A DNA stretch of 64,000 nucleotides. It comes from a phage. This document shows, piece after piece, positions 1-64,000 of the stretch. Each line of letters starts with the position of its first letter. Within the stretch, counting starts at the first letter, position 1. The notes beneath the pieces were generated by a model. That model ran no database searches, had not been told where the DNA came from, and saw nothing but the letters and a program-made list of their open reading frames with translations. Where the stretch lies: the sequence record PZ445530.1. The stretch is one strand, 5' to 3'. Made by a program: the position numbers and the translations under genes.

Positions 1-476
1 TTGACGAAGTTGGTAATCAACTTGGTATTCTTAGGAATGGACTTTCAGATACTGATTTTCGTGCCACACTAATTATTCAGCAGGCCGCAGCATCAAGGGG
101 CGGGACTCGCGAAGATGTCATCTCCACCTTGCGACAATTGTTCGGAAGAGACAATTTCGATACGTGGAAAGGAGACAACTTCAGGTTTGACATAAATATT
201 AGAAAAACTTGCTTTGACATATTGCAGTCTATCGATCAGATCTTAGATATGCTACCATTACCTTGTCATTTGCGTCTTACAGAATCGCAAGGGCAAGCTT
301 TTGGTTTTGAAGGGGACTCTACAGCTCTTGGCTTCGGATCAGTGTGGGAAGAAAACCAATTCGGAGTTGGTGGGCTGGCTACTTTGCTATATGTTCCTGA
401 CGTAAGACCTGATTGGGACACCACAACCATTTATTGTGAAAGTATTACAGTAAACGCAACTAGACAGGAGGGTTAA
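1..476 (+). CDS. hypothetical protein, 5' end outside window (partial)
   Basis: Reading frame open from window start to stop at 474-476; followed immediately by next gene. Confidence 0.45.
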   Translation, partial: DEVGNQLGILRNGLSDTDFRATLIIQQAAASRGGTREDVISTLRQLFGRDNFDTWKGDNFRFDINIRKTCFDILQSIDQILDMLPLPCHLRLTESQGQAFGFEGDSTALGFGSVWEENQFGVGGLATLLYVPDVRPDWDTTTIYCESITVNATRQEG

Positions 477-2548
477 TGGCAACAGCTGTTTTTAAACCTT
501 ACCGTGATTACTCTACAATGGCTGCACAGTTTCATTACCGCACAGTTCAGGATACTGCCGTTCCTGGTAGAGATTATGATCATGTTGAGGGCGATGTAAC
601 TATCCCAGTTGGGGCAACCAGTATTGAGATCCCAGTGGAAATTGTTGACAAATTACCCAACAGGTTGCCAAGAAGCTTCTTTATGGAGTTTTCATCAAAA
701 TCTCAAGGGGTGATGATTGGAACACAAAGGGCGAAATGTACAATAGTTTCAGATGAGAATCTTGACAGGATATCTTGGGATACTGTTGAGGAGAGAATGT
801 TTCACCCCAGGTATTGGGTTACAACTACTCAGCAGACTGAAAGTACCTGTATTGTTGCAGATAACAACTGTTGTATTAACCGTTTAGTGTCAAGAACATA
901 TGGGGGTATGGCTGGGTGCATTTGGGAAACAGTTGACAAGTATGACCATTTCGGTATTGGGTTTGATGATCACTATGAGATGAGAAACACCAAGCTTTGG
1001 TTCAGAATGTCAATAACCAACGCCAGCAACTTCTCCACTCCTGAAAAGATGATTATGACTGTAGACCTTGTTGATGGCACAATCATCTATGTTCCTTTAG
1101 CTCAATATGCTGTCAGCATCTCAGAGGATAAAAATGTTGCAGAAATTCATATTGATTTTGAGGACTGCGTCGGGATGGACCAGAACAACAACATGATGGG
1201 TGTTGATCCTCGGCAGGTGAGAAGGATTTTAATACCACTTATGCCTAAAGACTGGGTAAGTAATAGCACAGATCCAAGAACGGAAAATGTAGAGTGTGAG
1301 TTGCGCCTAGATCTGCTTCAGCCAGACACAGGCTGGAAAATGATGCAGCTTAATAATATCCAGGTGAGAGAGCACGACGTTGGGATCTGCACCGCATATG
1401 ACGATATGTGGAACGTGTCCCCTTTAAGGGTGTTGAACAATATCAAGCGTCTGGGCTATACCGGAACCATAAACCATTATGTTGGTATGAGTCATTATTA
1501 TGACTACACATGGTCAGGAACCCAATGGTCTATAAACAGAACAGGAGCGCTAAACGCTGCAGCTTATAAATGGCATGATGATTTTATGTACAATGCTAAA
1601 CGACATAACTTCGACGTTATGCAATCTGTAAGTTTTGAGCTTTTCAGCGATGCCTGCCCGTTGGAATGGACCCAAAGAGACTGGAACGATAACTACGCTA
1701 AAACAGGGTATACACCTTGTAGCTACCTCCTGTCTCCAACCATTGAAGAGGGTATGAATTTCCTTACTGCAGTATTTAAGAATTTTGCATCAGCCGCTAT
1801 GAGAAACAACCTGCCAGTGATTATGCAGGTTGGTGAACCGTGGTGGTGGTACAATACCGATACTCGTAGACCTTGTATTTATGATTACCCTACAAAACAG
1901 GCGTTTTATGATGAGACAGGCGAGTATGCATTAGATATTGGGACTATTGACGATCCTAAAACTGGCGGTGTTTACGATAAGTATGTAGCATTTTGTCGTG
2001 GTAAGCTTGGCGCTCGTATTGCGGCTATTTCAAAGGCAATAAAGGCACACGCTGCATCAGCTCAGATGACAGCTCTGCTGTTTTTCCCAACCATTATGGA
2101 AACCGAGCTTACGCAAAAGCTTAACCTTGCTGACCAATATAAAAAGGAAGCAGGTGCTCTTGATTTCTTCTGCACCGAGTGCTACGATTGGGTGATGCAG
2201 GGAGGTATTGAAAAGGCAAAAGAGTCTGTAAACATACCTATCGTTAAGTTAGGTTGGCAACCGTCTGAAATACAATACCTTGCAGGGTTCGTTCCTAGTA
2301 AAGAGCTTGCTCCGGTATATGGTTACGACCCAACCAGGAATTACCAAGAATTTTTATGGAGATGTATTTGCGGAAACATGGCAACTATAGAGTATAGATA
2401 TCCTGAGGTAAAACAGTATGTGTGGGCATACCCGCAAGTAATGTCTGACAGCATCACTGTTACCGCTAGAGATTCTACCGTGCTTCATATGGGGCAGGTT
2501 GCTCTGAAAGGGTATGTAGAAGATGTTGTCCCGCCAGACTTCTCATAA
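476..2548 (+). CDS. hypothetical virion/tail-associated protein (690 aa)
   Basis: Long ORF with AGGAG-type RBS before ATG; heads the tail-fibre block; no catalytic motif recognised. Confidence 0.6.
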   Translation: MATAVFKPYRDYSTMAAQFHYRTVQDTAVPGRDYDHVEGDVTIPVGATSIEIPVEIVDKLPNRLPRSFFMEFSSKSQGVMIGTQRAKCTIVSDENLDRISWDTVEERMFHPRYWVTTTQQTESTCIVADNNCCINRLVSRTYGGMAGCIWETVDKYDHFGIGFDDHYEMRNTKLWFRMSITNASNFSTPEKMIMTVDLVDGTIIYVPLAQYAVSISEDKNVAEIHIDFEDCVGMDQNNNMMGVDPRQVRRILIPLMPKDWVSNSTDPRTENVECELRLDLLQPDTGWKMMQLNNIQVREHDVGICTAYDDMWNVSPLRVLNNIKRLGYTGTINHYVGMSHYYDYTWSGTQWSINRTGALNAAAYKWHDDFMYNAKRHNFDVMQSVSFELFSDACPLEWTQRDWNDNYAKTGYTPCSYLLSPTIEEGMNFLTAVFKNFASAAMRNNLPVIMQVGEPWWWYNTDTRRPCIYDYPTKQAFYDETGEYALDIGTIDDPKTGGVYDKYVAFCRGKLGARIAAISKAIKAHAASAQMTALLFFPTIMETELTQKLNLADQYKKEAGALDFFCTECYDWVMQGGIEKAKESVNIPIVKLGWQPSEIQYLAGFVPSKELAPVYGYDPTRNYQEFLWRCICGNMATIEYRYPEVKQYVWAYPQVMSDSITVTARDSTVLHMGQVALKGYVEDVVPPDFS

Positions 2549-2560
2549 TCAGGAGATAAA

Positions 2561-3601
2561 ATGTCAAAACCTAGTTTTCCATTAGAGATTTGGGCAGAGG
2601 AGGATCAGGTTCTGCCTAACACCCACAGACAGAACAGGCTACGCCCGATTGATGATTTGTGGAGAAAAGGTTGGGATCTTGGTCAAAAGCCCTCATGTGA
2701 AGAACTTAACTATATTTTCAATATGCTCGGGACTTGGGCAAAATACATCGCTGACGAGCAGATCCCCGCTCAAGAAGGCCGTTATCTGGTACGTGATAAT
2801 AACTTGAGTGATCTTTTGAACATTCCTGTTGCCCGTAGAAACCTTGGGATTATTACTAAGGAAGAGGCAGACGCCAGGTATGTAAAAGTTACAGGTGATA
2901 CAATGACAGGCCCATTGGGTTTGCAACGTATCAACTTTAAAGCTGCCGAGTCAGATAAGGCTTGGATAGAGACAACTATTGGCCCAGATAAGACAACTCT
3001 CGACTTTGGGTTAAGTGATAATACCGGGTCGTTTGATGATGGTGGTACATCTACAGTGGATGCGTTCCGTTGGAGATTCCAGCCAACTCAGCCGGATATT
3101 AATCCAGAGTTCACTTTGATGTACCTTAACGCGATCACGGCTAACCGTGCGCTGTTGAAAGTGGTAGGCAATGTTGAAGTTGTCGATAACATGAGGTGCA
3201 ATAACCTTACTATCAGCAATACAGCGACATTCACCAACTGTAATGTGGCTAGTCAGTTGACGGCTGGGTCAGTGTATGTTAATGGTGGTGCAAGTTGTGA
3301 CAGTATGGTTGTAAGAAGCCAGCACTGTGTTGTCGGTAACAGAAATGTGGTTCGCTCTGTGAACGGAGTGACGGCTAACGGTAACGGTGATGTAACGATC
3401 ACTATCCCGCAGACAGGTGTGCAAGACATCAGAATCGGTGCAAGACTTGTGGACGGAGTTTCTGAATCTCCAATCCGCAACGGCTACGTTGTCACAGGCT
3501 GGCATTTCGGTGACAAAAAAGAGATGCGTGGTTCAACCTACTGGGCAGGACCTTTACAAAAACTTGTAAATGGTCAATGGATCACTGTTAATTATGCATA
3601 G
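2561..3601 (+). CDS. tail fibre protein, paralog A (346 aa)
   Basis: RBS caggag before ATG; shares PLEIWA..., DGFRWRFQP, LNAITANRA, RNVVRxVNG and C-terminal QKLVNGQWIT(V/I)xYA with ORF 4616-5659; followed by a Tfa-like chaperone gene. Confidence 0.65.
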   Translation: MSKPSFPLEIWAEEDQVLPNTHRQNRLRPIDDLWRKGWDLGQKPSCEELNYIFNMLGTWAKYIADEQIPAQEGRYLVRDNNLSDLLNIPVARRNLGIITKEEADARYVKVTGDTMTGPLGLQRINFKAAESDKAWIETTIGPDKTTLDFGLSDNTGSFDDGGTSTVDAFRWRFQPTQPDINPEFTLMYLNAITANRALLKVVGNVEVVDNMRCNNLTISNTATFTNCNVASQLTAGSVYVNGGASCDSMVVRSQHCVVGNRNVVRSVNGVTANGNGDVTITIPQTGVQDIRIGARLVDGVSESPIRNGYVVTGWHFGDKKEMRGSTYWAGPLQKLVNGQWITVNYA

Positions 3602-3615
3602 ATCGGAGGACTAGC

Positions 3616-4200
3616 ATGAAAATACTTCAAGAGTTTAAACTTTACCAACCGGGATCTGGCGAATACCGCACCAACAAGGAAACCAAGGAGCTGACCCCTC
3701 AAGAGGTTGAGGATTACACAGCATGCACTGGGTATTTTTTACGTAATGATGATGGCGATTGGTATGTGCAGTCACGAACATTACGACAAGAAAATCCGGG
3801 GTGTATCTTCCTACTTGTTGACGAGAAGGGAATTCTTAAGACATCTACAGAAGAACCTGATGCCTTATGGCCTGCTCCAGGTCTTCGTGTGGTTATCGCC
3901 AAAAAAGAAGAGGTACCAGAAAACATTATGCTTCACCACGACGCTTTGCGTTTAGTTGGTGATGAATTTGTCACAGACAATGAATTCTTTGTTCAACAGG
4001 CAGAGGGTGTCATAGAGACAGAACTTGCTTGGGCTACTGCTAGAATTGGTGCCTATCAAGACATGATTGACCTTGAATATGATCTTACTGATGACCAGAA
4101 ACGTAACATCAGAGATTTGAAAATGTACAGGGTAAAACTTCTTGAAATAGATACATCTAAAGCCCCTGACATTTTCTTCCCGGAGCGACCTACCCTCTAA
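3616..4200 (+). CDS. tail fibre assembly protein (lambda Tfa-like)
   Basis: C-terminus YRVKLLEIDTSKAPDIFFPERP closely matches lambda Tfa C-terminus [22 protein letters not shown] (recalled from memory); positioned directly after a fibre gene. Confidence 0.65.
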   Translation: MKILQEFKLYQPGSGEYRTNKETKELTPQEVEDYTACTGYFLRNDDGDWYVQSRTLRQENPGCIFLLVDEKGILKTSTEEPDALWPAPGLRVVIAKKEEVPENIMLHHDALRLVGDEFVTDNEFFVQQAEGVIETELAWATARIGAYQDMIDLEYDLTDDQKRNIRDLKMYRVKLLEIDTSKAPDIFFPERPTL

Positions 4201-4211
4201 GAGGAGGTGTT

Positions 4212-4526
4212 GTGGAGTTGGATTTGGCGGCATTGTACGGTATCTGCATGGGTACCGTTGTCCCGATCTGTGTATGGGCTTTCAACCAGTGGCACACCAA
4301 ATGGAAAGGCATTTCCAAGAGGTTGGATGAACTGGAGAAAGACCTCATCTTAGTGAAAAACAGTATGGTTACAAAAGATAAACTTGATTCCGTTATCGAG
4401 ACCCGGTTAAGTAAGCTAGAGGCCGATATTAACGACCTTAAGCAGGATGTCAGGACAGATGTCTCCGGTATCCGAGCTGATGTACAAAAGATTTTGCACA
4501 TGCTCGTAGAGCATAGTAAAAGGTAA
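4212..4526 (+). CDS. small protein with N-terminal hydrophobic segment and coiled-coil-like C-terminus
   Basis: GTG start 5 nt after GAGGAGG; hydrophobic N-terminus (LAALYGICMGTVVPICVWAF). Confidence 0.45.
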   Translation: MELDLAALYGICMGTVVPICVWAFNQWHTKWKGISKRLDELEKDLILVKNSMVTKDKLDSVIETRLSKLEADINDLKQDVRTDVSGIRADVQKILHMLVEHSKR

Positions 4527-4534
4527 ACAAAGGT

Positions 4535-4568
4535 CAGAACGGAAAGGACTCCGTTCTTGCATTTTGTT
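4535..4568 (+). terminator. putative intrinsic terminator
   Basis: 7-bp stem AGAACGG/CCGTTCT with 9-nt loop followed by T-rich tract. Confidence 0.4.
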
Positions 4569-4615
4569 CCCTAAAGTGTTAAAATAGTCCTAAGGAATTT
4601 TCTCAGGAGAACGTG

Positions 4616-5659
4616 ATGACTAAACCAGTTATCCCTCTTGATATTTGGGCCAATCAGGATGTTGTGCTTGAAAATACGGGAGAGTTGAATAAGTCTCAAC
4701 CAAAAAAAGAAGAGAGATTGAAAGGTTGGGATATGACACAAAGAGTGGCATGTGAAGTTGTTAACTTTGAACTTCACATGCTTTCTGCGTGGTTGAAGCA
4801 TTTAACAGAAGATGTTGTCCCAGGATGGGATAATAGATTCTTAAGGGTCACTAATAATCTAGCAGACGTTCCAGACAAAGCTGCTGCACGTCAAGTTCTC
4901 AATGTATACTCACCTGAAGAAATGGACGATCTATATGTTGACAAGTCTGGAGACATAATGACTCAGACTCAAACTTTAGGTCTTCAAAGAATCGAGTTTG
5001 CATCTGCGTCAACAGACAGTGCGGCAATATATACCACCATAACTCCAGACAAGACGACGATGGATTTCTGGATTATGGACAACATCGGTGGTGCTGACGG
5101 CACAGACCTTGATGATCCTTCTCACCAAATAGATGGGTTCCGTTGGAGATTTCAACCTTCTGGTGGGCAGCCTGTGTTTTCAGCTATGAAGCTCAATGCT
5201 ATAACTGCCAACCGTGCAAGACTGGCTATCCAAGGAAATCTTGAATGCAACGATGCAAAAAGTTCCTCTGCAAATGCCAATGCGGTCACGATACCAAGAG
5301 CCACTGTTAATGGACAACAATCCTGCGGAAGCGCTCAAATAGGTGGAAGAGTTGATTGTAACGATGAAACCGTCAGGGGCCAATATGCAACAGTTGGTGG
5401 AAGAAACGTGGTCCGCAGGGTAAATGGTAACGGCGCAGACAGTAGCGGTAACCTTACTATCCCTATGCCTAGCAGAGGGGTTGATGATGTAAGGATAGCA
5501 AACCGTTTTAAAACCACCTACAGAGAGTCAAGAGTCTACCCTGGACATGTGATGTGCTCTGGTAACTACGCTTATAAACACCCTTATCAAGGTGATTACT
5601 GGACAGGTGCTATCCAAAAACTTGTAAATGGTCAATGGATCACTATATCTTATGCTTAA
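4616..5659 (+). CDS. tail fibre protein, paralog B (347 aa)
   Basis: ATG after aggaga RBS; paralogous to 2561-3601 with the same conserved blocks and C-terminal QKLVNGQWITISYA. Confidence 0.65.
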   Translation: MTKPVIPLDIWANQDVVLENTGELNKSQPKKEERLKGWDMTQRVACEVVNFELHMLSAWLKHLTEDVVPGWDNRFLRVTNNLADVPDKAAARQVLNVYSPEEMDDLYVDKSGDIMTQTQTLGLQRIEFASASTDSAAIYTTITPDKTTMDFWIMDNIGGADGTDLDDPSHQIDGFRWRFQPSGGQPVFSAMKLNAITANRARLAIQGNLECNDAKSSSANANAVTIPRATVNGQQSCGSAQIGGRVDCNDETVRGQYATVGGRNVVRRVNGNGADSSGNLTIPMPSRGVDDVRIANRFKTTYRESRVYPGHVMCSGNYAYKHPYQGDYWTGAIQKLVNGQWITISYA

Positions 5660-5670
5660 AAAGAGGGTAA

Positions 5671-5937
5671 ATGAAACTAACTCAGTTTTTATGGGGACTG
5701 GTTGCGGCATCTGATGACCCTACGAAAGTGTCCCAAACTAAGCTATGGTCGAACATAGGCATGGCGGTGATGACTGGGGTGTTTATTCATATGGGGTATA
5801 ATGATACGCTTCCTGAATGGTATACGTGGATATACGCGACTTCAGTAGCTTGCCCCCAGCTTATTAGCAAATTCATCTCGCTCCGGTGGGGTTGCCAGCA
5901 CCCTGACCACGTTAAAAACGAAGAGCAAAAAGCTTAA
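5671..5937 (+). CDS. small membrane protein (holin-like topology, function unproven)
   Basis: RBS aaagaggg; two hydrophobic segments (FLWGLVAA..., IGMAVMTGVFIHMGY). Confidence 0.45.
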   Translation: MKLTQFLWGLVAASDDPTKVSQTKLWSNIGMAVMTGVFIHMGYNDTLPEWYTWIYATSVACPQLISKFISLRWGCQHPDHVKNEEQKA

Positions 5938-5946
5938 GGAGAAATC

Positions 5947-7692
5947 ATGGCGCAAGACATGACAAGCTTTGAGCAGGCGGTAGATCAAGTAATTGTTGAT
6001 TCTGAACGTTTGCACCTGATTGTCAACGGTAACGCTGTGGATGAAGTTGTCGTAGAGGATGGGACCACCATCCCTACGGTACGAAAAGCCATGCTTGACA
6101 CCCTTTATTTTAAAACGCCACCGATCCCTTGGGCGTATGGTGCATCCACAACAGTTTTTAACCAGCTGTACGAGTTTAAAGGGGACACAGGCCCTCAGTG
6201 GTGGTACGCTCCCGCAGCATCAAAATCTAACCCGGTTAGAATGCCAGCAGATCCTTCACAATCTCCAAACTGGAGATTATATACCGATTCTGCAGTAATG
6301 GCAAAATACTACGCAAAACTTAACAGTCCGAGGTTCGAAGGTGACCCGCGAGTACCTACGCCTCCAATGGACGACAAATCCGAGTCTATAGCAAACACAG
6401 AGTTTGTTGTTGACTATGTGGATAGCATATTTGAAGCCATGGAGGGAATGAAAGTTACTGTAGGGTCTTTGGTGGTAAAAGGTCTTACAGAACTTGCTAA
6501 CACTATAGTTGGTGGCACACTCACCTTACATGGGCCTGTTAATGGAGCAGATTCTACTGCACGCTTCAGGAACCTAATCCTCACGGCAAATACTTCTACA
6601 CTTACTTTTGCGTGGAGTGATCCTAAGCATGCAGACTGGAGAAGCACAGAGCTGCAACCTCATAAAGTGTCCACCCACAGGGTTATAGCTGACACTATAA
6701 CTTCTGGGAAACCAGTGGCTAATAATAACGATGTGCATTTTGATGGTATAGGTAATAACTTTTTTGACTACGTGTACATTCGTGGTAATGCCATGAAGGC
6801 AGCAACCGAACCGACATTGCAGGTAGATGGAACCACCAGGGTTAAGAACCTTGAGGTGACAGGCACTGTTACAGGGATAACATACTCTGTCGATGGCACC
6901 ATGATCTACCCTAGCTATATTGAAAGCACGGGTGATGCATTGATAAATGGCGATTTGGAGGTTGGCGGGTCTGTAGTTATTCGAGGTACAGCCTCTATCC
7001 AAAATATAGCTCTGAATACTCTAAGAGTCAATGAGCGTGCAACTTTTGAAGGAGAAGGGCTTACAGCCAATAAAGGTACAATTACCGAGCTGACCACCAC
7101 CACTTTAACTGCAACAACTGCAAACTCTGAAAACTGCAACATTACCAGAAACTTGCAGGTAAATGGAGATGTTAGTTTAAACGCCGCAGGGACTGGCACC
7201 ACCTACCTTCACAATCTTGAAATATCCGGCACAGTGACCGGATGGCTGCCAGACTTCTCTAATGTCAACTTTGTCTGTAATGGCATTAACTCCAGTGGTA
7301 AGATAACCACCTCTCAAGAAATTGAGGCTGGTAAAACCATCACTGCCCCTACTTTCCACGCAGGAAAGGTAGATTTTGACTTAGAGGAGGTTGACGCGTC
7401 CAGTGGGACATGGACACCTAACGGGCAGGCCAGTATGTATGTTGTCCACGCTAAAGGGGATTTTACAATAGGTCAGTGGCCTGGGACATCAGCGGAAGAT
7501 AAACCTTATCCATTCACTGCAGTTATCTATGTCATTCAGGATGCTGTAGGTCACAACGTGACTTTGCACGATAAGTATGCTATCCTGTCGGCAACACCTG
7601 TTATTAACAACAGGGCTAACAGTGTTACCTTGCTGCAATTAACGTATTGTGGTGTTGGTGATATTGTAGACGTAGTAATTGCACAACGTTAA
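5947..7692 (+). CDS. tail fibre / receptor-binding protein (581 aa)
   Basis: RBS taaggag; Thr/Gly/Asn-rich repetitive beta-rich sequence typical of fibres. Confidence 0.55.
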   Translation: MAQDMTSFEQAVDQVIVDSERLHLIVNGNAVDEVVVEDGTTIPTVRKAMLDTLYFKTPPIPWAYGASTTVFNQLYEFKGDTGPQWWYAPAASKSNPVRMPADPSQSPNWRLYTDSAVMAKYYAKLNSPRFEGDPRVPTPPMDDKSESIANTEFVVDYVDSIFEAMEGMKVTVGSLVVKGLTELANTIVGGTLTLHGPVNGADSTARFRNLILTANTSTLTFAWSDPKHADWRSTELQPHKVSTHRVIADTITSGKPVANNNDVHFDGIGNNFFDYVYIRGNAMKAATEPTLQVDGTTRVKNLEVTGTVTGITYSVDGTMIYPSYIESTGDALINGDLEVGGSVVIRGTASIQNIALNTLRVNERATFEGEGLTANKGTITELTTTTLTATTANSENCNITRNLQVNGDVSLNAAGTGTTYLHNLEISGTVTGWLPDFSNVNFVCNGINSSGKITTSQEIEAGKTITAPTFHAGKVDFDLEEVDASSGTWTPNGQASMYVVHAKGDFTIGQWPGTSAEDKPYPFTAVIYVIQDAVGHNVTLHDKYAILSATPVINNRANSVTLLQLTYCGVGDIVDVVIAQR

Positions 7693-7701
7693 TATATCTA
7701 A

Positions 7702-7726
7702 CCGCTCCTGACGGGGCGGTTTTCTT
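7702..7726 (+). terminator. intrinsic terminator
   Basis: CCGCTCC-TGAC-GGGGCGG hairpin followed by TTTTCTT. Confidence 0.6.
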
Positions 7727-7740
7727 ATCTGGAGAACACA

Positions 7741-10700
7741 ATGCTTCCAATCCCTTTGCTAAAACTTGGTCGTCATTTCCTCGATAAGAGGGGTGGAATT
7801 AAGGAACTTGCTGTTCTGTCATACCCAATAGACAACAGTGATGGTACAAGCAACACAGTATCCTATGTAAATAGCTTGGCTATACTTTTTGATGATGGTC
7901 AGCTTAATATTACGGGCTATAACAAGTTCGGGGAGTGTCGCACTGGGGATCGTAACCCTATAAACTACCCAAGCGAAACAGCCTGGAATGTTGATCATGT
8001 GTGGAGAGCAGACCGTGCGTTTGTGATCCGGACTTTTGATAACCAGTTTTTCTACATCGGCTGCACTGCAGGTCTTATCGGATCCACTGCGGCAGGCGGT
8101 AATGATGTTTGCGTAAACGAGTGGACACCTCTTCCGGAACAGATTGTTAAAGGGTTGCACCTTGACACCCACCCAGAGCGCCTTATTGAGGTGATGGGTG
8201 GTATTAACAACACTGTCTGGGTTATTGCAGAGGCAGAAGGCACTGGCATACTTAAACTATATGGATCTGGTAACAACACCTACGGATCTTTGCATGTAGA
8301 TAAAAATCAGCATGCAACCCCTGTAAAGATTGGTGAGACATCGGAAAATCCGGAAACAGGTCCTTGGAAAAACCCAAGCATCAACTGCGAGGTGCATGAC
8401 AACTCTGTTATTTTCGGTGGTCCTAGAGGCTTCTGGATTGCTGGATACGACTTTCTAAGAAATAACAGTAGAAACGACCTTGTTTGGCCTCCTGTGCAGA
8501 TTACTCGTAACGATTTGAGGGGCATTCCTGCAGATGAAGAGTGGAAAGGGTTTATGTGCGGTCCTAACGGGGCAATAATTGCCACACAGAGGATGCACAA
8601 ACCAAATGACCAGCAGCTTGTTAACGTATTCTACGGGCAAGACGTTTGGGGAGATGACACGTGGCGTTCCTTAAATATCACCTACACCCATGAGGTGATA
8701 ATGGCTCGTGGATACGGCACAAGTGGCATTTTCTTCAATAATGGCACTAAACAGTATCGTGGATTCTCTCGCAACTTGTGTAATGATATTGGTGCACAAT
8801 CTGCAAACAATAGCCCTAGGGCTAATTTTATCCACTATCAGGCTCTTGCTACAGCTAAATATGTTGAGCAACGCCTGCCAGTTAGCTGGACAGAGAGTGT
8901 TTATTTCCAAGGCATCCACAGGGAAGGTTTCTTAGGAACCTTTACTGTTGTTAATGGCAAACTTTGGTGGTCAGGCATCCCAAGGGGGAGTTTTGCAGGA
9001 TCTAACAACCTCTTTGGCGGCAGACTTAACAGCCAAGGGTTCACAGAGATTCCGGAGAATTGGTATAAAAATGTCCCGGTAGATAGCTGGGGTATCGAAG
9101 ACATCTTTGATGTCAATGGTGTGAGCAATGTTAGCAACATTTACATCGGAGATACTGTCAAGATGAAATTGAAACCTCAGCCGGAGGGTGCTACGTTCAT
9201 TATTGACAAGATTGAGTTGGTAAATGCTGCAGGCACTGTTGTTACAGATGCAAACTATCAGTTCTCCACTAACTGGAACCATGGTGGTGCTAACGAAGTT
9301 GTGGTCACCCAGTATAACCGTAACATCAACAGACGTGGTTTGTATTCTATCAAGATCACCTACCATGACAAGCATGGCACTGGAAGAACCTATACGACAA
9401 GAACTTTGAACTGGAACACTATAGTTCCTGCGTATCCGTCCAACGGCAAGTGGCATACCGTTGGTAGAAACAAGCAGTTCCATGTTAACGATACTGTATA
9501 CTTTGGGCTGAATGGGACCCAGCCTGCAGTAGAAGGGGATACATCGTATATGGTCAGACTCCACAGAATGGATGCTGGATCAGTCACTTATGATGTGACC
9601 CAAGAGATCTACGATCAAAGACGTGCCACGTATGACAATATTGTAAAAACACAAGCCTTGTGGGAGTTCAATCCTAATGGCAAGGGTGGTAAAATGTTGC
9701 AGGTTAATGAGCAGAACGGAACGTCGTTGACTGTTCACGAACACCCAGACCCTTGGCCTGATCCTGGAAAACCTCACCCGAGAGCTCGTACACTGAAAAT
9801 TGTCAGCCATGATGCAGGATATTTCGGAATACGCTGGGAAGCTACAGTAAGATATGTCGACGGGACAACAAACAACATAGGGATTACACTTGGCGGCACT
9901 AGTGAAGATAACTCGCTGAAAATTGCCTACACGCCCAGAGGTATCTCTATTGATAGTATGGATGTTGTTCGCAATGGCTACGGCGATGTGAATGTCAAAG
10001 TTACTCTTGGCGAACATCTTGGTGGGGAAAGGATCATCATGTATGCCTTTGATCATGATCCACGCACCAATGGAACTTATGCAAATCAGGCATGGAGTTA
10101 CCTGATAAATGCACCTGAGCCGAATACTAAAGAGTTCTACTATGGTATGAAGCGAGATGTGTGCAAGAAAACAGGAACACATGACTGGATTGCTATCTGC
10201 GTTAAAGATGAGCGCACAGCTTGGGATGAGCCTGTTAACAGATGGTTCATAGGTATTCCTACCAGAAGTGATAAGTATGTCGCAGAATATATTGTATGCA
10301 TGGGCGGTACCAACCTAAACATGTGTTGGAACGAAGATGTAAACAAATACTCTGATTATGACTATATGAGGGATTACTCTTGTAATTTGTGGTTTAACCA
10401 AACTACAGGTTACCCTCCAAGACAGGCGAGAGTAAACCCTGCAATCTTCACAGACACGCAGGTTTTCTTGACAAAACAGGCCAACGAGGTTCAGACCTTC
10501 AAGAATAAATACGATCCTAACAAGTGGTTCTACAACTGTTACGGCGCATTTTTCTGGGGACCTGGTGAGTTACCTGGTGGGGGATCTTGCTTGAATGAGG
10601 CAACTTACGCAAGTGACTACATCATGGGGCAGGTCAAGAAGTATAAGATAATCCCCGGTCCTGAGACTTTGGGCAATGCCGTTGACCCTTATATCATCAT

Positions 10701-13368
10701 GACTGCACTGAGATCAAACATGGATGGGACATCCATGTCCATGCAAATTCCGGTAACAAACGGATACAAACGTGTTGTGATGATCATTAAGTGCGACCTG
10801 ATAGGTAAACAAGTTCTTGCAGAAAACGGGACATCCACACATCCTTTTGAGATCGCTCTGCACTATCAGTTTGCTGACTCACCTTTTGCAGGGGATAAGA
10901 GAATATCTGATACAGACGCACAGCGTTGTAAGAAAGTATTGTTGGGTGCAGGTTGGTGGTGGTATGAGTTTGATTTAACAGACAAATTCACCGACACGTC
11001 TAAAGTTGTAACAGGACTTCGTCTAGACCTTGGCGAGAACATGCACAAAGCTGTTTGTGATGGCACCTATGGTGACCCTACAATATACCTAAAATATGTT
11101 TCTTTTGAGCATCCGGAAGATGTTGTCTACGGTCCAAAACTGAGATTGTTTGGCAGCTGGATTGCAAAAGATAGGGTAGGCATGGGTAAGAAGGTAAGAG
11201 GGCTCTTGGTTGATGCAGGAACAGAAGACATGCTGGTTAATGCAGTGTGGCCTGAATTACCTGGGACTCAGTGGGACAACTCAGCCAAATCTATAAACTG
11301 GTTTAACATTCATAGGGCCATGTGGACCACTAACTGCTACTTGTGGAGAGAGCTTAACGATCAGGCCTTTGGATTCAGCGATGGTAGAAGGATGGCGATC
11401 ATTTGCTGGACAACACTGCAAAGATGTTATGACCATGACTATGAGATTGGGGGCAGGGCATGGAAAAATATCAGGGATAGAATCATAACCAATTTTGCAG
11501 ACGACAACGGTGGTGGAGCACATAACTTTGGCACAAGCCGACTCATCCATCTGAACGGATCCTCAGCCTACAAGAAAGAAGGTTACTCTGGGTCTATGAT
11601 CGAGTGGGGTCTGGTGAAAGATGCTCGCGTATTGATGGGCCAGCAACTTGCTGCCGCAATAGGTCCCAGCGCAGTGCAGTCGGTTAAACCAGCGTGGTTC
11701 GATATTCCATTGTGGTCACCCGGAACACCGGGAACTGCTGCAATCAACCCTACCACTGGGGATCTAGAAATCTCCGGGGAGGACTTGAAGCAGGTCGGTG
11801 GTTGGGACAAAACAGGGTACCAGGTTCAGTGGTGGAGAGCTGATGGATCTTTAGCTGCTGATGAGTTTGTTAAGGACAATTTCTACACTATGTCCTCTGC
11901 AAAAGCACAGCAATTATTTGGTCAGGCAACTCCGTCAACGATCACCATGTCTATGTGCTGTAAAGACAACAGGACTGGAGCTTTGGGGCCAAGGGTTGCT
12001 AAAGTTTTCTCAGGTATTAAATGGAATCTACCTGTCCAAAGTATTTCATGGAAGCAAATAGGTGATAACAAGCTGCTGGTTACCCCTGCCTGTCAGTTCA
12101 ACGCAACTCTTAACGTTGATCCTGCTGTTGCGGCAAACTCAGCTAAAGCTTCTGACTTCTCTGTGTCTAACACTGCTATGGCAGATGTGAGGAAGATTGA
12201 CACACTGAACGCCAGAATTACCTGTAAAAACACTTATGGCACATTCCAAATCATCAACAACTTCACAGATGCTGATTCTAAGGTAGTAAGGACAGCAAGC
12301 CAGACTCTGAGTTTAGGGACTCTGGCCTATGCGGCCCTGATCACCGAACAGTCGGCAACACTCCAAGGAGGCGGTGTAGGCAAGTCCATTGCAACACCTG
12401 TGTGGAAGCCAAATGAGTGGGTTGTGTTTGATTTGACTGTGGACTTCTCCAGCGATAATAGCTGGACATGGGTAAGGAATTGTTTGTCACAATTGATGGG
12501 CGGTCCAAGCTCCGTTAGTGATAGTCACGACTCTACTGACCCGAGTGTGTTCCAGGTAGGTAAAACTCACCCAGAGACTGGAGAAACGTTGCCTGACAGG
12601 AAGTATGCGTTGGTTTGCATCTCTTACGGGAAGGCAGATGTCACATTCTCAGGGACACACACTTATAACGGAACTTACAACTTCTCAAGGAAGTATAGTC
12701 TCAAAGCAGGGAACATTATAGACGAGGTCGGTGTGCTTTATAATCCGGGCAACGGCATAGGGATTGTGGGCGGTAAACTGCAGATGCAGGAACCTTCTAT
12801 CACCCCTTCCAACGTATCCGGGATTAGAAAGACTTGGGAAAGTAGTGATACCAACATTGCAACAGTGGATGCCACCACAGGGCTGGTAACATTTAAAGCT
12901 ACTGGGAATGTCACCATAAAGTTTGTAGTTAGAGATGATGCAGGCCGCAAAACGTCTTCAACATCGTTTACTGTCAGACAGATGGCACCTCAGTGGTTTA
13001 TTTGGGAAGGAAATCCTCTTGACGGGGCTTACCCTAGACCTGCAGGAACGTCCAATATGAGGGTCTTTACCGGTCCGGTCATGAACAATCCGACCACAAC
13101 CACCAACCCTACATTTTTTGGTGCTTACATACCTGAAATTATTGGCCTACCAAGGAACCAGATACAACTGCTTTTCGGAGCAGGTGTTGATGGTCTAGCC
13201 ACTTTTGGGTACAGTGACAACATTGATGCAGCCAGAAGCTCGGGTTGGATTGGATTTAAGTTTCAGTGGAACCCTGGTGGTAGAACATTAGGTGTTGCAA
13301 GCATAGGTGTTATGCTACCTGGTAACCAGCAATACCATCTCGAAGCTTATACAAACTTCCCTAGTTAA
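7741..13368 (+). CDS. large virion protein (1875 aa), probable tail/host-interaction protein with Ig-like domain near C-terminus
   Basis: Single uninterrupted 5.6 kb ORF with RBS; C-terminal segment (TWESSDTNIATVDATTGLVTFKATGNVTIKFVVRDDAGRKTSSTSFTV) resembles bacterial Ig-like (Big_2) domains. Confidence 0.65.
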   Translation: MLPIPLLKLGRHFLDKRGGIKELAVLSYPIDNSDGTSNTVSYVNSLAILFDDGQLNITGYNKFGECRTGDRNPINYPSETAWNVDHVWRADRAFVIRTFDNQFFYIGCTAGLIGSTAAGGNDVCVNEWTPLPEQIVKGLHLDTHPERLIEVMGGINNTVWVIAEAEGTGILKLYGSGNNTYGSLHVDKNQHATPVKIGETSENPETGPWKNPSINCEVHDNSVIFGGPRGFWIAGYDFLRNNSRNDLVWPPVQITRNDLRGIPADEEWKGFMCGPNGAIIATQRMHKPNDQQLVNVFYGQDVWGDDTWRSLNITYTHEVIMARGYGTSGIFFNNGTKQYRGFSRNLCNDIGAQSANNSPRANFIHYQALATAKYVEQRLPVSWTESVYFQGIHREGFLGTFTVVNGKLWWSGIPRGSFAGSNNLFGGRLNSQGFTEIPENWYKNVPVDSWGIEDIFDVNGVSNVSNIYIGDTVKMKLKPQPEGATFIIDKIELVNAAGTVVTDANYQFSTNWNHGGANEVVVTQYNRNINRRGLYSIKITYHDKHGTGRTYTTRTLNWNTIVPAYPSNGKWHTVGRNKQFHVNDTVYFGLNGTQPAVEGDTSYMVRLHRMDAGSVTYDVTQEIYDQRRATYDNIVKTQALWEFNPNGKGGKMLQVNEQNGTSLTVHEHPDPWPDPGKPHPRARTLKIVSHDAGYFGIRWEATVRYVDGTTNNIGITLGGTSEDNSLKIAYTPRGISIDSMDVVRNGYGDVNVKVTLGEHLGGERIIMYAFDHDPRTNGTYANQAWSYLINAPEPNTKEFYYGMKRDVCKKTGTHDWIAICVKDERTAWDEPVNRWFIGIPTRSDKYVAEYIVCMGGTNLNMCWNEDVNKYSDYDYMRDYSCNLWFNQTTGYPPRQARVNPAIFTDTQVFLTKQANEVQTFKNKYDPNKWFYNCYGAFFWGPGELPGGGSCLNEATYASDYIMGQVKKYKIIPGPETLGNAVDPYIIMTALRSNMDGTSMSMQIPVTNGYKRVVMIIKCDLIGKQVLAENGTSTHPFEIALHYQFADSPFAGDKRISDTDAQRCKKVLLGAGWWWYEFDLTDKFTDTSKVVTGLRLDLGENMHKAVCDGTYGDPTIYLKYVSFEHPEDVVYGPKLRLFGSWIAKDRVGMGKKVRGLLVDAGTEDMLVNAVWPELPGTQWDNSAKSINWFNIHRAMWTTNCYLWRELNDQAFGFSDGRRMAIICWTTLQRCYDHDYEIGGRAWKNIRDRIITNFADDNGGGAHNFGTSRLIHLNGSSAYKKEGYSGSMIEWGLVKDARVLMGQQLAAAIGPSAVQSVKPAWFDIPLWSPGTPGTAAINPTTGDLEISGEDLKQVGGWDKTGYQVQWWRADGSLAADEFVKDNFYTMSSAKAQQLFGQATPSTITMSMCCKDNRTGALGPRVAKVFSGIKWNLPVQSISWKQIGDNKLLVTPACQFNATLNVDPAVAANSAKASDFSVSNTAMADVRKIDTLNARITCKNTYGTFQIINNFTDADSKVVRTASQTLSLGTLAYAALITEQSATLQGGGVGKSIATPVWKPNEWVVFDLTVDFSSDNSWTWVRNCLSQLMGGPSSVSDSHDSTDPSVFQVGKTHPETGETLPDRKYALVCISYGKADVTFSGTHTYNGTYNFSRKYSLKAGNIIDEVGVLYNPGNGIGIVGGKLQMQEPSITPSNVSGIRKTWESSDTNIATVDATTGLVTFKATGNVTIKFVVRDDAGRKTSSTSFTVRQMAPQWFIWEGNPLDGAYPRPAGTSNMRVFTGPVMNNPTTTTNPTFFGAYIPEIIGLPRNQIQLLFGAGVDGLATFGYSDNIDAARSSGWIGFKFQWNPGGRTLGVASIGVMLPGNQQYHLEAYTNFPS

Positions 13369-13380
13369 CAGGAGGCAAAT

Positions 13381-13410
13381 AAAAAGGGGCCAGACGGCCC
13401 CTTTCTTTTT
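13381..13410. terminator. bidirectional intrinsic terminator between convergent genes
   Basis: AAAAAGGGGCC-AGAC-GGCCCCTTTCTTTTT: GC hairpin flanked by A-run and T-run. Confidence 0.65.
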
Positions 13411-13414
13411 ATAA

Positions 13415-13615
13415 TTAGTAATATTCCCAACACGACCCATCTTCAGACGGCTGGACACGCTTACCTTCATGATCGACATAGGTGTAACCACAGCCTTCAC
13501 AGATAACAGGGGCCGCATAACCTTCCTTCCACTGGTCCTCTGTGATCAGTCCTTTCAGATCTCCGCAGTCACGACCAAACAACTCTTCAGAACAATCTTT
13601 GCAAAAATCAGCCAT
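13415..13615 (-). CDS. small zinc-ribbon-like protein (66 aa)
   Basis: Cys pairs CKDC...CGDL...CEGCGY; first gene of minus-strand block. Confidence 0.45.
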   Translation of the reverse strand: MADFCKDCSEELFGRDCGDLKGLITEDQWKEGYAAPVICEGCGYTYVDHEGKRVQPSEDGSCWEYY

Positions 13616-13681
13616 CTCTATCAGTCTCCATATTTAACCAATCTATATTACATATTGCCGAAGAAACAGTATTTCATTTCA

Positions 13682-13900
13682 TCACAGATCTCCAACAACT
13701 TCCCAAATACCCCAGTGAGCATCTATATCCTTGATAAAGTATCTTTCTCCACGGTTTGTCCACACACCTATCCCAACTTTACCATCTATCCCATTGTATA
13801 CATCTGCCTCATACTCTTTGCCCGGTGTAAAGTGTACACCCATCATAAGGGCTGTTATTCCGTTAGGATTTTTAAATTTAACAAATTTTACTTTGCTCAT
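13682..13900 (-). CDS. hypothetical protein (72 aa)
   Basis: ORF in six-frame track, packed against neighbours. Confidence 0.4.
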   Translation of the reverse strand: MSKVKFVKFKNPNGITALMMGVHFTPGKEYEADVYNGIDGKVGIGVWTNRGERYFIKDIDAHWGIWEVVGDL

Positions 13901-13901
13901 A

Positions 13902-14480
13902 TTACTTAATCCTTGCAGTTACAGTAGCGCTATACCCCATGTAGTTATGAGACATAAAGAATGTAAGCCCTTTAAGTTCAGGATTCTTTCTAAGAAATCG
14001 TTTCAATTTTCGAATGCAATTAACACCATGATCATAGTTTGAGAAATTAAATTTAATACCCTGCTCCATCATAGTGCACACTTCTTCATGGGTATGCCAT
14101 TGTCTATCGTGGTCACAAAACCAGTAACCAATACCTTCTTTTTCTTGGATATGCAATCCCCAAAATACTTTATGCATTGGATATTTTGGTTTTCTACCAT
14201 GATAATGTAGTTTAATATTCACATGTGCCATTTTTTTTGTTACTCCGTTCTGTATCTGTGATAATGAGAATAGCAAACTGGGGTGTGTGCTGTCAACAAC
14301 ATTTTTAAGCGTTTTGGGGAAGTTTTTTGAAAGGTGGGTGTAATCCCAAGAGAGGGTGGAGTTATTGAAGGCACAGGCCTCTTTTGAGGCCTTAAAATCG
14401 ATTATGACACTTTGACGTAGCGCTCTGACAGAGCTGGAAAGCCAAAAGCAGTACCTACACTGCCGTACGCTATCCACCAT
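13902..14480 (-). CDS. hypothetical protein (192 aa)
   Basis: ORF in track; overlaps next ORF by 79 nt (start may be internal). Confidence 0.45.
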   Translation of the reverse strand: MVDSVRQCRYCFWLSSSVRALRQSVIIDFKASKEACAFNNSTLSWDYTHLSKNFPKTLKNVVDSTHPSLLFSLSQIQNGVTKKMAHVNIKLHYHGRKPKYPMHKVFWGLHIQEKEGIGYWFCDHDRQWHTHEEVCTMMEQGIKFNFSNYDHGVNCIRKLKRFLRKNPELKGLTFFMSHNYMGYSATVTARIK

Positions 14481-14782
14481 TGAAGTTCATCGTGACACCA
14501 TTTTCCGATCAGAAAGGTGCTTGGGTAGCGGGTCAGTATTTTGGCATAAGCTTTAGGGTCTGCATCCTCTGGGATAATGATGCTTGGAACATCTTTGTTA
14601 TGACCACAGCAGCAGTTTAGAGTTTTCAATCCTGCCGCCCATAGACTCATGATAGGCTTAGCCATGCACTTATCAAGGCACACACGTTTTTTGCCGTCTC
14701 GAAGTTTTTTAGGCACATCGACGATAACATTTGGATGCTTGGCACCTTTCACTTTCCAATTATAGGATTTACACTTGCACAT
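14402..14782 (-). CDS. Cys/His-rich hypothetical protein (126 aa)
   Basis: Cys-rich (CKCKSYNW..., CLDKC..., NCCCGHN). Confidence 0.4.
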   Translation of the reverse strand: MCKCKSYNWKVKGAKHPNVIVDVPKKLRDGKKRVCLDKCMAKPIMSLWAAGLKTLNCCCGHNKDVPSIIIPEDADPKAYAKILTRYPSTFLIGKWCHDELQWWIAYGSVGTAFGFPALSERYVKVS

Positions 14783-14989
14783 TTAATCAGTCTCCGTCTA
14801 GAAAGCAATACTTTACTTAAAATCTTTGTCACCTATTACGATTGCACGAATCCACTCATTGTGATGTTCAATGGCGGTAAGGTGTAACATAATGCAGTGA
14901 TTGTCATTACTAAACACGGTGCGGTAAGCTTTGGCAGCACCATGATATAACTTCCACATCAGGTAATGATATCTTCGCCTCATGACTCT

Positions 14990-15460
14990 TTACTCCGGTT
15001 CAGGATCTGGGTAATCTTCAATAATAAAGGGCCATCCGTTCCGCTTAGCCTCAGACTTATACTCAATCTCCTTCATTGCAAACTCTAACTGATTCTTAGC
15101 CGGAATACATGCCGGAGAATCATCAATCCAGATATCTGGGTAGATATCAAACTGCGCCAGATAGGCTGCCTTCTGAACACCACCAGTATAAAACACACCA
15201 ACATCAAGCTCCTTGCGCCAATACTCAATGTCTACATTGTCTTGAGTAATGAATCGGAAAGTCACAAGGTAGACTGTCCACCCCTCCTTCTTCAGATCCC
15301 TGATCAGGCGGGAGAAGATGAAAGGGCTCGCATTAAACGTTCCATCAAAGTCAATGGCAATGATGTGCGTGCCGTGGCGAGTCTCATATGGATTGCTCGT
15401 GGTAAGATTGCTGTAATTAAAAGGGACTTCTTCCCCGCAGTAGCTGTAGTCCATATTCAC
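14990..15460 (-). CDS. HAD-superfamily hydrolase-like protein (possible nucleotidase/phosphatase)
   Basis: Motif I IAIDFDGT near N-terminus and downstream IWIDD acidic motif. Confidence 0.5.
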   Translation of the reverse strand: MNMDYSYCGEEVPFNYSNLTTSNPYETRHGTHIIAIDFDGTFNASPFIFSRLIRDLKKEGWTVYLVTFRFITQDNVDIEYWRKELDVGVFYTGGVQKAAYLAQFDIYPDIWIDDSPACIPAKNQLEFAMKEIEYKSEAKRNGWPFIIEDYPDPEPE

Positions 15461-15732
15461 ACCTTCTCGTTGATAAATTTACGGGCGGTTTGGTGAGTTG
15501 TTTCTGCTGTCTTCAGAATGATATTAATTTTATTGTCAAGATCATTCATCTCAGCAGTTAATTCAGGGATTTCTCCAGCATGCATGGTGAAATCATACAT
15601 AGACATGCCCAGAATCTCATTGATGCGACGGTTGCATTCTGCAGCACGCTGGTTCATTTTCCAAGCTAACACCAAAGCCTCCTGCGTAGCCTCTAGTGCA
15701 AAATCTAATACGTCGGCCTCTTCTTTCGTCAT
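15457..15732 (-). CDS. hypothetical protein (91 aa)
   Basis: ORF in track, start/stop overlaps neighbours. Confidence 0.45.
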   Translation of the reverse strand: MTKEEADVLDFALEATQEALVLAWKMNQRAAECNRRINEILGMSMYDFTMHAGEIPELTAEMNDLDNKINIILKTAETTHQTARKFINEKV

Positions 15733-15789
15733 CTTAGTCTCTCCTGTTGTATTGTTGGTAGGTGTATGAATACCTTATAACTCACCTTT

Positions 15790-16356
15790 TTATTCAAACT
15801 GCAATAGTAAGTCCACCACCGCGCTAGGTCTGTCAACAAATTCCCCAGGTCCACATGCCCACAGAGGGTATCCGTCCACATACCGCCAAATCCAACCTGC
15901 AGTGTGGAGTTCGAGCAGGGCAGTACCGTCCTTACTGTCAACCACTCTTTCCCACAGTGTTGGGCAGCGAAGCTTGAGAATCGGATCACCTCCCTTATAC
16001 CCGTCCATGTAGATACCCATTGCAAAGTTCAGCATCATCTTTTTGTGCACTGATCTCTTACTGAGGGTGCTCATCACTTCCTCTTTGTGAATGTTTGTAA
16101 GCTTCTCTTTGGCTACCCGCAGATCGTTGCAACCATTGTTCAGCAAATCTTCCAGACACTTGATCCGGAGGTCGTGAATGTCTTTGTCGTGTACCGTTGG
16201 CACAGGGTCGTAGCGGTATAGCACTGTTGATACAAGGTTGCTCGGGTGTGGGTCTGACAACAACCCATAGCCCCAATACTCTTCTGTATCTGAAAGGACA
16301 AGGCACCCAATGTCTCTGTCAAGCTTTCCTGTGTTGTAAGCCACATTGACCGCCAT
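15790..16356 (-). CDS. hypothetical protein (188 aa)
   Basis: ORF in track. Confidence 0.5.
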   Translation of the reverse strand: MAVNVAYNTGKLDRDIGCLVLSDTEEYWGYGLLSDPHPSNLVSTVLYRYDPVPTVHDKDIHDLRIKCLEDLLNNGCNDLRVAKEKLTNIHKEEVMSTLSKRSVHKKMMLNFAMGIYMDGYKGGDPILKLRCPTLWERVVDSKDGTALLELHTAGWIWRYVDGYPLWACGPGEFVDRPSAVVDLLLQFE

Positions 16357-16358
16357 GA

Positions 16359-16604
16359 CTATAGCTCCACTAGCAAAGTGCTTTCAAAGTGCCGTTCATG
16401 CAGACCGTTGTAAGGGACCACCTCCACAACGCCATCACGGACATATGGGGCCATCATGGTGGTATAATCTCCAAACGGGTTGGTATTGTCACTAACCACA
16501 ACCACCTTCTGCCCTTCCTTGGCAGAGTGCCAAATAGATCTGCACTTCATCAGGTGTTCGAGAGCTCCAGGTAAAATTTTGTTACGTTCTTTACGGGTCT
16601 TCAT
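16359..16604 (-). CDS. hypothetical protein (81 aa)
   Basis: ORF in track, packed. Confidence 0.45.
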   Translation of the reverse strand: MKTRKERNKILPGALEHLMKCRSIWHSAKEGQKVVVVSDNTNPFGDYTTMMAPYVRDGVVEVVPYNGLHERHFESTLLVEL

Positions 16605-17050
16605 AACAGGTATAGCTCCTTATGAAAGTGATCTTTTAATTTCTCACTGAGAAACTTCTTGATACCTTCCTCTAAAGTGTTTTCGATGTAGTCCAGCTTA
16701 ACTGCTTCGATGGACATATCATAGATCGCCAGCTCTAAGCTGTCAAGTCCCATCATAGCATGAACCATAAGATTTTCATCTTCAGATACATTCAGGGGAC
16801 TTCCTATAACATCTGGAGGCAGAATAGTTTCCCAATTATTCTGGGTGGTAGTTCTCCCTCCCTCTGCTTTACGGCGCAGTTCGAATGTGTTCTTAGTATA
16901 AAACACTTCATAAGAAACGATACGACTGTCGCTCTCATAATAAACGAAGTTCAGGTAGGAGCCTAGCCGCAGTCGGCAAACTTCCACCCCAAACCATTGT
17001 TTCTTATAAGAATTCAGGCTAATGCTGTCGCATTCACGTTTGCTCAACAC
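16601..17050 (-). CDS. hypothetical protein (149 aa)
   Basis: ORF in track, ATGA-type overlap with downstream gene. Confidence 0.5.
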   Translation of the reverse strand: MLSKRECDSISLNSYKKQWFGVEVCRLRLGSYLNFVYYESDSRIVSYEVFYTKNTFELRRKAEGGRTTTQNNWETILPPDVIGSPLNVSEDENLMVHAMMGLDSLELAIYDMSIEAVKLDYIENTLEEGIKKFLSEKLKDHFHKELYLL

Positions 17051-17066
17051 GGCTATCTCCTTTTTG

Positions 17067-17300
17067 TTAATCTTCGTAAATCAGGATTTCTGCTTTAGGT
17101 TTTCGTGCTTTCAGGTCCAGCTCTATCCAGTGCACCATAGCTGTTTCAAGAAAAACAGCTTGGATGCATCCGTCCTCAGCGTGCCCCACCAACATAACGA
17201 GATCTTCACCTTCGTCATCTGCATCACGAACATAAAGAATCTCTCCAGATTCGAAGTCTTTCACAACCTGATTGCTAGATAATTTTCGAATTTTTGCCAT
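17067..17300 (-). CDS. hypothetical protein (77 aa)
   Basis: ORF in track. Confidence 0.45.
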   Translation of the reverse strand: MAKIRKLSSNQVVKDFESGEILYVRDADDEGEDLVMLVGHAEDGCIQAVFLETAMVHWIELDLKARKPKAEILIYED

Positions 17301-17301
17301 A

Positions 17302-17565
17302 TCAGAAACCCTCTAAAAAGCTCTTGTAGAAAACAATCTCAGTATCCACACCAGTCACAATCTTGTCGTTCCTGATTTCATCGGTAAGATAGGTGTCAAA
17401 ACGCAGAACCTGTGTGGTGTTGTCACACATCCACTCAGCTGCGACCATTGCGAAAATCTTAGCATCTTCATTATCTGGTGTGAATGTTACCACCTCACCG
17501 CACTTAAACTTTTCGATAGGCTGAGTGTTAGCTTTCGGTTCTGCGATAGTGATTTTTGTGGTCAT
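17302..17565 (-). CDS. hypothetical protein (87 aa)
   Basis: ORF in track. Confidence 0.45.
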   Translation of the reverse strand: MTTKITIAEPKANTQPIEKFKCGEVVTFTPDNEDAKIFAMVAAEWMCDNTTQVLRFDTYLTDEIRNDKIVTGVDTEIVFYKSFLEGF

Positions 17566-17831
17566 TATTCTTCCTCCATAGTTTCACCAAATACTTCGAT
17601 ACGAGCATCGAGCTCGGTTGCTTTCAGCTCCCCAACAAAATATTTTAGTTCTTTCTCGTCCAGATCGTAAGCCCACACACAAGAAGAACATGCAGATTTC
17701 ACAATCAGCAGCGTAGATACACGGCCTGACTCTGTGATCATGCTCACAATGGTTCCCACAGGGAACGTGTTGATAGCTTTTTTAACTGGGCGTTCAGCTT
17801 TAATTACTACCTCTGTTGCCATAAATAACAT
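17565..17831 (-). CDS. hypothetical protein (88 aa)
   Basis: ORF in track. Confidence 0.45.
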   Translation of the reverse strand: MLFMATEVVIKAERPVKKAINTFPVGTIVSMITESGRVSTLLIVKSACSSCVWAYDLDEKELKYFVGELKATELDARIEVFGETMEEE

Positions 17832-17837
17832 CCTCTC

Positions 17838-19319
17838 TTACTTAGCGTACTCGATTAATTCCACAGTTTTACCAAAGCTAGGGATATAATTTTTATTATA
17901 CCCTTCGGTTAGAACCCATAAAGTATCGTACTTTTTCCACTTGTTGTCAACAGCCTTTTGTTCAAAGTTATGCTCAAAGTATAGGTCGGTCAGGACGATG
18001 ACATCTTTTGCATTTGGTATGTTGGCATCCAGATACTCGAACACGCAAGCAGCTGTTGTTCCCCATGTTGAGTGGACCTCATAGTTGATCATTTCGTCTA
18101 TGTTGCCGCGAGTGTATACTTTAACCTCTCCAACCTCAGTTGACCAACAGAACATTGTAACCTTAAACTCTTTATACAGATTGCACAATCCGGTGATTTC
18201 ATTGAACATTTTCTTTAAAGTTCTTTGAGAGATCGAGCCAGAAACGTCTAAAGCCACCACAATATCTATAGTGTTTTCCGGATTACGACCAGGAACAATA
18301 ACGTGCTGGTTCTTGTTTATAGCCCCAACTTTTCGCATTGTGCTGGTCAAAGACCCAGATCGGCGACCAGGTTTTCTGTAGGTCAGTTCGGCCTTTCTTT
18401 TAGACAACATACGTTGCTTAATGATGTCTATATAGTTGATTACAGGCTTACCTCTGTTCTTGACAAACTCACGCACCGCCTCAGGGCAACGGCCTCCGGA
18501 CGCTTGCATTGCTGCCTCCAGCATATCACCAGAGTCCTGCATGGCCTGATCTTTATCAGATTGGCTGATTACAGGTTGTGGCTGATCATACCCCATAGCC
18601 TTTCCAAGATTATCACTGGTGCCACCGTTCCCACTCATGTGATCATCGGTTTGTCGCTTATCACTTTGAGAGTTCTCACCTTTACCGTTCTTACTTTTAC
18701 CGTTATTCTGATCTCTTTGCTTATCAAGAACTGCATAAACGTTCTCAGCAATCCATCCATGAAACTTCATGTCGCAGTAGCAGCTGGCTAAGAAGCCAAA
18801 AGGCTTACCTTTCATGAACGTAGTGCTTTTCCCCTTCGGGAAGAAAACACAAGGAGGTTTGCTAAAGTCAACCACAAGGCCTGTGTTGATAACGTGATCA
18901 CAAGCAATATTGAACAGTTCCGGCTCAAAGCTTTTACCACGGACTAGGTGATCACAGATAATATGCCCCACCTCATGTGACAGAAGGAAGGCCACCTCTT
19001 TCACAGATTTTGGGGAATAGAAAACTTCAGCCATCTCAAACTGCTCGTCAGTTAGAGAAGCCTTAAGAATAGCCTTGCGTTCATCAGCCAATCCCATAAT
19101 GAACTCAGGACTGTAATAGATGCGTTTATGGTCGGTTGCCATGGTGGAGCACCATGTGTGGTTTTCTACGAACTGCAACCCTGACAGTAGTGTGCCATAA
19201 AACGGCAGCTTTTCAAGGAGATACATACGTGCAGCCTGCAACATTCTCAGGGCATCATCTTTCTGCGAGGCAATGATTTCTGAACTTCTGCTATCCATTA
19301 AAACTCCAGAAGGGGCCAT
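17838..19319 (-). CDS. VWA-domain protein with N-terminal HExxH metallopeptidase-like motif
   Basis: HEVGHIICDH zinc-binding signature; C-terminal MIDAS-like IVVALDVSGSIS. Confidence 0.7.
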   Translation of the reverse strand: MAPSGVLMDSRSSEIIASQKDDALRMLQAARMYLLEKLPFYGTLLSGLQFVENHTWCSTMATDHKRIYYSPEFIMGLADERKAILKASLTDEQFEMAEVFYSPKSVKEVAFLLSHEVGHIICDHLVRGKSFEPELFNIACDHVINTGLVVDFSKPPCVFFPKGKSTTFMKGKPFGFLASCYCDMKFHGWIAENVYAVLDKQRDQNNGKSKNGKGENSQSDKRQTDDHMSGNGGTSDNLGKAMGYDQPQPVISQSDKDQAMQDSGDMLEAAMQASGGRCPEAVREFVKNRGKPVINYIDIIKQRMLSKRKAELTYRKPGRRSGSLTSTMRKVGAINKNQHVIVPGRNPENTIDIVVALDVSGSISQRTLKKMFNEITGLCNLYKEFKVTMFCWSTEVGEVKVYTRGNIDEMINYEVHSTWGTTAACVFEYLDANIPNAKDVIVLTDLYFEHNFEQKAVDNKWKKYDTLWVLTEGYNKNYIPSFGKTVELIEYAK

Positions 19320-19331
19320 TGGCCCCTGTCA

Positions 19332-20126
19332 TTATTTAACGTGTTTGAAAATACCTGCCAACTCGGTCATTGTCATGCGGGTGGTCTTCATAAGATCTGT
19401 CATAGCTTTCTCCATAATTGGAGATACTACCATAAAGTTTCCTTTAGTGAAACCTTTATTCCAGTCGGTCACCAACAGGGGTTTAAGTCCAGCTCCAAGA
19501 CGTTCACCAGTTAAAGCACAGCATTTGCGAATATACGAACTCTTAAATTGGCTGAACGACAGATCAACTTTCATACCTACATCGTAGAACGTTTGACAAT
19601 AGAAAGTGTAAGCTTTGGCAATCTCAACATCATCAGGTAGTGCAGGAACCTCTTCTGTAAGCTCCTCTTCGACCTCCTGAGTCTCTTTTTCCTCTTCATG
19701 CACCTGTTGCGTCATTTCTTCAATCTCTTCTGTGATAGGCTCGTTTACAATGTCGGAAATGTGCTTCTTGGGTGCACGATAAGTAACTTTAGACATCGGT
19801 AGCATATCTTCCTCCTCTTCTTCGTCAAAGAGTGCTAGTTTATCCTCTTCCGTTCCATATTGCAAGATGAAATCTTCAAAAGTATAATCACCTTTCAATT
19901 TCTCCATACGCTCTTCGCTCAGGTGGAGCATCATCTGCTGGACAATTTTTCGATCAGTTTCGTCTTTAATCAAGACTGCAGTCTTTTTATCTACCAGACA
20001 GTCCTTTAGAGAGTTGCATCTCAATCCCACCACACAACAGTTATCAACCGCATAAGGACCTTCATCATCTATCCGCTCCAGAGATGGGTAGAAAGGATTC
20101 CCCAGCCCGTTTTCATCTGTGTGCAT
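19332..20126 (-). CDS. acidic hypothetical protein (264 aa; possible internal start at 19796)
   Basis: Glu-rich central region; contains internal MSKVTYRA encoded by a 27-nt sequence identical to the start of gene 21639-21995. Confidence 0.5.
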   Translation of the reverse strand: MHTDENGLGNPFYPSLERIDDEGPYAVDNCCVVGLRCNSLKDCLVDKKTAVLIKDETDRKIVQQMMLHLSEERMEKLKGDYTFEDFILQYGTEEDKLALFDEEEEEDMLPMSKVTYRAPKKHISDIVNEPITEEIEEMTQQVHEEEKETQEVEEELTEEVPALPDDVEIAKAYTFYCQTFYDVGMKVDLSFSQFKSSYIRKCCALTGERLGAGLKPLLVTDWNKGFTKGNFMVVSPIMEKAMTDLMKTTRMTMTELAGIFKHVK

Positions 20127-20381
20127 GTCAAAAGGTATAAGGGTATAGTCGCATACTCCATCTCCTAAAAGTTTTTTACCAAATAGGAGATATTCTTCCC
20201 ATGACAGGTCGAACTCTATATCTCGTTTCCGTGCGTTATTCTGTTTGCGTCTATATTTTTGAGCAAGCGCTCTAACTCTTCTGGTGTATAATATTTTTCA
20301 AGATTCATGAGTCGTCTCTCGTGCTCTGTAAGTGAAGAAATCGTATCAATTGTCTCAACAGATGTCAACATCAAAAACGTG

Positions 20382-20410
20382 TTGACTTTACTCTAACTCC
20401 ACAATATAGT
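20382..20410 (+). promoter_or_regulatory. sigma70-like promoter for gene at 20451
   Basis: TTGACT - 17 bp - TATAGT in divergent intergenic region. Confidence 0.5.
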
Positions 20411-20450
20411 GCACCCATTCGAAAGAAAACTAACATAGGAGCACTTACTT

Positions 20451-21350
20451 ATGGCAAATCTTAACAGTTTTAGTACGCGGTGGAAACAGGACATAACAAC
20501 CAATCTTTCAGCTGGGGACATCCTTTCTGCAATTTACGAGGCTTTAGATGATAAAGCTACTTCAAAAGCGGTTTGTACCAACCCATTAATTCCTATAGTG
20601 ATGAAGGTTATTGAGCGTAGATTGGTATCTGGGTCTAATAAGTGGACATATTTAGATAATGAAGGACACACCTATTCCAATGGGTATGTCGATATAAAAG
20701 TAGAATACGCGGTATCATACCGCCGGAGCGGTTCTGTAACTTTCAACTTCTCTGGAGGTTTTCGATCTCTGGCTACCTCACCTTTTGTTTCCTCAGAGGA
20801 GAAGTATGAGCTGCCATTTCTTTGGATGATGGCTAACGCGACAGGAAAAACCCCCGTTAGCATCCGAGTAAAATACAACTACAACGGATCTAGTAAGATC
20901 TATGCCGAAAGTGTCTCAGCAAGTTTTTATTTTGTGATGGGGGATGGAATCCTCAAACATATAAAGATGTGCGATATGCATGATGTTATAAATGAAGTGA
21001 CTGATAAGAATGTTCTAGTGAAAGACCTCAACAATTTTTATACACCCGGAGACTATTACGTCAGCCGTCCACTGTGCATCTTTAATGCCGCACACCCTCT
21101 AGGTGAGTATTTGATCGCCAATAGCGATATTGCCAATAACCGCTTCGAGGTAGCAAGAGTTCAGAATGAGGTATTGACATCTTGCAAGAGCGGTGATAAG
21201 TTTACCGAAGAAGAGATGGGTGTTTTAGAAATGATGGGATATAAGTGTAGCCTTTGGGTAGATGAGGTGTTCAATGATTGCATCTATGGACAGGATATTT
21301 ACCCATTAAAGAAGTATACTGATTCCAGTTTAATTTACGCGGAGATTTGA
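20451..21350 (+). CDS. hypothetical protein (299 aa)
   Basis: RBS taggagc before ATG. Confidence 0.55.
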   Translation: MANLNSFSTRWKQDITTNLSAGDILSAIYEALDDKATSKAVCTNPLIPIVMKVIERRLVSGSNKWTYLDNEGHTYSNGYVDIKVEYAVSYRRSGSVTFNFSGGFRSLATSPFVSSEEKYELPFLWMMANATGKTPVSIRVKYNYNGSSKIYAESVSASFYFVMGDGILKHIKMCDMHDVINEVTDKNVLVKDLNNFYTPGDYYVSRPLCIFNAAHPLGEYLIANSDIANNRFEVARVQNEVLTSCKSGDKFTEEEMGVLEMMGYKCSLWVDEVFNDCIYGQDIYPLKKYTDSSLIYAEI

Positions 21351-21352
21351 CT

Positions 21353-21625
21353 ATGATGAAGTCATGTGGTAGTGTATATTATGTTGGTGAGAATGTTCAG
21401 GCAGATAGTGTGTGGAAATCCATTAAGTCCACCACCGATGATGCCTTTCTGAGCGGGTTATGTTTTCCCAGCCCAGGGGACACTCTCCCTTACCCTGGAG
21501 ATTTTGTTGTCAACAAGATGGACGGTTATACCGTGTGCCTGATGGTTGAAAAAATCTTTTTAGACACTAGACACAATCACCGTCTTGTGTTAAAATTTCA
21601 AGAATGTAAAATGACAATTGCCTAA
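21353..21625 (+). CDS. hypothetical protein (about 90 aa)
   Basis: First in-frame ATG of track ORF 21347-21625. Confidence 0.45.
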   Translation: MMKSCGSVYYVGENVQADSVWKSIKSTTDDAFLSGLCFPSPGDTLPYPGDFVVNKMDGYTVCLMVEKIFLDTRHNHRLVLKFQECKMTIA

Positions 21626-21638
21626 GGAGACCTTGCCG

Positions 21639-21995
21639 ATGTCTAAAGTTACTTATCGTGCAGCTATTTACTGCAATGAACACCCAATCAATAATGATGG
21701 TCACTGCCTTTTTAAAGAAAATCAATTGGGCTGTATTGTCCTCCCTGATGAAGGGGAAGGTTATCTGATTGCGTTGACAGGGTTTGAACCTGAAGCTCTG
21801 GAAGCCAATCTTGACTACCTGGTAGAGGAGGGTGCTGCAGACCTGGTTGCCAATGGCCTCTCCATAAGCCTTGACGAAGTGGAGCGCTTCATGGGCAATT
21901 ACCGTGTAGTGCGTGAGTTTACTGTCGAGATGGAAACTCCCGAGTGGGGTAGCCATGAAACTAATGCCGAAGAAAAAGAAGAGGAGGTAGAATAA
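21639..21995 (+). CDS. hypothetical protein, N-terminus MSKVTYRA
   Basis: AAGGAG RBS 7 nt before ATG at 21639 (track start 21618 is an upstream alternative). Confidence 0.5.
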   Translation: MSKVTYRAAIYCNEHPINNDGHCLFKENQLGCIVLPDEGEGYLIALTGFEPEALEANLDYLVEEGAADLVANGLSISLDEVERFMGNYRVVREFTVEMETPEWGSHETNAEEKEEEVE

Positions 21996-22252
21996 TGAAA
22001 GTGCAGATCTTGACTAATGCCGAGAAGATGTTTATTGAAGATACACCTTTTGAAGCTGGTGAGCTACAGTTCGTTTATTTTGTTGACTTAGATAAGGTGT
22101 TTCCTGCACTGAATCTAGGTTTGGATGAAGTTCCTCATAAGGTTTTGTGCCAAGTTGTTCGTGCCTTAGCGGCAGAGGGGGAGTTCCACACCCTTCAAGA
22201 TATCCAGACCTACGGGTATCTTGAACTACAACGAGAAGAAGAGGTGGACTGA
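21995..22252 (+). CDS. hypothetical protein (85 aa)
   Basis: GAGGAGG RBS; ATGA overlap with upstream stop. Confidence 0.45.
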   Translation: MKVQILTNAEKMFIEDTPFEAGELQFVYFVDLDKVFPALNLGLDEVPHKVLCQVVRALAAEGEFHTLQDIQTYGYLELQREEEVD

Positions 22253-22254
22253 TA

Positions 22255-22635
22255 ATGGCTCAGTGGAAGACAACAGTTGACCTTCATGATCAGTGGTTAG
22301 GACGCATCACTGAAGACGGGAAGCTAGTGGAGTGGGACAATAAGCATGTTAGCGAGTTGGCAAGTATTGTGGCTGGCAAGTTACGCTCCAAGTTCCCTGA
22401 ACAACTGGATCCTGATAGTTCAAAGTTCGATCCTGAGTTAGAGGATGTTGTATACTACTTCGACACCGTTGATGACTACGACGCGTGGTTTGCAGCACGG
22501 GAGCTTTACCCACAAGGCTCTGCTATGCGCCAGATGGAAGAAGATTATCCTCCGTGTGAGCAATTCAATAGTGCAATGACTTGCCTCTATGATTGGGCAG
22601 ATAAGAACCTTGTCTGGATTCGGACTGCATTTTAG
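22255..22635 (+). CDS. hypothetical protein (126 aa)
   Basis: ORF in track with upstream GAGG. Confidence 0.5.
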   Translation: MAQWKTTVDLHDQWLGRITEDGKLVEWDNKHVSELASIVAGKLRSKFPEQLDPDSSKFDPELEDVVYYFDTVDDYDAWFAARELYPQGSAMRQMEEDYPPCEQFNSAMTCLYDWADKNLVWIRTAF

Positions 22636-22679
22636 TGGGCAGGAATGGCGGCAAGGATGCTGCTTAAGGAGTGGTAGAG

Positions 22680-22949
22680 ATGTTATACCAGCAATATGAA
22701 CTTCGTGCAGAAAAAGAGTTAAATTTTGACAAAGATATTCACAGATATTATTATGGGAAAGTTAGAGGGCAAGCAAGAAAGTGTACTCCAACACTCTTTT
22801 ATGCCAGCAGACGACTAGCGCCAGAAGAGGCAACAGCAGAAAGGGTTGCGTACAACTGGAGAGTCACGTATGATATTGACAGATTCGATATGATATCTGT
22901 TTTGGAAAACTTTGAAAACACTTACACACAAGTAGAGGACTTTTACTAA
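22680..22949 (+). CDS. hypothetical protein (about 89 aa)
   Basis: ATG after aaggagtgg within track ORF 22671-22949. Confidence 0.45.
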   Translation: MLYQQYELRAEKELNFDKDIHRYYYGKVRGQARKCTPTLFYASRRLAPEEATAERVAYNWRVTYDIDRFDMISVLENFENTYTQVEDFY

Positions 22950-24133
22950 TGTCAAGAAACGTATTCGAAAGTGGTCAAATCACTGTCCGTGAGTTGCCAG
23001 CTATTATTCAGTTTGCCCAACGTCATAGCCGATCTGTCCTAATTTTGGGACCAATGGGTGTGGGTAAAAGCCAGGTGATGAAGCAGATCGCTGATAATAT
23101 GTTCGGTGAGCGAGATGACAACCTTGTTGACGTGCGACTGTCAGATAAAGATCCTGCCGACTTATCTGGGCTACCTATCCCTGTAGAAGCGGATGGAACT
23201 ACACGTACAGTGTTTGCAATTCCAGAATTTTGGCCTGCGGATCCTGACTGGAGCGGAATTATCTTTCTGGATGAGCTCACTCATGCAGATAACTACCTGC
23301 AAAAGGTTGCAATGCAAATTATGCTTGACCACAAGTGCGGCACCTATGCATTCCCTAAGGGTTCTGTTTTTGTGGCTGCGGGTAACCGTTCTACAGATGG
23401 TGCGGTTCTTTCGGCGCTCGAAGCCCCTCTGGCTAACCGTTTTATCATTGTAGAGGTTACAAGCAATGCAGAGGTGTTTATTGAGGACTACGCATTCCTC
23501 AACGGGGTTCACTCCTCTGTAATTGGGTATCTGAAAAGAGTTCCATCAGCTATTGATAATTATGAGGCTATGGCTGAGATTAATTGTCCATCTTTTGCCA
23601 CACCACGATCTTGGGTTGCTGCATCTGACATCTTGCACGATTTTGACAGCGGTATTATTTCTGACGCTATGGCCCGTGTTCTTCTACAAGGTGCTATTGG
23701 TCACACTGCAGCGGTAGAGATCTGGACTTACCACACCAAGAAACGTAATTTACCGGAAATCGGTCGGATTATGGCAGGTGGCTGCAAAGAATACGTAGGT
23801 CCTAAGCAGCCAGACATTTTGTGGATTCTTGGATCTGAAGGTTGTATCGCTATTCGCAATATGATGGAAAATGCAAGTATCTCCGACGAAGATCTTGTTA
23901 GCTGTGTGGCAAACTTCCTCGATTTCCTTTGGGAAAATTTCAAGGACGAGAACCGAGATTTTGTATTCTCAGTCTTTATGGCGATGATGAAACCTAACGC
24001 CTTAGGAAATGCCTTGCTTATCGGTAAAGGGCGTGACAAGATTGTTGCTCAGTTGATCAAAGCATATCCAAACCTGATGAAGATTGTAAAAGAGTTTGGT
24101 GAAGAGTTTAGCGCCATTTTGGCTAAAGCTTAA
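22949..24133 (+). CDS. AAA+ ATPase (MoxR/CbbQ-like)
   Basis: Walker A GPMGVGKS, Walker B IIFLDELTHA, sensor-1 AAGN, Arg finger LANRF. Confidence 0.7.
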   Translation: MSRNVFESGQITVRELPAIIQFAQRHSRSVLILGPMGVGKSQVMKQIADNMFGERDDNLVDVRLSDKDPADLSGLPIPVEADGTTRTVFAIPEFWPADPDWSGIIFLDELTHADNYLQKVAMQIMLDHKCGTYAFPKGSVFVAAGNRSTDGAVLSALEAPLANRFIIVEVTSNAEVFIEDYAFLNGVHSSVIGYLKRVPSAIDNYEAMAEINCPSFATPRSWVAASDILHDFDSGIISDAMARVLLQGAIGHTAAVEIWTYHTKKRNLPEIGRIMAGGCKEYVGPKQPDILWILGSEGCIAIRNMMENASISDEDLVSCVANFLDFLWENFKDENRDFVFSVFMAMMKPNALGNALLIGKGRDKIVAQLIKAYPNLMKIVKEFGEEFSAILAKA

Positions 24134-24142
24134 GGGGGTTGT

Positions 24143-24523
24143 ATGGCTAAAGTAGGTAAGCGGGGAAACTACCTGGTGGTATTGACCGAGGAGCCGGAGA
24201 AGGAGTACGAATGCAGCTCCACTTGCGTGATCGATATCCGAGAAAAGGATGTGGATGAAATCTGGTTTGAAATATTAGACGCTTGCGACAGCAGTGATTA
24301 TTTCTTCATCTATGTCAACGATAAGGCTGGATTCTTCCATGACGACGGAGAGTTGCCGTATGAAATCTATGAACTTGTAGAGGCTTGCCATCGTGGAGAT
24401 GCGGAGTTGTTTGGCCTACGGCTGAAAAGCGGTAAATTCTTCTATCAAGATGAGTGCATGAATCTTCATAACTTTGTAGAGGGAACTTGCAACGATGGAG
24501 AGATTTTGGCACACTACGATTAA
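24143..24523 (+). CDS. hypothetical protein (126 aa)
   Basis: RBS aaggggg before ATG. Confidence 0.5.
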   Translation: MAKVGKRGNYLVVLTEEPEKEYECSSTCVIDIREKDVDEIWFEILDACDSSDYFFIYVNDKAGFFHDDGELPYEIYELVEACHRGDAELFGLRLKSGKFFYQDECMNLHNFVEGTCNDGEILAHYD

Positions 24524-24535
24524 TTTCTAAGACCT

Positions 24536-24560
24536 CCCCCGCTTCGGCGGGGATTTTCTA
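24536..24560 (+). terminator. intrinsic terminator
   Basis: CCCCGC-TTCG-GCGGGG hairpin followed by ATTTTCTATTT. Confidence 0.55.
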
Positions 24561-24572
24561 TTTGGAGTCATT

Positions 24573-25073
24573 GTGAAAATTAAGATCTTTGCTATTATTT
24601 TGAGCGCACTTTTATCGCTGCCTGTTGTTGCAGCACCAAAACAAAAAGTATATCATACTTGCAAGCCATCAGATACTAAGGAAAACATTCTGGCATGCAA
24701 TATCTACAGGGAAGCTAGAGGAGATGGCACGATGGGTATGCTGGCATCTGGGTTTGCCACACTAAACAGGAAATCCCACCCTAAATACCCAGACACTATA
24801 AGAAAGATTGTCTACCAACCTAACCAGTTTTCGTGGACAAACCACGGCAAAACTTTTAAGGTGACAGAAAAAGATTCATGGGATCACGCTAAAAGTCTTG
24901 CAAAGATGCTTCTAAAGGTCTATAATAACAACCATGTTGCATACATGGCTATGGACATAACAGGTGGAGCAACACACTACCATACAACCAAAGTACGACC
25001 GAAATGGGCAAAAAAGATGCAGAGGACAGCTCAATTCGGGAGCCATATCTACTACAAGGAGCGCAATAAATGA
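24573..25073 (+). CDS. secreted cell-wall hydrolase, SleB/CwlJ-like (candidate endolysin)
   Basis: GTG start after GGAG; N-terminal signal peptide MKIKIFAIILSALLSLPVVAAP; CNIYREARGDG resembles SleB-family motif. Confidence 0.5.
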   Translation: MKIKIFAIILSALLSLPVVAAPKQKVYHTCKPSDTKENILACNIYREARGDGTMGMLASGFATLNRKSHPKYPDTIRKIVYQPNQFSWTNHGKTFKVTEKDSWDHAKSLAKMLLKVYNNNHVAYMAMDITGGATHYHTTKVRPKWAKKMQRTAQFGSHIYYKERNK

Positions 25074-27052
25074 TCGTAAACAGTAATGAAACTAAAGCGG
25101 TACTAACCGGGAATATGGAGGTCACCAGGGGCTCAATTTCTCTGAACAAAGAGACTTTTGGGCTAATCATTAAAGGGATTTACGAAGATAAGGTGCTGGC
25201 AAGCTGCCGTGAACCAATCTTCAATGCCGTGGACTCCCATGTTGAGTCTGGACGGGGTGATGTACCGATCATTATTCACTCTCCTACAGACCTTGAACCA
25301 TACTTCTTTGTGCAGGACGTTGGATTGGGCATGTCAGAAGAGATGGTCCGCAACACTTTCATGAACCTCGGGGAGTCAACCAAGCGCAACAGCAACGCTC
25401 TGGTAGGTAATAAAGGTGTTGGTTCAAAGGCTCCGTTCAGCATGGTGGACACTTTCGATGTTATCAGTGTGCACAATGGTGTTGAAAGCACATATCTATT
25501 GTTCTTGGATCAGGGTATCCCAAACGTTACCAAGATCCGTGAGCGGAAGACTGAAGAGCACAACGGGGTAAAAGTTCAGTTCCATGTTAAGAAAGAGCAT
25601 GTCCTGAAATATCGCACTGCTATTGCATCGTGCTTACGCTATGCGAAGTTTCCGTTCATCGTCACCGATCCTATGACCAGTAAGATGTTAGAAGGTGACA
25701 AGGTTGAGGCACAGTATCATTACGAGAAGGATGGCTGGAAAATGACCATCCTGAAAGGTTATACCAGTTCTGATGAGAGCCGTGTTGTGATGGGTCACCA
25801 ACCTTACCGCTCCAAGTTCCTGGAGACATTGACCGATTACCCTGCAATCTGCGTGGAAATTCCTATTGGGGATTGCAATATTAACCCTGGGCGTGAATGG
25901 ACCATAGAGGGCCATGACGACGGTGGATTCCAGGATCGCCTGGAGGCCTTTGTCAAAGAAGGTATACGTCTTCGCGGGGCAGAAGTTGTTGCAGAACTGG
26001 AGACGGCAAAAACCTCCGCAGAAGCACGTGAAATGATGAAGAATAGTGGAGTGTTCGGACACATCTTCGGCAAAAACTTTATGTGGAACCGTTGGGAAGA
26101 AACAGGGCTTGGCGACTTAGGCGATTGTGAAATTTTCGCTGGCGGCTTAAATAAAGGCCGCATAGGCTATGCTCGTTACGGAAAGTCGGAGTTCTTACGA
26201 GGTGTATACCTTGTATTTAACGACGGAGACGGCAAATATAACCGGAATAAGTGTAACTACTTAAGCGAGATCACCGGACGCAACGTTTTCTATTGCCGGA
26301 ACACGGATCTGGTGAAAGAGTTTAAAGAGGCGGCACACCATCCGTTCTTTGCAGATACGGTCAAATTGTTATCGGAGCTTCCACGCCGACCTGCGAAGAA
26401 AGGTGAAACCAAAACTCGTTACGAGCCAGGCTACTGGGTTAAGAAGCTTAGAGAGGATGGCTACTTCCATCGTGAGCGCCTCACGAAGGCAGAGTTCAAG
26501 AAGATTAAGCATTGCATCCCTTATGAGGGGGATATCCAACGGGGAAGCTGCTGGCTGGGCCAGATGAGTAACATCTACCAGCAAAATTATGACCGTGTGC
26601 GTGCTGCACTCCAGATTCCTGAAGGTGAAGATCTGTACCTGGTATCAGAATCTCGTCTGCTTTGGACTGATCCTGATTGCCAGTATGTTACAGAGAAGAA
26701 TGTGGAACATTTGTTGAAAGAGGATGCTTGGAAATTCTTACTGACTCGCGCAGCAAATGAAACTTCATATGACAGCCTGTATAGACAATTAGGGAAAATT
26801 ATCCCCATGCAGGATTTTGGAAATTATCGGCCACATTTCCACAAGTGGGAAGGTAACACCGCGTGGAAGCACAGTGAGCTAAATCATCGTGCCAAAATCT
26901 TAATCGCCAACCGAGTTAAATGCGGGAAGGCCTATATTGCAAGATTGGAAAAGAAATACCCACTTTTGAAGCATGTAGGCTTGAAATATTGGGACACCCC
27001 TGCTATGATTGAATACCGTGAGCTGATTGATACAAAGAATAACACCAAATAA
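25070..27052 (+). CDS. rIIA: rIIA-like protein with GHKL (histidine-kinase-like) ATPase domain
   Basis: N-box NAVDS, G1-box QDVGLGM, G2-like GNKGVGSKAPF; size 660 aa and position before a second large ORF as in rIIA/rIIB pairs. Confidence 0.55.
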   Translation: MIVNSNETKAVLTGNMEVTRGSISLNKETFGLIIKGIYEDKVLASCREPIFNAVDSHVESGRGDVPIIIHSPTDLEPYFFVQDVGLGMSEEMVRNTFMNLGESTKRNSNALVGNKGVGSKAPFSMVDTFDVISVHNGVESTYLLFLDQGIPNVTKIRERKTEEHNGVKVQFHVKKEHVLKYRTAIASCLRYAKFPFIVTDPMTSKMLEGDKVEAQYHYEKDGWKMTILKGYTSSDESRVVMGHQPYRSKFLETLTDYPAICVEIPIGDCNINPGREWTIEGHDDGGFQDRLEAFVKEGIRLRGAEVVAELETAKTSAEAREMMKNSGVFGHIFGKNFMWNRWEETGLGDLGDCEIFAGGLNKGRIGYARYGKSEFLRGVYLVFNDGDGKYNRNKCNYLSEITGRNVFYCRNTDLVKEFKEAAHHPFFADTVKLLSELPRRPAKKGETKTRYEPGYWVKKLREDGYFHRERLTKAEFKKIKHCIPYEGDIQRGSCWLGQMSNIYQQNYDRVRAALQIPEGEDLYLVSESRLLWTDPDCQYVTEKNVEHLLKEDAWKFLLTRAANETSYDSLYRQLGKIIPMQDFGNYRPHFHKWEGNTAWKHSELNHRAKILIANRVKCGKAYIARLEKKYPLLKHVGLKYWDTPAMIEYRELIDTKNNTK

Positions 27053-27061
27053 GGAGACAGT

Positions 27062-28268
27062 TATGATTTTCATCTACGAACACTTCAAAACTCGTAAAGA
27101 AGCACGCGACCGCCGTGCAGAACTTGAGAAGAAGGGTTTCACATGTGCCATTGAGAAAGGCGACACAACCTGGACACTGGCAGTTGGTGCCCCAGAGTTG
27201 TTCGATCCTGACCGTGACAGCGTCTGCTACACCCGTGAGGATTTTGAAACCCGTGAAGAGGCCCGTCTATTTCGATATGGGCTGGAAGATAATGGTAAGT
27301 ACGCCATGATCTTAGACTTAGGCGAAGGTTCCGTTAAACGTTGGGGCGTGGTATACCCACTGTGTGTTGTTCACGGTGTGGGGTTCACTGGGGTGGCAAT
27401 CAAGTCAGAAGAACCTTTAGTAGAAGTCAAAGACCCGGTGCTGGAGGTGGTGAGCAGTGTGTCTCAGCAACAGACTCGAAGCATCGAGCCTTTAGTAGTT
27501 ATTTGTGGGGAACTCCTCCAGATCACCTGCAACGAAGGCATTTTTGAAATTCGCCGCAGCGAAAGTGAGGAAGTTTACCAGAAAGTCTTCGACCATATCT
27601 CTGTTCAGGAATATGATGAGGCAATTGGTGAAATCCTTGTCTGGCTGGAACGCAAGAATGAGTTCACCACACTTGCAGACAACCTGATCATGAAAGATGG
27701 TAAGCTCTACTACTACGGTGTAGAGATGCGATCCACCATTGCAAAGAAAATTGAGAAAGACTATGCAGACGGAACACTGGATGACCGCTATGTGAAATTC
27801 CTCGTTCGCCTGCTACGCAATCCTTCTGCAAAATCTGTAAACATGCTCTACGATTTTATGCAGGCCAACGATATCCAGATTGCAGAAGATGGTCGAATCA
27901 TTTGCTACAAAGGGGTTCAGTTTAACGGCAGCAAGTGGGTGGATTGGCACAGTGGTAAAGTTCCACAATACCAGGGTGCTTTTGTATCCATGCCTCGTAA
28001 CTTTGTAGAGGATGATCCTGAAGCTGCGTGCTCCTATGGCTTACACTGCGCCAGCAAGGAGTATGCAAAGAGCTACGGCACTGTAATGACTGTCATGGTT
28101 GACCCTGCAGATGTGGTTAGTGTGCCATACCAACACAATAGCGCTAAGTGCCGTGCATGCCGCTATGAGATTGTGGTAGCTCCGGAAGCACGCAAGGACG
28201 GAGACCCGATTGAATACGTGGTTGACCGAGACGGTAACACTATCGACATTCTTTACGAGGAGGCGTAA
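27062..28268 (+). CDS. hypothetical protein, positional candidate for rIIB-like partner
   Basis: ATG after aaggagac; follows rIIA-like gene; no diagnostic motif recognised. Confidence 0.45.
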
Positions 28269-29638
28269 TGGAAAAAGGGCAGTATGATGTAGGCACAGAT
28301 GCTGCCCTTGTTGCAATCATGAGTGGGGAGAATGTCTTCGTTTCAGGACCCGCAGGTTGTGGGAAGACGTACCTCATCAACATGATCCAGTCAATGTATG
28401 GAGACTCTTGCATAACGGTTGCCCCGACAGGGGTAGCCGCTTTAAACGTTAATGGAGCAACAGCACACCGAACCTTCGATCTTGCAGCAGGTGTGAGCAT
28501 GGAGTCTGACTGGACTGCAATAAGGGCAAAAACAGCAAAGCCTTTGAAAAGCAAGGCATTTACCATCCTAATTATCGATGAAATCTCTATGATCCGTGCT
28601 GATAAGTTTATAGAGATGGATAGGAAACTCCGCTTCCTTCGAAAAAATGACAAACCTTTCGGAGGCATACAGGTCATATTGTTTGGCGATTTTTACCAGG
28701 CACCTCCTGTTGTCTCTTCTATGGAGAAGGAGGCCTACTTCAACTTCTACCACACAGACCTATGTTGCTATACCGAATCTTGGAAAGAGCTGGACCTTCA
28801 CAACATAGCCCTAATAGACCAGTTCCGACAGGAGTCTATTCGATTTGCCACAATGCTCAACTGTGTTCGTGAGGGTCGTCGCATAAAAGAGGTTGTAGCA
28901 GAACTTAATGCTCGCTGTTACAAAGGCGGTGTACCAACAGACGCTCTCACAATTTGCGCCACCAACAAACAAGCAGAGGAAGTGAACAGAAGGTTCTATG
29001 ATGCCATCAACGCCCCAGAGAAGGTATACACTGGTGAAATGAAGGGTAAGTTTCCCTCCACCCTGCCAGTTGAGCAGGAGATGAAGTTGAAAATTGGCAT
29101 GAAAGTTATGATAACCGCCAACGATGTTGACCCGACGCACAAAGTACCTTATTATGTTAACGGAACACGTGCCACAATTGTTAAATTTAAGAACAAGGCG
29201 GTGGTGGTAGAGCTTGAAGATGGAACACAGGTTGACATAGAGCAGAGGTTGTGGGAAAATAACGAGTATAAGCCATCTCAGAGATACAACATTGCAGAAA
29301 GGAAGATGGAGAAGTTTATAGAGAGGGTAGTGATTGGGTCATACAGGCAACTTCCTCTGAAATCTGGGTATGCCGTAACATCTCATAAAAGTCAAGGACT
29401 TACGCTAGATTGTTACAACCTGGACCTTGGAAAGAACGGAGCTTTCTCTCCTGGGATGACGTATGTTGCTTTGAGTCGGGTTAAGACAATACAAGGAATA
29501 AACTTGTTGCGTCCACTAAGAGAAGTTGACATTATTGTTGACCCGCGAGTCGTAGAGTTTTACAATACAACATTCCCTGACTTAGACAAAATTGTCAGGA
29601 AAGATTTTGAAACCAGAGCCGAAGAGGGGGACGTATGA
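28268..29638 (+). CDS. SF1B DNA helicase (Dda/RecD/Pif1-like)
   Basis: Walker A GPAGCGKTY, Walker B LIIDEISM, C-terminal VTSHKSQGLTLD motif. Confidence 0.7.
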   Translation: MEKGQYDVGTDAALVAIMSGENVFVSGPAGCGKTYLINMIQSMYGDSCITVAPTGVAALNVNGATAHRTFDLAAGVSMESDWTAIRAKTAKPLKSKAFTILIIDEISMIRADKFIEMDRKLRFLRKNDKPFGGIQVILFGDFYQAPPVVSSMEKEAYFNFYHTDLCCYTESWKELDLHNIALIDQFRQESIRFATMLNCVREGRRIKEVVAELNARCYKGGVPTDALTICATNKQAEEVNRRFYDAINAPEKVYTGEMKGKFPSTLPVEQEMKLKIGMKVMITANDVDPTHKVPYYVNGTRATIVKFKNKAVVVELEDGTQVDIEQRLWENNEYKPSQRYNIAERKMEKFIERVVIGSYRQLPLKSGYAVTSHKSQGLTLDCYNLDLGKNGAFSPGMTYVALSRVKTIQGINLLRPLREVDIIVDPRVVEFYNTTFPDLDKIVRKDFETRAEEGDV

Positions 29639-29976
29639 GTTTGTGGAGAAATATAGTTAACTACGTGTGTGGCAATCCAACTCCTGAAGAGAAGGATGTT
29701 GTGATTCACGATTTTACTAAAAGATCCCGTGAAAAAGATCTACTGTTAACAAAGGTGACTGATAAAGACCCTGCAGTAGGGGACTGGGCAGGTTTTGCGT
29801 TTACATCGGACAAATACACCTTTAACAAAGGTGACTACCTTGTTGTGGATTTTAACGAAGACATTGAGGGTGCTGAACCTTACTATCAGACCCTTATTGT
29901 TGCAGGGTGTGTTGATCTCTCTGCAGGTATGCACAGTTTGATTCTTTTTGAGCTTGACTCTGAAGACCTCCAGTAG
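29635..29976 (+). CDS. hypothetical protein (113 aa)
   Basis: ATGA overlap with helicase stop. Confidence 0.45.
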   Translation: MSLWRNIVNYVCGNPTPEEKDVVIHDFTKRSREKDLLLTKVTDKDPAVGDWAGFAFTSDKYTFNKGDYLVVDFNEDIEGAEPYYQTLIVAGCVDLSAGMHSLILFELDSEDLQ

Positions 29977-30037
29977 TAAGATGTAAGTATAAAGGGGAGG
30001 CACTCCTCCCCACAAAAACTAAGGAGAGCACCAAACG

Positions 30038-31362
30038 ATGAGTAAAACCAAATTAGAACTTACCTGGATAGGTAAAAACGAGCGCAAAAAGTTAGAGCCG
30101 CACATTTTGTTAGAAGATTCTAGCAAGTCTTACCACAGCCAGAAAGTGACCGAAAACGATATTTTTGATAATAAACTGATTTTTGGAGATAACTTATTAG
30201 CATTGAAGGCGCTAGAGCAAGAGTACGCAGGCAAAGTGAAGTGTGTTTACATAGACCCACCATTCAACACCGGGAGGGCTTTTGAGCACTACGATGATAG
30301 CCTGGAGCATTCCATTTGGCTGGGCTTAATGAGGGATAGGTTAGAAATAATTCGTAATCTTCTAAGTGATGATGGGGTAATATTCGTTCACTTAGATGAT
30401 TGCGAAATGGCGTATTTAAAAGTTTTGATGGACGAGATTTTTGGTCGTGCAAATCAGTTAAATACCATATCGATGACCACAAATTCCCCTTCGGGATTTA
30501 AGGCAACGGGAGCCACAGTTTTCTCCACAGCAAACTTTTTGCTTGTATATGCAAAAGATCGCACCCAGAAACCGCTTAACAAAATCTATATACCTAAAGG
30601 GTATGATACCGGATATAACAAATACCTATTAAACCCGGATGATCATTATAAAAATTGGACGTGGTGCGGTATTGCCGATGCGTTTGCAAAGGCCAATGGC
30701 TATAAAGATGCAAAAGAAGCCAAGAAAAAACTGCCTGACACATTCGATAATGAATTAGCACAATTTGCAATTGATAATGCAGAACGTGTATTTCAATCTG
30801 TTGCAATTGGTGGTGGTGCTAAAATAAAGAGAAAAGAAACTATAGAGAAGTCAAAGAAAGATAGGGATAAGGTTTATGTACATCCAAATGAGGATGTTGA
30901 AGGATTTTATATCGCAAATGGTAGGCAAATGGTCTTTTACTCCAACAGGCTTTTGGAAATTGACGGTGATATGCAACCTGCGGAACTAATAACTGATGTT
31001 TGGACAGACATTAGTTGGAATGGAATAGCAAATGAAGGCGGCGTTAGTTTCAAAAATGGGAAAAACCAGAAGCGCTTTTGAAGCGGATTTTCGAAATGTG
31101 TACGCGAGAAGGTGATTTGGTATTGGATTCATTCGGTGGTTCGGGAACTACTGCCGCTGTAGCTCACAAGATGAAAAGACGTTGGATCTCCATCGAGATT
31201 GGTGATCATTGCCATACCCATATTATTCCGCGCTTGGAAAAAGTGATCGATGGGGAAGATCAAGGTGGTATTTCTAAGTCTGTAAACTGGCAAGGTGGTG
31301 GTGGCTTCCGTTATTACAAACTTGCCCCGACCTTAATTGCGAAAGATAAGTCTGATCAATAA
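30038..31362 (+). CDS. beta-class DNA amino-methyltransferase (N6A/N4C type), reading frame interrupted by a frameshift near 31048-31062
   Basis: Motif IV VYIDPPFN in frame A; conserved KPEALLKRI...GDLVLDSFGGSGTT (motif I) continues only in frame B; frames swap within an A-rich tract. Confidence 0.6.
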
Positions 31363-31375
31363 AGAGTACAATCAA

Positions 31376-31681
31376 ATGATGAAACGTTATAAACCATACA
31401 CTTTTGAAATCGATTTCGAACTTGACGATATGTTCACTGTAGAAGCTCAGGCAGTTGTCCAGTTGCCAGACCCGGAGTGCCGTGATTCTGATGTTGACTA
31501 TTACGGATTTAGACAGATCACTGATGTGCATGTTTACCACAACGGTGAAGAGGTGGACTTCCACCAACTGCCAAACGATATTCGCCACTCAATTTACAAA
31601 CGTGCAGCCCGTGAACTAGAGTCCTATCTGGATGCAGCGACGACAGCAGCTGCATTTGCCGAAGAAGTGGGAGGTTTCTGA
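31376..31681 (+). CDS. hypothetical protein (101 aa)
   Basis: ATG at 31376 in track ORF frame. Confidence 0.45.
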   Translation: MMKRYKPYTFEIDFELDDMFTVEAQAVVQLPDPECRDSDVDYYGFRQITDVHVYHNGEEVDFHQLPNDIRHSIYKRAARELESYLDAATTAAAFAEEVGGF

Positions 31682-32076
31682 TGATTACAGGTGTGAAGAT
31701 TCTCCAATACCACTTAACCAAATTGGAAGATGCTGAAAAAGAGCTTGCAGAAGTTCTGAATAGTGGATATACTTTGCTATCATGCGCCTGCTCAGACACC
31801 TACGTTGTGTGGACACTTATCCGGAAGGAAGAGCCTGCAGGGATCTTGGTGCCAAACCCTAAGATTATTAGTGAGGTGGATGACTATTCCCAGGACGGCC
31901 TGCCAGAAGGCTGGGAAGTATGGGAAGGTGGTGAAAACCCTGCACCAGGTAAGTGGGTAAAATACAAACTACGTAGTGGTGCACAGTACGCTGACTACTC
32001 TGATGACCTAGACTGGAGTCATTCTTCACCAGGATCATCTGCAAGTTCATATGATATCGTTGCTTTTCAGGAATAA
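31681..32076 (+). CDS. hypothetical protein (131 aa)
   Basis: RBS gggagg; ATGA overlap. Confidence 0.5.
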   Translation: MITGVKILQYHLTKLEDAEKELAEVLNSGYTLLSCACSDTYVVWTLIRKEEPAGILVPNPKIISEVDDYSQDGLPEGWEVWEGGENPAPGKWVKYKLRSGAQYADYSDDLDWSHSSPGSSASSYDIVAFQE

Positions 32077-32088
32077 GGAGAGGGTGTT

Positions 32089-32571
32089 ATGTCAGATTTT
32101 ATGTGGAAAGTAGGCTATGCCACTCCTGAAATGTGCGAGGCTTGCTTTGTGAAAATAGGCCGCGAGGATATCGACAAAGTGATCCTTAAGTTTCGTGATG
32201 TGACTGTGATCGGCAACCGAGTGCTTAAGCACTTAAAGAATCTGAAGCTCACCAAAAAGAAGTTCTTCGGGCTTTTCGAAGAGAAAGTTGATGCTTGGAC
32301 CCATTGCATTCAGGAAGCTAAATCTCACTACAGTGCTATCGTTACTCCAGAACGGGCAGCTAAGATGGAAGGATTCATTAACAGCACAGAATTTGAGTGT
32401 CTGAAAGCTGCACTCGATAGTTATCCGAAATGCCTTAAGCACTTGGACAAGTATGCAGAAAAGGATGGGGAAATGTATCTAACCCTGGACGCATATTATG
32501 AGATGCAAGAAATTTTAAATTTAGATTTGACATTGGTATCCACCGAGTATACAATAGGTATCCGGGTTTAA
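32089..32571 (+). CDS. hypothetical protein (160 aa)
   Basis: RBS aggagagg before ATG. Confidence 0.5.
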   Translation: MSDFMWKVGYATPEMCEACFVKIGREDIDKVILKFRDVTVIGNRVLKHLKNLKLTKKKFFGLFEEKVDAWTHCIQEAKSHYSAIVTPERAAKMEGFINSTEFECLKAALDSYPKCLKHLDKYAEKDGEMYLTLDAYYEMQEILNLDLTLVSTEYTIGIRV

Positions 32572-32577
32572 CACTAG

Positions 32578-32604
32578 GCCCTGCCCGAAAGGGTGGGGCT
32601 TTTT
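32578..32604 (+). terminator. intrinsic terminator (copy 1 of a repeated terminator)
   Basis: GCCCTGCCC-GAAA-GGGTGGGGC hairpin followed by TTTTT; identical element at 43565-43592. Confidence 0.6.
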
Positions 32605-32622
32605 GCATTAGGAGACAGCAAA

Positions 32623-33387
32623 TTGAAATTTATCTACAAAGAACACTACCACAAAGGTGTTGTGTGGAGTCTATTTGACGGGTCTGGTGGTGCAGTCATT
32701 GACTGGGCAAAAGCTGGGTACCTGTGCCTGTGCTTTAATGCAGAAGGCGCTGATCACGGCAGTTATGCAGAGGTGATCACCGATCATCCCAACATTCACT
32801 ATGTGGACTATTGGATCGACCCGTGGTTCCCTCAGGAAACTTTTTGCATGTATCCGGCTCCAGATTTTATTCTTGCATTTCCTCCGTGCACGCATTTAGC
32901 GGTATCAGGTGCTGCACATTTTAAGAAAAAGCTGGCTAAGGACCCCATGATCCAAATTAATGCTGTAAAGGATGCTCGGGTTGCGGAAGAGCTGGGAGAG
33001 ATTTACGATTGCCCGTGGCATGTAGAGAATCCTGTGGGTGTTATGTCCACACTGTGGCGCAAACCTGATTACCGTTTTCACCCTTCGGATTATGGCGGGT
33101 ATTTACCGGAAGATGATGTAAACCCATGGTTTCCTGAATTTATAGCTCCACGTGATGCCTATCCAAAAATAACTTGCGGCTGGATAGGTAATGGATTTAT
33201 AATCCCAGCCACAAAACCTGTCCCGCAAATAGTTGACGCGGTTAGCGGGTATTCCATGCAACACGCCAAGCTGGGTGGAAAGAGTGCAAGAACGAAGATG
33301 ATTCGAAGCCTCACACCACGTGGCTGGGCAAAAGCCGTATTCCTAGCAAACGAGCCTGTAGTAAGGAGCAGAATTAATGGGAAGTAA
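32623..33387 (+). CDS. C5-cytosine DNA methyltransferase-like protein (compact, non-canonical)
   Basis: TTG start 7 nt after AGGAGA; motif I-like SLFDGSGG, motif IV-like FPPCTHLAVSGA (Gln replaced by Thr), motif VI-like HVENPVG in canonical order. Confidence 0.45.
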   Translation: MKFIYKEHYHKGVVWSLFDGSGGAVIDWAKAGYLCLCFNAEGADHGSYAEVITDHPNIHYVDYWIDPWFPQETFCMYPAPDFILAFPPCTHLAVSGAAHFKKKLAKDPMIQINAVKDARVAEELGEIYDCPWHVENPVGVMSTLWRKPDYRFHPSDYGGYLPEDDVNPWFPEFIAPRDAYPKITCGWIGNGFIIPATKPVPQIVDAVSGYSMQHAKLGGKSARTKMIRSLTPRGWAKAVFLANEPVVRSRINGK

Positions 33388-35455
33388 ATTTATGGCATCT
33401 GCATACAACCGTTTCGGTGAGCCAAACCCGAAAGCAACTAAGTATAAAAGTGGGGGAAGTGTGAAACGAGACTATCGTGATGAAAAAGAAGTTGAAACTG
33501 TAGAGACTGTTTTAGAAAATACTAAAATTGTCCCTGTCCCACAACAAAATATCGGTCTGATGGCTGCACAATATTTTGGTGTGCGATCAGCATTGTCACA
33601 AGAAGACGGTGTGACAGTCACTGCAACATATTTCCCATATTACGACCGCTACGGAAATCTGTCCGGTTTCAAAAAGCGTGACTGGACTATTCCTAAAGAA
33701 CAAAGGGGCCACTTCTCCGTTGTTGGCATCGTAAAGGCCAACTCCCAGATGTTTGGTCAAAAGCTGTGTGCATCTTCCAACAACCGTAAGCAGATTAACG
33801 TTTGTGAGGGGGAAGGTGATGTTATTGCAGCATGGCAGGCTGCATATCAGATACAAGTAAAAGGGATTCTCACCAACGCTAAAGCCCCGGCAAAGGTGAA
33901 GCAGTGGGCTAAAGAAGTCCAGGACGGGATCGATGCAGTTATCAACGGTGGTGATCTGGCAGGAAAACCATGCCTGCCTTTTGTTGGAATTAACTGTGGA
34001 TGTGCAAACGCAGTAGATACTTTTGCAAACAATGAGAAGTTTATCCGTAGCTATGGAACAGTTGTGCTGGCAATGGATAACGATGCAGCTAACGAGGTAG
34101 AGAAGCAAAAACACGTCATTAAAGGTGTTGAGGCCACGCACAATATCGCAGCATTTTTGATGGCTGATAACGTTTACCACGTAGAATACCCTGGTGAAGT
34201 AAACGACCCTGACGGTGTAAAAGATATCCGAGACATGCTGAAGGCTAAAAAGCTGGAAGATATTGTCAACATGTTCCGGCATCCTGTTAAATATGTGCCT
34301 GATGCGGTGTCGGATTTAGAAGACTTCTCTATCGAGTCTTTGCGGAAAAAGACTTCCAACGGGGTAGATATCAGCGCAGAGTTCCCAAAACTGCAAAAAA
34401 TGCTAAAAGGCTTGCACAAAGGGACACTCGTAATGCTTACAGGTCCATCAGGTGGCGGTAAAACAACCGTAGCTAAAAAACTGGAACACTGTATTGCAAG
34501 ATACCTAATGGACCCGACATGCCCGAAGGCTGATGACTATGAAGAGGATGATCGTCTATGTATGATCCATCTTGAGGAGGACCCAGAGGAAGCAATTAAC
34601 TCCTTGTATGCAAACCAGTTAGGGTTTGATGTTAAAGAGTTTGTTGAAGATCCTAGCCAGTTTTTAACTGATCAAGAACACGCAGAGATTCACCAATCAT
34701 GGGCAAAAGCTGGAAAAATCAAAGTGTTCAAACATTTCGGGTCTATTCCGGTGGATGAGTTGATTACCAAGCTTAAGCAAATGGTTTGCCTGTACCATTG
34801 CCGTTATATTGTGCTGGATCACCTGTCCATGGTAATTTCAGGGCTTAATGTTAAGGATGAGCGAAAAGAACTGGACATGGCTATGACTCAGCTGGCTGCG
34901 TTTTGTAAGCAGTTTAACGTGTTTATCTTGGTGATCGCTCACCTCAAACGTACAGAGATTGTGCCTCCTAAGGACAAGGATGGTAACCCGTTACCTTTCT
35001 GGTATCCTGTGCGAAAAGAGAATTTGCGAGGATCGGCGGGGCTTGAACAGTTGAGTTGGGTAGTCATAGGTGTCGAGGCCGAAGAAATGGTGGATCGTTC
35101 TCGTGGACGTGTCCGTCTGGTAGGTCTTAAAAACCGTCCAGCAAAAACTCTAGGTATTGCTGACACTTTGGTTATGGACCCGCACACAGGTAAGTTCCAT
35201 GATGCCAGTAATTGGTACTGGGACAAAGAAATGCAAATGTTTACAGACGGAGAAGGTGGGGAGGTTGTTTGGAGACCTCAGGCTATGTTTGAGGATCAGG
35301 AGCATGCAGTTGTAGAAACACCTATGGGCAAGGTTGTGGCTGATAAGGTTGTAACTCCTACTGTTAAGCCTGTTGACACGCAGGAAGACCTCCAGTACGA
35401 TGATCCGTCCTCTGACCATGTTCCTGGTTTTGAGGATGATGAAACACCTTTTTAA
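33377..35455 (+). CDS. DNA primase-helicase (TOPRIM primase + DnaB-like helicase, T7 gp4-type)
   Basis: TOPRIM motifs VCEGEGD and VLAMDNDAANE; helicase Walker A GPSGGGKTT and Walker B IVLDHLS. Confidence 0.75.
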   Translation: MGSKFMASAYNRFGEPNPKATKYKSGGSVKRDYRDEKEVETVETVLENTKIVPVPQQNIGLMAAQYFGVRSALSQEDGVTVTATYFPYYDRYGNLSGFKKRDWTIPKEQRGHFSVVGIVKANSQMFGQKLCASSNNRKQINVCEGEGDVIAAWQAAYQIQVKGILTNAKAPAKVKQWAKEVQDGIDAVINGGDLAGKPCLPFVGINCGCANAVDTFANNEKFIRSYGTVVLAMDNDAANEVEKQKHVIKGVEATHNIAAFLMADNVYHVEYPGEVNDPDGVKDIRDMLKAKKLEDIVNMFRHPVKYVPDAVSDLEDFSIESLRKKTSNGVDISAEFPKLQKMLKGLHKGTLVMLTGPSGGGKTTVAKKLEHCIARYLMDPTCPKADDYEEDDRLCMIHLEEDPEEAINSLYANQLGFDVKEFVEDPSQFLTDQEHAEIHQSWAKAGKIKVFKHFGSIPVDELITKLKQMVCLYHCRYIVLDHLSMVISGLNVKDERKELDMAMTQLAAFCKQFNVFILVIAHLKRTEIVPPKDKDGNPLPFWYPVRKENLRGSAGLEQLSWVVIGVEAEEMVDRSRGRVRLVGLKNRPAKTLGIADTLVMDPHTGKFHDASNWYWDKEMQMFTDGEGGEVVWRPQAMFEDQEHAVVETPMGKVVADKVVTPTVKPVDTQEDLQYDDPSSDHVPGFEDDETPF

Positions 35456-35513
35456 TGTTTAACAAAGAGTGGGAGGGGTAGTACAACCGCCTCCCCTTTA
35501 AGGAGAACTGTAT

Positions 35514-38500
35514 ATGAGCATGTGGTCGTTCGATTTTGAGTCATCCGGTTTGCTGGAAGACCCAGATCTTTATTATCACTGCGGCCTGTTTAAAGAGCTG
35601 AATAAGAACCGTTTTATGCTGTTCCTTCCTCTGAATGACCGCACACACTACTCCGAGGAGGATATAGAGAAGGCCAAGAACTTTATTCTGGCAAAGAAAA
35701 CTCTTTATAAGGATTTTGAAGTTCGCATAGCAGATTTTTCGGAGTTGGAAGGTTGGCTTACAGGAAATTCCGACTGGTCACCAACAGCTTTGAACTGCCA
35801 TAACTGCTACAGTTATGACTTTATGCTGATGGAGAGATTATCCGGTATTCATTTTGATATGTTCCGTGATCCTAAATGTATGGGGACTATCAACGACCAC
35901 CAGGTTAACCTGTTTGATACGTTGGCGATGAGCCGAATCTTGTGGCCTGATCGCCCTTTACCAAAAGGTTGTCCGGACTCCGTATTCAACCCGGTTACTA
36001 AGAAAATGCAGCCTGTTGGTCCTCACGGCCTTATGGCATGGGGCTACGCCCTTGGTAACCAGAAAGTTCAAATTGATGATTGGCGCGATCTTCCGTTGTG
36101 GAAGTATGTGGATCGTGTATTCGAGGACGTTATCATCCAGGAGCTACTCTGGAAAGAGCTGGTAGCGGAATCAAAAGGTGTATTCTACGGCAAATCTGAC
36201 ATGCAGAACTTTATGTACGATCCTGCCAAAGAGAAGCCGAAAGGGTTCAAGAAGATCACCTGGAAGAACGCATTGCGCCGGGGTATGCTGCAACACTTCC
36301 TGATGGAGCTGCAGGCCCGTCAGGGTGTGTATTTTGACATAGATGGAGCTATTGCTTTACGTGACCGTTGCGATGCGTGGATGAAAGAAATCGCTGATCG
36401 TGTTGAACCACAACTGCCTTTAAAAGAGCTGTCAATGTCTCAGCGGCCCAAGTTCCCTGAAAAGCCGTTTAACCAAGATGGGACAATCTCTAATAATGGT
36501 TGGAAATGGTTAAAAGATAAGCTTGGCTATCCTGTGGACATGAGTGCTTTAGAGTTCAAAGCCCCACCTAAGCGAGCATTTACCTCTACAGGAGATGTCA
36601 GTAAGATGGGGATAAAATGGTGTGAAGAGATGGGCTGCAAAGACCACGATAAGATGGCTGATTTCTTGAGAGGCTATATTAAGGGCACCTCCACACCACA
36701 ACCTTTACCTAAAGAGCTGATGGATCAGGCAATAAGCGATCTGCAGCAGAAGCGAATGCCTGACTGCAAGATACCTATGAAAATCAGCAATCAGGACGAT
36801 ATTAAGCGATACCTGATCAGTGCTGGTTGGCTTCCGACAATGTGGAGAACTAAGGATGTAACTAAAGACAGCAAGAAGAAAGCTTTACCTGATGCAGATG
36901 TTGATGCACGAGTATATGCATATATGGACGAGCTTTTGGAGTCAGAGTATTGTGACCTAATTATCAACTTCTGGAACAAAACTGATGCTAAGTTCCAGAC
37001 AACCGTGCACAAGTTCCGAAGCTTTCCTAACTCCGAAAGGATTAAAAAGGAAGTATTCGGGAAAATACGTAGAAAAGCTAGGGCACTTATTACTTCTCCG
37101 CAACTGAAAGATACGTTTGGACACCTGTGTCCGAATCTTGAAAAATTGAACGGAGAGATGGCTAAAGATATCGTCTTATGGTTATCATTGCGAAACCGCA
37201 GATCGGTACTTGATCCAATCAAGGAGGATAAGGTTGACACTGGTCTTCTTAATCACCCACGTTTGAAGATTGACCATAAGCTTCCTGCTAAAAGCTCTGG
37301 ATTAACAAACACTTCCAGACAGAAACACAGTATTTGTGCAAACATGCCTAAACCCTCTCCTAAAGTGGTTATGGGTAAAGAGATGCGTAGCTTGTGGGGT
37401 GTTCCTCCAGGATACTTTGAGATCGGTATCGACGGGTCCAACTTAGAGCAGCTTATCGGGGCTTGGGGTGCCTTTGAGTTCGACAACGGCCTGTATTACG
37501 ATGTTGTAAGTAACGGAGACGCACACCAAAACAATGCTGAGGCATATACAAAAGTAGCAGGCAGAGAGGTGTCCCGTAACGACGGTAAACCTATCACGTA
37601 TGGGGTTATGTACGGGGCACAAAAAGATAAAGTTGCAGATATGCTGGACATCTCTCCAGAGTTGGGACAAAGGGTAATCGATGCGCTTTGGGATGCCAAC
37701 CCTGGTCTTAAGGGCCGTAAAGAGGATCTGGAGAAATTCTGGGAAGCAACGGGTAAGAAGTTTATCTACTCTTTTGATGGTCATGCCATCTGGACCCGAT
37801 CTAAACACTCTTTACTTAATGCATACCAACAGAATGGTGGTGCATCGCTGTGTGACTTGGTTGGGATACTTATGCACCACCAAATGGTGAAGCGTGGGTG
37901 GTACGATGAAGGTGTTCGTCGTATTATCTATTACCATAAATAACATTGTGGCTTCGTGCAGTGATGCACGTCGAAAACCTCTTTAATTGACGGGAAGGCT
38001 AAGTTGACTTTTACACCTAAACATGGTAAAAGCTCAATATGCTAATCCGCAGCGAAGACTAAAGGGGTGTAGTTAAAATGGCTAGATCAGTTGAGTATCA
38101 CGGATATACCGTGTTTGATGATGGAACAATACCTTTATCGAAACGTGATCATACAACAATGTTTTGTTTTGATAATGGTCGAGGTTACCTTTGCGTAACC
38201 ATGTTCATCGAGGGGAAGCAGTGCACAAAAGGTGTCCACCACTTGGTTGCTGAATGCTTTGTATCAAACCCTGATCCTGAAAGGCTCACATGGGTGAACC
38301 ATAAGGACGGAAACAAATACAACAATGCATACTGGAACCTTGAATGGACCACCCCTGGTGGAAATATCAAACACGCTTATGATAATGACCTCAGAGTAAG
38401 GCCAGTCGGTGAGTATAATGCCAACGCTGTACTGACCGAGGATGAGGTAACGGAGATTTGCGAACTGTTACAAAGTGGTTTACGACAATGCGAGATTAGG

Positions 38501-39133
38501 GATCTTGGGTATCCTTATGAGACGGTCAGAGCCATAAAGCAAAGAAGACAGTGGAAACATATCTCTAAAAACTACACCTGGTAGTAACGTTCAGAGACTA
38601 TCGAAAGCATAGCGCCAACATAAATTGGTGCGAAGAAGCGAGTAGAGTAGACCAGCAAGTGCGGTCGAAATGGGAGGTGCCTTGGTAACAAGGTAGTGAG
38701 ATAGTCCGATCCATACAGGAAACTGTATGGCTGTGCACGTAATGGTGCGGGGTAGCTTAACGACCTACCTGAACTATTGGATGAGTACCAACTTCAAGTC
38801 CCTGACACACCGAAGTATAAGACTGTGTACACCTTCGACACAATTGAAGAATTGGAAGCATTTAAGGCAGAGCAGGAGGCCAAACTTCATGTGTTCGACG
38901 GTCATAAGTACAAAAAGGCACGCAAGGATGAAAACGGAAACGAAGTGGTTGACAGAGACGGAAACACGGTGTACGATCCTATCTTGAACGATGACGGAAA
39001 GCTTGAACTTATCTGGAGTCCTGTGGGCGAAATGGTGGTACATTGCTTCTGGCAAGCTTCTAAAATGATGGGAGTCCCGTTCCAGATCACAGGTGAATAC
39101 TTGTGTGGTCGTAATTGGGGTGATTGTCACTAA
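35514..39133 (+). CDS. family A DNA polymerase with 3'-5' exonuclease, interrupted by a group I intron (exon 1 35514-37937, exon 2 38780-39133)
   Basis: Exo I FDFES; motif A GIDGSNLEQL; motif B KPITYGVMYGAQ; splicing joins ...RIIYYH to DEYQLQV giving motif C HDE; C-terminus NWGDCH resembles T7 polymerase end. Confidence 0.8.
37938..38779 (+). mobile_element. group I self-splicing intron carrying an HNH endonuclease ORF
   Basis: Exon ends in U; internal guide GUGG pairs with exon CCAU; P2 hairpin CGTGCA-GTGA-TGCACG; P-like AATTGACGGGAAGG (37985-37998); Q AATCCGCAGC (38044-38053); R GTTCAGAGACTA (38589-38600); S-like GAGATAGTCC (38698-38707); terminal G at 38779. Confidence 0.75.
38078..38584 (+). 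CDS. HNH homing endonuclease (intron-encoded)
   Basis: HHLVAECF...NHKDGNKYNNAYWNLEW HNH/AP2-type motif; lies between intron Q and R elements. Confidence 0.8.
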   Translation: MARSVEYHGYTVFDDGTIPLSKRDHTTMFCFDNGRGYLCVTMFIEGKQCTKGVHHLVAECFVSNPDPERLTWVNHKDGNKYNNAYWNLEWTTPGGNIKHAYDNDLRVRPVGEYNANAVLTEDEVTEICELLQSGLRQCEIRDLGYPYETVRAIKQRRQWKHISKNYTW

Positions 39134-39182
39134 TGTAAACTATCAACACATGGAAGTGTTGTTGAGCAAAGAGGAGACTTTT

Positions 39183-39467
39183 ATGGTAGTAGAACCAACA
39201 AAAACATTTACATCTATGACTATCCCTGTTATTATGCAGGTGGAGTGTGTTCAGGTATCTCAAGTGTGGCCTGGTACCAAAATCCCAACAGGGCCTGATT
39301 TCTTTCAGGTTGGGAAAGTGTACAATGTCTGGAAGGCACCAGATTGTTACCCTTTCATCAAAGATGACCGTGGAATGTTGTGGTATCTTGGAAATGATTT
39401 GACACTGCACCTTGGGAATGTTATTATTGCAGTATTCAGACTTAACAAGAAGGAGACCGATCAATGA
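39183..39467 (+). CDS. small hypothetical protein (member of small paralog family)
   Basis: ATG 6 nt after GAGGAG, just downstream of polymerase stop. Confidence 0.4.
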   Translation: MVVEPTKTFTSMTIPVIMQVECVQVSQVWPGTKIPTGPDFFQVGKVYNVWKAPDCYPFIKDDRGMLWYLGNDLTLHLGNVIIAVFRLNKKETDQ

Positions 39468-39691
39468 CAACTTTGGTTAAAGCTACTTTTGTAGAAGAAA
39501 AGATGACAGACCTGTCATTCTTTAAAGAAGGAAAGACCTACGAGGTTTATTACGATAAAAATCGTGCAAACAAGATGATTAAAGACGAGGAAGGGATTGC
39601 CTGGTTTATCTCCCATCTGGCAAACGGTGAGTATCATATCTACGGAACCACCCTGCTTGCCAAGTTTGTAGCTGTAGAAGAGGACCTATGA
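39464..39691 (+). CDS. small hypothetical protein (75 aa)
   Basis: RBS ggagacc; ATGA overlap. Confidence 0.45.
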   Translation: MTTLVKATFVEEKMTDLSFFKEGKTYEVYYDKNRANKMIKDEEGIAWFISHLANGEYHIYGTTLLAKFVAVEEDL

Positions 39692-39882
39692 AAGTAAAGT
39701 ATCTTGCTGAAGGTATGAGTAGGTATTTTACCCTTGGCGAAGAATATTGGCCCTTTACAAGCAACGGCGATGTCTACGTGAAAGATAATTTCGGAACGCC
39801 GTGGTTTCTGCACTCTAATGGGCTGGGATACTCCATTTACTGCGGTGCAGTGAACAACACAACTCTTGCAGAGTTCGTTTAG
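39688..39882 (+). CDS. small hypothetical protein (64 aa)
   Basis: ATGA overlap; similar hydrophobic/aromatic pattern to neighbours. Confidence 0.4.
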   Translation: MKVKYLAEGMSRYFTLGEEYWPFTSNGDVYVKDNFGTPWFLHSNGLGYSIYCGAVNNTTLAEFV

Positions 39883-39892
39883 AGGAGGTAGG

Positions 39893-40264
39893 ATGTTAGT
39901 AAAAGGTACCCACACAGTCAAACAACGTATTGAAGTTGAGATTGATGATTGTGAGCTGAAGCATATTCTACGGTCATGTTCTAACGTTTTGCTCCTTAGC
40001 ATTCTCCAAGAGCGAGCGGAGAACGAGTTCTTAAATGCATTGGCAGGCCGTCCGGGTGACTTTTGTGTGCGTAAGCGTGGTGACAACAAGTCATGGCTGT
40101 GGGAAATCGATGCCGACTGGGATTACCACAAAAATGAGGGTATAGATGAGCCTATTCGTGAACTGACGGACAAAGAGATTCAGATGTACAATGAAGTTTG
40201 TCATTGGGCAACACGCCAACAAATTTACCTCGACCCTGTGTGGCTGATTGAAAATAGCCATTGA
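39893..40264 (+). CDS. hypothetical protein (123 aa)
   Basis: ATG after GAGGAGG. Confidence 0.45.
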   Translation: MLVKGTHTVKQRIEVEIDDCELKHILRSCSNVLLLSILQERAENEFLNALAGRPGDFCVRKRGDNKSWLWEIDADWDYHKNEGIDEPIRELTDKEIQMYNEVCHWATRQQIYLDPVWLIENSH

Positions 40265-40340
40265 CAAGAAGTAAGATTAGATATAAGATGCTTCACACAA
40301 ACAGATCGGTGATTTTTAAATAACTAAGGAGACTGCCAAG

Positions 40341-40595
40341 ATGAAAATTACTTTGAAGCCAGATTGCGTTGCAAATGACCGAGCTTTTAAAGATTGCCCA
40401 GTCGGTGCAATTTATGAAGCAGAGTTTTGTGAGAACCCTCTGGTAAAAGCCCTTCTGGAAGAAGGGGCCCCTTTATCACAAGAAGAGATCGATGAGCTGG
40501 AAAACTCAGCACAGTGCCTTACCTTTAAAGATGATGAAGGAGACTCTGTCTGGTGCACTGTTAATGAAGTCGTTTTTGTAAAACCTGAACATTAA
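40341..40595 (+). CDS. small hypothetical protein (84 aa)
   Basis: RBS taaggag; paralogous to 40659-40931 (KPD...AF(K/R)DC...DD(E/Q)GD.V.CT). Confidence 0.45.
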   Translation: MKITLKPDCVANDRAFKDCPVGAIYEAEFCENPLVKALLEEGAPLSQEEIDELENSAQCLTFKDDEGDSVWCTVNEVVFVKPEH

Positions 40596-40598
40596 TAC

Positions 40599-40627
40599 TT
40601 GACAACAGCGATAGGACCTAGTACAAT
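40599..40627 (+). promoter_or_regulatory. sigma70-like promoter with -10 inside an inverted repeat
   Basis: TTGACA - 17 bp - TACAAT; AGGACC...GGTCCT inverted repeat brackets the -10. Confidence 0.4.
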
Positions 40628-40658
40628 GGTCCTATCAAAACGAAAGGGGACCACAACA

Positions 40659-40931
40659 ATGACCAAACAATACCAACGAATTAAAGCCAAGGTTAAGCCA
40701 GACTATCTGGAGAAGGACTCTGCTTTTCGGGACTGCACAGCTGACAAAGTTTATACAGGGGCCGTCCTGTTGAACGATGAACTTGAAGTAGATATTCTGG
40801 GTAAAGAGGCAACTATTAAGGACGACCAAGGCGATTATGTTTGCTGCACCACACGTGAGCTAGAAATCTTAGAATACTTCGGTGAAATCTTCACCTCTCT
40901 TGATGATTACTTAGATGATGAGGAAGCGTGA
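40659..40931 (+). CDS. small hypothetical protein (90 aa)
   Basis: ATG after aaagggga; paralog of 40341-40595. Confidence 0.45.
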   Translation: MTKQYQRIKAKVKPDYLEKDSAFRDCTADKVYTGAVLLNDELEVDILGKEATIKDDQGDYVCCTTRELEILEYFGEIFTSLDDYLDDEEA

Positions 40932-41320
40932 TGAAAAATATTTGGGATATCGATATCTTTGAAGCCTCTAAGCTTGATGGTGCTGATGGAGTGATTATGG
41001 TGTCTGATGGCAAGGCAACACTAACTTCCGGAGATATCATCTATGCCTTGGACGAGCTGGCGCTTCTGAAATCTACCGGTAACACTTTGGAGGAGCGTCT
41101 TCAAGGATTCGCTTTCAAAGAAGGTACAAATACAGCCATGATGTGCACCACACGGACAGTTCAGGTTGGTAACGGTGTCTATATGATTATTGCTGTGTGT
41201 CCTAAATTCAGCAACGTCAACAAAGATGATGCTGACGCGGTCAACGATGTGGTTGTTCTCTTCGTGGGTGACGCTATGGCAGATCTGATGAATGCAGGAG
41301 AAGCAGCAAATGAAGACTGA
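40931..41320 (+). CDS. hypothetical protein (about 129 aa)
   Basis: ATG after gaggaag. Confidence 0.45.
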   Translation: MKNIWDIDIFEASKLDGADGVIMVSDGKATLTSGDIIYALDELALLKSTGNTLEERLQGFAFKEGTNTAMMCTTRTVQVGNGVYMIIAVCPKFSNVNKDDADAVNDVVVLFVGDAMADLMNAGEAANED

Positions 41321-41612
41321 AAACATCACCCCAGCAGGGTTCTTAAAAGTATACCGTGAACTGCTATATACTACAGAGGACAGTGTTCTAGAGTATCCAG
41401 AATATCTTTTGCTGTATAAGTATCTGCAGGAGGCTGGTGAAAATCTGCCAGTTAGTGCAGAAGGTGGTCCAAACTGGATATACAGTGCATGGAGAAAGGT
41501 TGACATTCTCCCAGACCCAGGTAAAGATATGGTAGTTTGGCAGCTTATCAACAACATCGGGATTCCAATCTTTGATGAAGCTGTTAAAATCTATTTTGAA
41601 CTTGACGATTAA
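41310..41612 (+). CDS. hypothetical protein (100 aa)
   Basis: ATG after caggagaag; overlaps upstream gene end. Confidence 0.4.
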   Translation: MKTENITPAGFLKVYRELLYTTEDSVLEYPEYLLLYKYLQEAGENLPVSAEGGPNWIYSAWRKVDILPDPGKDMVVWQLINNIGIPIFDEAVKIYFELDD

Positions 41613-41629
41613 TATCAGGAGACCTTAAG

Positions 41630-41875
41630 ATGACTGAAGCAGTTGCTCGCGCAGGACAGAAAGTACGTTGTGTTGAAGTAGGTTTTGGTGGCAAAGGGTG
41701 TCAAAACTTGACTCAAGGTAAGGAATACGCTGTTATCTCTGGGGGCGGAGACGAAAGTATTGTGTTCGAGGGCCACATCCTGGATGCTGAAAACTTTGAA
41801 ATCTTTGACGACGATGGGGACCCGATCACCTGCCTGCTGGACGGGAATTGGGGAACTTTCGAAGTGATTGGCTAA
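41630..41875 (+). CDS. small hypothetical protein (81 aa)
   Basis: RBS caggagacc. Confidence 0.45.
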   Translation: MTEAVARAGQKVRCVEVGFGGKGCQNLTQGKEYAVISGGGDESIVFEGHILDAENFEIFDDDGDPITCLLDGNWGTFEVIG

Positions 41876-41958
41876 CAAATACCTATTGTAATTTACAGAA
41901 GGGGATGCTAAAATAGTGTCTCCTTCTATGTTGTTCAAATAAAATCGGAGATTCCATA

Positions 41959-42327
41959 ATGGAACAAATGAACGATCAAGCGTCGGTTGCGATGAACGAG
42001 CAAGAACAACCTCAAGAATTTTTCTTAGGGTTAAGTAAAGATCAAGTGTCTCTTCTGCTAGTGCTTTCTTCTTTCATGGGAAGACTTCAGGAGCTCACAC
42101 AACAGCCAGAGGCTGAACAATTATTTCAGGCTCTGCGTGAAGAAGAAAAATATCGTCGTTTGGACTATGCCTTGGGTTGGGTAGCTCAACAACGAGATAT
42201 GCTGATGGCCCTCTCTGGGACCACAAGTTTTGCAATGGGCCTGTTGGCTCAAGTTCAGGACAAATTAATTCAAGCAGGGTTTGCACACACGGCAAACACT
42301 AACGAAGAACAAGGAGACAAAGAATGA
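41959..42327 (+). CDS. hypothetical protein (122 aa)
   Basis: RBS cggagatt. Confidence 0.45.
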   Translation: MEQMNDQASVAMNEQEQPQEFFLGLSKDQVSLLLVLSSFMGRLQELTQQPEAEQLFQALREEEKYRRLDYALGWVAQQRDMLMALSGTTSFAMGLLAQVQDKLIQAGFAHTANTNEEQGDKE

Positions 42328-43550
42328 GCGTTATTCAACAATTCGCTAACCCGATGAATCCGCGTGAAACTGTTTTACTGGCTCACGGCATGATTAAACG
42401 CGTCAGCATCAAGCCTATCAAAGGTGCTGATCCTACAACAGGTATTAAAACCACTGTGTGGCAAGGTAAGAAAATTGAGTCCAGCCACACCATCTCTTTA
42501 CTGATTTCTGAACTGGATTCCTCTGATAACCTACTTCAAGGTGGTGAAGAAGTTTGGATCAGTATGGGCGATAAGCTGCTTAAACCGGGTCATCAAGACT
42601 CTGTCTCTGTTAAAATTGATGACAAGTGGGAAACCGTAACGCCAGGATGGATCGTAAATATCCCTTTGAAGGCAAACGAGCATAACGGTAAGACCTACTA
42701 CAAAGGCTCACTGGCTAAGATGGTTAAGCTGGGTGCAGGAGAGGCTCCAGCAGCGACTCAGCAGCAAAAACAGCAACAAGGTGCACAATCACAAGGCCAG
42801 AAGCAGAAACCTCAGCAGAATGCCAATCAGGACGTTTTACGCATCTATGGTGATGTGACTCAGATTGTTGGCAACGTGGTTACTGTTAATGACCACAAGA
42901 TTGGCGAAGGTGCTATGGTTGTAACTGATGAGCAGCTTAAAGACCTGGTGGTAGGTGGTCGTGTTGCAGCCATTGTTGACAAAGACACCGGAAACATTAT
43001 CAGTGGTTTCAAAGCCTATCCTCCTAAGGCAGAGAACGGTACTCAAGGCTCTGGTGGCAAGCGTAAATCCTCTTACGACCCTATCGGTGTGGAAACGGGG
43101 CATAGCATCAATGCGTTGCAAATCATCCTGGATCGCGGGTTTAAGGTAGACGACCCACTAGGAGTGGCTAAAACACTACACGTAGTCACTATTGAGCTTA
43201 AGAAAGAGTATGCTCAAGCCACCAACCGAACTGAAGATGAAGTAGGTGCCAGTGTCGGTAATGCGGTGTTGAACGCTTGTCGCCGTATTGACAAGAAAAC
43301 GAAAGTTGATGATTTTGCAGCGGCAATTACTGCAGAAGCAAAAGATGTCTTGACTAATCTGGCTGAGCCGTTGTACGATTGGATCAAGAACGGTGCTGGG
43401 TCAACTGACCATCAAGAACCTCAGGCTGCCAAACAGGAAGCAGCTCCACAGCAAAACACTGTAGACGCTCCTCCTGTAAATGATGGGGAAGATGACCCGA
43501 TGGATCAGAATCCAGCACAGTACGCCTTTGATGATGACATCCCATTCTAA
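42324..43550 (+). CDS. protein with SSB-type C-terminal tail (ssDNA-binding protein or SSB-tail mimic)
   Basis: RBS caaggagac; Gln-rich low-complexity linker; C-terminus ...YAFDDDIPF identical to the bacterial SSB tip DDDIPF. Confidence 0.55.
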   Translation: MSVIQQFANPMNPRETVLLAHGMIKRVSIKPIKGADPTTGIKTTVWQGKKIESSHTISLLISELDSSDNLLQGGEEVWISMGDKLLKPGHQDSVSVKIDDKWETVTPGWIVNIPLKANEHNGKTYYKGSLAKMVKLGAGEAPAATQQQKQQQGAQSQGQKQKPQQNANQDVLRIYGDVTQIVGNVVTVNDHKIGEGAMVVTDEQLKDLVVGGRVAAIVDKDTGNIISGFKAYPPKAENGTQGSGGKRKSSYDPIGVETGHSINALQIILDRGFKVDDPLGVAKTLHVVTIELKKEYAQATNRTEDEVGASVGNAVLNACRRIDKKTKVDDFAAAITAEAKDVLTNLAEPLYDWIKNGAGSTDHQEPQAAKQEAAPQQNTVDAPPVNDGEDDPMDQNPAQYAFDDDIPF

Positions 43551-43564
43551 CATCTAGTTAACAT

Positions 43565-43592
43565 AGCCCTGCCCGAAAGGGTGGGGCATTTT
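43565..43592 (+). terminator. intrinsic terminator (copy 2 of repeated terminator)
   Basis: Same GCCCTGCCC-GAAA-GGGTGGGGC hairpin as 32578, followed by ATTTTT. Confidence 0.6.
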
Positions 43593-43612
43593 TGTATAAG
43601 GAGATCTGAAAA

Positions 43613-44029
43613 ATGACATTAGAAGATATCATTGTTAAACCTGAGAACTATGACCAATACAACCTGTCAACTCAATCTGTAGACCTTGGATGCGCCACAG
43701 TTAGTGCGTGGCTGGTTAACGGAAAAGAGCTGGACAAGTGCTTAGAAGCTCACATGTCTGTTAACAAGTTTCTGGATGAAAATACTCACTGGCTGGAAGG
43801 TGCAGGCGTATATGCTTCATGGTTGGAGAGCATGGGCTTTGACTATCAATCTGATGAAGGGTGGTGGAGCTATCTAGCTATCTGTCCAGAAACACGGCAA
43901 TGCTTCATGAAATACTCTGAAGATCTTGAGTACCGAGCGGTGGTTGATAGTGCTATTGCCCGTTATAGCCGTAAACCTTTTTCCCACGACATTAAAACTG
44001 TGGAAGAATTTGTTGAAGTTTTCTGTTGA
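43613..44029 (+). CDS. hypothetical protein (138 aa)
   Basis: RBS taaggagat. Confidence 0.5.
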   Translation: MTLEDIIVKPENYDQYNLSTQSVDLGCATVSAWLVNGKELDKCLEAHMSVNKFLDENTHWLEGAGVYASWLESMGFDYQSDEGWWSYLAICPETRQCFMKYSEDLEYRAVVDSAIARYSRKPFSHDIKTVEEFVEVFC

Positions 44030-44125
44030 CACAGGTTGAAAGGTGTGCAATTATAACTTCATATAACGGGAGGACGCGATGAACGAAGAAAACTGGGATG
44101 TATAACTAACAGGAGGCCACTGCCC

Positions 44126-44323
44126 ATGATTTATCGAATCCGTGTAAGAGAAGATGCACCAGGCTGTTACTTTGACTGGCGTGGGTGGTGGTTTCTCCAC
44201 CCAATGGATGGACTCACAGATAGAATGCTGGATGCTGCCCTTTATACAGATACCGACATAGAATATAATCTCTATCTGAAGGACGGTATAGATAACGGTC
44301 TATTTGAAGCAATTCCTGTGTAA
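44126..44323 (+). CDS. hypothetical protein (65 aa)
   Basis: RBS caggagg. Confidence 0.4.
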   Translation: MIYRIRVREDAPGCYFDWRGWWFLHPMDGLTDRMLDAALYTDTDIEYNLYLKDGIDNGLFEAIPV

Positions 44324-44388
44324 GAGACTGTGATAGCCATGTTTTATGATCTTCCTGTAGCACCACCTGTTGAACCTAGAGAACTAAG

Positions 44389-44814
44389 ATGATCTATGAA
44401 ATGCCAAAACTGATTCGTGACGATGCCCAAAACGCTAACACCATTATTATGGGCAAACGCATGGATATTATTTGTCATAAAGATTTCTGGGAAGGGAGTT
44501 ACTTCACAGAGTATTTTGGTAAACTGGACAATGGTCTGCTGATCCAGTTCTACACCGATGCGGAAAACAATATCTGCTGGGAGTTCGAAACTGAAGATAT
44601 CCATAAACTTTTCACCTTCCTAGGTATTAAGGTTGAGGCCAAGTTCGAAGAAGGTGAGTGCGACGATTGTGGATTCTACGAGGTAACAGATTTCTATCTC
44701 CCAAGTGGTGAGAACCTTTACTATGAAAGCCACTTCGGTAACTCCAATATGCCACAGTGCTGGACTGAGTTTTTTGAAATTGCGGAAGAGGAGCTGGCAT
44801 ACCGTGATTATTGA
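44389..44814 (+). CDS. hypothetical protein (141 aa)
   Basis: ORF in track. Confidence 0.45.
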   Translation: MIYEMPKLIRDDAQNANTIIMGKRMDIICHKDFWEGSYFTEYFGKLDNGLLIQFYTDAENNICWEFETEDIHKLFTFLGIKVEAKFEEGECDDCGFYEVTDFYLPSGENLYYESHFGNSNMPQCWTEFFEIAEEELAYRDY

Positions 44815-45262
44815 TACTGTAGAGGGAGATTTAATCTCCCTTTTTAAGAGCGGTGCTGGTCACCTGATCCACGGTTGTAACTGCTTCCACACAATGGGCA
44901 AGGGGATAGCAAAACAGATTTCCCGTGAGTTCCCTCAAGCATTGGCAGCTGACAAAGAGACTAGATATGGTTGCCTAAGTAAACTGGGTGCGTTCTCCCG
45001 ATGGGAGCACTTATCTCCGAGAGGTATTGTCTACGGAATCAATCTGTATACTCAGTTCTACCCAGGACCTAATGCTGAATATTTCTCAATTCTGAAAGGC
45101 TTTGAGCTAGTCAATGAGGTATTCAGTAGATCGACTTTACCATTCTACATCCCTAAGATCGGGTGCGGCATAGGCGGTTTGAAGTGGGAGCACGTAGAGG
45201 ACGTTATTAACCTTGCCACTTTTGATATGGATATTATCGTGGTAGACTACAAAAAGTGTTGA
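44804..45262 (+). CDS. macrodomain protein (TARG1/OARD1/DarG-like ADP-ribosyl hydrolase)
   Basis: GTG start after GAGGAG overlapping upstream stop; GDLISLF, HGCNCFHTMGKGIA and PKIGCGIGGLKWEHV parallel TARG1 blocks GDLF, HCISEDCRMGAGIA, PRIGCGLDRLQWENV (recalled from memory). Confidence 0.7.
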   Translation: MIIDTVEGDLISLFKSGAGHLIHGCNCFHTMGKGIAKQISREFPQALAADKETRYGCLSKLGAFSRWEHLSPRGIVYGINLYTQFYPGPNAEYFSILKGFELVNEVFSRSTLPFYIPKIGCGIGGLKWEHVEDVINLATFDMDIIVVDYKKC

Positions 45263-45315
45263 CAGCTGGTTTTTGGGATGGTGTAGTCACCACAACGATT
45301 GAGATAGGGAGCACT

Positions 45316-45486
45316 ATGGAGACTAAAATCTTAATTCTAGCTGTGATAGATACAACCGAAGGGGCTGTGTTCGAATCTGCAGGAGGGTATTTCTACCTAC
45401 CCTACGGAAAAAGAACTGCTGAACCAGGTAAAGATTCAATCATCAAAGTGTTCCCGTGTGCTTTCTGGCTGGAGATTTTGGTATAA
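45316..45486 (+). CDS. small hypothetical protein (56 aa)
   Basis: ATG after gatagggag; below track size cutoff. Confidence 0.3.
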   Translation: METKILILAVIDTTEGAVFESAGGYFYLPYGKRTAEPGKDSIIKVFPCAFWLEILV

Positions 45487-45512
45487 GATTGCAGAGGATT
45501 TGGGAGAGAATT

Positions 45513-45707
45513 ATGAGAAACAAGAGAGAGCTTTACTCTGGCGAGTGGATAAACGATCAACAGGTTGGAGAGGTAACCTGCTTCCGGTGTTTTACTCGGT
45601 ACAATCTTAAAACTGCACCAAAAAGTATTCCAAAGACTGATGGTTATTACATAAAAGAACCTCATTGCCCGAAATGTAAATGCCGATTATACTGGAGCAA
45701 CCTGTAA
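45513..45707 (+). CDS. small zinc-ribbon protein (64 aa)
   Basis: ATG after tgggagag; CFRC...CPKCKC Cys pairs. Confidence 0.4.
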   Translation: MRNKRELYSGEWINDQQVGEVTCFRCFTRYNLKTAPKSIPKTDGYYIKEPHCPKCKCRLYWSNL

Positions 45708-45711
45708 AAGA

Positions 45712-45739
45712 TTGACATCTGAAAACTACAGTGTATAAT
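45712..45739 (+). promoter_or_regulatory. sigma70-like promoter
   Basis: TTGACA - 16 bp - TATAAT upstream of gene 45771. Confidence 0.5.
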
Positions 45740-45770
45740 ATACGCACAGACTAACAGAGAGCGATGTATT

Positions 45771-45962
45771 ATGGTAATTTTTAACCGGGATGGTATCATA
45801 GTTAGACAGCACCCCTTCCTTGAATACTATCAAATTGAGCAATGGTGCTACGGGGATTGCAGTCACTCCTATGGGCAAAGTTGGGGATATCGCACAGTTT
45901 TTGAATCAACAGACCTTGACAAAGTAAGACAGAAAGTTTTAGAACTTATTAACAACAAGTGA
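45771..45962 (+). CDS. small hypothetical protein (63 aa)
   Basis: ORF in track downstream of promoter. Confidence 0.4.
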   Translation: MVIFNRDGIIVRQHPFLEYYQIEQWCYGDCSHSYGQSWGYRTVFESTDLDKVRQKVLELINNK

Positions 45963-45971
45963 GTATGATAC

Positions 45972-46304
45972 ATGGTAACATTAGAAAGACGTAAAGCTAT
46001 CGCCGCCACACTGGCAGACATCTTTTGGGATTGCAACTTAAAAGATACCCGAAATTGTGGCGCATCTGTAGATGTATTATTCCCACGGCCCACCATTGTT
46101 GCAATGGGAAACCTGTTAAACGTAGTGTACGGAGCATGGGACAAAGAAGGTGGATTCTATATCTGGCAACCTGACTACGGAGCCTGGAAAGAGGTAAGGG
46201 GTGCGGATGACTTTGGGCCTACAGTTGCTAAGATGGATGGCTGGGAAATTTATGTTGGAAACGACATGAAGCTGAAAGGCGAGATTGTTTACTGGTTACC
46301 TTAA
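45972..46304 (+). CDS. hypothetical protein (110 aa)
   Basis: ORF in track. Confidence 0.45.
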   Translation: MVTLERRKAIAATLADIFWDCNLKDTRNCGASVDVLFPRPTIVAMGNLLNVVYGAWDKEGGFYIWQPDYGAWKEVRGADDFGPTVAKMDGWEIYVGNDMKLKGEIVYWLP

Positions 46305-46324
46305 GAAAGTGCAGGAGATAAAGT

Positions 46325-46570
46325 ATGAACAAAGGGTGGACATTTGTAGACGGCGTTAAAAACATGCCTCTAGGAAAGTATATCGTAGCCATGGCTGATG
46401 AGGATGGCAATGTAGATTTCGGAGCTTGCGAGGTTGTTCTTGCAGGATCTGGTAACTATGTGAGTAAAACCGGGATAATTAACGGTCAGTTCTACTTTGA
46501 TCACAACCCTGTTGTAGCGTATATGACTATGCCAGAGTTCAAGTTCCCAAAGGAGGGTGCAGATGTTTAA
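46325..46570 (+). CDS. hypothetical protein (81 aa)
   Basis: RBS caggagat. Confidence 0.45.
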   Translation: MNKGWTFVDGVKNMPLGKYIVAMADEDGNVDFGACEVVLAGSGNYVSKTGIINGQFYFDHNPVVAYMTMPEFKFPKEGADV

Positions 46571-46760
46571 GCTTAAATCTGCATGGAACATCGCTGTGGG
46601 GGACGAGATCCGTATCCCAGGTGGAAAGACCATTATGAAGATATCTCGTATTGAGTACGAAGGTGACCGTGTATTCCACATCCTCGCAGAAGATGGTCGA
46701 GAAATTTATATACAGGCAGGTTCTCACATTTATATCCGTAAGAAAGGGGACGACAAATGA
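46563..46760 (+). CDS. small hypothetical protein (65 aa)
   Basis: ATG after aaggaggg. Confidence 0.4.
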   Translation: MFKLKSAWNIAVGDEIRIPGGKTIMKISRIEYEGDRVFHILAEDGREIYIQAGSHIYIRKKGDDK

Positions 46761-47086
46761 CAGAGATCATCATTTCAACTGCAGGGTATGTGTTCCTGAC
46801 AATCATTGCACTGACTATTTTGGTGACAGTGTATGGGTTTGTTATCCTTCCTATCCTTGAGACATTTAGTTTGTGTCGGTGTTGGAGAAAAGCTTACGGT
46901 CCACAACCATGGAAGGACTGGCCCCACCTGGTGCGCTTAGCGTTCTCTTATGCTTACGATCACTCCAGTAGTGCATGCATAACCGGATACCACGCCCACA
47001 ACTGGAGCTGGGAAGGATTGAGGAAATGGAATGTTACAAAGACCATACCTCTACGCATGTACAAACCTAAAAACAAAGACAGCTGA
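46757..47086 (+). CDS. membrane protein (109 aa)
   Basis: RBS aaagggga; N-terminal hydrophobic stretch AGYVFLTIIALTILVTVYGFVILPIL. Confidence 0.45.
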   Translation: MTEIIISTAGYVFLTIIALTILVTVYGFVILPILETFSLCRCWRKAYGPQPWKDWPHLVRLAFSYAYDHSSSACITGYHAHNWSWEGLRKWNVTKTIPLRMYKPKNKDS

Positions 47087-47397
47087 TACTTGAAAATTCC
47101 TGGCATATCAAGTGTAAGGGGGATTTCTAAAATGGATTTCCTCCTTTTGATATTTCACCGGGCTGGATATTTTAAAATTCTTAGAAAATCAGAAAATGGA
47201 TCGAAAACTAAAATGGATTTTTCAGAGTAGGCGCGACAAGCTGAATAACTCATCCTATCGTTTGCACCATATTCCAGGCCACCATTATAGATTTTCCACA
47301 CATGCTAACCTCCCTCTACTAGAACTTCCTCCACTTGCCCTTAACCTTCTATGGTAACAATCTAACCACTATCTTGAAGTTGCGGTGCAGCTTTCCA

Positions 47398-47481
47398 AGT
47401 ACTCGATCTGTTTTTCATTTCATGGCTTGGATTTTCTGAAAATTTTTCTCGATAAATTTCTCAGTACTCGATCTGTTTTTC
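47398..47481. repeat. tandem direct repeat (19-nt perfect core AGTACTCGATCTGTTTTTC, 2 copies) within ORF-free region
   Basis: Core at 47398-47416 and 47463-47481, each followed by GGATTTTCTG(A/G)AAAT-like sequence; AAATGGATTT motif recurs 47129-47575. Confidence 0.6.
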
Positions 47482-47690
47482 GTTTTCTGAATCGGATTTT
47501 CTGGAAATCGTTCCGGATCTCGACCTGAAATTTTTGGGGACGAAATCGATTTTTCGTTTTCAGAAATGGATTTTTAAAATTTCTATATGGGAATATTTTA
47601 TGGGATACTGTTTTATAGGAAATTGTTACGGAGGGTAATTAGCATGCTAATTAAATTTATTAAATGCGAGGAGTTCTCATTTAGAATTTT

Positions 47691-47900
47691 GAATGATAAT
47701 CATTCTCGTTTGCAGAATAACGGGCAGGCCCGGTGATTGTCTCCCGGCCCCTGTTGCCCCGGCTTGTTATTATAGTATCACACAGGACAAAGAAAGCAAG
47801 GATTTTTTGCATAAATTTTTAAATGATAATGATAACCGTTCTCATTTTATGCAGCGCCCATCCCCGGTGGTTGTCTTCCCCGTCACCGGTGCCTGCCGTC
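47691..47900. repeat. pair of imperfect ~65-bp direct repeats (AATGATAAT...TGCAG...CCCGGTG(A/G)TTGTCT)
   Basis: Shared ordered blocks at 47691-47760 and 47820-47890. Confidence 0.4.
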
Positions 47901-48114
47901 CTTTCGATAGGTATATTGTGCCACCTGGCGGGGCCGCTGTCAACACTTTTCAAAAAATTTTTCTAACCTGATGCGCTAACCGCTGCAACCTGGCGGGGCC
48001 AGCCTGGCAGGACCTAACTGACCAGGTAGGAGAGAATGAAGGCTTGTAAACCTGGTGGGCCTATGCTATAGGACAGGTAACAATTGAAGAGGAGGTACAA
48101 AAATAAAAGGTAAT

Positions 48115-48273
48115 ATGATCCCCCTGGAAAATGTAGCTATTAATGACGCTGAGGCTATCGCCCTGGTTGAAAAGGCCATGGCGGGAGCGTTGGAACATAA
48201 AGAAGAGTACGAAAAAATGATGGTTAACCTGGCAGGGCGGCGGCAGGTGGATTCTATCATAAAAATAATTTAA
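48115..48273 (+). CDS. small hypothetical protein (52 aa)
   Basis: ATG-initiated ORF below track cutoff, ends just before promoter at 48282; weak RBS. Confidence 0.3.
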   Translation: MIPLENVAINDAEAIALVEKAMAGALEHKEEYEKMMVNLAGRRQVDSIIKII

Positions 48274-48281
48274 AATAATTG

Positions 48282-48309
48282 TTGACAACCGGGGGAGTCC
48301 TGCTATTCT
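48282..48309 (+). promoter_or_regulatory. early-type sigma70-like promoter (cassette 1)
   Basis: TTGACA - 16 bp - TATTCT; CA-rich leader and purine-rich SD before ATG 48362. Confidence 0.5.
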
Positions 48310-48361
48310 TACCCTACAAGGTGAACAACACCGCACTAACTAGTAAAGAGGATAAAAAATC

Positions 48362-48559
48362 ATGAACGCATACGGAATCAAAGTACGTCGCAACACTCGC
48401 CAGGTGGTCACCGATCAAGTGGTTTGCCTGGTGGATGTAACCATCAACAACGGGCAAGGCCTTTATAAATTTCGTCGCGGTCATAGCTATACCCTGCAAC
48501 AGCTTAATCGTTGCGCCCTGACAAAAGGTCAGATCAATCACTGGTTTAATAAAAAATAA
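48362..48559 (+). CDS. small hypothetical protein (65 aa)
   Basis: ATG downstream of cassette promoter and SD gaggataaaa. Confidence 0.5.
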   Translation: MNAYGIKVRRNTRQVVTDQVVCLVDVTINNGQGLYKFRRGHSYTLQQLNRCALTKGQINHWFNKK

Positions 48560-48562
48560 GTA

Positions 48563-48591
48563 TTGACATACGCCCCGACACAAAATATACT
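48563..48591 (+). promoter_or_regulatory. early-type sigma70-like promoter (cassette 2)
   Basis: TTGACA - 17 bp - TATACT; CACAAAAGA leader; SD agaggataaaa. Confidence 0.55.
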
Positions 48592-48623
48592 GAAATCACA
48601 AAAGACACTAAGAGGATAAAATC

Positions 48624-49022
48624 ATGAAAACCACAACCTTTAATTTTGACAATGCCGACTTCTCTTTTTCTGATGTCAAGAACTGCCGCCGTGATCGTGG
48701 ATTTTACAAGGCTTATAATCTGGTTGGCCTGGACGATGATAATAATTTGCACGAAGTAGCGGAGATCCGGTACTATGCCGCCGCCAGCGGTAACACTAAC
48801 TACTGCGTTTTTTGGATACACGACAACAAGAACAATAAGTACGGTTATACTGGCGGCAAGGCGAGCGGTCACGGTTATGATAAAGCTAACGCAGCACTTG
48901 AGAGCGCATTAAATGCTATGGGGATCACTGCCAACGGCTGGATCTACGAAGAAGAGTTTTTGTCGGCACTTGCTGACCACCTAGGCTATAAAAAGCACAT
49001 TGTAACATGTGCCCACGAATAA
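48624..49022 (+). CDS. hypothetical protein (132 aa)
   Basis: ATG downstream of cassette. Confidence 0.5.
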   Translation: MKTTTFNFDNADFSFSDVKNCRRDRGFYKAYNLVGLDDDNNLHEVAEIRYYAAASGNTNYCVFWIHDNKNNKYGYTGGKASGHGYDKANAALESALNAMGITANGWIYEEEFLSALADHLGYKKHIVTCAHE

Positions 49023-49029
49023 AAAATTA

Positions 49030-49057
49030 TTGACACGCTGCAAAATTCAAGTAAACT
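49030..49057 (+). promoter_or_regulatory. early-type sigma70-like promoter (cassette 3) followed by 5' hairpin
   Basis: TTGACA - 16 bp - TAAACT; hairpin GGCGGG-GATGTTT-CCCGCC at 49068-49086; CACAAAGGAAAAAG leader. Confidence 0.55.
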
Positions 49058-49105
49058 AGACACAAAAGGCGGGGATGTTTCCCGCCAGCACAAAGGAAAA
49101 AGATC

Positions 49106-49510
49106 ATGAATAAGAACGTACGCCGCATCATGAACGAACTGGCAAACGATGAAAAAATTATTGACATGCATTTATTCAACATTTGCCGCCGTTGTGTAAC
49201 ATATAACAACCGCGCCGCAAAAGCGCGTGAGATGAACGCAAAAGGCACCTTAAAGCCATTCCAGGTGGTGGTAAAGGCCATTAAAGATGTAACTAATACG
49301 GCAAACCAGGTACAGGGGAACACCAACGAGAGTACCAATATTGATCCGGCTTACATCATGAAACGGATCCGGACCTGCAAGAACAAAGAGCAAGTGTATA
49401 ATATCATAGACTGGTTGGATTCTATGGGCGATGTGGTTTACAATAGGTTTTCTGCAGCTATCGAGATCCAGCTTGACAGGTTGGACGGTAAAGTACTGAA
49501 AACTTACTAA
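49106..49510 (+). CDS. hypothetical protein (134 aa)
   Basis: ATG downstream of cassette. Confidence 0.5.
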   Translation: MNKNVRRIMNELANDEKIIDMHLFNICRRCVTYNNRAAKAREMNAKGTLKPFQVVVKAIKDVTNTANQVQGNTNESTNIDPAYIMKRIRTCKNKEQVYNIIDWLDSMGDVVYNRFSAAIEIQLDRLDGKVLKTY

Positions 49511-49512
49511 GT

Positions 49513-49558
49513 TTATTTTTAGATGGCCTTGACTTCAGGGCCATCAATAAAGTAAACT
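49513..49558 (+). promoter_or_regulatory. palindrome-embedded promoter element, copy 1
   Basis: TTATTTTTA-GATGGCC-TTGACT-TCAG-GGCCATC-...-TAAACT: -35 inside loop of 7-bp inverted repeat, 18-bp spacer to -10. Confidence 0.5.
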
Positions 49559-49591
49559 AATCTCAACTAAGCGAAAAAAGGGGGCTTTAAG

Positions 49592-49711
49592 ATGAGCACT
49601 ACACGCCAATACACAAAGGTAACTATTATCGTTTGCGTTGTCGGTTACATCCTGGCGCAAATGTTAATGAGTAGCGCTAACAGTTTTGCAAAATTTTTCT
49701 TAAATTTTTAA
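49592..49711 (+). CDS. small hydrophobic protein (39 aa)
   Basis: ATG after aaagggggc; hydrophobic core VTIIVCVVGYILAQML; below track cutoff. Confidence 0.35.
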   Translation: MSTTRQYTKVTIIVCVVGYILAQMLMSSANSFAKFFLNF

Positions 49712-49712
49712 T

Positions 49713-49739
49713 TGACAAACTAACTTAGATCGATATACT
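49713..49739 (+). promoter_or_regulatory. early-type sigma70-like promoter (cassette 4) followed by 5' hairpin
   Basis: TTGACA - 15/16 bp - TATACT; hairpin GGGAA-AAC-TTCCC; CACACAAAAGGAGAAAA leader. Confidence 0.5.
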
Positions 49740-49790
49740 TAAACACGTAAACGGGAAAACTTCCCAGAGCACACAAAAGGAGAAAACACC

Positions 49791-50132
49791 ATGACTACTA
49801 TGACCGCCGCAGAAAAAGCTATGCAGATCGCCGCGCTGAAAAAACAGATCGCAGACCTTGAGAACAAGATCGACAACTTTGAAATCGACGAGGACAAGTA
49901 CGACGAAAACTATGATGAATGGTTAGACGAGATCTACGGCGAAATTATGATCGGAAACATTTCTTTTCTTCCGTCGCGTATCCTCAAGGAGCTAGATCCT
50001 ATCGCTTACCGCTGCGGATTTAGCGACTACATCGACAGCCTGGATATTGAGGAAGATGAAGAATACCAGGAACTACAGACAGAGTTAGAAGAAGCAAAAG
50101 AAGAGCTTGCGGAGCTGGAAGAAAACGAGTAA
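49791..50132 (+). CDS. acidic coiled-coil-like protein (113 aa)
   Basis: ATG downstream of cassette; Glu/Asp-rich. Confidence 0.5.
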   Translation: MTTMTAAEKAMQIAALKKQIADLENKIDNFEIDEDKYDENYDEWLDEIYGEIMIGNISFLPSRILKELDPIAYRCGFSDYIDSLDIEEDEEYQELQTELEEAKEELAELEENE

Positions 50133-50133
50133 G

Positions 50134-50179
50134 ATTATTTTTAGATGGCCTTGACTCCAGGGCCATCAATAAAGTAAAC
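50134..50179 (+). promoter_or_regulatory. palindrome-embedded promoter element, copy 2
   Basis: Same 46-bp element as 49513 with one loop substitution. Confidence 0.5.
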
Positions 50180-50221
50180 TTTATACTGTTAACACTGAAC
50201 TAATTCAGAGGAGTTAAAACC

Positions 50222-50467
50222 ATGGCAGCACTAATCACCAAATATTATGCCCCTACCAACACCAAAAGCGCCCGTATCATGGTAAAAGGCTTCGGACGTA
50301 AAAAGGTTTACACCTGGGATTATGCCTTAGACATGGAAGACAACTACACCAACGCGATGACCGATTTTATTAATGATCTGAACACGCGGATCTTGACAAA
50401 TTATAAAATTACCGATATTGCCTATATAGGGGAAGGCGGGATCTGTTTTGTCGGTATCGTCAAATAA
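50222..50467 (+). CDS. hypothetical protein (81 aa)
   Basis: RBS gaggagtt before ATG. Confidence 0.5.
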   Translation: MAALITKYYAPTNTKSARIMVKGFGRKKVYTWDYALDMEDNYTNAMTDFINDLNTRILTNYKITDIAYIGEGGICFVGIVK

Positions 50468-50542
50468 GCTGTTTTTTCGGTGGTCCTGGTAGCAGGGCCA
50501 TCTATAAAGATAGTTTATCAACACAATGAAAGGAGAAAGTAC

Positions 50543-50890
50543 ATGATCAGCGGGGCAAGTTTTATTATTGGCGCTATTGCTACGGCTTTAATTGTAAACA
50601 AGATCCAATCTAAAAACGAAAAAGAGAGCAACGCGCTCACAGAATACCCATTTTGGGTATTCAACGACAATGAAGACTACATTATCAAGTACAAGAATGA
50701 GAAGGGCGACCAGGTAACACCGCGACCGATCCCGGCCTACAAGATGCAAGAAACACTATACCGCCTAAAGGCTGGAGGCGCAAAAATCGTAGACTTTTGG
50801 GGATATGATTGCAAGGATCAGGAGGTTATAAAACGGCGTATCCGGGCTATTCAGGCCAATATTGAAGTTAGCAAGGGGGGGAATATATGA
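50543..50890 (+). CDS. membrane-anchored hypothetical protein (115 aa)
   Basis: ATG after aaaggagaaag; N-terminal hydrophobic segment; preceded by degenerate copy of palindromic element (about 50477-50510). Confidence 0.45.
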   Translation: MISGASFIIGAIATALIVNKIQSKNEKESNALTEYPFWVFNDNEDYIIKYKNEKGDQVTPRPIPAYKMQETLYRLKAGGAKIVDFWGYDCKDQEVIKRRIRAIQANIEVSKGGNI

Positions 50891-51084
50891 AGATTAATTT
50901 TGAGAAGATTGTAAAGCGATCTCATGATTCCGAAGAGCTGCCGGAACGACGCCAACGTAACAATAAACTGAATAAGCCAAAAAGATTTGGAAAGATCTGG
51001 CGAAATCATTATGATCGTAAATTGCCTGGCCTACTTTTGGAACGTGAACGACAGGCAGAACGATACCGCCATAAAGACAAATAA
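50887..51084 (+). CDS. small basic protein (65 aa)
   Basis: ATGA overlap; Arg/Lys-rich. Confidence 0.45.
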   Translation: MKINFEKIVKRSHDSEELPERRQRNNKLNKPKRFGKIWRNHYDRKLPGLLLERERQAERYRHKDK

Positions 51085-51094
51085 CAACCAACGC

Positions 51095-51120
51095 CCCCGC
51101 CATTGTGCGGGGCTTTTTAT
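51095..51120 (+). terminator. intrinsic terminator
   Basis: CCCCGC-CATTGT-GCGGGG hairpin followed by CTTTTTAT. Confidence 0.55.
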
Positions 51121-51242
51121 TTCTATCCTACGAATAGCGCCCCTGGTTGGCCCTGTAAGCGCCAAAAAGGCCCCACCTATGCAATCGCCCCCTTTAACCT
51201 GAAAACATCGCCCAGGGCCGTTTCATGGCGTTAAAAATATCA

Positions 51243-51270
51243 TTGACATCGTCAACAGGTTAGCTATACT
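51243..51270 (+). promoter_or_regulatory. early-type sigma70-like promoter (cassette 5)
   Basis: TTGACA - 16 bp - TATACT; SD gaaaggag. Confidence 0.55.
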
Positions 51271-51302
51271 AACCACATCAAAGAGAGAAAGGAGTAAACG
51301 CC

Positions 51303-51563
51303 ATGCGTAAATTAAAAAATTTTGATAAAGTTGATGTTGTCCTGAATAATTTTTACTACTGCAACAACAAGGCCATTTGGTGGCGTGATAGTTCCACCGA
51401 TAAAGTCAAGGCGCGCTTTCTCCAGGGGCACTGGCAAGGCCGCCCAGTGATTAAAATCATGGGGCAATTGGTAGCGTTTAAAAATTGCCGCCGTGTTGAT
51501 GACGTTGAGGAGATTTTAAACATTTTGCGCCACAATAATTTAAAAAATAGTGTTGACAAGTAA
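51303..51563 (+). CDS. hypothetical protein (86 aa)
   Basis: ATG downstream of cassette. Confidence 0.5.
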   Translation: MRKLKNFDKVDVVLNNFYYCNNKAIWWRDSSTDKVKARFLQGHWQGRPVIKIMGQLVAFKNCRRVDDVEEILNILRHNNLKNSVDK

Positions 51564-51580
51564 ATCTCAATAAGTATAAT
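51553..51580 (+). promoter_or_regulatory. early-type sigma70-like promoter (cassette 6) followed by 5' hairpin
   Basis: TTGACA - 16 bp - TATAAT; hairpin GGCGG-GAAAACTTA-CCGCC at 51591-51609; SD caggagaaaa before ATG 51638. Confidence 0.55.
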
Positions 51581-51637
51581 TAAACACACAGGCGGGAAAA
51601 CTTACCGCCACTAACAAAGAAAACAGGAGAAAATATC

Positions 51638-52262
51638 ATGACCACCGTTAACATTACCACAGGTTACAATTTATCTTTCGACGTGCTGACCGATGAACAA
51701 AAAAGAAAAAGCTATTGAAATGGTCCGCGAAAGAGAAGAACACAGCGGGGATAACTTTTTTGCAGAAAGTGTAATTGAAGACTACAAAGAACATATCTTT
51801 CCAGAGTATGGCCTTGAAGATACCAAGGTACATTGGTCCGGCTTTTGGTGCCAGGGCGACGGCGCGTCAATCAGTGCGGAAAACGTGGATTTAGAAAAAT
51901 TCTTGCGTAAAGTCAAGTCTCTGACTAAATTCCGCTCAATTCGTCACTTGTTCGGCACAATGCACGATGGCGAGCTATCCGCAAGTGTTGAGCGTGATCC
52001 ATATAGCCGCTATAGTCACGAAAACACTGTAAGCGGGTACATCGATACTACATGGCTAGACCTGACAGCCAAGCAAGAAAGTAAGGTTGAAGAGCTGGAA
52101 GAGTTGATCACCGAGAACGTACGGGAACTATCCCGCAAGGTTTACGTAGACCTGGAGCAAGCTTATCTTGAACAATTTACTACCGAAAACCTGATCGGCC
52201 TTATCGAGGCCAATGATTGGCGGTTTGATGTGGATGAATATGGAGAGATGAGTTTTTCATAA
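51638..52262 (+). CDS. hypothetical protein; frame interrupted after 26 codons at an A-rich tract (about 51699-51712), continuing in another frame as track ORF 51693-52262
   Basis: Cassette-positioned ATG at 51638 hits a stop after 26 codons; the long ORF resumes in a different frame within GAACAAAAAAGAAAAAGC and its own ATG lacks an SD. Confidence 0.4.
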
Positions 52263-52270
52263 ATAAAGTG

Positions 52271-52299
52271 TTGCAATAATCTAAAAACCTGCTATATTA
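52271..52299 (+). promoter_or_regulatory. early-type sigma70-like promoter (cassette 7) followed by 5' hairpin
   Basis: TTGCAA - 17 bp - TATATT; hairpin GGGGCAA-GACGT-TTGCCCC at 52307-52325; CACACAAAACAAAGAGGAAAA leader. Confidence 0.55.
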
Positions 52300-52352
52300 A
52301 AACTCAAGGGGCAAGACGTTTGCCCCCCACACAAAACAAAGAGGAAAACATC

Positions 52353-52733
52353 ATGAAAAACACTACTAAAGCTATTGACACCGTCATGTTTAACCTGGTT
52401 ACCTTTCGCGAGGATATGAAAGATCTTCCACGTGAAACAGTGTGCGATCACATTGAAAACTATCGCAAACTAATCAAAGAGTTGCCTTTAAAACGTGATC
52501 AGTATGCGGCTAACGCCATGCTTAATGCCATGATCAAAAAGATGATCCAGTGTGATTTAACTCTGGCCTATGACTATGCGGGTGGTCGTTTTGCAGTATA
52601 CAATCAGCCCGTGCCCGGTATGGGCACCACCGAAGAATTGCACGCGTTAAATCTGAAGCAAGATGTATGGGATAACATGCCCCGCGTGGTGGTGTGGGCA
52701 GAAAGCGGAAAGATTTACGGCGATAATTTTTAA
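52353..52733 (+). CDS. hypothetical protein (126 aa)
   Basis: ATG at cassette position. Confidence 0.5.
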   Translation: MKNTTKAIDTVMFNLVTFREDMKDLPRETVCDHIENYRKLIKELPLKRDQYAANAMLNAMIKKMIQCDLTLAYDYAGGRFAVYNQPVPGMGTTEELHALNLKQDVWDNMPRVVVWAESGKIYGDNF

Positions 52734-52736
52734 TCA

Positions 52737-52768
52737 GGTAACAGGCGGCATATTTGCCGCCTTATTGT
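52737..52768 (+). terminator. putative intrinsic terminator
   Basis: AGGCGGCA-TATTT-GCCGCCT hairpin followed by TATTGTT. Confidence 0.4.
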
Positions 52769-52797
52769 TAAACAGAGCTGCAAAAGAGGTACATAGA

Positions 52798-53169
52798 ATG
52801 GAATTTATTATTTTGGCTGTAGTAGTTGCCTTGTTCAACGCCTGGATAGCTGGCAAAATAGGTAGATCCGCTTTTCTATGGTTTGTTATATCTATTTTCC
52901 TGGGAGTGGTTGCAACCATTGTACTAGTTATCCTTGCAATTGTTGACAAGGATAATAATAAGAAGGGTAAAGTATTTTCCGACCTGTATGACGCCCAAAC
53001 TTTTGTTAACGCCTATTATAGTGATCTTCCGGTCTCCTTGCGCTGCAGCCTGGCGCAACAAGTTTTTGATGAGGCTAAAACCAGAGATCAAGCCCATGAG
53101 ATATGTTTAACTGAGGCGGATCGCCTATTTGAGAGGAATAGAAAATATGTGGGCCAGCCGTTTAAATAA
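52798..53169 (+). CDS. membrane protein (123 aa)
   Basis: ATG after aaagaggt; two hydrophobic segments near N-terminus. Confidence 0.45.
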   Translation: MEFIILAVVVALFNAWIAGKIGRSAFLWFVISIFLGVVATIVLVILAIVDKDNNKKGKVFSDLYDAQTFVNAYYSDLPVSLRCSLAQQVFDEAKTRDQAHEICLTEADRLFERNRKYVGQPFK

Positions 53170-53392
53170 TACCACGTTAATTAATCCCTTTAGTGAAGAT
53201 TTGAAGCCAGCCGCCTGGCGTGATGGATTCAATAACGAACGCTTTATTTTCAAGCCTGATCTTGAGGAATTTTATAACAATGGATCGAACAACAGCGGAG
53301 ATAATTTTTCTTGGGATGTGCGTGGTGATGGTACTCCTGGGGGCCATTGTAAACCACGTCACTACTACCAGGAGGAAAGGGGGAGACGATGA
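53147..53392 (+). CDS. hypothetical protein (81 aa)
   Basis: ATG after gagaggaatag. Confidence 0.4.
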   Translation: MWASRLNNTTLINPFSEDLKPAAWRDGFNNERFIFKPDLEEFYNNGSNNSGDNFSWDVRGDGTPGGHCKPRHYYQEERGRR

Positions 53393-53508
53393 CAACCAAG
53401 GATAAGCCCCGTACCGATAAGGCGCGCCGGGTTATGGTATGGCTTGAGATCATCGCCCTTGAAATATTGCTAGGCGTAGGGATGTACTTTATCGCTGTAA
53501 GTAACTAA
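53389..53508 (+). CDS. small membrane protein (39 aa)
   Basis: Strong RBS caggaggaaaggggg; hydrophobic C-terminal half; ATGA overlap. Confidence 0.45.
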   Translation: MTTKDKPRTDKARRVMVWLEIIALEILLGVGMYFIAVSN

Positions 53509-53512
53509 GAAC

Positions 53513-53540
53513 GGCCCCCGATCATGGGGGCCTATCTTTT
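53513..53540 (+). terminator. intrinsic terminator
   Basis: GGCCCCC-GATCAT-GGGGGCC hairpin followed by TATCTTTTT. Confidence 0.6.
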
Positions 53541-53563
53541 TAAAAAATTTCCCTTTCAGGGTG

Positions 53564-53591
53564 TTGCAATCCGGTCCGCAATATGGATAAT
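53564..53591 (+). promoter_or_regulatory. early-type sigma70-like promoter (cassette 8) followed by 5' hairpin
   Basis: TTGCAA - 16 bp - GATAAT; hairpin CGGGGA-AACA-TCCCCG at 53601-53616; CACACAAACAAAAG leader. Confidence 0.5.
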
Positions 53592-53650
53592 AACAATCAA
53601 CGGGGAAACATCCCCGCCACACAAACAAAAGCCCGAAGAGGAGAAAGAAG

Positions 53651-53850
53651 ATGAGCAACAATATCCGCGTTATTAACTTCAAAAAGAAGAAAAAATTGCC
53701 GTGCTGATTGACGGTCAAGAAATCTTCAAGGGCGACTATGAAGATCATCAAACGGCGATTAGTATCACTCGCGTGATTGGTTATCATAATTTCTACCCCC
53801 AAGGCGCTGAGGCAGCAGTTAAACGAATCAAAGAGATTGTAGGCCTGTAA
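53651..53850 (+). CDS. small hypothetical protein; frame interrupted at an A-rich tract (about 53683-53696)
   Basis: Cassette ATG at 53651 hits a stop after 17 codons; a 51-codon ORF continues in another frame through stop at 53848-53850; one extra A in the run would fuse them. Confidence 0.35.
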
Positions 53851-53852
53851 AA

Positions 53853-53899
53853 TTTATTTTTAGATGGCCTTGACTTCAGGGCCATCGATAAAGTAAATT
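53853..53899 (+). promoter_or_regulatory. palindrome-embedded promoter element, copy 3
   Basis: TTATTTTTA-GATGGCC-TTGACT-TCAG-GGCCATC-...-TAAATT. Confidence 0.5.
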
Positions 53900-53943
53900 T
53901 AAACCCTGTTAAAATACCACGCAGTTAACAAGGAGTGATAGAC

Positions 53944-54243
53944 ATGTTTATCCAGGCTAATAATCTTTATTTCTTTGATGGTCAGATCGTAGATGGTGTG
54001 GAAGTGGAGATCACCGGGTGCCCTGGTGGTCAGGCTATGACTTTCCGGAATAATGCCTTTGATGATTCTCATATCGTTATGAGAATGGAAGTTACGAAGC
54101 TGGACGACAAGAAAACACTTATTGACTATTCTGTGAAAGATCATCCAGACTACCACATGATCTATGGTGATTTGTGCATTGTTGACCGTGACAAGGTGGG
54201 CGGCATTGTGATCGCTATTGTGAACGATGTTTTCTCAAACTAA
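53944..54243 (+). CDS. hypothetical protein (99 aa)
   Basis: ATG after caaggagtga. Confidence 0.5.
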   Translation: MFIQANNLYFFDGQIVDGVEVEITGCPGGQAMTFRNNAFDDSHIVMRMEVTKLDDKKTLIDYSVKDHPDYHMIYGDLCIVDRDKVGGIVIAIVNDVFSN

Positions 54244-54260
54244 TTTCAGCAGGTGATTTT

Positions 54261-54611
54261 ATGAAAGTAAAACTATATTACCTTAATGAGCTTAACCCCC
54301 TTGCCCAGGTCCGCGCCCTGGCTAATACCTTGATTTGTGAGAAATCTGTATATTGTGTTGAGCTTAACGCCATGCGTGAACGTCTCAAAGGTGGTTACTT
54401 TGACATCCATGCTGCAATCAACGGCCTGAATATGGAATTTATCCGCTTACGTAACAACAGCCGGAATCTGGCAAGAATGGAACAAGATCCGGCCCACCTT
54501 CGTAAGCTGGTTATTGAAAATCATCTGATGTTCAATGCCGAGGGTGATTATTACCATTTTCACCGCAAACGTTGGTACCGTGGCGGCAATACAAGCAAGA
54601 ATGCAAAATAA
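54261..54611 (+). CDS. hypothetical protein (116 aa)
   Basis: ORF in track. Confidence 0.5.
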   Translation: MKVKLYYLNELNPLAQVRALANTLICEKSVYCVELNAMRERLKGGYFDIHAAINGLNMEFIRLRNNSRNLARMEQDPAHLRKLVIENHLMFNAEGDYYHFHRKRWYRGGNTSKNAK

Positions 54612-54645
54612 GGCCCCTAGCAGGGCCTGCAGCGATATAATCACA

Positions 54646-54680
54646 TAAAGGCTATGCGGTTGCATGGCCTTTATTATTTT
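54646..54680 (+). terminator. putative intrinsic terminator
   Basis: AAAGGCTATGC-GGTT-GCATGGCCTTT imperfect hairpin followed by ATTATTTT. Confidence 0.45.
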
Positions 54681-54729
54681 AGCGTTACAGCGACCCCTAA
54701 GGCGCTTAAAAAATTTTTTAAAGAAGTAC

Positions 54730-54757
54730 TTGCATCAAGCCCTACAGTATGGATAAT
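54730..54757 (+). promoter_or_regulatory. early-type sigma70-like promoter (cassette 9) followed by 5' hairpin
   Basis: TTGCAT - 16 bp - GATAAT; G/C hairpin at 54766-54780; SD taggag. Confidence 0.5.
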
Positions 54758-54813
54758 AGGACGTGTCGGGGGGCGGCCCCCAATCATTAACCGGATAGAT
54801 AGGAGTTAAAACC

Positions 54814-55098
54814 ATGGCTATTGTTACCGCTGGCGATGTAGTAGAAATGGAAGCAAAATACTTAAAAGCGGGTATGCATATCCTACGCAACGATCTTGAA
54901 CTGGTCCTGACAATGGTTGACTATAACCCAGGGCAAGATTATCCAAGTGTTGACTACTTTTTTGAGTATGTTGATGAAGAATTAAAAGAGGATGAGGCTT
55001 ATCAGGGCGAATTCTGTAATTTCTTTTGCTCTGATGAGGTTGTAAAAGTTATCTATCAACCTGGCGTACCTTTCCCGCTGCACGCTATCAATAAATAA
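54814..55098 (+). CDS. hypothetical protein (94 aa)
   Basis: ATG downstream of cassette. Confidence 0.5.
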   Translation: MAIVTAGDVVEMEAKYLKAGMHILRNDLELVLTMVDYNPGQDYPSVDYFFEYVDEELKEDEAYQGEFCNFFCSDEVVKVIYQPGVPFPLHAINK

Positions 55099-55154
55099 AC
55101 CTGGCGGGGCCGAAAAGGCCCCCCAATTATGAAAATAAAGAGAGGCAAATCATC

Positions 55155-55388
55155 ATGATGGAACAAATTAAACGCGCCGAGGCTATTAATGGCAACGTGA
55201 TCTATTTTGTCAGCAAAAACGAAAAAGGCGTACCCTATGCGGCTGTAATAGTACAGCCTGACGGCGATTATTGGTGCACTGTGTACGGCGCTTATTCTTT
55301 TGGGCGTCCAGTGCATGATAAAATTTTGAAAGTAGCGAACCCTACCGGGAAAAATATTACAGCAGAAAAATTTTTTGAAAAGTGTTGA
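55155..55388 (+). CDS. hypothetical protein (77 aa)
   Basis: RBS aaagagagg. Confidence 0.5.
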   Translation: MMEQIKRAEAINGNVIYFVSKNEKGVPYAAVIVQPDGDYWCTVYGAYSFGRPVHDKILKVANPTGKNITAEKFFEKC

Positions 55389-55412
55389 CATGACCTTATA
55401 AGACTGTAGAAT
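55385..55412 (+). promoter_or_regulatory. early-type sigma70-like promoter (cassette 10) followed by 5' hairpin
   Basis: TTGACA - 16 bp - TAGAAT; hairpin GGGGGGC-AACAA-GCCCCCC at 55423-55441; CACCAACCACAAAGAGGATAAAAA leader. Confidence 0.55.
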
Positions 55413-55466
55413 ATAAATCAAAGGGGGGCAACAAGCCCCCCACCAACCACAAAGAGGATAAAAATC

Positions 55467-55646
55467 ATGGCTATTATTGCAAAGACTGAGATCGTAGGCT
55501 TAGATTCTATTCTCCTCGCATATGAGGAAGCTATAGAAATGTATGTGGTTTCCTATGGTGAGTATATTCGTGAATATAAATCTATTGATCTGGCTTTTGA
55601 ATGTTATATTCGCCAGGTAAATAAAGCATATGATGATTATCGTTAA
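55467..55646 (+). CDS. small hypothetical protein (59 aa)
   Basis: ATG at cassette position; one codon below track cutoff. Confidence 0.45.
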   Translation: MAIIAKTEIVGLDSILLAYEEAIEMYVVSYGEYIREYKSIDLAFECYIRQVNKAYDDYR

Positions 55647-55652
55647 AATAGT

Positions 55653-55680
55653 TTGACAACAATTACAAATCGGGTAGAAT
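55653..55680 (+). promoter_or_regulatory. early-type sigma70-like promoter (cassette 11) followed by 5' hairpin
   Basis: TTGACA - 16 bp - TAGAAT; GTATTTCGTAG then hairpin GCGGCA-ATGA-TGCCGC. Confidence 0.55.
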
Positions 55681-55731
55681 GTATTTCGTAGGGCGGCAAT
55701 GATGCCGCTCACAACTAAAAGAGAGATCATC

Positions 55732-55926
55732 ATGGCGCTTAAAAAACTAACAAGCAATACTCGTTGGGATGAAATCGACGGGGAAGTTTACATTTTTGCC
55801 CGTAAACCAGGGGATCAAAAATGGTCAAAGGCTTTTACTTGCCATCCTGCAACAATAGATCTGATAAAAAGTCAAGGACTACGTGAAGCAGTAGCAAGAA
55901 GTTTACTGATCCCTTGTAAAAATTAG
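55732..55926 (+). CDS. small hypothetical protein (64 aa)
   Basis: ATG after aaaagagag; track start 55699 lies inside the leader hairpin. Confidence 0.45.
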   Translation: MALKKLTSNTRWDEIDGEVYIFARKPGDQKWSKAFTCHPATIDLIKSQGLREAVARSLLIPCKN

Positions 55927-55927
55927 T

Positions 55928-55955
55928 TTGACAACAGTCAACAATCTGGTAAAGT
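55928..55955 (+). promoter_or_regulatory. early-type sigma70-like promoter (cassette 12) followed by 5' hairpin
   Basis: TTGACA - 16 bp - TAAAGT; hairpin GCGGGA-ATACT-TCCCGC; leader CCATTAATGAGGGTA shared with cassette 13. Confidence 0.55.
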
Positions 55956-56003
55956 GTACTACATAGCGCGGGAATACTTCCCGCCATTAATGAGGGTAAT
56001 TTA

Positions 56004-56141
56004 ATGAAAACTTTCAACGCAACAGCCTCGACAATTGGTTATATTATTACAGTACAAGCCGTGGATCTGGTAGCAGCAGCAAACAAGATTAAAAAGATGA
56101 TTCCGCCAGGTAGTGAATTTTCCGTTTGGGAAGTAAAATAA
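56004..56141 (+). CDS. small hypothetical protein (45 aa)
   Basis: ATG after tgagggtaattta; below track cutoff. Confidence 0.4.
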   Translation: MKTFNATASTIGYIITVQAVDLVAAANKIKKMIPPGSEFSVWEVK

Positions 56142-56144
56142 ATC

Positions 56145-56172
56145 TTGACAATAATTTATTACTTGATAGACT
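56145..56172 (+). promoter_or_regulatory. early-type sigma70-like promoter (cassette 13)
   Basis: TTGACA - 16 bp - TAGACT; GTATTTCGTAG...CCATTAATGAGGGTA leader duplicated from cassettes 11/12. Confidence 0.55.
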
Positions 56173-56224
56173 GTATTTCGTAGTGCGGGGAAATAAGGCA
56201 ACGCCCATTAATGAGGGTAGAATC

Positions 56225-56329
56225 ATGTTAGAGAAAATTTTCACGGTTGTAGTAGTTGGCCTGGCATTATCGGTTGGATGGGTTGCAACTATGGCTAACA
56301 TGATCCTATCTTCCCACGGTATCGGTTAA
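56225..56329 (+). CDS. small hydrophobic peptide (34 aa)
   Basis: ATG at cassette position; hydrophobic FTVVVVGLALSVGWVATMANMIL. Confidence 0.4.
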   Translation: MLEKIFTVVVVGLALSVGWVATMANMILSSHGIG

Positions 56330-56330
56330 G

Positions 56331-56555
56331 GTGAATCAAATGATCACGAATAAAACAGGTAAAACGGAATTCTTGCGCGGCTTGCAGGTCGGCAAGCCTG
56401 AGATCTGGCATTGCACTAAAACACCACGTGACGAAATGAAAGACTTCACCGCCACGCTGCAACGGGTAAAGATATCCATTACGCAGAAAAAAGCCTTGAT
56501 AGTGGTGGAAGGTGAGATCCCTCAAGCCGTTGTTATAGTTGAGCGTACAGCATAG
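56331..56555 (+). CDS. hypothetical protein (74 aa)
   Basis: RBS aaggtga. Confidence 0.45.
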   Translation: MNQMITNKTGKTEFLRGLQVGKPEIWHCTKTPRDEMKDFTATLQRVKISITQKKALIVVEGEIPQAVVIVERTA

Positions 56556-56646
56556 TTTAATTTATACCGATACCCGAAAATTAACCAACAAAGCATAAAC
56601 AGGCGGTTGCCGCCGCCTTAAACGTAGCAGAAAGAGGATAGATACA

Positions 56647-56880
56647 ATGAAAAAGATGATCGCAGTAGTTGCCCTGGTTCTGGAAGAAGAAATTAAAGCC
56701 ATGCACCATAGCAACAGATTTATTGGTGACGCGCAGGATAATATGAAAGTATGCCGCCATAAAGTTAATGAAGTGCTTAAAGAGTACGGCTATAAAGATC
56801 TTATGATCAAACGTGAGGAAAAATTCCGCTACCGTAACGACCTGGCAAATCGGATTTTTGAAATATACGAATCATTATAA
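56647..56880 (+). CDS. hypothetical protein (77 aa)
   Basis: RBS agaaagaggat. Confidence 0.5.
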   Translation: MKKMIAVVALVLEEEIKAMHHSNRFIGDAQDNMKVCRHKVNEVLKEYGYKDLMIKREEKFRYRNDLANRIFEIYESL

Positions 56881-56898
56881 TTTTTTAACTGAATTATC

Positions 56899-56925
56899 AA
56901 GGGGCTTAGGCCCCTTTCTTTTTGT
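56899..56925 (+). terminator. intrinsic terminator ending the plus-strand small-gene block
   Basis: AAGGGGC-TTAG-GCCCCTT hairpin followed by TCTTTTTG. Confidence 0.6.
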
Positions 56926-57529
56926 CTGCTCTTCTCCTACCATAAACGGCCCTACCTGGCAAGTGGAATAATTGACTAGCCATCAATCCCACATACTGTA
57001 CAAATATACATGGAAAATAACTATTGCATAATTTTTCATTGTGTGGTAGCAAGTCCATTTTTACCCGTTTTCTCTCCCAAAAGTGCACGTAATGCCGCTA
57101 TTGCACAAATTTTAACCTGATGCACATCTCCAATATCTTGTCAACAACTAAAAATCTTTATAAGTCATACACTTACACAGCATCGAAAGCGTGTTCTACG
57201 CGAAAAATCGAGTATAACTATAGCCGCCAGATCTCAGAATTCACGTACGCACGCCATTCTATAGCCTGCAAAGTATTTATTCCAACCACAGAATAACGGA
57301 ATAGTCAATACCTGCATAAAATAATTATTCGTGCAAACTGCATAACATAAATCAGCTCAGGTGTCAACATTTTTCGTAAACAGTCCGAAATTATAACGAT
57401 GAGTTATCATAAACAGAGAAATCTTTAGTCGTCTAATGTTTACTGTACATTACTATACTGACTGGAATCATTAGATGACTAAGAGAAAGATAAGAAATAA
57501 TTAATAATGTAATTATTTTACCTGTAACA

Positions 57530-57791
57530 ATAAGGCAACTATGCAAACGAATGGCATGGCGCGACGGAGTCGCGACATAATATAAAAGCAGTAACCATCA
57601 CCCCCGTGATAGTTTGTCTGCAAACTATTAATCAGATCATAGTTGCCTTGTATTTAGTTAATCATGACATAACAAGCAAGGCAACTATAGATCTGCTAAT
57701 AGTTGCCCTGCTTTTATATTATGTCATGCTAATTATAATCAGTGCGATTATTGTCATGTATAATTATTGTCATGCAAACGAATGGCATGGC
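57530..57791. repeat. repeat cluster: 20-nt perfect direct repeat ATGCAAACGAATGGCATGGC (57541-57560, 57772-57791) and four alternating AGTTGCC/GGCAACT copies
   Basis: Direct repeat 231 bp apart; AGTTGCC-family at about 57534, 57641, 57680, 57701; palindrome CGCGAC-GGA-GTCGCG at 57562-57576. Confidence 0.6.
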
Positions 57792-57800
57792 TGATTATCG

Positions 57801-57890
57801 GTGTGTAAACAGTCAATCATGTAAATGGTTAGCATGTGAACAATCAGGAATGTAAACAATCCAGTGTGTAAACTAATAGGTGTGTAAAAG
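57801..57890. repeat. iteron-like array: six copies of TGTAAAC-like heptamer at 15-16 bp spacing
   Basis: TGTAAAC 57804, TGTAAAT 57820, TGTGAAC 57836, TGTAAAC 57851, TGTAAAC 57867, TGTAAAA 57883. Confidence 0.6.
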
Positions 57891-58439
57891 TGTCATGTTG
57901 TGTCAGTTAGGTCACATTATGTCAGACAAGTTTTTCTCCTCTTTGTCAAGTGCTGCATGAAAAATTTACAAACTGGTATGGTAGCATTTTTGCGGCCCTG
58001 TTTACATTCAGTAATGTATGTATAATCCTTGTTGTGTGGGCGTTTAGACGTCTAGACGGTTGGAAGTCCACAGGTCAATATCTAATCTATCGGCTGCTAA
58101 CTATATCCCACACAAATAGCAAGAAATATGATTGTTATATGCGTAAACTGTAACTCATGTTATCAATCCCTGTATGGATCGCCAGTGGTGCGCATAATGG
58201 GTATTATGTTAAATTGCCCGTAATGATAACTATTCTCACAATGATAGGTATTCTCATTCATCCACATAAAATAGGTTGCAAATGTTGTGCCACTGTGTGA
58301 ACGGCCTGGCCTATTAATTTGCCTCACTGCCTTGATATTTGAGAATTGTTATAAGAATGAGAAGTATTCCCATTTCGTCCGCCTGGCAGCACTCCTGTAG
58401 GTCAGGTCAAAATCGTGGTAGAATTGGGCCTGTTCAGAT

Positions 58440-58700
58440 ATTTCTGGCTGACTCTTCAGGTCTGTGTGGGAAAAGCCAACCTCTCCGGCGGGGCAGGGGG
58501 TCATGACGGGAAAATTGCAGGTCAATTAAAAATTTACGTGGTGTATGAAGCGCTCTTCAGGTAAGGCATGTATTATGGGATGAAACCCGCTTCAGGCAAT
58601 GATATTTGTGGGTGTGATATTTGCTGGAAAGCCAGATATGACGGGACTCCCGGCGGGGATGGGGTAGTACAGACAGGGAAAATATGAGAATGTAGTTGGG
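58440..58700. repeat. degenerate ~70-bp direct repeats (CTTCAGG...GTGGG...GAAA(A)GCCA...CTCC(C)GGCGGGG...ATGACGGGA) in ORF-free region
   Basis: Ordered shared blocks about 58446-58515 and 58570-58680; no ORF of 60 codons or more on either strand 58154-58776. Confidence 0.45.
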
Positions 58701-59360
58701 GAAATTGATCAGACAGGTAGAGTATGGAATATGTTACAAGTATGTTAAATATGGAGGTTGAATATCTGTAGGATTTGTGTGTAAAATCAAAGACTTAAGG
58801 GGTGTTGTGGTATTTTCTATAAATAATTCAAGTTTAATAGGCAATATTTGTCTCTATCCGTTTTGTGTGGTAAACAGATTCAGATTAGATTGGTTTACAA
58901 GTGTATACATAATATACAAATTAAAGATACAAGAAACCCCCCTCCCCCCTTCGGCTACCATTCACCTTTTCCTCTGACTGGTACTTAAACACTTATTCAG
59001 ACTCTTCAGGTTATCACCCATATATCATATGGCAGTGACTGGTGTCCTCCGGCCCCTCTTTCGTCACCCGTCCGCTTCGCCATGCTAATGCCATAGCCAA
59101 TGGTTCGGTTGTTCACCCTGTTCACTCAGGTGTATCTCCATACCCCTTCAAACCGAAGAGAACAGAAAACCCGAATTACTCGGTAAAAGAAAAGAGAAGA
59201 ACTTAATTTTATCAGGATAGGCAAGAATGTCAAGGCATGACTGCTCACTAAACAAGCAAACAGTCATGTGTGGAAGGTAAGTGATTGTGGTGGTGGGAAA
59301 TTTAGTTGAAAGATGTGTTATAGGTGCTTCCAGCACTTTAGCCGGGCAGCTAATTGTGTG

Positions 59361-59576
59361 TCAGTCCAGCGGTTCATCCTCTACTTCACTGAAATCAATG
59401 TTCATGGTCTCTTCCCAACCATCGATCTCAGCACAAGAGTGGAGTTCTTTAGGGTTTACTCCCAAAGCCTCAGCAACAGAGTCTATATTTAACACCTCTG
59501 GCAGGTATGATTCATCGAATTCAAGGTAAATCAGGCCACGAGTGTTGTCAGCTCCACCAAATATTTCTATCTTCAT
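59361..59576 (-). CDS. small acidic protein (71 aa)
   Basis: GAGGAG RBS upstream of ATG on minus strand. Confidence 0.5.
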   Translation of the reverse strand: MKIEIFGGADNTRGLIYLEFDESYLPEVLNIDSVAEALGVNPKELHSCAEIDGWEETMNIDFSEVEDEPLD

Positions 59577-59697
59577 GAAATCTCCTCTGGAAATGAGAGT
59601 GTGAACAGGGTTTTATACGTTCCGATGCACAGGAATTATGCACGTTTGCCTCTTCAGGCCATGCTTTAGCATGAGGAACCTGTGTGGGCTCGGTGCT

Positions 59698-59910
59698 TCA
59701 TAGTCTACCACCCCTGAACTCTTCGTGCTCAGGCATAATAGAGAACCAGATATCTACGATGTCTTCCCACGTTAGGTCATCAGCCTCAGGATCTACCTGG
59801 AGCGAAGATGGAGAATCTTCAGAATCTAAGTTTTCCTCTTTCACTGGCTCAGCCAAGGGACATATAGTCACTCCTTTGGATGTCTCTTCAGATGCATGTG
59901 TGTTTATCAT
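59698..59910 (-). CDS. small acidic protein (70 aa)
   Basis: ORF in track with upstream GGGTGG. Confidence 0.45.
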   Translation of the reverse strand: MINTHASEETSKGVTICPLAEPVKEENLDSEDSPSSLQVDPEADDLTWEDIVDIWFSIMPEHEEFRGGRL

Positions 59911-60270
59911 GTTCCACCCGTGAGTATTCCGGCAACAGCCGCTATGGACGTAATGATCATCAGGATCACCACTAAAACTTCGGACAATGTTCTCATTGTG
60001 TACTCCATATTCTACAAACTATGTGTGGATACTATCACTGGATCGGTAATGTGTCAACAGAAACGCCGCGAGGGTTTGGTTAAAATCCGAGCGTATGGTG
60101 ATTTGGGTCAAAACGGACGTGCGTTCTCGCTACGCTCGAAATACGGAGTTGTTTGTAGGGAGCTCTTAAACGCTCTGTAATGAGATTAACTGCCCAAGGT
60201 ATGCAATCGTGCACCAGATAAAGAAAAGGACGCCACAGAGCGTCCTAGGTGTCTTAAATTTGATATTTTG

Positions 60271-60582
60271 CTATACCCACGAGGGCTTATCAAGGTTGGA
60301 GTAGCTGAAAGGTGTCAAAAGGTGACTGTCAAAATCTCTCAAACTATCCAAATCTTTTTCCTCGTCCTGACACCATCTGTGCCTACATTTGTTGTTGTAG
60401 TGCATGGAATGCATAGCGTTCTGCAACTTAACAGGCACAAGTGATTCAGGAGTAGATAGTATTGTTGGGTATGCCAGAACCACCTCAAACAGTGGAAACA
60501 CATCGAAACTAAAGTCTACCTCTGCAGAGGTTGATGGCATGTAGGAGTATTTAGCCGCCTTTGTAGACATAATCCACCTCAC
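60271..60582 (-). CDS. hypothetical protein (103 aa)
   Basis: RBS gaggtgg. Confidence 0.5.
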   Translation of the reverse strand: MRWIMSTKAAKYSYMPSTSAEVDFSFDVFPLFEVVLAYPTILSTPESLVPVKLQNAMHSMHYNNKCRHRWCQDEEKDLDSLRDFDSHLLTPFSYSNLDKPSWV

Positions 60583-60911
60583 ACAGGTTTGATAATACCT
60601 TCACCGAATAGCTCTTCGTATCTAATCTTGTCCGGATCCCACTCCTGGATAATTTCGAAGACAATATCCAACCCAGGAACAATCACTTCTCCAGTGTCAA
60701 GCTTAGCAAGAACAAAACCGGAAGGTTGAATGGTTTCCCAGTTACGGCGATCAGAATAAAATACTTCGAAAATATCACCAACCTCAATCCGTTTCTGTTG
60801 CTCAAGATGCTCAAGGTTCTCTTTCATACGGATGCAGCGTATTTTTCGTGCAGGCCATAGACCACCTGCATCACGTTCATTCAATTCTTTTACAGTGATC
60901 GGTATACCCAT
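60579..60911 (-). CDS. hypothetical protein (110 aa)
   Basis: RBS aaggag; overlap with downstream gene. Confidence 0.5.
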   Translation of the reverse strand: MGIPITVKELNERDAGGLWPARKIRCIRMKENLEHLEQQKRIEVGDIFEVFYSDRRNWETIQPSGFVLAKLDTGEVIVPGLDIVFEIIQEWDPDKIRYEELFGEGIIKPV

Positions 60912-60938
60912 CTCAAATCTCCTTCATAGATAGTAAAA

Positions 60939-60965
60939 AGAGGGGCCCAAGCCCCTCTTTTTGTC
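60939..60965 (-). terminator. intrinsic terminator (hairpin flanked by A- and T-runs, potentially bidirectional)
   Basis: AGAGGGGC-CCAA-GCCCCTCT with AAAA upstream and TTTTT downstream. Confidence 0.55.
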
Positions 60966-60966
60966 A

Positions 60967-61272
60967 TTATTCTACAGAGCGTTTGAACAGAATGTCTGCC
61001 TCGGACATGTGCTCAACCTCTTCTTCGATTTTAGCTCGACGTTTTTCAGCCTCATAGCGAATATCGAACTCGGTAGCCACCAGAGATTTGATGAATTTAG
61101 GAGAATACAGGTGATCCTGCTTCTCAACGAGAATGATATCCTTAATGGCATCTTTCAGATCTTTAATCTGAAGTTGGAGTTCCACCAGTTCTTCGATTGT
61201 CTTGCGAAGGCGATCACGCTCTGCAGTGTCAGAAGGAAGAGAGGTGAACAGTTCAACTTTAGATTTAGCCAT
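60967..61272 (-). CDS. hypothetical coiled-coil-like protein (101 aa)
   Basis: RBS aaggagac. Confidence 0.5.
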   Translation of the reverse strand: MAKSKVELFTSLPSDTAERDRLRKTIEELVELQLQIKDLKDAIKDIILVEKQDHLYSPKFIKSLVATEFDIRYEAEKRRAKIEEEVEHMSEADILFKRSVE

Positions 61273-61300
61273 AGTAAGAGTCTCCTTATGTTGTTTTAAA

Positions 61301-61553
61301 TTAACGTTCTACAAAAATACCGTTCAGTTCAATAACCAGGAATTTCTGGTCTTCACTGTCGTCTCGTGCCAGCACCTCACAGACGTATCGGTCATCTCCA
61401 TCATCATCGCAGTCAAATACAAGACTGAGGACTTTATCATGATAAACCTTCGCCACTACCGCCTCGTAAGTATTGCCGATTGTGAATCCAAGATAATCTC
61501 CGATGCATTTGACAACAACATGGTCGCCAGCATTCAAGTCAATCTTCGTCATT
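61301..61553 (-). CDS. hypothetical protein (84 aa)
   Basis: ATG at 61553 preceded by aggagcg; internal start of track ORF 61301-61618. Confidence 0.45.
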
Positions 61554-61707
61554 ACTGCGCTCCTTGGGTAATAATACTGTATGTAAAACTTTAACCAGAG
61601 ATGTGAATAACGCCCCAAAACACACCGATAGCGCTAAAACAGACAAGGCCATCATTAAAGCTTCAGTAAAATCAGTCACTCCTCACCTCTTGTTAGTCAC
61701 TATACTG

Positions 61708-61971
61708 TCATTTATCCTTGCCGTCAAGAACTTTTTTAAATCTTTCAGGGATATCGCCTGTTCTTAGATAGCTCATGACCTCACAAGGTTCCCACTTGAA
61801 TTTCTTACAAAGCAGGGCGGCTGAGATTGTTTCATTGCGAAAAGAAAGGATATTAATATCCCATTCTGAGAACCCCAACTTCCGAAGGGTAGCTACAGAA
61901 ATCCTCACCGCAACCCAGCAGCAAAAACATGCAACAAACGCCACTGCTATAACCCACATCAGGATGTTCAT
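61708..61971 (-). CDS. small membrane protein (87 aa)
   Basis: RBS gaggtg; N-terminal hydrophobic MNILMWVIAVAFVACFCCWVAV. Confidence 0.5.
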   Translation of the reverse strand: MNILMWVIAVAFVACFCCWVAVRISVATLRKLGFSEWDINILSFRNETISAALLCKKFKWEPCEVMSYLRTGDIPERFKKVLDGKDK

Positions 61972-62060
61972 ACAAGCACCTCACTGAAATACAAGACACA
62001 GTGTTAAGGTTACAGACCAGCAAATAATTAACAGTGCCGTTGCAACCTTGGCAAGATTTA

Positions 62061-62348
62061 TCATAGTGCCTCTAAGATTTCATATCCTTCGGGTCGGAAT
62101 ACAAGCCACTCCGTGGCTCCGTTTGGTCGATACGTTTTATACAGAACAACCTGATCTCGGCACATGCACATAGCTACATAGTTTTCATCCACACCTGCAG
62201 CCTGCATTGCAGCTTCTTCTCCGGCAACTGCTTTGCTTACAACCTCCTTAGTAGGCAGGTGTGCGATCAGCTCGTCACCATCATTAATTCCAAAATGGCT
62301 GAGTTCTCCATTGGTATCTTTAATCTTAATCTTAACCAGATCTTTCAT
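62061..62348 (-). CDS. hypothetical protein (95 aa)
   Basis: RBS ggaggaag. Confidence 0.5.
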   Translation of the reverse strand: MKDLVKIKIKDTNGELSHFGINDGDELIAHLPTKEVVSKAVAGEEAAMQAAGVDENYVAMCMCRDQVVLYKTYRPNGATEWLVFRPEGYEILEAL

Positions 62349-62400
62349 TAGTCTTCCTCCAGGTTCAAAGGCCCTAAGATTTCATATGCCAGATTAGAAG

Positions 62401-62679
62401 TTACCAGAGGGTCTTCTGCATCTTTAGTATTATACCACCCGTGAATAACCAGAGTCCCACACTCTGTTTCATATCTAACTGGAACTGTTCTGCAGTTTCC
62501 TCATCCATCTCTAAGATCTCCATAAGGTACTTGATGTTAGGAAGGTATGCAGCTGTTACAGTTCCCTCTACCAGACCTTCGGGCCAACCTACATCCGGAT
62601 GACAAGTAGGAACCAGATTAGTCAGCTTAATAGTGTACGCTTTTTCTGCACGAGCCTTCAGTAACGGGTCAATCTTCAT
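62401..62679 (-). CDS. hypothetical protein (92 aa)
   Basis: RBS gaggagg; overlap with upstream gene. Confidence 0.5.
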   Translation of the reverse strand: MKIDPLLKARAEKAYTIKLTNLVPTCHPDVGWPEGLVEGTVTAAYLPNIKYLMEILEMDEETAEQFQLDMKQSVGLWLFTGGIILKMQKTLW

Positions 62680-63029
62680 TATTCGTCCTCCTCTTCGGTG
62701 CCTGCTTCCAGTAATAAGTTAAGAATATCTTCTGCACAAGGCTCATAGAACTCTTGGCCTTCATTATCAATGATTTTGTAGTCATCTCCACGAATAATCA
62801 GGGGATCACTCTCAAAATTATCGAGACCTTTAACAACGACAACACGATCGATTGCCATCATTGTAAGAACTTTATCGACATCTTCCTCTGCTACACCATA
62901 CTGCAGCAGAATGTCTTTGGTAGGAGGAACAGCATCCACCACAACGCCGTTACCAAAACCTTCCGGAAGTTTAGCTAAAATATCTTCCGGAACCACATTC
63001 ACATCAAAACCGGTAATTTCTACTTTCAT
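62679..63029 (-). CDS. hypothetical acidic protein (116 aa), paralog of 63030-63290
   Basis: Shares VN(V/I)..E(D/L)I..(K)..GFGN pattern with neighbour. Confidence 0.5.
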   Translation of the reverse strand: MKVEITGFDVNVVPEDILAKLPEGFGNGVVVDAVPPTKDILLQYGVAEEDVDKVLTMMAIDRVVVVKGLDNFESDPLIIRGDDYKIIDNEGQEFYEPCAEDILNLLLEAGTEEEDE

Positions 63030-63290
63030 TTACAGCACCTCTTCGTCAACTACTTCATAAAAATGGCCTGGGATTGCAATAGCGTTCTCACCTTCACCTA
63101 CAAACACAGTTCCGTCAAGAATCAACATCATAAGAATTTCTGTAATATCCTCTTCCGGAACGTTGCCAAAACCTTTAATCAGCTCGTAGGTTGGAATATT
63201 TACCTCTAAGATGTCACCATCTTTAGAACGGAAATCAACACCGTCCTGAATCTCTGCCGTTTCAAGGTTTTTCAATTTAATCTTCATCAA
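63030..63290 (-). CDS. hypothetical protein (86 aa), paralog of 62679-63029
   Basis: RBS aggagac. Confidence 0.5.
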   Translation of the reverse strand: MMKIKLKNLETAEIQDGVDFRSKDGDILEVNIPTYELIKGFGNVPEEDITEILMMLILDGTVFVGEGENAIAIPGHFYEVVDEEVL

Positions 63291-63366
63291 TCGGTCTCCT
63301 GTCTTGTTAAGATGAAGGTATTATTTCACACAGGGTTGGCGTTGTCAACACCTGTGTGCAAGAAAA

Positions 63367-63762
63367 TTACTGAAACAGTGCGGATAAATTACCTTCTGGT
63401 GGGAACTTATCTGCCAAAAACGGTGTTAGCACAGTAGCCTTCTGAAGATCTGGGGTCCACTCGTTGTTCAGAACATCCCAGTAGTACGCAATGTTGCTGT
63501 GTGGGTGCCGCATTACGAACTTTTTCCCTTCGTAGTCATCTGAAACCTCTACAGAAGAAATAACAACAGAATCTTCAAGGGTTTCTTCATAGAAAGATCC
63601 ACCTTCAAATTTCCAACGAGATGCAAGAGCCCCTGCCTTGAACGCTGCAGATAACGGACTGTCGGCAAGAACATACATTTCTTGCACTCTGTCGCTGCGA
63701 TCTTTGCTTCTTACGTTGTATACAGTATCTGAGCTATACTCAACACGGTATAGGCTTACCAT
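63367..63762 (-). CDS. hypothetical protein (131 aa)
   Basis: RBS gaggaggtg. Confidence 0.5.
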   Translation of the reverse strand: MVSLYRVEYSSDTVYNVRSKDRSDRVQEMYVLADSPLSAAFKAGALASRWKFEGGSFYEETLEDSVVISSVEVSDDYEGKKFVMRHPHSNIAYYWDVLNNEWTPDLQKATVLTPFLADKFPPEGNLSALFQ

Positions 63763-64000
63763 TACCGCACCTCCTCAATAACTTCCACATCTGAACCTAC
63801 CGCAAATGCAAAAGGACAGGTTTCATGAAAGATATCCGGATCGCCGCCAAGCTTGCTAACAATTTCTCCACCACTAATAAACACAAGCTCACCGATATTC
63901 ATCAGATTGCTGAAATAGTACCCATAATGATTAAAGAATGCAGCAGGGTCAGGTAGACTAGTAGCCTCAAGCACTACATCGGTTGAGGTTACTTTCTTAT
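63762..64000 (-). CDS. hypothetical protein, 5' end probably beyond window (partial)
   Basis: Frame stays open to window edge; track start at 63974 is a GTG. Confidence 0.4.
   Translation of the reverse strand, partial: KKVTSTDVVLEATSLPDPAAFFNHYGYYFSNLMNIGELVFISGGEIVSKLGGDPDIFHETCPFAFAVGSDVEVIEEVR

Follow-up and report, generated by a model that had tools for sequence, protein, structure and literature searches.

PeSL-type promoter cassettes with a predicted 5′ hairpin in an ORFan-rich island of a Vequintavirus genome

To our knowledge, promoter-early stem-loop (PeSL) cassettes have been described only in T4-type phages. They are found in RB49/phi1, PST and nt-1 (Arbiol et al. 2010, PMC2839356; Comeau et al. 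2014, PMC4122927). In the published reading, their stem-loops are terminators or attenuators, not stabilisers, and the only experimental precedent is an RB49 PeSL stem-loop that lowered a downstream reporter like a strong terminator (PMC2839356). One of the five PeSL subclasses has its stem-loop within the 5′ UTR (Arbiol et al., PMC2839356).

We analyzed a stretch of 64,000 nucleotides from record PZ445530.1 (the window), which belongs to a Vequintavirus, an rV5-like myovirus infecting E. coli; about 250 Vequintavirus records match it at 92–97% identity. The rV5 paper reports 33 sigma-70 promoters genome-wide and proposes host-polymerase transcription for the unit 10-1-238-164. An island at 48,282–56,227 of the window contains 13 promoter cassettes, all on the + strand, and these bear, as judged from their sequence, the defining traits of the PeSL class.

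Anatomy of the cassettes and of the island

A cassette would be a self-contained expression module serving one to three tiny genes, composed in order of an A/T-rich UP-like tract, a near-consensus sigma-70 promoter, a G/C stem-loop, an A/C-rich leader, a strong SD and the ATG. Unmodified host RNA polymerase would read the promoters, given below as −35 box, spacer length and −10 box.

48282–48364, + strand: cassette 1, TTGACA-16-TATTCT, no hairpin, A/C-rich leader, SD, ATG at 48362
48563–48626, + strand: cassette 2, TTGACA-17-TATACT, no hairpin, leader, SD, ATG at 48624
49030–49108, + strand: cassette 3, TTGACA-16-TAAACT, hairpin 49068–49086 (GGCGGGGATGTTTCCCGCC) 11 nt past the −10 box, ATG at 49106
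49712–49793, + strand: cassette 4, TTGACA-16-TATACT, weak hairpin 49753–49765 (GGGAAAACTTCCC), ATG at 49791
51243–51305, + strand: cassette 5, TTGACA-16-TATACT, no hairpin, ATG at 51303
51553–51640, + strand: cassette 6, TTGACA-16-TATAAT (12/12 consensus), hairpin 51591–51609, ATG at 51638
52271–52355, + strand: cassette 7, TTGCAA-16-TATATT, hairpin 52308–52326 (GGGGCAAGACGTTTGCCCC), ATG at 52353
53564–53653, + strand: cassette 8, TTGCAA-16-GATAAT, hairpin 53601–53616, ATG at 53651, directly 3′ of the canonical terminator 53513–53532
54730–54816, + strand: cassette 9, TTGCAT-16-GATAAT, hairpin 54768–54781 (GGGGGGCGGCCCCC), ATG at 54814
55385–55469, + strand: cassette 10, TTGACA-16-TAGAAT, hairpin 55423–55441 (GGGGGGCAACAAGCCCCCC), ATG at 55467
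55653–55734, + strand: cassette 11, TTGACA-16-TAGAAT, hairpin 55691–55710 (GGGCGGCAATGATGCCGCTC) of the phi92/phAPEC8 type, ATG at 55732
55928–56006, + strand: cassette 12, TTGACA-16-TAAAGT, hairpin 55968–55984, ATG at 56004
56145–56227, + strand: cassette 13, TTGACA-16-TAGACT, degenerate hairpin 56183–56206, intact in relatives, ATG at 56225

This pattern of promoter, 5′ hairpin, A/C-rich leader and SD is real and non-random. The initial annotation had counted 13 near-consensus promoters, and 13 sigma-70-type promoters were indeed counted on the + strand, each with an SD and ATG 30–60 nt downstream; 10 of the 13 match at least 10 of the 12 consensus positions. Its description of the −35 box as TTGACA or TTGCAA holds for 12 of the 13 (ten and two, respectively) but not for the remaining TTGCAT, and its spacer of 15–17 bp was slightly loose, the length being 16 bp in 12 promoters and 17 bp in one. 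Consensus-like sites within the island are strand-biased (12 on the + strand versus 0 on the −), and A+T makes up 76% of the 24 nt that precede the −35 boxes. The leader had been called CA-rich; the enrichment in A and C stands (A+C 78% versus 54% in control leaders, P = 8e-8), although A prevails in the tract from the hairpin to the SD region and C comes second (A 49%, C 29%, G 12% and T 10%), so that "CA-rich" is not strictly accurate, and cassettes 9, 12 and 13 fit poorly. Such an A/C-rich, G/T-poor leader would be unable to pair with the hairpin arms or to hold a start codon, and it may play a part in translation.

The claim that a hairpin usually follows the promoter was also borne out. 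In ten of the 13 cassettes, a G/C hairpin with a loop of 3 to 9 nt starts 10–13 nt after the −10 hexamer, and none was present at cassettes 1, 2 and 5. Strict hairpins (uninterrupted stem of 5 bp or more, with 4 or more of the pairs G:C) occur in 8 of the 13 (binomial P = 3e-12 with the hairpin density of the window, 3e-9 with that of the island), as against none of the 42 other promoter-like sites of the window. When the window region was scanned together with 13 fetched loci, 92 hairpin-bearing cassettes were obtained, in which the hairpin starts 10–13 nt after the −10 box in 80 cases and 11–12 nt after it in 60. Because the start site usually lies 7–8 nt past the −10 box, the 5′ end of the RNA is predicted to fall 2–5 nt before the hairpin, which would place the hairpin within the transcript of its own cassette and not in the promoter. 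A search of Rfam gave no match. Cassettes 11–13 (family D2) share 68–77% mutual identity over 56 nt, which confirms the duplication previously proposed from their near-duplicate leaders, and part of the tight phasing could stem from the shared ancestry of duplicated cassettes instead of constraint. Selection on the hairpin is not strict, since three of the 13 cassettes have none and weakened stems occur naturally, as at cassettes 6 and 13 of the window, in the rV5_ev168 version of cassette 10 and in the Alma version of cassette 12.

The island also holds four copies of a second hairpin-bearing repeat, family D1, whose hairpins closely follow stop codons and either precede or cover the −35 box, and four canonical intrinsic terminators.

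49508–49558, + strand: D1a, T-run, 10-bp hairpin GATGGCCTTG-ACTT-CAGGGCCATC (49522–49545) around a −35-like TTGACT, then AATAAAGTAAACT
50130–50180, + strand: D1b, 96% identical to D1a
50465–50515, + strand: D1c, diverged (69%), −35-like box lost
53849–53899, + strand: D1d, 92%
51095–51112, + strand: canonical intrinsic terminator, stem followed by 8 nt with 6 T
52743–52762, + strand: canonical intrinsic terminator, with a promoterless SD and ATG (52798) right behind it
53513–53532, + strand: canonical intrinsic terminator, just upstream of cassette 8
54645–54674, + strand: canonical intrinsic terminator, immediately upstream of cassette 9
48362–56329, + strand: 23 small ORFs, in PHROG families all of unknown function

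The genes are tiny, as first described, but number 23 rather than about 25, and measure 34–134 aa plus one of 207 aa that is frameshift-broken in this assembly; the assembly has frameshifts in the ORFs with starts at 51638 and 53651. The initial annotation had called them almost all unannotatable, and all 23 are ORFans: none has an above-threshold Pfam match and every PHROG match is to a family of "unknown function". Its proposal of a host-takeover or anti-defence island found no backing, as functional annotation was found for none of the proteins. The island would be a hyperplastic, ORFan-rich part of a long early/host-RNA-polymerase transcription unit, organised by PeSL-type cassettes.

Conservation and gene shuffling among relatives

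In phi92-like and phAPEC8-like phages, the cassette stands in more stereotyped form upstream of nearly every small gene, and a phi92 cassette used as a query was found at 690 places in 156 phage records. The cassette position is conserved across four phage genera, and the hairpins of the window, Av-05 (Avunavirus), phi92 and ESCO25 have the same offset and unrelated sequences. Orthologous cassettes retain hairpins of −5 to −17 kcal/mol with variable loops, and compensatory stem changes are seen in cassettes 3 and 9: the inner stem of cassette 3 is replaced in MiataMamis with pairing preserved, and relatives have GGAGG/CCTCC at cassette 9, as well as a G.U intermediate. The hairpin of D1c is likewise retained, via three one-sided changes to G.U pairs.

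Differences between relatives concentrate in the cassettes, which make up 22% of the island and contain 14 of 18 indel ends (P = 8e-7). Cassette 11 is a recurrent recombination junction, the promoter of cassette 5 is interrupted by an insertion of ~590 bp in MiataMamis-type relatives, and one relative has no genes between D1a and D1b, with the junction within the repeat. Three-way alignments place crossovers in the shared −35 box, in the initial transcribed sequence and 5′ arm, and in D1. The module of cassettes 10–13 is 82–89% identical to Stephanstirmvirinae phages, in which no other part of the island was detectable. The loops of paralogous cassettes are genome-specific: seven in ESCO25 read ATGG and three in phi92 read ATAG. 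Because insertion, deletion and replacement junctions fall inside them, the cassettes can be regarded as portable homology for modular gene shuffling. The anatomy with its tight phasing, the occurrence in four genera and the position of these junctions are read from the sequence itself, and this part of the account, shuffling included, is very probable.

Candidate functions of the hairpin

The explanation that best accounts for the island as a whole, and to which we give somewhat better than even chances, is that of PeSL-type cassettes in an early unit, shuffled modularly, with the hairpin acting on its own mRNA. Stabilisation of E. coli mRNAs by 5′-terminal stem-loops was reportedly described by Emory, Bouvet and Belasco in 1992 (listed in PMC3997798). 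According to reviews, such stem-loops stabilise E. coli mRNAs and RNase E scans transcripts from the 5′ end. The cassette stem-loop would start at about +3 to +5 of the transcript and act mainly on the cassette's own mRNA: it would sequester the 5′ end and slow RppH/RNase E 5′-end-dependent decay, and a ribosome bound 19–34 nt downstream would cover the remainder of the short leader. A role as a 5′-end stabiliser, which the geometry fits, is the best-fitting candidate function, though we hold it only tentatively.

The published PeSL interpretation, in which the stem-loops attenuate or terminate transcription from upstream cassettes, appears unlikely here. Such stem-loops would limit the build-up of transcription along the array and insulate each module; the RB49/phi1 stem-loop placed between promoter and lacZ cut expression like rrnB T1, and two GenBank annotations label the window hairpins terminators. 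The D1 hairpins, after stop codons and at or upstream of the −35 box, would suit this role, as only read-through RNA from upstream would contain them; a hairpin over the −35 box is also the arrangement of RB49. The cassette hairpins, however, have no U-tract on the + strand (0–3 T in the 8 nt after the stem, versus 5–6 for the four canonical terminators). They also lie downstream of the cassette's own predicted start site, so that an efficient terminator would also stop polymerase initiated 3–5 nt upstream. Cassettes 8 and 9 keep their hairpins despite canonical terminators immediately upstream, and the offset is fixed to the promoter (its −10 box), not to the upstream stop codon; both points, like the low T count, favour a role in the cassette's own transcript over upstream termination.

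It is less probable still that the hairpins are reverse-facing intrinsic terminators, which would keep antisense transcription, such as read-through out of the convergent unit on the minus strand past about 59.6 kb, from running into the early promoters. The GC skew does mark a convergent minus-strand block from about 60 kb, four cassettes (3, 7, 8 and 10) came out of the scan as terminator-like on the − strand, and on that strand five of the ten stems are followed by 8 nt with 5–6 T. This T-run, however, may simply follow from the initial transcribed sequence being A-rich, and it is missing from phi92/phAPEC8-type cassettes, including cassettes 11–13 of the window (TACGAAAT, TATGTGAT), with the hairpin offset unchanged; in addition, the promoter scan found no strong minus-strand promoter inside the island.

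Comparably improbable is a purely DNA-level role, with the palindromes as conserved homology or cruciform-prone sites that foster recombination and travel with the cassette, selfish or hitch-hiking, and devoid of an RNA role. Junctions in or adjoining the hairpin, the RB49 crossover mapped to the loop of a stem-loop (PMC2839356), the concerted evolution of paralogous cassettes and the equal frequency of G.T and A.C stem mismatches (13 versus 10 transition mismatches, counted strand-symmetrically) all speak for it; the mismatch count gives no sign that selection acts on the + strand RNA. Yet crossovers also fall in the −35 box and D1, so any shared stretch will serve; homology alone leaves the identical offset of unrelated hairpins across cassettes and genera unexplained, and the D1 stem changes are limited to those preserving + sense pairing.

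Finally, lacO-like operators centred near +12, at which a dimeric phage repressor would shut off the early promoters, are very improbable: the position relative to the start site and a GCGGGAA/TTCCCGC half-site common to several stems (cassettes 3, 4, 6, 8 and 12 and the phi92 type) would suit them, but other stems are unrelated (GGGGGGC/GCCCCCC, GGGGCAA/TTGCCCC, GGGGAGAG/CTCTCCCC), symmetric double changes preserve pairing yet alter the would-be recognition sequence, and the loop length is not constant (3 to 9 nt).

Comparison with described elements

Public records contain the same element under labels that are automatic and mutually contradictory. In the phAPEC8 GenBank record, the 20-mer CATAGGGCGGCAATGGTGCC immediately follows a MEME host-type promoter and is entered as a "putative promoter determined with PHIRE", whereas the EdH4 and Alma records annotate the hairpins of cassettes 3, 6 and 10 as "terminators"; neither recognises the composite cassette and its fixed geometry. 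Like lambda nut (boxA/boxB) and HK022 put, the cassettes place RNA stem-loops promoter-proximally in early phage transcripts, but their loops vary freely with no conserved loop or boxA-like sequence, and they have one short hairpin where put has two. With the ompA and papA 5′ UTR stabilisers and synthetic 5′ hairpin cassettes they share a stable hairpin a few nucleotides from the 5′ end (predicted in the window), a short leader and a strong ribosome-binding site; what differs is the repetition of the arrangement as a standard part, ten times in 8 kb and about 90 times in the relatives sampled.

PeSLs and the window cassettes have in common the A/T-rich tract, the near-consensus sigma-70 promoter, a stem-loop that is often Gn-loop-Cn, the SD and ATG, many copies among the ORFans of a hyperplastic region, and indel or replacement junctions between close relatives inside cassettes; RB49 has A/C-rich leaders too. 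The window lineage is nevertheless unrelated (Vequintavirinae and Stephanstirmvirinae, not Straboviridae), sequence homology is confined to the promoter consensus, and the spacer is one base pair shorter (16 bp against 17 bp). In the RB49 region examined, the stem-loop occupies the interval from −35 to −10 or overlaps the −10 box, and is thus absent from the cassette's own transcript, whereas 10–13 nt past the −10 box, as in the window, it falls inside the 5′ UTR; only the four D1 elements of the window have the RB49 layout. The composite cassette would represent a PeSL-like arrangement outside T4-type phages, with a hairpin predicted to lie within its own transcript.

Setting and anatomy of the island cassettes

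The island at 48,280-56,330 is 92-97% identical to approximately 250 GenBank records of Vequintavirus phages (rV5-like E. coli myoviruses of ~137 kb), and its best-matching relative is phage A51.2 (96.6%). Its genes correspond approximately to gp165-gp190 in the rV5 numbering, as read from the BLAST labels of the Alma record, and are located towards the distal end of '10-1-238-164', a long unit for which the rV5 paper proposed transcription by the host polymerase. Within the window, the unit runs from divergent promoters near 20.37 kb (20368, minus strand; 20382, plus strand) to about 59.6 kb, where the GC skew flips. The rV5 paper reports 33 sigma-70 promoters and 20 terminators genome-wide, and the hairpins described here go unmentioned; a literature search found no transcriptome for any Vequintavirus or phi92-like phage.

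All 13 near-consensus promoters predicted in the initial annotation were recovered on the coding strand, each upstream of an SD sequence and an ATG (cassettes 1-13). The -35 box is TTGACA in 10 cassettes; two others have TTGCAA, and the remaining one has TTGCAT. The spacer, previously given as 15-17 bp, is 16 bp in 12 cassettes and 17 bp in the other, with no 15-bp case among the 13. The consensus is matched at 10 or more of 12 positions in 10/13 cassettes; across the island, sites with such a match number 12 on the plus strand and 0 on the minus strand. In addition, A+T makes up 76% (range 67-92%) of the 24 nt upstream of the -35 boxes, a stretch that resembles an UP element and had not been noted previously.

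A G/C hairpin follows the promoter in 10 of the 13 cassettes (all except cassettes 1, 2, and 5), with the stem starting 10-13 nt past the -10 hexamer. Under strict criteria, hairpins were found in 8/13 cassettes, where the chance per site is 1.5-3.6% (P = 3e-12 to 3e-9), and at none of a further 42 promoter-like sites across the 64-kb window. The hairpin-bearing cassettes of the window all lie within 49.0-56.2 kb. The leader, described earlier as CA-rich, is indeed enriched in A and C (78% A+C, versus 54% in control leaders; P = 8e-8), but A is the commoner of the two, the tract from hairpin to SD being 49% A, 29% C, 12% G, and 10% T. The hairpin ends 19-34 nt before the ATG, and the SD and start codon form the 3' end of the unit. 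Cassettes 11-13 are near-duplicates, as proposed, with 68-77% identity across 56 nt.

We counted 23 ORFs in the island, slightly fewer than the 25 or so first estimated. The suggestion that they form a host-takeover or anti-defence island is unsupported, as neither Pfam nor PHROGs assigned a function to any island protein: for none of the 23 did a Pfam match exceed the threshold, and the PHROG matches were all to families of 'unknown function'. Rfam 15 gave no hit at the gathering score in the window, and only chance-level hits at 47.0-57.5 kb with E up to 1.

Two island genes are frameshifted in the window and intact in relatives, where they encode 207 and 66 aa. One is broken at the A-run 51697-51702, which is A6 in the window and A5 in naswa, the sole match to the context pattern among the fetched relatives; the other is broken at 53681-53685, which is A5 in the window and A6 in six relatives. 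Homopolymer sequencing errors or recent inactivating mutations are the probable cause, rather than programmed frameshifts. Separately, a canonical terminator lies in 52743-52800, and a three-gene block (52798-53508) has its SD and ATG within the following 36 nt and no recognisable promoter; these genes would depend on read-through.

The sequence flanking the island has several features of its own. Upstream, approximately 1 kb (47090-48100) is without a convincing ORF and contains GGATTTT repeats, three ~65-bp direct repeats (47389-47574), a promoter-like site on the minus strand at 47943, and Fur-box-like palindromes at 47689 (four mismatches to GATAATGATAATCATTATC) and 47825 (three mismatches), each followed by a G/C-rich structured segment. 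This segment, which has no Rfam match, may correspond to the box marked 'non-coding' on the rV5 map and could be an origin or a source of small RNA. The motif ACCTGGCGGGGCC occurs exactly at 47923, 47988, and 55099 and with two mismatches at 46920 (minus strand) and 48227, that is, five copies within two mismatches versus 0.64 expected; the copy at 55099 forms the hairpin GGGGCCGAAAAGGCCCC between two island genes, with neither a promoter nor a T-run. Downstream of the island are a direct repeat, AACTAT..ATAGTTGCC.TG, with 60-nt spacing (57623-57716) and a Fur-box-like tandem repeat of AATGATAACTATTCTCAC in 1.9 copies (58222-58256).

Conservation and shuffling of the cassettes

Conservation of the hairpins in related phages, which had been proposed as a check, was borne out: the orthologous cassettes of eight other Vequintavirus loci keep a hairpin in the same place, with variation in the loops and at some stem positions. 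The inner stem of cassette 3 differs in MiataMamis (GGCGGTTGA...TCAGCCGCC), and the cassette 9 stem changes from GGGGG/CCCCC to GGAGG/CCTCC, with the G.U intermediate seen in other genomes. A few natural variants have weakened stems.

The IMG/VR searches returned just 5 and 4 loci, which is not enough for large-scale covariation, and GenBank phage records were therefore used. With one phi92 cassette as query, 690 places were found in 156 phage records. The architecture is far more stereotyped in the Stephanstirmvirinae (phi92, ESCO25, phAPEC8, and two IMG/VR contigs), in which the unit TTGACA-16-TAAGAT GTATCACATAG GGGCGGCAAT(A/G)GTGCCGCTC ACAACAGAAGAGAGA...ATG precedes nearly every small gene; cassettes 11-13 of the window are of this type. 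The cassettes of Av-05 (Avunavirus) have unrelated stems at the same offset. Scanning 13 fetched loci together with the window region gave 92 cassettes with a hairpin; 60 of these have an offset of 11-12 nt, and 80 have one of 10-13 nt. Composite cassettes are present in at least four genera from two myovirus subfamilies outside the T4-type phages.

Comparison of the window with eight relatives revealed nine distinct indel or replacement events; 14 of their 18 ends fall in cassettes, which make up 22% of the island (P = 8e-7). Three-way alignments resolved individual fusions. In EdH4, the upstream half of cassette 11 is fused to cassette 12 inside the shared TAGTTTGACAAC, with the loss of one gene, and in typing phage 14, cassette 11 is fused to cassette 13 inside TGTATTTCGTAG.GCGG, with the loss of two. 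Paralogous cassettes within a genome also have loop variants in common that are specific to that genome (ATGG occurs seven times in ESCO25 and ATAG three times in phi92), a pattern that indicates concerted evolution or recent amplification. The module of cassettes 10-13 with its genes (55150-56330) is 82-89% identical at the nucleotide level to Stephanstirmvirinae (phi92, locus L013; ESCO25, locus L012), whereas no nucleotide similarity to these two loci is detectable elsewhere in the island; the module therefore looks like a recent exchange between subfamilies.

The island also carries a second hairpin-bearing repeat family, D1, in four copies (D1a-d):

49508-49558, plus strand: D1 repeat, directly after a stop codon
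50130-50180, plus strand: D1 repeat, directly after a stop codon
50465-50515, plus strand: D1 repeat, directly after a stop codon
53849-53899, plus strand: D1 repeat, directly after a stop codon

The repeat consists of a T-run, a 10-bp hairpin (GATGGCCTTG-ACNN-CAGGGCCATC) enclosing a -35-like TTGAC, and then AATAAAGTAAAC. Nine variants were compared, and in all of them the stem is 100% paired. At each of the four variable pairs, the change is one-sided and passes through G.U, which on the opposite strand would read as a C.A mismatch, and D1 therefore looks like an RNA structure of the plus strand. In one relative (an IMG/VR contig), a three-way alignment has D1a joined to D1b inside the repeat, and the two intervening genes are missing.

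Possible roles of the hairpin and leader

A conserved pyrimidine-purine step is present at positions 7-8 past the -10 box in 9 of the 10 hairpin cassettes. A start predicted at these positions would leave 2-5 unpaired nt ahead of the stem. In E. coli mRNAs, stable 5'-terminal stem-loops protect against RppH/RNase E 5'-end-dependent decay. It is plausible that the main hairpin is a stabiliser against such decay, as first suggested. The structure and offset of the hairpin are kept with unrelated sequences and some compensatory changes. Because the hairpin ends so close to the ATG, a bound ribosome would leave little of the remaining leader uncovered. Pairing with the G-rich arm is impossible for the A/C-rich leader, which cannot contain ATG, GTG, or TTG either; a translational benefit is plausible.

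Three observations count against a stabiliser: the three hairpin-less cassettes; five hairpins that are terminator-like on the minus strand (5-6 T in the 8 nt after the stem, versus 1-4 in the other five); and a strand-symmetric mismatch count with no clear strand preference (13 G.T versus 10 A.C in bona fide cassettes, several of the G.T being one inherited feature). It should be noted that the greater stability (MFE) of plus-strand over minus-strand hairpins (P = 1e-9) was dropped as evidence. That comparison is circular, since the set was picked by plus-strand stability and includes many false promoter hits.

In the published reading of PeSL (promoter-early stem-loop) cassettes, the stem-loop terminates or attenuates transcription. 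The hairpin element is labelled 'terminator' in the EdH4 (locus L001, 3785-3803) and Alma (L011, 3229-3253) records; in the phAPEC8 record (L018, 3504-3560) it directly follows a MEME host promoter and is called a 'putative promoter determined with PHIRE'. Public annotations of one element thus conflict between a terminator and a phage-specific promoter. For the main class of hairpin, the sequence argues against termination or attenuation, as the plus-strand stems are followed by 0-3 T in 8 nt, versus 5-6 at four canonical terminators, and the immediate U-tract of an intrinsic terminator is absent. Moreover, the hairpins of cassettes 8 and 9 come directly after canonical terminators, and hairpin phasing follows the -10 box. 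An operator was largely rejected because stem sequences vary among cassettes, and a nut/put-like antitermination site was rejected because loops and flanks are unconserved.

A stem-loop at the predicted mRNA start leads to the testable idea that phages may standardise 5'-end protection of early transcripts, possibly alongside phage-induced decay of host mRNA. A 264-aa ORF at 19335-20126 (minus strand) bears on a possible alteration of host RNase E or sigma-70 activity by the phage. It matches the PHROG 'HNH endonuclease' family strongly and the T4 Srd-like 'decoy of host sigma70' weakly (E = 1.5e-5), and it is probably gp11, the Srd homologue named in the rV5 paper. T4 Srd stimulates RNase E against host mRNA. 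If the rV5 Srd-like protein acts as T4 Srd does, the 5' stem-loop and the ribosome-covered leader would exempt phage early transcripts from the decay that the phage unleashes. We regard such a 'self' mark on early mRNAs as improbable; if true, it would discriminate phage from host RNA independently of sequence, and it would sit on a portable cassette that is also a driver of gene shuffling.

Comparison with PeSL cassettes of T4-type phages

PeSL cassettes of T4-type phages consist of an A/T-rich tract, a consensus sigma-70 promoter, a stem-loop that is often Gn-loop-Cn, and an SD and ATG; they occur in many copies among ORFans and have a role in modular shuffling (Arbiol et al. 2010, PMC2839356; Comeau et al. 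2014, PMC4122927). The predicted near-consensus sigma-70 early promoter, the A/T-rich tract, and the SD and start codon at the 3' end are shared by the window, as are the stem-loop in or adjoining the promoter (10/13 cassettes and the four D1 elements), the clustering in an ORFan-rich hyperplastic region, and the indel or replacement junctions between close relatives in cassettes. PeSLs were described in T4-type myoviruses; the window, from a Vequintavirus, lies outside that range, and our search of the PeSL literature found no paper concerning rV5-like phages.

The position of the window hairpins, past the -10 box, is one of the five subclasses of Arbiol et al. (PMC2839356). We fetched the hyperplastic region of RB49 and folded its intergenic spacers. 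The RB49 stem-loop lies in the spacer separating the -35 box from the -10 box (e.g., TTGACAGGGGATCGGTGATCCCCTATAAT) or over the -10 box, and would therefore be absent from the cassette's own mRNA; in none of the RB49 cassettes folded was a hairpin found past the -10 box. The leader past this box is A/C-rich in RB49, as in the window. Unlike RB49, the main class in the window has its hairpin 3' of the predicted start site, and only the four D1 elements have the RB49 layout.

If confirmed, promoter/stem-loop cassettes would be a general device to express and exchange accessory genes, beyond T4-type phages; at ~80 bp, they are compact natural expression units whose reuse in E. coli is possible. 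Judged by their sequence, the island cassettes are best filed as a PeSL-type system that has its own, distinct placement of the hairpin and comes from a new phage lineage.

Follow-up and report, generated by a model that had tools for sequence, protein, structure and literature searches.

Single-base changes in short homopolymer runs interrupt four genes of a Vequintavirus genome segment and are probably homopolymer miscalls

Two small early genes in the phage DNA studied here, at 51638 and 53651, start at well-placed ATG codons and soon meet a stop, while a longer open reading frame carries on in another frame that is entered within a run of A residues. Such a break can reflect the deposited sequence, a mutation in the phage, or a gene that is read in two frames, and we therefore asked which of these readings best fits the two loci and the whole 64,000-nucleotide stretch of DNA in which they lie (the window). 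On the basis of sequence matches, the window is a segment of a Vequintavirus (rV5-like) Escherichia coli phage genome. A 24-kb stretch of it (28-52 kb) matched 141 records, nearly all of them from phages of this kind, and for the 2.5 kb surrounding the two early genes 120 phage records matched at 90-96% identity. The closest match in the phage collection was ∼96% identical to the window, and no record was identical to it; exact look-ups with two truncated products specific to the window returned nothing. Seventeen GenBank records (MG0656xx) that are titled 'UNVERIFIED: Campylobacter phage ...' carry Vequintavirus taxonomy and are ∼95% identical to rV5-like E. coli phages, so that their host label looks doubtful.

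The early-gene region extends from 47 to 57 kb and consists of small genes, each arranged in a cassette with a sigma-70-type promoter, a short GC hairpin, a Shine-Dalgarno sequence and then the gene. Sigma-70-type promoters of this kind are annotated in the records of rV5 and Gotham. Outside this region, several homing-endonuclease insertions of the relatives are absent from the window; at ∼35513 and ∼43545 such insertions, near the DNA polymerase gene and other genes, interrupt its alignment with three of them (L007, L009 and L005).

The gene at 51638 is a homolog of rv5_gp180 and is preceded by a promoter (51553-51580, TTGACA-16-TATAAT) that matches the sigma-70 consensus at 12 of 12 positions. 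Reading from its ATG ends at a TGA after 26 codons, and the 189-aa open reading frame lies in the +1 frame. In navn, Gotham and rV5, rv5_gp180 is an uninterrupted 624-nt gene that starts at the same ATG. The sole difference that matters in the alignment is a GAAC-A6-G in the window against GAAC-A5-G in all others: the run was A5 in 27 of 27 fetched loci, which represent ∼25 distinct genomes including metagenome-assembled contigs, and A6 in the window only. In a tblastn search with the first 45 amino acids of gp180, 163 records matched at least 80% of the query within a single stretch, and identity to this N-terminus was 90% or higher in 114 of the matching records overall. An IMG/VR search for gp180 relatives returned two loci only. 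When one A is deleted from the run, the window sequence encodes a 207-aa protein with a single terminal stop.

The gene at 53651, a homolog of rv5_gp174, has a poorer promoter match (53564-53591, 9 of 12 positions) and is broken in the opposite sense. Its translation reads MSNNIRVINFKKKKKLPC up to the stop, which amounts to 18 sense codons, and the remainder lies in the -1 frame. The orthologs are 201-nt genes with TTC-A6-G where the window has TTC-A5-G. Intact gp174 contains two A-runs, and among the fetched loci (∼25 genomes) the combination A6 plus A6 was found in 26, A5 plus A6 in the window only, and A6 plus A7 in the phage WalterGehring. Of the 120 records found by tblastn with the first 34 amino acids of intact gp174, 116 cover the query; among the 60 matches listed, WalterGehring alone matched in two pieces, and two partial matches were contig ends. 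A variable-gap pattern spanning the A-runs matched three metagenome contigs and one IMG/VR contig, all of wild-type length. Addition of one A to the window sequence gives a 66-aa protein with a single terminal stop.

For both early genes the reading given by the initial annotation was largely borne out. It had placed the breaks in A-runs, and this is where they are found, with the long open reading frames in the +1 and -1 frame, respectively. The start codons it chose are those at which the intact orthologs are annotated to begin in navn, Gotham and rV5, and the good Shine-Dalgarno sequences it described are of the GGAG type at both ATGs. The stop it reported after 26 codons in the first gene was correct, while the 17 codons it counted in the second should read 18.

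A third break, which the initial annotation located at 31048-31062 in a DNA methyltransferase gene, does indeed fall in an A-run, namely the second of the two that begin in this interval. With one A restored, the methyltransferase becomes a 441-aa protein with a single terminal stop, and its residues 67-393, which extend across the break, match the N6_N4 methyltransferase family PF01555 with 147.5 bits (gathering cut-off 26.7). No Pfam family was matched in searches with gp180, gp174 or the protein of a further interrupted gene, which is anti-sigma-factor-like. The claim of three breaks in three A-tracts holds for all three genes and is nevertheless an understatement, since this anti-sigma-factor-like gene on the minus strand is a fourth one broken in a homopolymer (20256-20260), and four non-coding length differences come in addition (Table 1). 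After the one-base repair, none of the broken genes contains another stop or indel, and each carries 0-2 private amino-acid changes. The corresponding runs are invariant in 9-27 fetched relatives, one of which shares only 89% protein identity.

Table 1. Interrupted genes and altered homopolymer runs in the window.
Feature	Position	Strand	Detail
Anti-sigma-factor-like gene, 325 aa in relatives	19316-20310 (ends approximate)	-	broken at about codon 17-18
T5 on the plus strand (coding-strand A5), one base missing	20256-20260	-	T6 in 12/12 relatives
N6/N4 DNA methyltransferase gene, 441 aa when repaired	30038-31362	+	split: 30038-31081 and 31078-31362
A5 run, one A missing	31061-31065	+	relatives GGG-A6 or GGA-A7
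Non-coding C5 (versus C4)	51094-51098	+	5' arm of terminator stem; uncompensated, makes a bulge
rv5_gp180 homolog, 207 aa	51638-52262	+	split: 26-codon ORF 51638-51718 and 189-aa ORF 51693-52262
A6 run, one A in excess	51699-51704	+	A5 in relatives
rv5_gp174 homolog, 66 aa	53651-53850	+	split: 18-codon ORF and 49-aa remainder 53701-53850
A5 run, one A missing	53681-53685	+	A6 in relatives
Non-coding A5	58528-58532	+	A6 in 11 relatives
Non-coding C6	58944-58949	+	C5 in 10 relatives

The extent of these changes was determined by a homopolymer survey, in which the window was aligned to 12 relatives and the length of every run was compared between 18 and 62 kb; private run-length changes could be scored in 11 of the relatives. 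The window has eight private changes, at 20256, 31061, 51094, 51699, 53681, 55436, 58528 and 58944, and shares them with no relative. All eight fall in the 174 tested runs of at least five bases, and none in the 1,721 tested runs of three or four. Four are coding, all of them frame-breaking, and four are non-coding. With 55436 left aside, three of the changes are +1 and four are -1. Among the 11 relatives, the number of private run-length changes per genome ranges from zero to four; together they have 11, three of them coding. Private substitutions in the window number 126, which is mid-range relative to the 70-223 of the relatives, and 80% of them are transitions; a check of these substitutions for a nanopore or methylation-motif error signature revealed none.

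From the pooled indel-to-substitution ratio, 0.9 private length changes would be expected against the eight observed (Poisson P ∼4e-6), although this approximate value overstates the significance because the ratios of individual genomes are overdispersed; in WalterGehring, for instance, there are three length changes per 70 substitutions, which is close to the ratio in the window. Coding DNA holds 73% of the runs of at least five bases, and the four coding changes out of eight in the window are compatible with random placement (P = 0.14). The private changes of the relatives, with 3 of 11 in coding DNA, are depleted there (P = 0.002), which is the pattern that selection would leave among real mutations. 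The four coding changes in the window spare the known essential genes of replication or structure, and all 55 runs of at least five bases in the tail-fibre region (1-18 kb) are unaffected; these two observations, which are not significant (Fisher P = 0.36), count weakly against miscalls.

The non-coding changes are of two kinds. The terminator stem at 51094 is conserved and perfect apart from the extra C of the window. The sites 58528 and 58944, at which a search for tRNA genes found none, lie between the early genes and the minus-strand genes, in a non-coding part of the genome (∼57700-59000, roughly 2.5 kb) that has no tRNA gene; short motifs (GTGTGTAAAC-like) are repeated there many times, and indel variation among the relatives is heavy. 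A different case is presented by the promoter-proximal hairpin at 55423-55441 (GGGGGGC-AACAA-GCCCCCC), which has G6 and C6 arms in the window only. The arms of this cassette hairpin are shorter in the relatives, and their lengths vary between phages yet stay matched. The C6 at 55436 was considered as a sequencing error and rejected: since it is matched by the G6 of the opposite arm, it is a real, compensated variant.

We consider it probable, at roughly 0.6, that the frame breaks are homopolymer miscalls, a technical origin that is inferred here from the sequence comparisons. The deposited or assembled sequence would then miscount the homopolymer length by one base at each break, and the real phage would encode an intact 207-aa gp180, 66-aa gp174, 441-aa N6-adenine methyltransferase and 325-aa anti-sigma-like protein, as its relatives do. 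Runs of five or six bases are typically over- or under-called in flow-based or nanopore reads, or where polishing was weak. The restriction of the changes to runs, their excess and the normal substitutions fit miscalls that are laid over an otherwise accurate sequence. Like the homopolymer assembly errors of pyrosequencing, Ion Torrent and nanopore data, the changes in the window involve single bases in runs of at least five, have both signs, occur in coding and non-coding DNA, and split otherwise intact genes at normal substitution quality. Unlike such errors, they are few (7-8 in 64 kb), and some of the genes they affect are also genuinely broken in relatives sequenced on Illumina. The systematic homopolymer sequencing error put forward by the initial annotation is upheld as far as homopolymer indels are concerned, and a technical origin is the likeliest one; that the error is systematic is something we infer, and a mixture of errors and mutations is possible.

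Alternatively, the breaks may be real and recent replication-slippage frameshifts that inactivate dispensable accessory genes, at some or all of the sites and perhaps together with errors. We regard this as a serious though rather unlikely explanation, under which propagation in the laboratory could have given rise to the frameshifts or enriched them. Much of what speaks for it comes from three relatives with Illumina assemblies. WalterGehring and EmilHeitz were sequenced by Illumina NextSeq at 50-100x coverage (PMC8594841), and O157 typing phage 14 by Illumina MiSeq (PMC4429339). In WalterGehring, the second gp174 run is changed from A6 to A7 (L010:7412-7467) and gp174 is unannotated in the record. 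In EmilHeitz, a T5 of the methyltransferase gene has become T6 and the annotated gene is shortened (L007:31767-32801). In O157 typing phage 14, whose closest allele type reads GGA-A7, the same methyltransferase run that is altered in the window is GGA-A6 (L026:556-1880), and the gene is annotated as two CDS. This run has accordingly changed twice, in the window and in typing phage 14, and such changes are rare among the ∼85 close relatives surveyed; the two gp174 runs have changed once each, in the window and in WalterGehring, which is likewise rare among the 120 records surveyed.

Since these Illumina-sequenced relatives carry independent breaks, real slippage mutations do occur in the gp174 and methyltransferase genes, which favours real mutation. 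That the same target genes are broken in the window and in the Illumina relatives is not expected from random error. Real mutation is further favoured by the accessory character of all four broken genes, by the resemblance of the window's private substitutions to ordinary evolution, and by the private change at 55436, which is clearly genuine. Several observations argue against it. Four knock-outs in 44 kb stand against at most one in any of the 11 relatives (three in the 11 genomes together), neither of the two early-gene alleles occurs in any other of ∼116 records, and none of the broken genes shows secondary decay. Moreover, the window has further, uncompensated changes at non-coding runs that are otherwise invariant.

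If the breaks were real, the N6-adenine methyltransferase gene of Vequintavirus and small early genes driven by sigma-70 might carry recurrent on/off mutation hot spots in their short coding A-tracts, a weak, phage-borne analogue of phase-variable mod genes; leaky +1 and -1 slips of the ribosome on these Lys codons would leave some residual full-length protein. We think it improbable that this extended scenario applies. What it shares with the phase-variable Type III mod genes of bacteria is a DNA methyltransferase gene in which a coding homopolymer has gained or lost one base, and some depositors annotate the Vequintavirus methyltransferase as a Type III methylation subunit. The methyltransferase run has also changed independently in another phage. 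Unlike phase-variable tracts, which are usually longer, the tracts in the window are 5-7 bases long, and the broken alleles are rare, amounting to a handful among the surveyed records.

Programmed or adventitious recoding, in which ribosomal or transcriptional slippage on the A-runs would restore the frame during expression, appears highly improbable, and this holds for all routes taken jointly. In the gene at 51638, the route would be a +1 slip at CAA-AAA-AGA, with tRNA-Lys re-pairing on AAA and the rare AGA codon in the A site; in the gene at 53651, it would be a -1 slip at C-AAA-AAG, with a stem 7 nt later. Judging from the sequence, the product of either slip would be identical to the wild-type protein. 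The correction of indels at the level of translation is reportedly a described phenomenon, treated in a review, and counts in favour of recoding. The stem lies inside the gp174 coding region, where 53694-53702 can pair with 53754-53762 over 9 bp from 7 nt after the A-runs, with a fold z-score of -2.3. Most of it is retained in the relatives, where both partners of one pair have changed, and the covariation is weak (term -0.61 for nine sequences), which counts against recoding and gives weak grounds for regarding the stem as a conserved RNA structure. Downstream of the 51699 site no structure was found (z = -0.26).

The slippery sites themselves also compare unevenly with known systems. The window shares Lys-codon slippery sequences with dnaX (A-AAA-AAG, -1) and prfB (+1), and the rare AGA after AAA at the first site and the stem downstream of the second resemble elements of programmed frameshifting. 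In contrast to dnaX and prfB, the need for a frameshift is not conserved, C-AAA-AAG is not a canonical X-XXY-YYZ heptamer, an upstream Shine-Dalgarno-like stimulator is lacking, and there is no alternative product with a plausible role. The two-frame architecture is not conserved either, as the fetched relatives and ∼116 tblastn records are single-frame for gp180 and gp174. Programmed recoding is thus unsupported because no relative shares the breaks, in agreement with the initial annotation, which had held slippage and programmed frameshifting to be less likely. Because the relatives are in frame, any slip at the A-runs would be a leaky rescue rather than a designed signal. Transcriptional slippage would call for ∼8 or more A/T against the 5-6 nt found here, and E. 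coli RNA polymerase does not slip efficiently on runs as short as A5-A6.

Reinitiation could also contribute to expression downstream of the breaks. The stop of the short open reading frame adjoins an in-frame ATG in the gene at 51638 (TGAAATG at 51716-51722) and a GTG in the gene at 53651 (GTGCTGA at 53701-53707), and starts at these codons could, to judge by their position, yield N-terminally truncated products.

With homopolymer miscalls as the preferred reading, the finding is an ordinary one that matters mainly for annotation. Each of the four genes of the window is best entered as one gene with a probable sequencing frameshift, or as a probable pseudogene, in preference to two short novel open reading frames, and the short 'genes' of 26 and 18 aa are not to be taken for genuine products. 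Should the breaks prove real, they would add one more independent homopolymer knock-out of the methyltransferase to the small set from this phage group, and all four interrupted genes would be dispensable for the growth of this rV5-like phage.

Follow-up and report, generated by a model that had tools for sequence, protein, structure and literature searches.

The closest described counterpart of the locus analysed here is the chromosome end of phage T7. Reading the T7 genome directly, we found a 160-bp terminal repeat followed by CCTAAAG every 13 bp at positions 175-341, and a similar array precedes the right copy of the repeat; the two arrays are known as SRL and SRR, and the junction also has the promoters phiOR and phiOL. 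T7 secondary origins adjoin its concatemer junction, and origins of the T7 type are promoter-dependent. In P1 pac and lambda cosB, too, terminase recognizes a set of short phased motifs adjoining the cut; P1 packaging starts at pac and is headful, and lambda has cohesive ends. A hairpin DNA intermediate that contains the terminal repeat has been reported for T7 (PMC4281155), and, as the title of Chung & Hinkle 1990 (cited in PMC13236587) states, plasmids with the T7 concatemer junction and an origin are packaged. Nearer to the present phage, two papers give terminal repeats of 458/459 bp for Vequintavirinae (PMC7471380, PMC6563267) and, for Klebsiella phage KPP-1, a 514-bp direct terminal repeat (DTR) determined by coverage and PhageTerm and classed as T7-type (PMC9862379).

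Here we examined a 2.4-kb region (56926-59360) of a phage DNA window of 64,000 nucleotides (PZ445530.1; all coordinates are those of this window). A preliminary description had proposed the region as an origin or terminus, leaning chiefly toward an initiator-binding (iteron) origin, with packaging signals or ncRNAs as alternatives. We consider it probable (roughly three chances in four) that the region is the chromosome end, or concatemer junction, of a phage whose packaged genome has unit length and ends in short, exact direct terminal repeats, much as in T7. Packaging signals are thus the alternative that the evidence favours, as the virion ends of the genus map inside the region. The terminus half of the original proposal likewise stands, with these ends at 57925 and 58383 and an array of heptamers beside one of them, whereas most features of an iteron origin were lacking. 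The DTR itself is already known from the records and reports of Gotham, EdH4, HdK5 and KPP-1, which, in their accessible portions, give only the repeat length and, for KPP-1, the coordinates. In the open-access literature that we searched, neither the edge motifs nor the flanking arrays nor the palindrome were found described, nor was a connection with the 'non-coding' box of rV5.

The region is non-coding and lies between convergent gene blocks

The window derives from a Vequintavirus (an rV5-like E. coli myophage), with 122 phage records matching at 90-99%. We take the source phage to be a 137-kb myovirus without a known single-subunit RNA polymerase. The region corresponds to a box between genes 163 and 164 that the rV5 genome paper marked 'non-coding' and to which it assigned no function. 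The flanking blocks of small genes are convergent, as first described, with plus-strand genes on the left and minus-strand genes on the right, and the features at the margins of the region are as follows.

56899..56916, plus strand: intrinsic terminator, AAGGGGCTTAGGCCCCTT followed by a T-run, which closes the left plus-strand small-gene block
56926..57540, no strand assigned: AT-rich non-coding spacer, 87-97% conserved among genus members, in which C exceeds G on the plus strand and no element was identified
58900..59360, no strand assigned: non-coding segment conserved above the level of the neighbouring genes

The terminator site is also annotated in phages Alma, EdH4 and HdK5. The region had been called free of ORFs, which is correct for 57089-57605 and 58154-58776, where no ORF of at least 60 codons occurs, but not elsewhere, since five mechanical ORFs of 60-67 codons, each with a GTG start, lie inside it. 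All five were interrupted in some to most of 13 relatives (those at 56906-57088 and 57120-57296 in most) and lacked third-position bias. The control gene for this test (59361-59576) was intact in 14/14 sequences, with 12 of its 16 variable sites at codon position 3. Coding potential was therefore ruled out for every mechanical ORF in the region, as these ORFs are not conserved, and we conclude that 56926-59360 is non-coding.

Searches for other kinds of content were negative. An Rfam 15 scan of 54000-62000 (E ≤ 1) gave zero matches within the region, and a tRNA/tmRNA scan of the window found none. No match to E. coli was obtained with 58384-59360, so a host-derived sequence was rejected. A DNA similarity search with the window sequence found nothing beyond the genus, and a flanking 71-aa protein, tried as a route to other genera, was found only within it. 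The ten flanking proteins had zero Pfam domains above the curated cutoff; their PHROG families comprise nine of unknown function and one transcriptional regulator, which is 1.6 kb away. GC content is 0.30-0.37 across 57300-57900, and the skew changes sign within the region. The rV5 genome paper placed skew changes at 104425-105475, the counterpart of the present region, and attributed them to a switch in transcription direction. GC skew was set aside as an indicator of an origin because it is confounded with this switch, as the rV5 authors also concluded.

Virion ends of close relatives map inside the region

The Gotham, EdH4 and HdK5 records each have an exact 459-bp repeat at their beginning and end, annotated as repeat_region in the Gotham record, and this repeat maps to window positions 58383..57925.

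57925..58383, no strand assigned: direct terminal repeat of 459 bp, predicted for both ends of the virion DNA and present as one collapsed copy in the window

Because the window holds a single collapsed copy, the DTR was assigned to its phage by homology, the relatives' repeat being 94-96% identical to 57925-58383. Eight records (HdK5, EdH4, Gotham, ECP2309, Pr121LW, bov11CS3, bov25_3 and EcoIv14a_Aya) start or stop exactly at 57925 or 58383. These identical end coordinates support fixed ends indirectly. One PhageTerm call dissents, giving headful packaging with partial permutation for another Vequintavirus, though from a mixed-cocktail assembly (2026 paper, PMC13211470). The setting is not peculiar to this genus: the KPP-1 DTR also sits in an ORF-poor gap between convergent gene blocks, and comparable gaps of 1.8-2.2 kb are present in KPP-1 and PVP-SE1. 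The same few-hundred-bp sequence at both virion ends, as expected of T7-type packaging, is therefore found in the close relatives Gotham, EdH4 and HdK5. By homology to sequenced virion ends, 57925-58383 is shown to correspond to the 459-bp terminal repeat, with 57924/57925 and 58383/58384 as the predicted places of end formation.

The edges of the repeat carry motifs conserved across genera

The edge at 57924/57925 (the right edge) reads TGTCA^GACAAG, and that at 58383/58384 reads CGTCCGCC^TGGCAG, which on the complementary strand contains the left-end cut site.

58377..58390, minus strand: predicted left-end cut site, TGCCA^GGCGGAC, with virion DNA starting at the G of GRCGGAC (window 58383)

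In eight sequences from three genera, the motif TG(C/T)(C/T)A^GRCGGAC occurs once per sequence, as does a right-edge motif, CTTGACA-N(about 18)-TTGT(C/G)^T, at a fixed spacing. The latter lies downstream of the former by 433 bp in Vequintavirus and by 489-491 bp in Mydovirus and Seunavirus. Both KPP-1 ends coincide with these motifs (GRCGGAC and CTTGACA..TTGT), the position of the first matching the DTR start given in the KPP-1 report (PMC9862379). Conserved sequences are thus found at both cleavage sites, as in T7-type phages, and in two genera their positions agree with ends mapped by experiment. Conservation across genera extends to two blocks inside the DTR (58186-58211 and 57925-57971, the latter containing CTTGACA), and the DTR holds three copies of AATGAnAAnTATTC(T/C)CA. 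Homology to the other genera was visible only by using KPP-1 as a stepping stone, together with weak collinear nhmmer matches (E = 0.04-4.5). Given these cut-site motifs, chromosome ends should be predictable from sequence alone in at least three genera.

Arrays of short repeats flank both edges

Repeats crowd the DNA on either side of the DTR. The following lie on its left, in window coordinates.

57541..57560, plus strand: perfect 20-nt direct repeat ATGCAAACGAATGGCATGGC, copy 1, which begins with the heptamer-like TGCAAAC; the two copies flank the palindromic element described below
57772..57791, plus strand: the same repeat, copy 2
57804..57889, plus strand: array of TGTAAAC-like heptamers, six units 15-16 bp apart, where the region varies most
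57890..57924, plus strand: four TGTCA-like motifs (TGTCA three times, GGTCA once) in a phase of about 10 bp

The six heptamers (TGTAAAC at 57804, TGTAAAT at 57820, TGTGAAC at 57835, TGTAAAC at 57851 and 57867, TGTAAAA at 57883) are spaced by 16, 15, 16, 16 and 16 bp. When 56900-59400 was shuffled 60 times with dinucleotide content preserved, a chain of six copies (any heptamer, one mismatch, 14-17 bp spacing) arose in 0/60 shuffles and the longest chain had three, so that this array, already noted in the preliminary description, is far beyond chance. The perfect 20-nt repeat reported at 57541 and 57772 was likewise found, and its two copies are kept in 13/14 genus members examined.

The heptamer array is conserved in phase rather than in extent. 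Among relatives its identity is 64-70% with many indels, and copy number varies from about 1 to 9 recognisable units among 13 relatives, shrinking to one or two in PDX, FFH2 and WM. Mydovirus and Seunavirus, which otherwise keep the architecture, lack the array, and it is absent from KPP-1. Because the array is degenerate in the first three phages and missing in these two genera, it cannot be a universally required signal. Absence of the repeats from related phages had been named among the grounds for refuting the original proposal; such absence was not seen within the genus. The heptamers proved to be genus-specific. The TGTCA-like motifs lie 34, 24, 15 and 5 bp from the DTR edge, the last forming an odd palindrome, TGTCA^GACA, at the cut, and their phasing recurs in most genus members examined.

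On the other side of the DTR lie looser repeats and a predicted promoter.

58384..58730, plus strand: degenerate, G-rich repeat modules that adjoin the other edge of the DTR on its outer side, with GC skew of +0.25 to +0.58
59206..59233, minus strand: near-consensus sigma-70-like promoter predicted by pattern match, TTGACA-16-TAAAAT with an upstream TG, facing the DTR

The modules consist of CTCTTCAGG, two copies each of CCGGCGGGG (165 bp apart), ATGACGGGA, (A/G)TGATATTTG and CAGACAGG; GACTCTTCAGGT occurs at 58450, 58551 and 59000. Degenerate modules are therefore present where repeats of about 70 bp had been described (58440-58700), but they do not form a 70-bp tandem array. Most relatives lack part of the first module, and the TGATATTT pair is also found in the weak KPP-1 alignment. 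The sigma-70 scan of the region gave 13 promoter-like matches against 9.7 ± 2.4 expected, which is not above chance, the promoter listed here being the single match of 11/12; the segment 59200-59249 is 100% identical in 13 relatives.

A large branched palindrome lies to the left of the repeat

The four alternating GGCAACT/AGTTGCC copies and the CGCGAC/GTCGCG palindrome noted earlier were all present, the former as stems of one branched palindrome and the latter as a hairpin abutting it.

57560..57574, no strand assigned: small hairpin, CGCGAC-GGA-GTCGCG
57574..57725, minus strand: multi-branched palindromic element of 152 nt with an 18-bp perfect closing stem (57574-57591 / 57708-57725)

Within the closing stem lie a long hairpin, formed by the GGCAACTAT/ATAGTTGCC copies, and a side hairpin of 9 bp (57593-57614). 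Folding was far better than expected both as single-stranded DNA (z = -8.4) and as minus-strand RNA (-79.2 kcal/mol, z = -12), and the minus strand folded 7-13 kcal/mol better than the plus strand in 8/8 sequences compared. Since a perfect palindrome in DNA gives a stable fold whichever strand is taken, these scores do not separate an RNA function from a DNA function. Counterparts in Mydovirus and Seunavirus have arms of 18-21 nt that are perfectly complementary, their sequence having changed in both arms together, and the inner hairpins also show compensatory changes across genera. The Vequintavirus element resembles them in position, architecture and 12/18 arm identity, and the nhmmer match alone has E = 4.5. 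A weak nhmmer match also pairs the small hairpin with GGCGCGAGCGTAGCGAGCGAC in KPP-1. Within the genus, substitutions in the palindrome comprise 5 G-U and 4 A-C, a strand test that favours neither strand. The Alma record annotates the inner hairpin, with the T-run after it, as a terminator. The 18-nt inverted repeat, the TGTCA-like motifs and the DTR boundaries are features that the preliminary description did not include.

Comparison with known systems and competing explanations

The likeness to T7 lies in organization. Both have a short exact direct terminal repeat, with ends that are fixed in T7 and probably fixed here, an array of 7-bp units at sub-20-bp spacing at the inner edge of the left repeat (CCTAAAG every 13 bp in T7; TGTAAAC every 15-16 bp plus TGTCA every 10 bp here), another and less regular cluster of repeats ahead of the right copy (here 58384-58730), a nearby hairpin or inverted repeat, and a promoter, predicted in the present case, directed into the junction from the right-end side. 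Short-repeat arrays flanking the terminal repeat (SRL/SRR-like) are thus found here, a feature that describes T7 and is not proven to define the class. In contrast to T7, there is no sequence similarity, the Vequintavirus repeat is about three times longer, the junction is set in a gap of 2.4 kb that has no genes, transcription of the genes next to either end runs outward to that end, and the branched 152-nt palindrome is far larger than anything in the T7 left end. Because this phage is a myovirus with no known single-subunit RNA polymerase, the link between RNA polymerase pausing and packaging in T7 is not simply transferable. With P1 pac and lambda cosB the region shares helically phased short motifs directly beside the cleavage point (TGTCA at 5, 15, 24 and 34 bp). 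It differs from them in that its product is an exact terminal repeat needing two cuts 459 bp apart, and in having no identified methylation sites or IHF site.

A replication origin, in which the heptamers would serve as iterons or the AT-rich palindrome would be where unwinding or initiator action takes place, is an unlikely reading, and it could coexist with a terminal repeat because T7 secondary origins adjoin the T7 junction. As in plasmid and lambda-like iteron origins, several direct repeats in the same orientation lie beside AT-rich DNA and dyad symmetries; here the regular repeats adjoin a large and very stable palindrome, GC is low, skew changes sign and a predicted promoter points into the region. 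T7 packaging plasmids, according to the title cited in PMC13236587, needed an origin as well as the junction. The skew change, however, is the one that the rV5 authors ascribe to transcription direction, and the heptamers have a 7-bp core recurring at about 1.5 helical turns, whereas iterons comprise at least three direct repeats of 17-22 bp in helical phase. Neither the number nor the sequence of the units is conserved among the 13 relatives and KPP-1, with unstable copy number in close relatives and loss of the array in sister genera. No initiator-like gene is adjacent, judging by the ten flanking proteins, and a search of the region found no perfect DnaA box or meaningful cluster, the one-mismatch matches mostly overlapping the heptamers. 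We also give little weight to a locus for ncRNA or transcription control, in which the palindrome would act as a structured RNA, or as a terminator or insulator working in both directions, and the promoter at 59233 would drive a non-coding transcript that crosses the DTR and stops at the hairpin with its T-run (57614-57574). The stability of the minus-strand RNA fold, its advantage in all eight sequences, the compensatory stem changes across genera, the terminator-like hairpins followed by T-runs on both strands (including that annotated in Alma) and the fully conserved near-consensus promoter are consistent with such a locus, as is the C-rich, G-poor composition that RNA entering from either side would have, which resembles a Rho-loading site. 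Yet no Rfam family matched, a perfect palindrome in DNA would fold well on both strands anyway, the ultra-conserved 58900-59200 folds no better than shuffles (z = -1.1), and promoter-like matches overall are at the chance level given above.

The idea that the gap is a functionless spacer, made of decayed genes and slippage-prone simple repeats between convergent operons, deserves almost no credence. The heptamer array is indeed the least conserved part, small indels are scattered through the region in relatives and the ORFs are broken, but most of the region is conserved as much as, or more than, the adjacent genes. Three genera retain the edge motifs, the palindrome and blocks within the repeat, and mapped virion ends fall here, with equivalent gaps in KPP-1 and PVP-SE1; the spacer reading is already contradicted by the conservation data. 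A more tentative thought, which we hold to be possible and still rather doubtful, is that the palindrome functions as single-stranded DNA, its structure being either a fold-back primer or a nick-and-hairpin site from which the DTR would be copied as concatemers are processed; in a variant, the palindrome would itself be the replication origin. Use in copying the DTR would by itself keep both arms identical. If this were true, rV5-like myophages would offer a conserved, sequence-defined model of short-terminal-repeat duplication, a step not settled even for T7.

A model for end formation

Returning to the preferred reading of a concatemer junction, and following the T7 paradigm, replication would yield head-to-tail concatemers with one repeat copy per junction, and terminase would cut at the two conserved edge motifs, the repeat being duplicated during processing. 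The phased TGTCA motifs and the TGTAAAC array, which adjoin the left end on its inner side, are candidate protein-binding scaffolds that may mark the junction for the packaging machinery, as are the G-rich modules in the corresponding place at the right end. This role is suggested by their position and by analogy with the CCTAAAG array of T7, and also with the hexamers of P1 pac and the R sites of lambda cosB. More speculatively, the palindrome, 200-350 bp inside the left end, may be a fold-back hairpin that primes duplication of the repeat, a role proposed for the hairpin intermediate of T7 infection, or a barrier in both directions that shields the junction from convergent transcription; its part in end formation is conjecture. 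Both flanking blocks would be transcribed toward the junction, the left one being stopped by the strong terminator at 56899-56916, and the near-consensus promoter at 59233 would point into it like the T7 phiOR promoter.

A 2.4-kb 'non-coding' box left unannotated in >100 Vequintavirus genomes would thereby gain a function as the site of the true chromosome ends, which most deposited records of the genus place arbitrarily. These ends and their cis-signals bear on genome orientation and annotation, on the rebooting from synthetic DNA or engineering of therapeutic-candidate phages, and on transduction risk, as generalized transduction is less to be expected of a phage with fixed-end packaging than of a headful one. 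For terminase recognition and terminal-repeat duplication, the covarying palindrome and the phased repeats now provide concrete candidates. Phage BME3 (Justusliebigvirus), considered as a fourth lineage, was not used as evidence because its record contains Ns and its annotated repeat is 73 nt off the prefix/suffix repeat; its layout is similar, with a CAACAAATAG array and a perfect 15-nt inverted repeat around a 117-nt spacer.

Virion DNA ends and the terminal repeat

A search with the 2.5 kb around the finding gave matches in 122 phage records (90-99% identity), almost all from Escherichia phages of the genus Vequintavirus (rV5-like myophages of ~137 kb). Annotated relatives carry small plus-strand genes on the left flank of the gene-poor region (56926-59360) and small minus-strand genes on the right, so the preliminary description of convergent blocks was correct; a strong terminator (56899-56916) closes the left block. 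The counterpart in rV5 lies between genes 163 and 164, where the rV5 genome paper draws a grey "non-coding" box without assigned function; when its authors looked for an origin by GC/AT skew, they saw changes at rV5 104425-105475, which is this region, and ascribed them to a switch in transcription direction (PMC3606486). Five mechanical ORFs of 60-67 codons occur in the region, but when aligned with 13 relatives these frames proved to be broken in some to most of the genomes, and variation in them showed no codon-position bias, unlike the neighbouring gene at 59361-59576, which was intact in 14 of 14 genomes with 12 of 16 variable sites at third positions. We conclude that the region is non-coding.

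Most deposited Vequintavirus genomes are opened at an arbitrary point. Eight records begin or end inside the region, however, and do so at exactly two coordinates.

Record ends that fall inside the region
57925, records ending: HdK5, Gotham, ECP2309
57925, records beginning: Pr121LW, EcoIv14a_Aya
58383, records beginning: EdH4, bov11CS3, bov25_3

When both ends were compared in Gotham, EdH4 and HdK5, the first 459 bases of each were exactly its last 459 bases, and these repeats align, at 94-96% identity, with the window from 58383 down to 57925; the Gotham record annotates both copies as repeat_region. Terminal repeats of 458-459 bp, published for the genus in two papers (PMC7471380, PMC6563267), agree with this assignment. 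The record ends, the exact prefix-suffix identity and the literature together identify 57925-58383 as the genus's direct terminal repeat (DTR), of which the window holds a single collapsed copy. By homology, the packaged chromosome acquires its ends in this region, and they enclose a 459-bp exact repeat. The terminus or packaging signals named as an alternative in the preliminary description are supported, as the DTR edges of relatives map to 57925 and 58383.

Layout of the repeats relative to the ends

All short repeats described previously were present at their positions, including the GGCAACT/AGTTGCC copies. The supposed ~70-bp repeats are better seen as a loose set of modules, namely two copies of CCGGCGGGG separated by 165 bp, three of GACTCTTCAGGT and two of ATGACGGGA.

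Elements in virion orientation (reverse complement of the window)
Left end
58383 to 57925: DTR
5, 15, 24 and 34 bp from the DTR edge: four TGTCA-like motifs (3 TGTCA, 1 GGTCA), ~10-bp phase
Starts 57883, 57867, 57851, 57835, 57820, 57804: six TGTAAAC-like heptamers, 15-16 bp phase
57772: copy 2 of the 20-nt perfect direct repeat
57725 to 57574: 152-nt palindromic element
57574 to 57560: CGCGAC-GGA-GTCGCG hairpin
57541: copy 1 of the 20-nt repeat
Right end
58384-58730: G-rich modules, directly before the right-end DTR copy

When every possible heptamer was taken and its one-mismatch copies were chained at a spacing of 14-17 bp, the longest chain was 6, compared with a maximum of 3 in 60 dinucleotide-preserving shuffles of 56900-59400. 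No part of the region varies more among the 13 relatives than the heptamer array (column identity of 64-70%, 120 inserted alignment columns); recognisable units number 1 to 9 per genome, and the 15-16 bp spacing is kept where several survive. The TGTCA phasing beside the cut recurs in most of these relatives, and the adjacent cut edge is essentially invariant.

T7 has the same arrangement: its terminal repeat is followed, directly inside the left end, by a heptamer array, and another repeat cluster lies directly inside the right end. Read directly, the T7 ends consist of a 160-bp terminal repeat followed by CCTAAAG units every 13 bp (175 to 341), with a looser repeat set ahead of the right terminal repeat. 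We regard the finding as a T7-type terminal-repeat junction in large myophages. For a few subfamily members the terminal repeat itself was on record before; an open-access literature search returned no description that equates the DTR with the rV5 "non-coding" box, nor any of the conserved cut-site motifs, of T7-like flanking arrays or of the covarying branched palindrome.

Conserved cut-site motifs across genera

A DNA similarity search with the non-coding DNA of the window gave no match outside Vequintavirus. For Klebsiella phage KPP-1 (Mydovirus), PMC9862379 reports a 514-bp DTR, determined by coverage and PhageTerm and classed as T7-type. It sits within a ~1.8-kb ORF-poor gap with convergent gene blocks on either side; at the homologous position in PVP-SE1 (Seunavirus), convergent genes leave an ORF-free gap of 2.2 kb. 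The KPP-1 gap as query matched Mydovirus and Seunavirus records at 60-93%, and a profile of the Vequintavirus region gave weak, collinear matches to KPP-1 on the reverse strand. The heptamer array was looked for in KPP-1 and was absent.

In an alignment of eight sequences from the three genera, the best-conserved blocks fall within the DTR. One, CTTGACA-N-GAG..TTGT(C/G)^T, reaches one DTR edge; at the opposite edge, TG(C/T)(C/T)A^GRCGGAC occurs exactly once per sequence and precedes the former by 433 bp in Vequintavirus and by 489-491 bp in Mydovirus and Seunavirus. The start of the GRCGGAC motif coincides exactly with the experimentally reported DTR start in both genera with mapped ends. Two independent experimental mappings on homologous motifs are strong evidence that the two edge motifs are end-forming sites.

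Within the DTR, the best-conserved block across the three genera is ATTTAACATAATAC(A/C)C(G/A)TTAT(A/G)CGCACCAC (58186-58211, minus strand), which in Vequintavirus includes a small dyad, CATAAT-N4-ATTATG. AATGA(G/T)AA..ATT..CA-type motifs, which may be a shared protein-binding site, occur within the DTRs of three phage groups, represented by this window (58222-58256, 58356-58372), KPP-1 (2414-2467 of retrieved stretch L020) and Escherichia phage BME3 (55-71, 250-266 of L021). BME3 (PP239276; L021 1-1500, L027) has a similar layout, with a CAACAAATAG array (343-410) beside the presumed edge of the repeat, plus a perfect inverted repeat of 15 nt (625-639 / 757-771, 117-nt spacer); its true ends are uncertain because the record contains Ns and the annotated DTR is offset by 73 nt from the 342-bp sequence that is both prefix and suffix.

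A covarying branched palindrome

One long hairpin has the GGCAACTAT/ATAGTTGCC copies as its stems; a second hairpin (57593-57614) adjoins it, and an 18-nt perfect inverted repeat (57574-57591 / 57708-57725) encloses both. The CGCGAC/GTCGCG hairpin adjoins the whole. Folding far exceeded that of shuffled sequences as ssDNA (z = -8.4) and as minus-strand RNA (-79.2 kcal/mol, z = -12). Every other lineage compared carries a counterpart closed by a perfect repeat, 220-430 bp from the corresponding DTR edge.

Closing arms (spacers between arms, 116-217 nt)
Vequintavirus: GACATAATATAAAAGCAG
Mydovirus: AGCGACACAATAACACGGGAG
PVP-SE1: GACACTATAACACGAGAG
GAP31: GCGACACAATAACACGGGG
4MG: GCGACACAATAACACGAGGG
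EspYZU12: GCGACACTATAACACGAGGG

Closing-arm changes are always matched in both arms, and the inner hairpins also show compensatory changes. The strand that corresponds to the minus strand of the window gives the more stable fold in 8 of 8 sequences, by 7-13 kcal/mol. Substitutions within the genus, examined for strand preference, were almost evenly divided (5 G-U against 4 A-C). Compared with window 57700-57760, rV5, PDX and WM (L010, L012, L015) carry an extra ~30 bp insert, ACACCCGAAGGGGTGACCAAAGGTCACC, directly outside the palindrome, itself two small hairpins, and rV5 has a 33-nt insert in the central-hairpin loop; the stems tolerate loop insertions.

Proposed mechanism and alternatives

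Following the T7 paradigm, replication would yield concatemers with one repeat per junction, terminase would cut at both conserved edge motifs, and the repeat would be duplicated during concatemer processing. For T7, a hairpin DNA intermediate that includes the terminal repeat is reported (PMC4281155). As the title of Chung and Hinkle (1990; cited in PMC13236587) states, plasmids with a T7 origin and concatemer junction are packaged. Judging from where they lie, the G-rich modules and the phased TGTCA and TGTAAAC repeats are putative scaffolds to which the packaging machinery would bind, much as with the T7 arrays. The hexamers of P1 pac and the R sites of lambda cosB are likewise comparable. 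More speculatively, the palindrome could fold back to prime duplication of the repeat, or could block transcription from both sides; it may also act as RNA or as a terminator, RNA and DNA roles looking alike in the present data.

The preliminary description preferred a replication origin. Although secondary origins of T7 flank its junction, we consider an origin here unlikely, since the repeats depart from iterons in the size of their unit, their helical phase and their conservation, no initiator-like gene is adjacent, there is no perfect DnaA box, and skew is a confounded indicator of an origin here. A functionless spacer is contradicted by the conservation.

The right segment and flanking observations

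A near-consensus sigma-70-type promoter identified by pattern match (TTGACA-16-TAAAAT with TG; 59233-59206, minus strand) is directed toward the DTR. It lies within a 460-bp non-coding segment (58900-59360) whose conservation exceeds that of adjacent genes (median ~98.7% vs ~96%, roughly 119 records). This segment had no significant RNA fold and no Rfam match, and 58384-59360 had no similarity to E. coli. GC skew is +0.4 to +0.58 at 58500-58900 and -0.2 to -0.3 at 56900-57300, and RNA transcribed into the junction from either flank would be C-rich and G-poor. Such RNA would resemble Rho-loading sites, and Rho-dependent termination may shield the junction.

The last gene before the region (56647-56880; L001 2718-2981; L015 121-384) is labelled 'DNA translocase (FtsK)' in some records and encodes just 77-87 aa. 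Its product in the window aligns with PHROG 12277 (function unknown) over the C-terminal half alone, positions 67-139 of 139, and the rV5 version has 139 aa. The label is probably an error propagated between records; the gene is variable or truncated. Finally, 19 MG0656xx records named 'Campylobacter phage' (host: Campylobacter jejuni) share 92-98% identity with vequintaviruses of E. coli across the region; their host labels look wrong, or the records may be contaminants.
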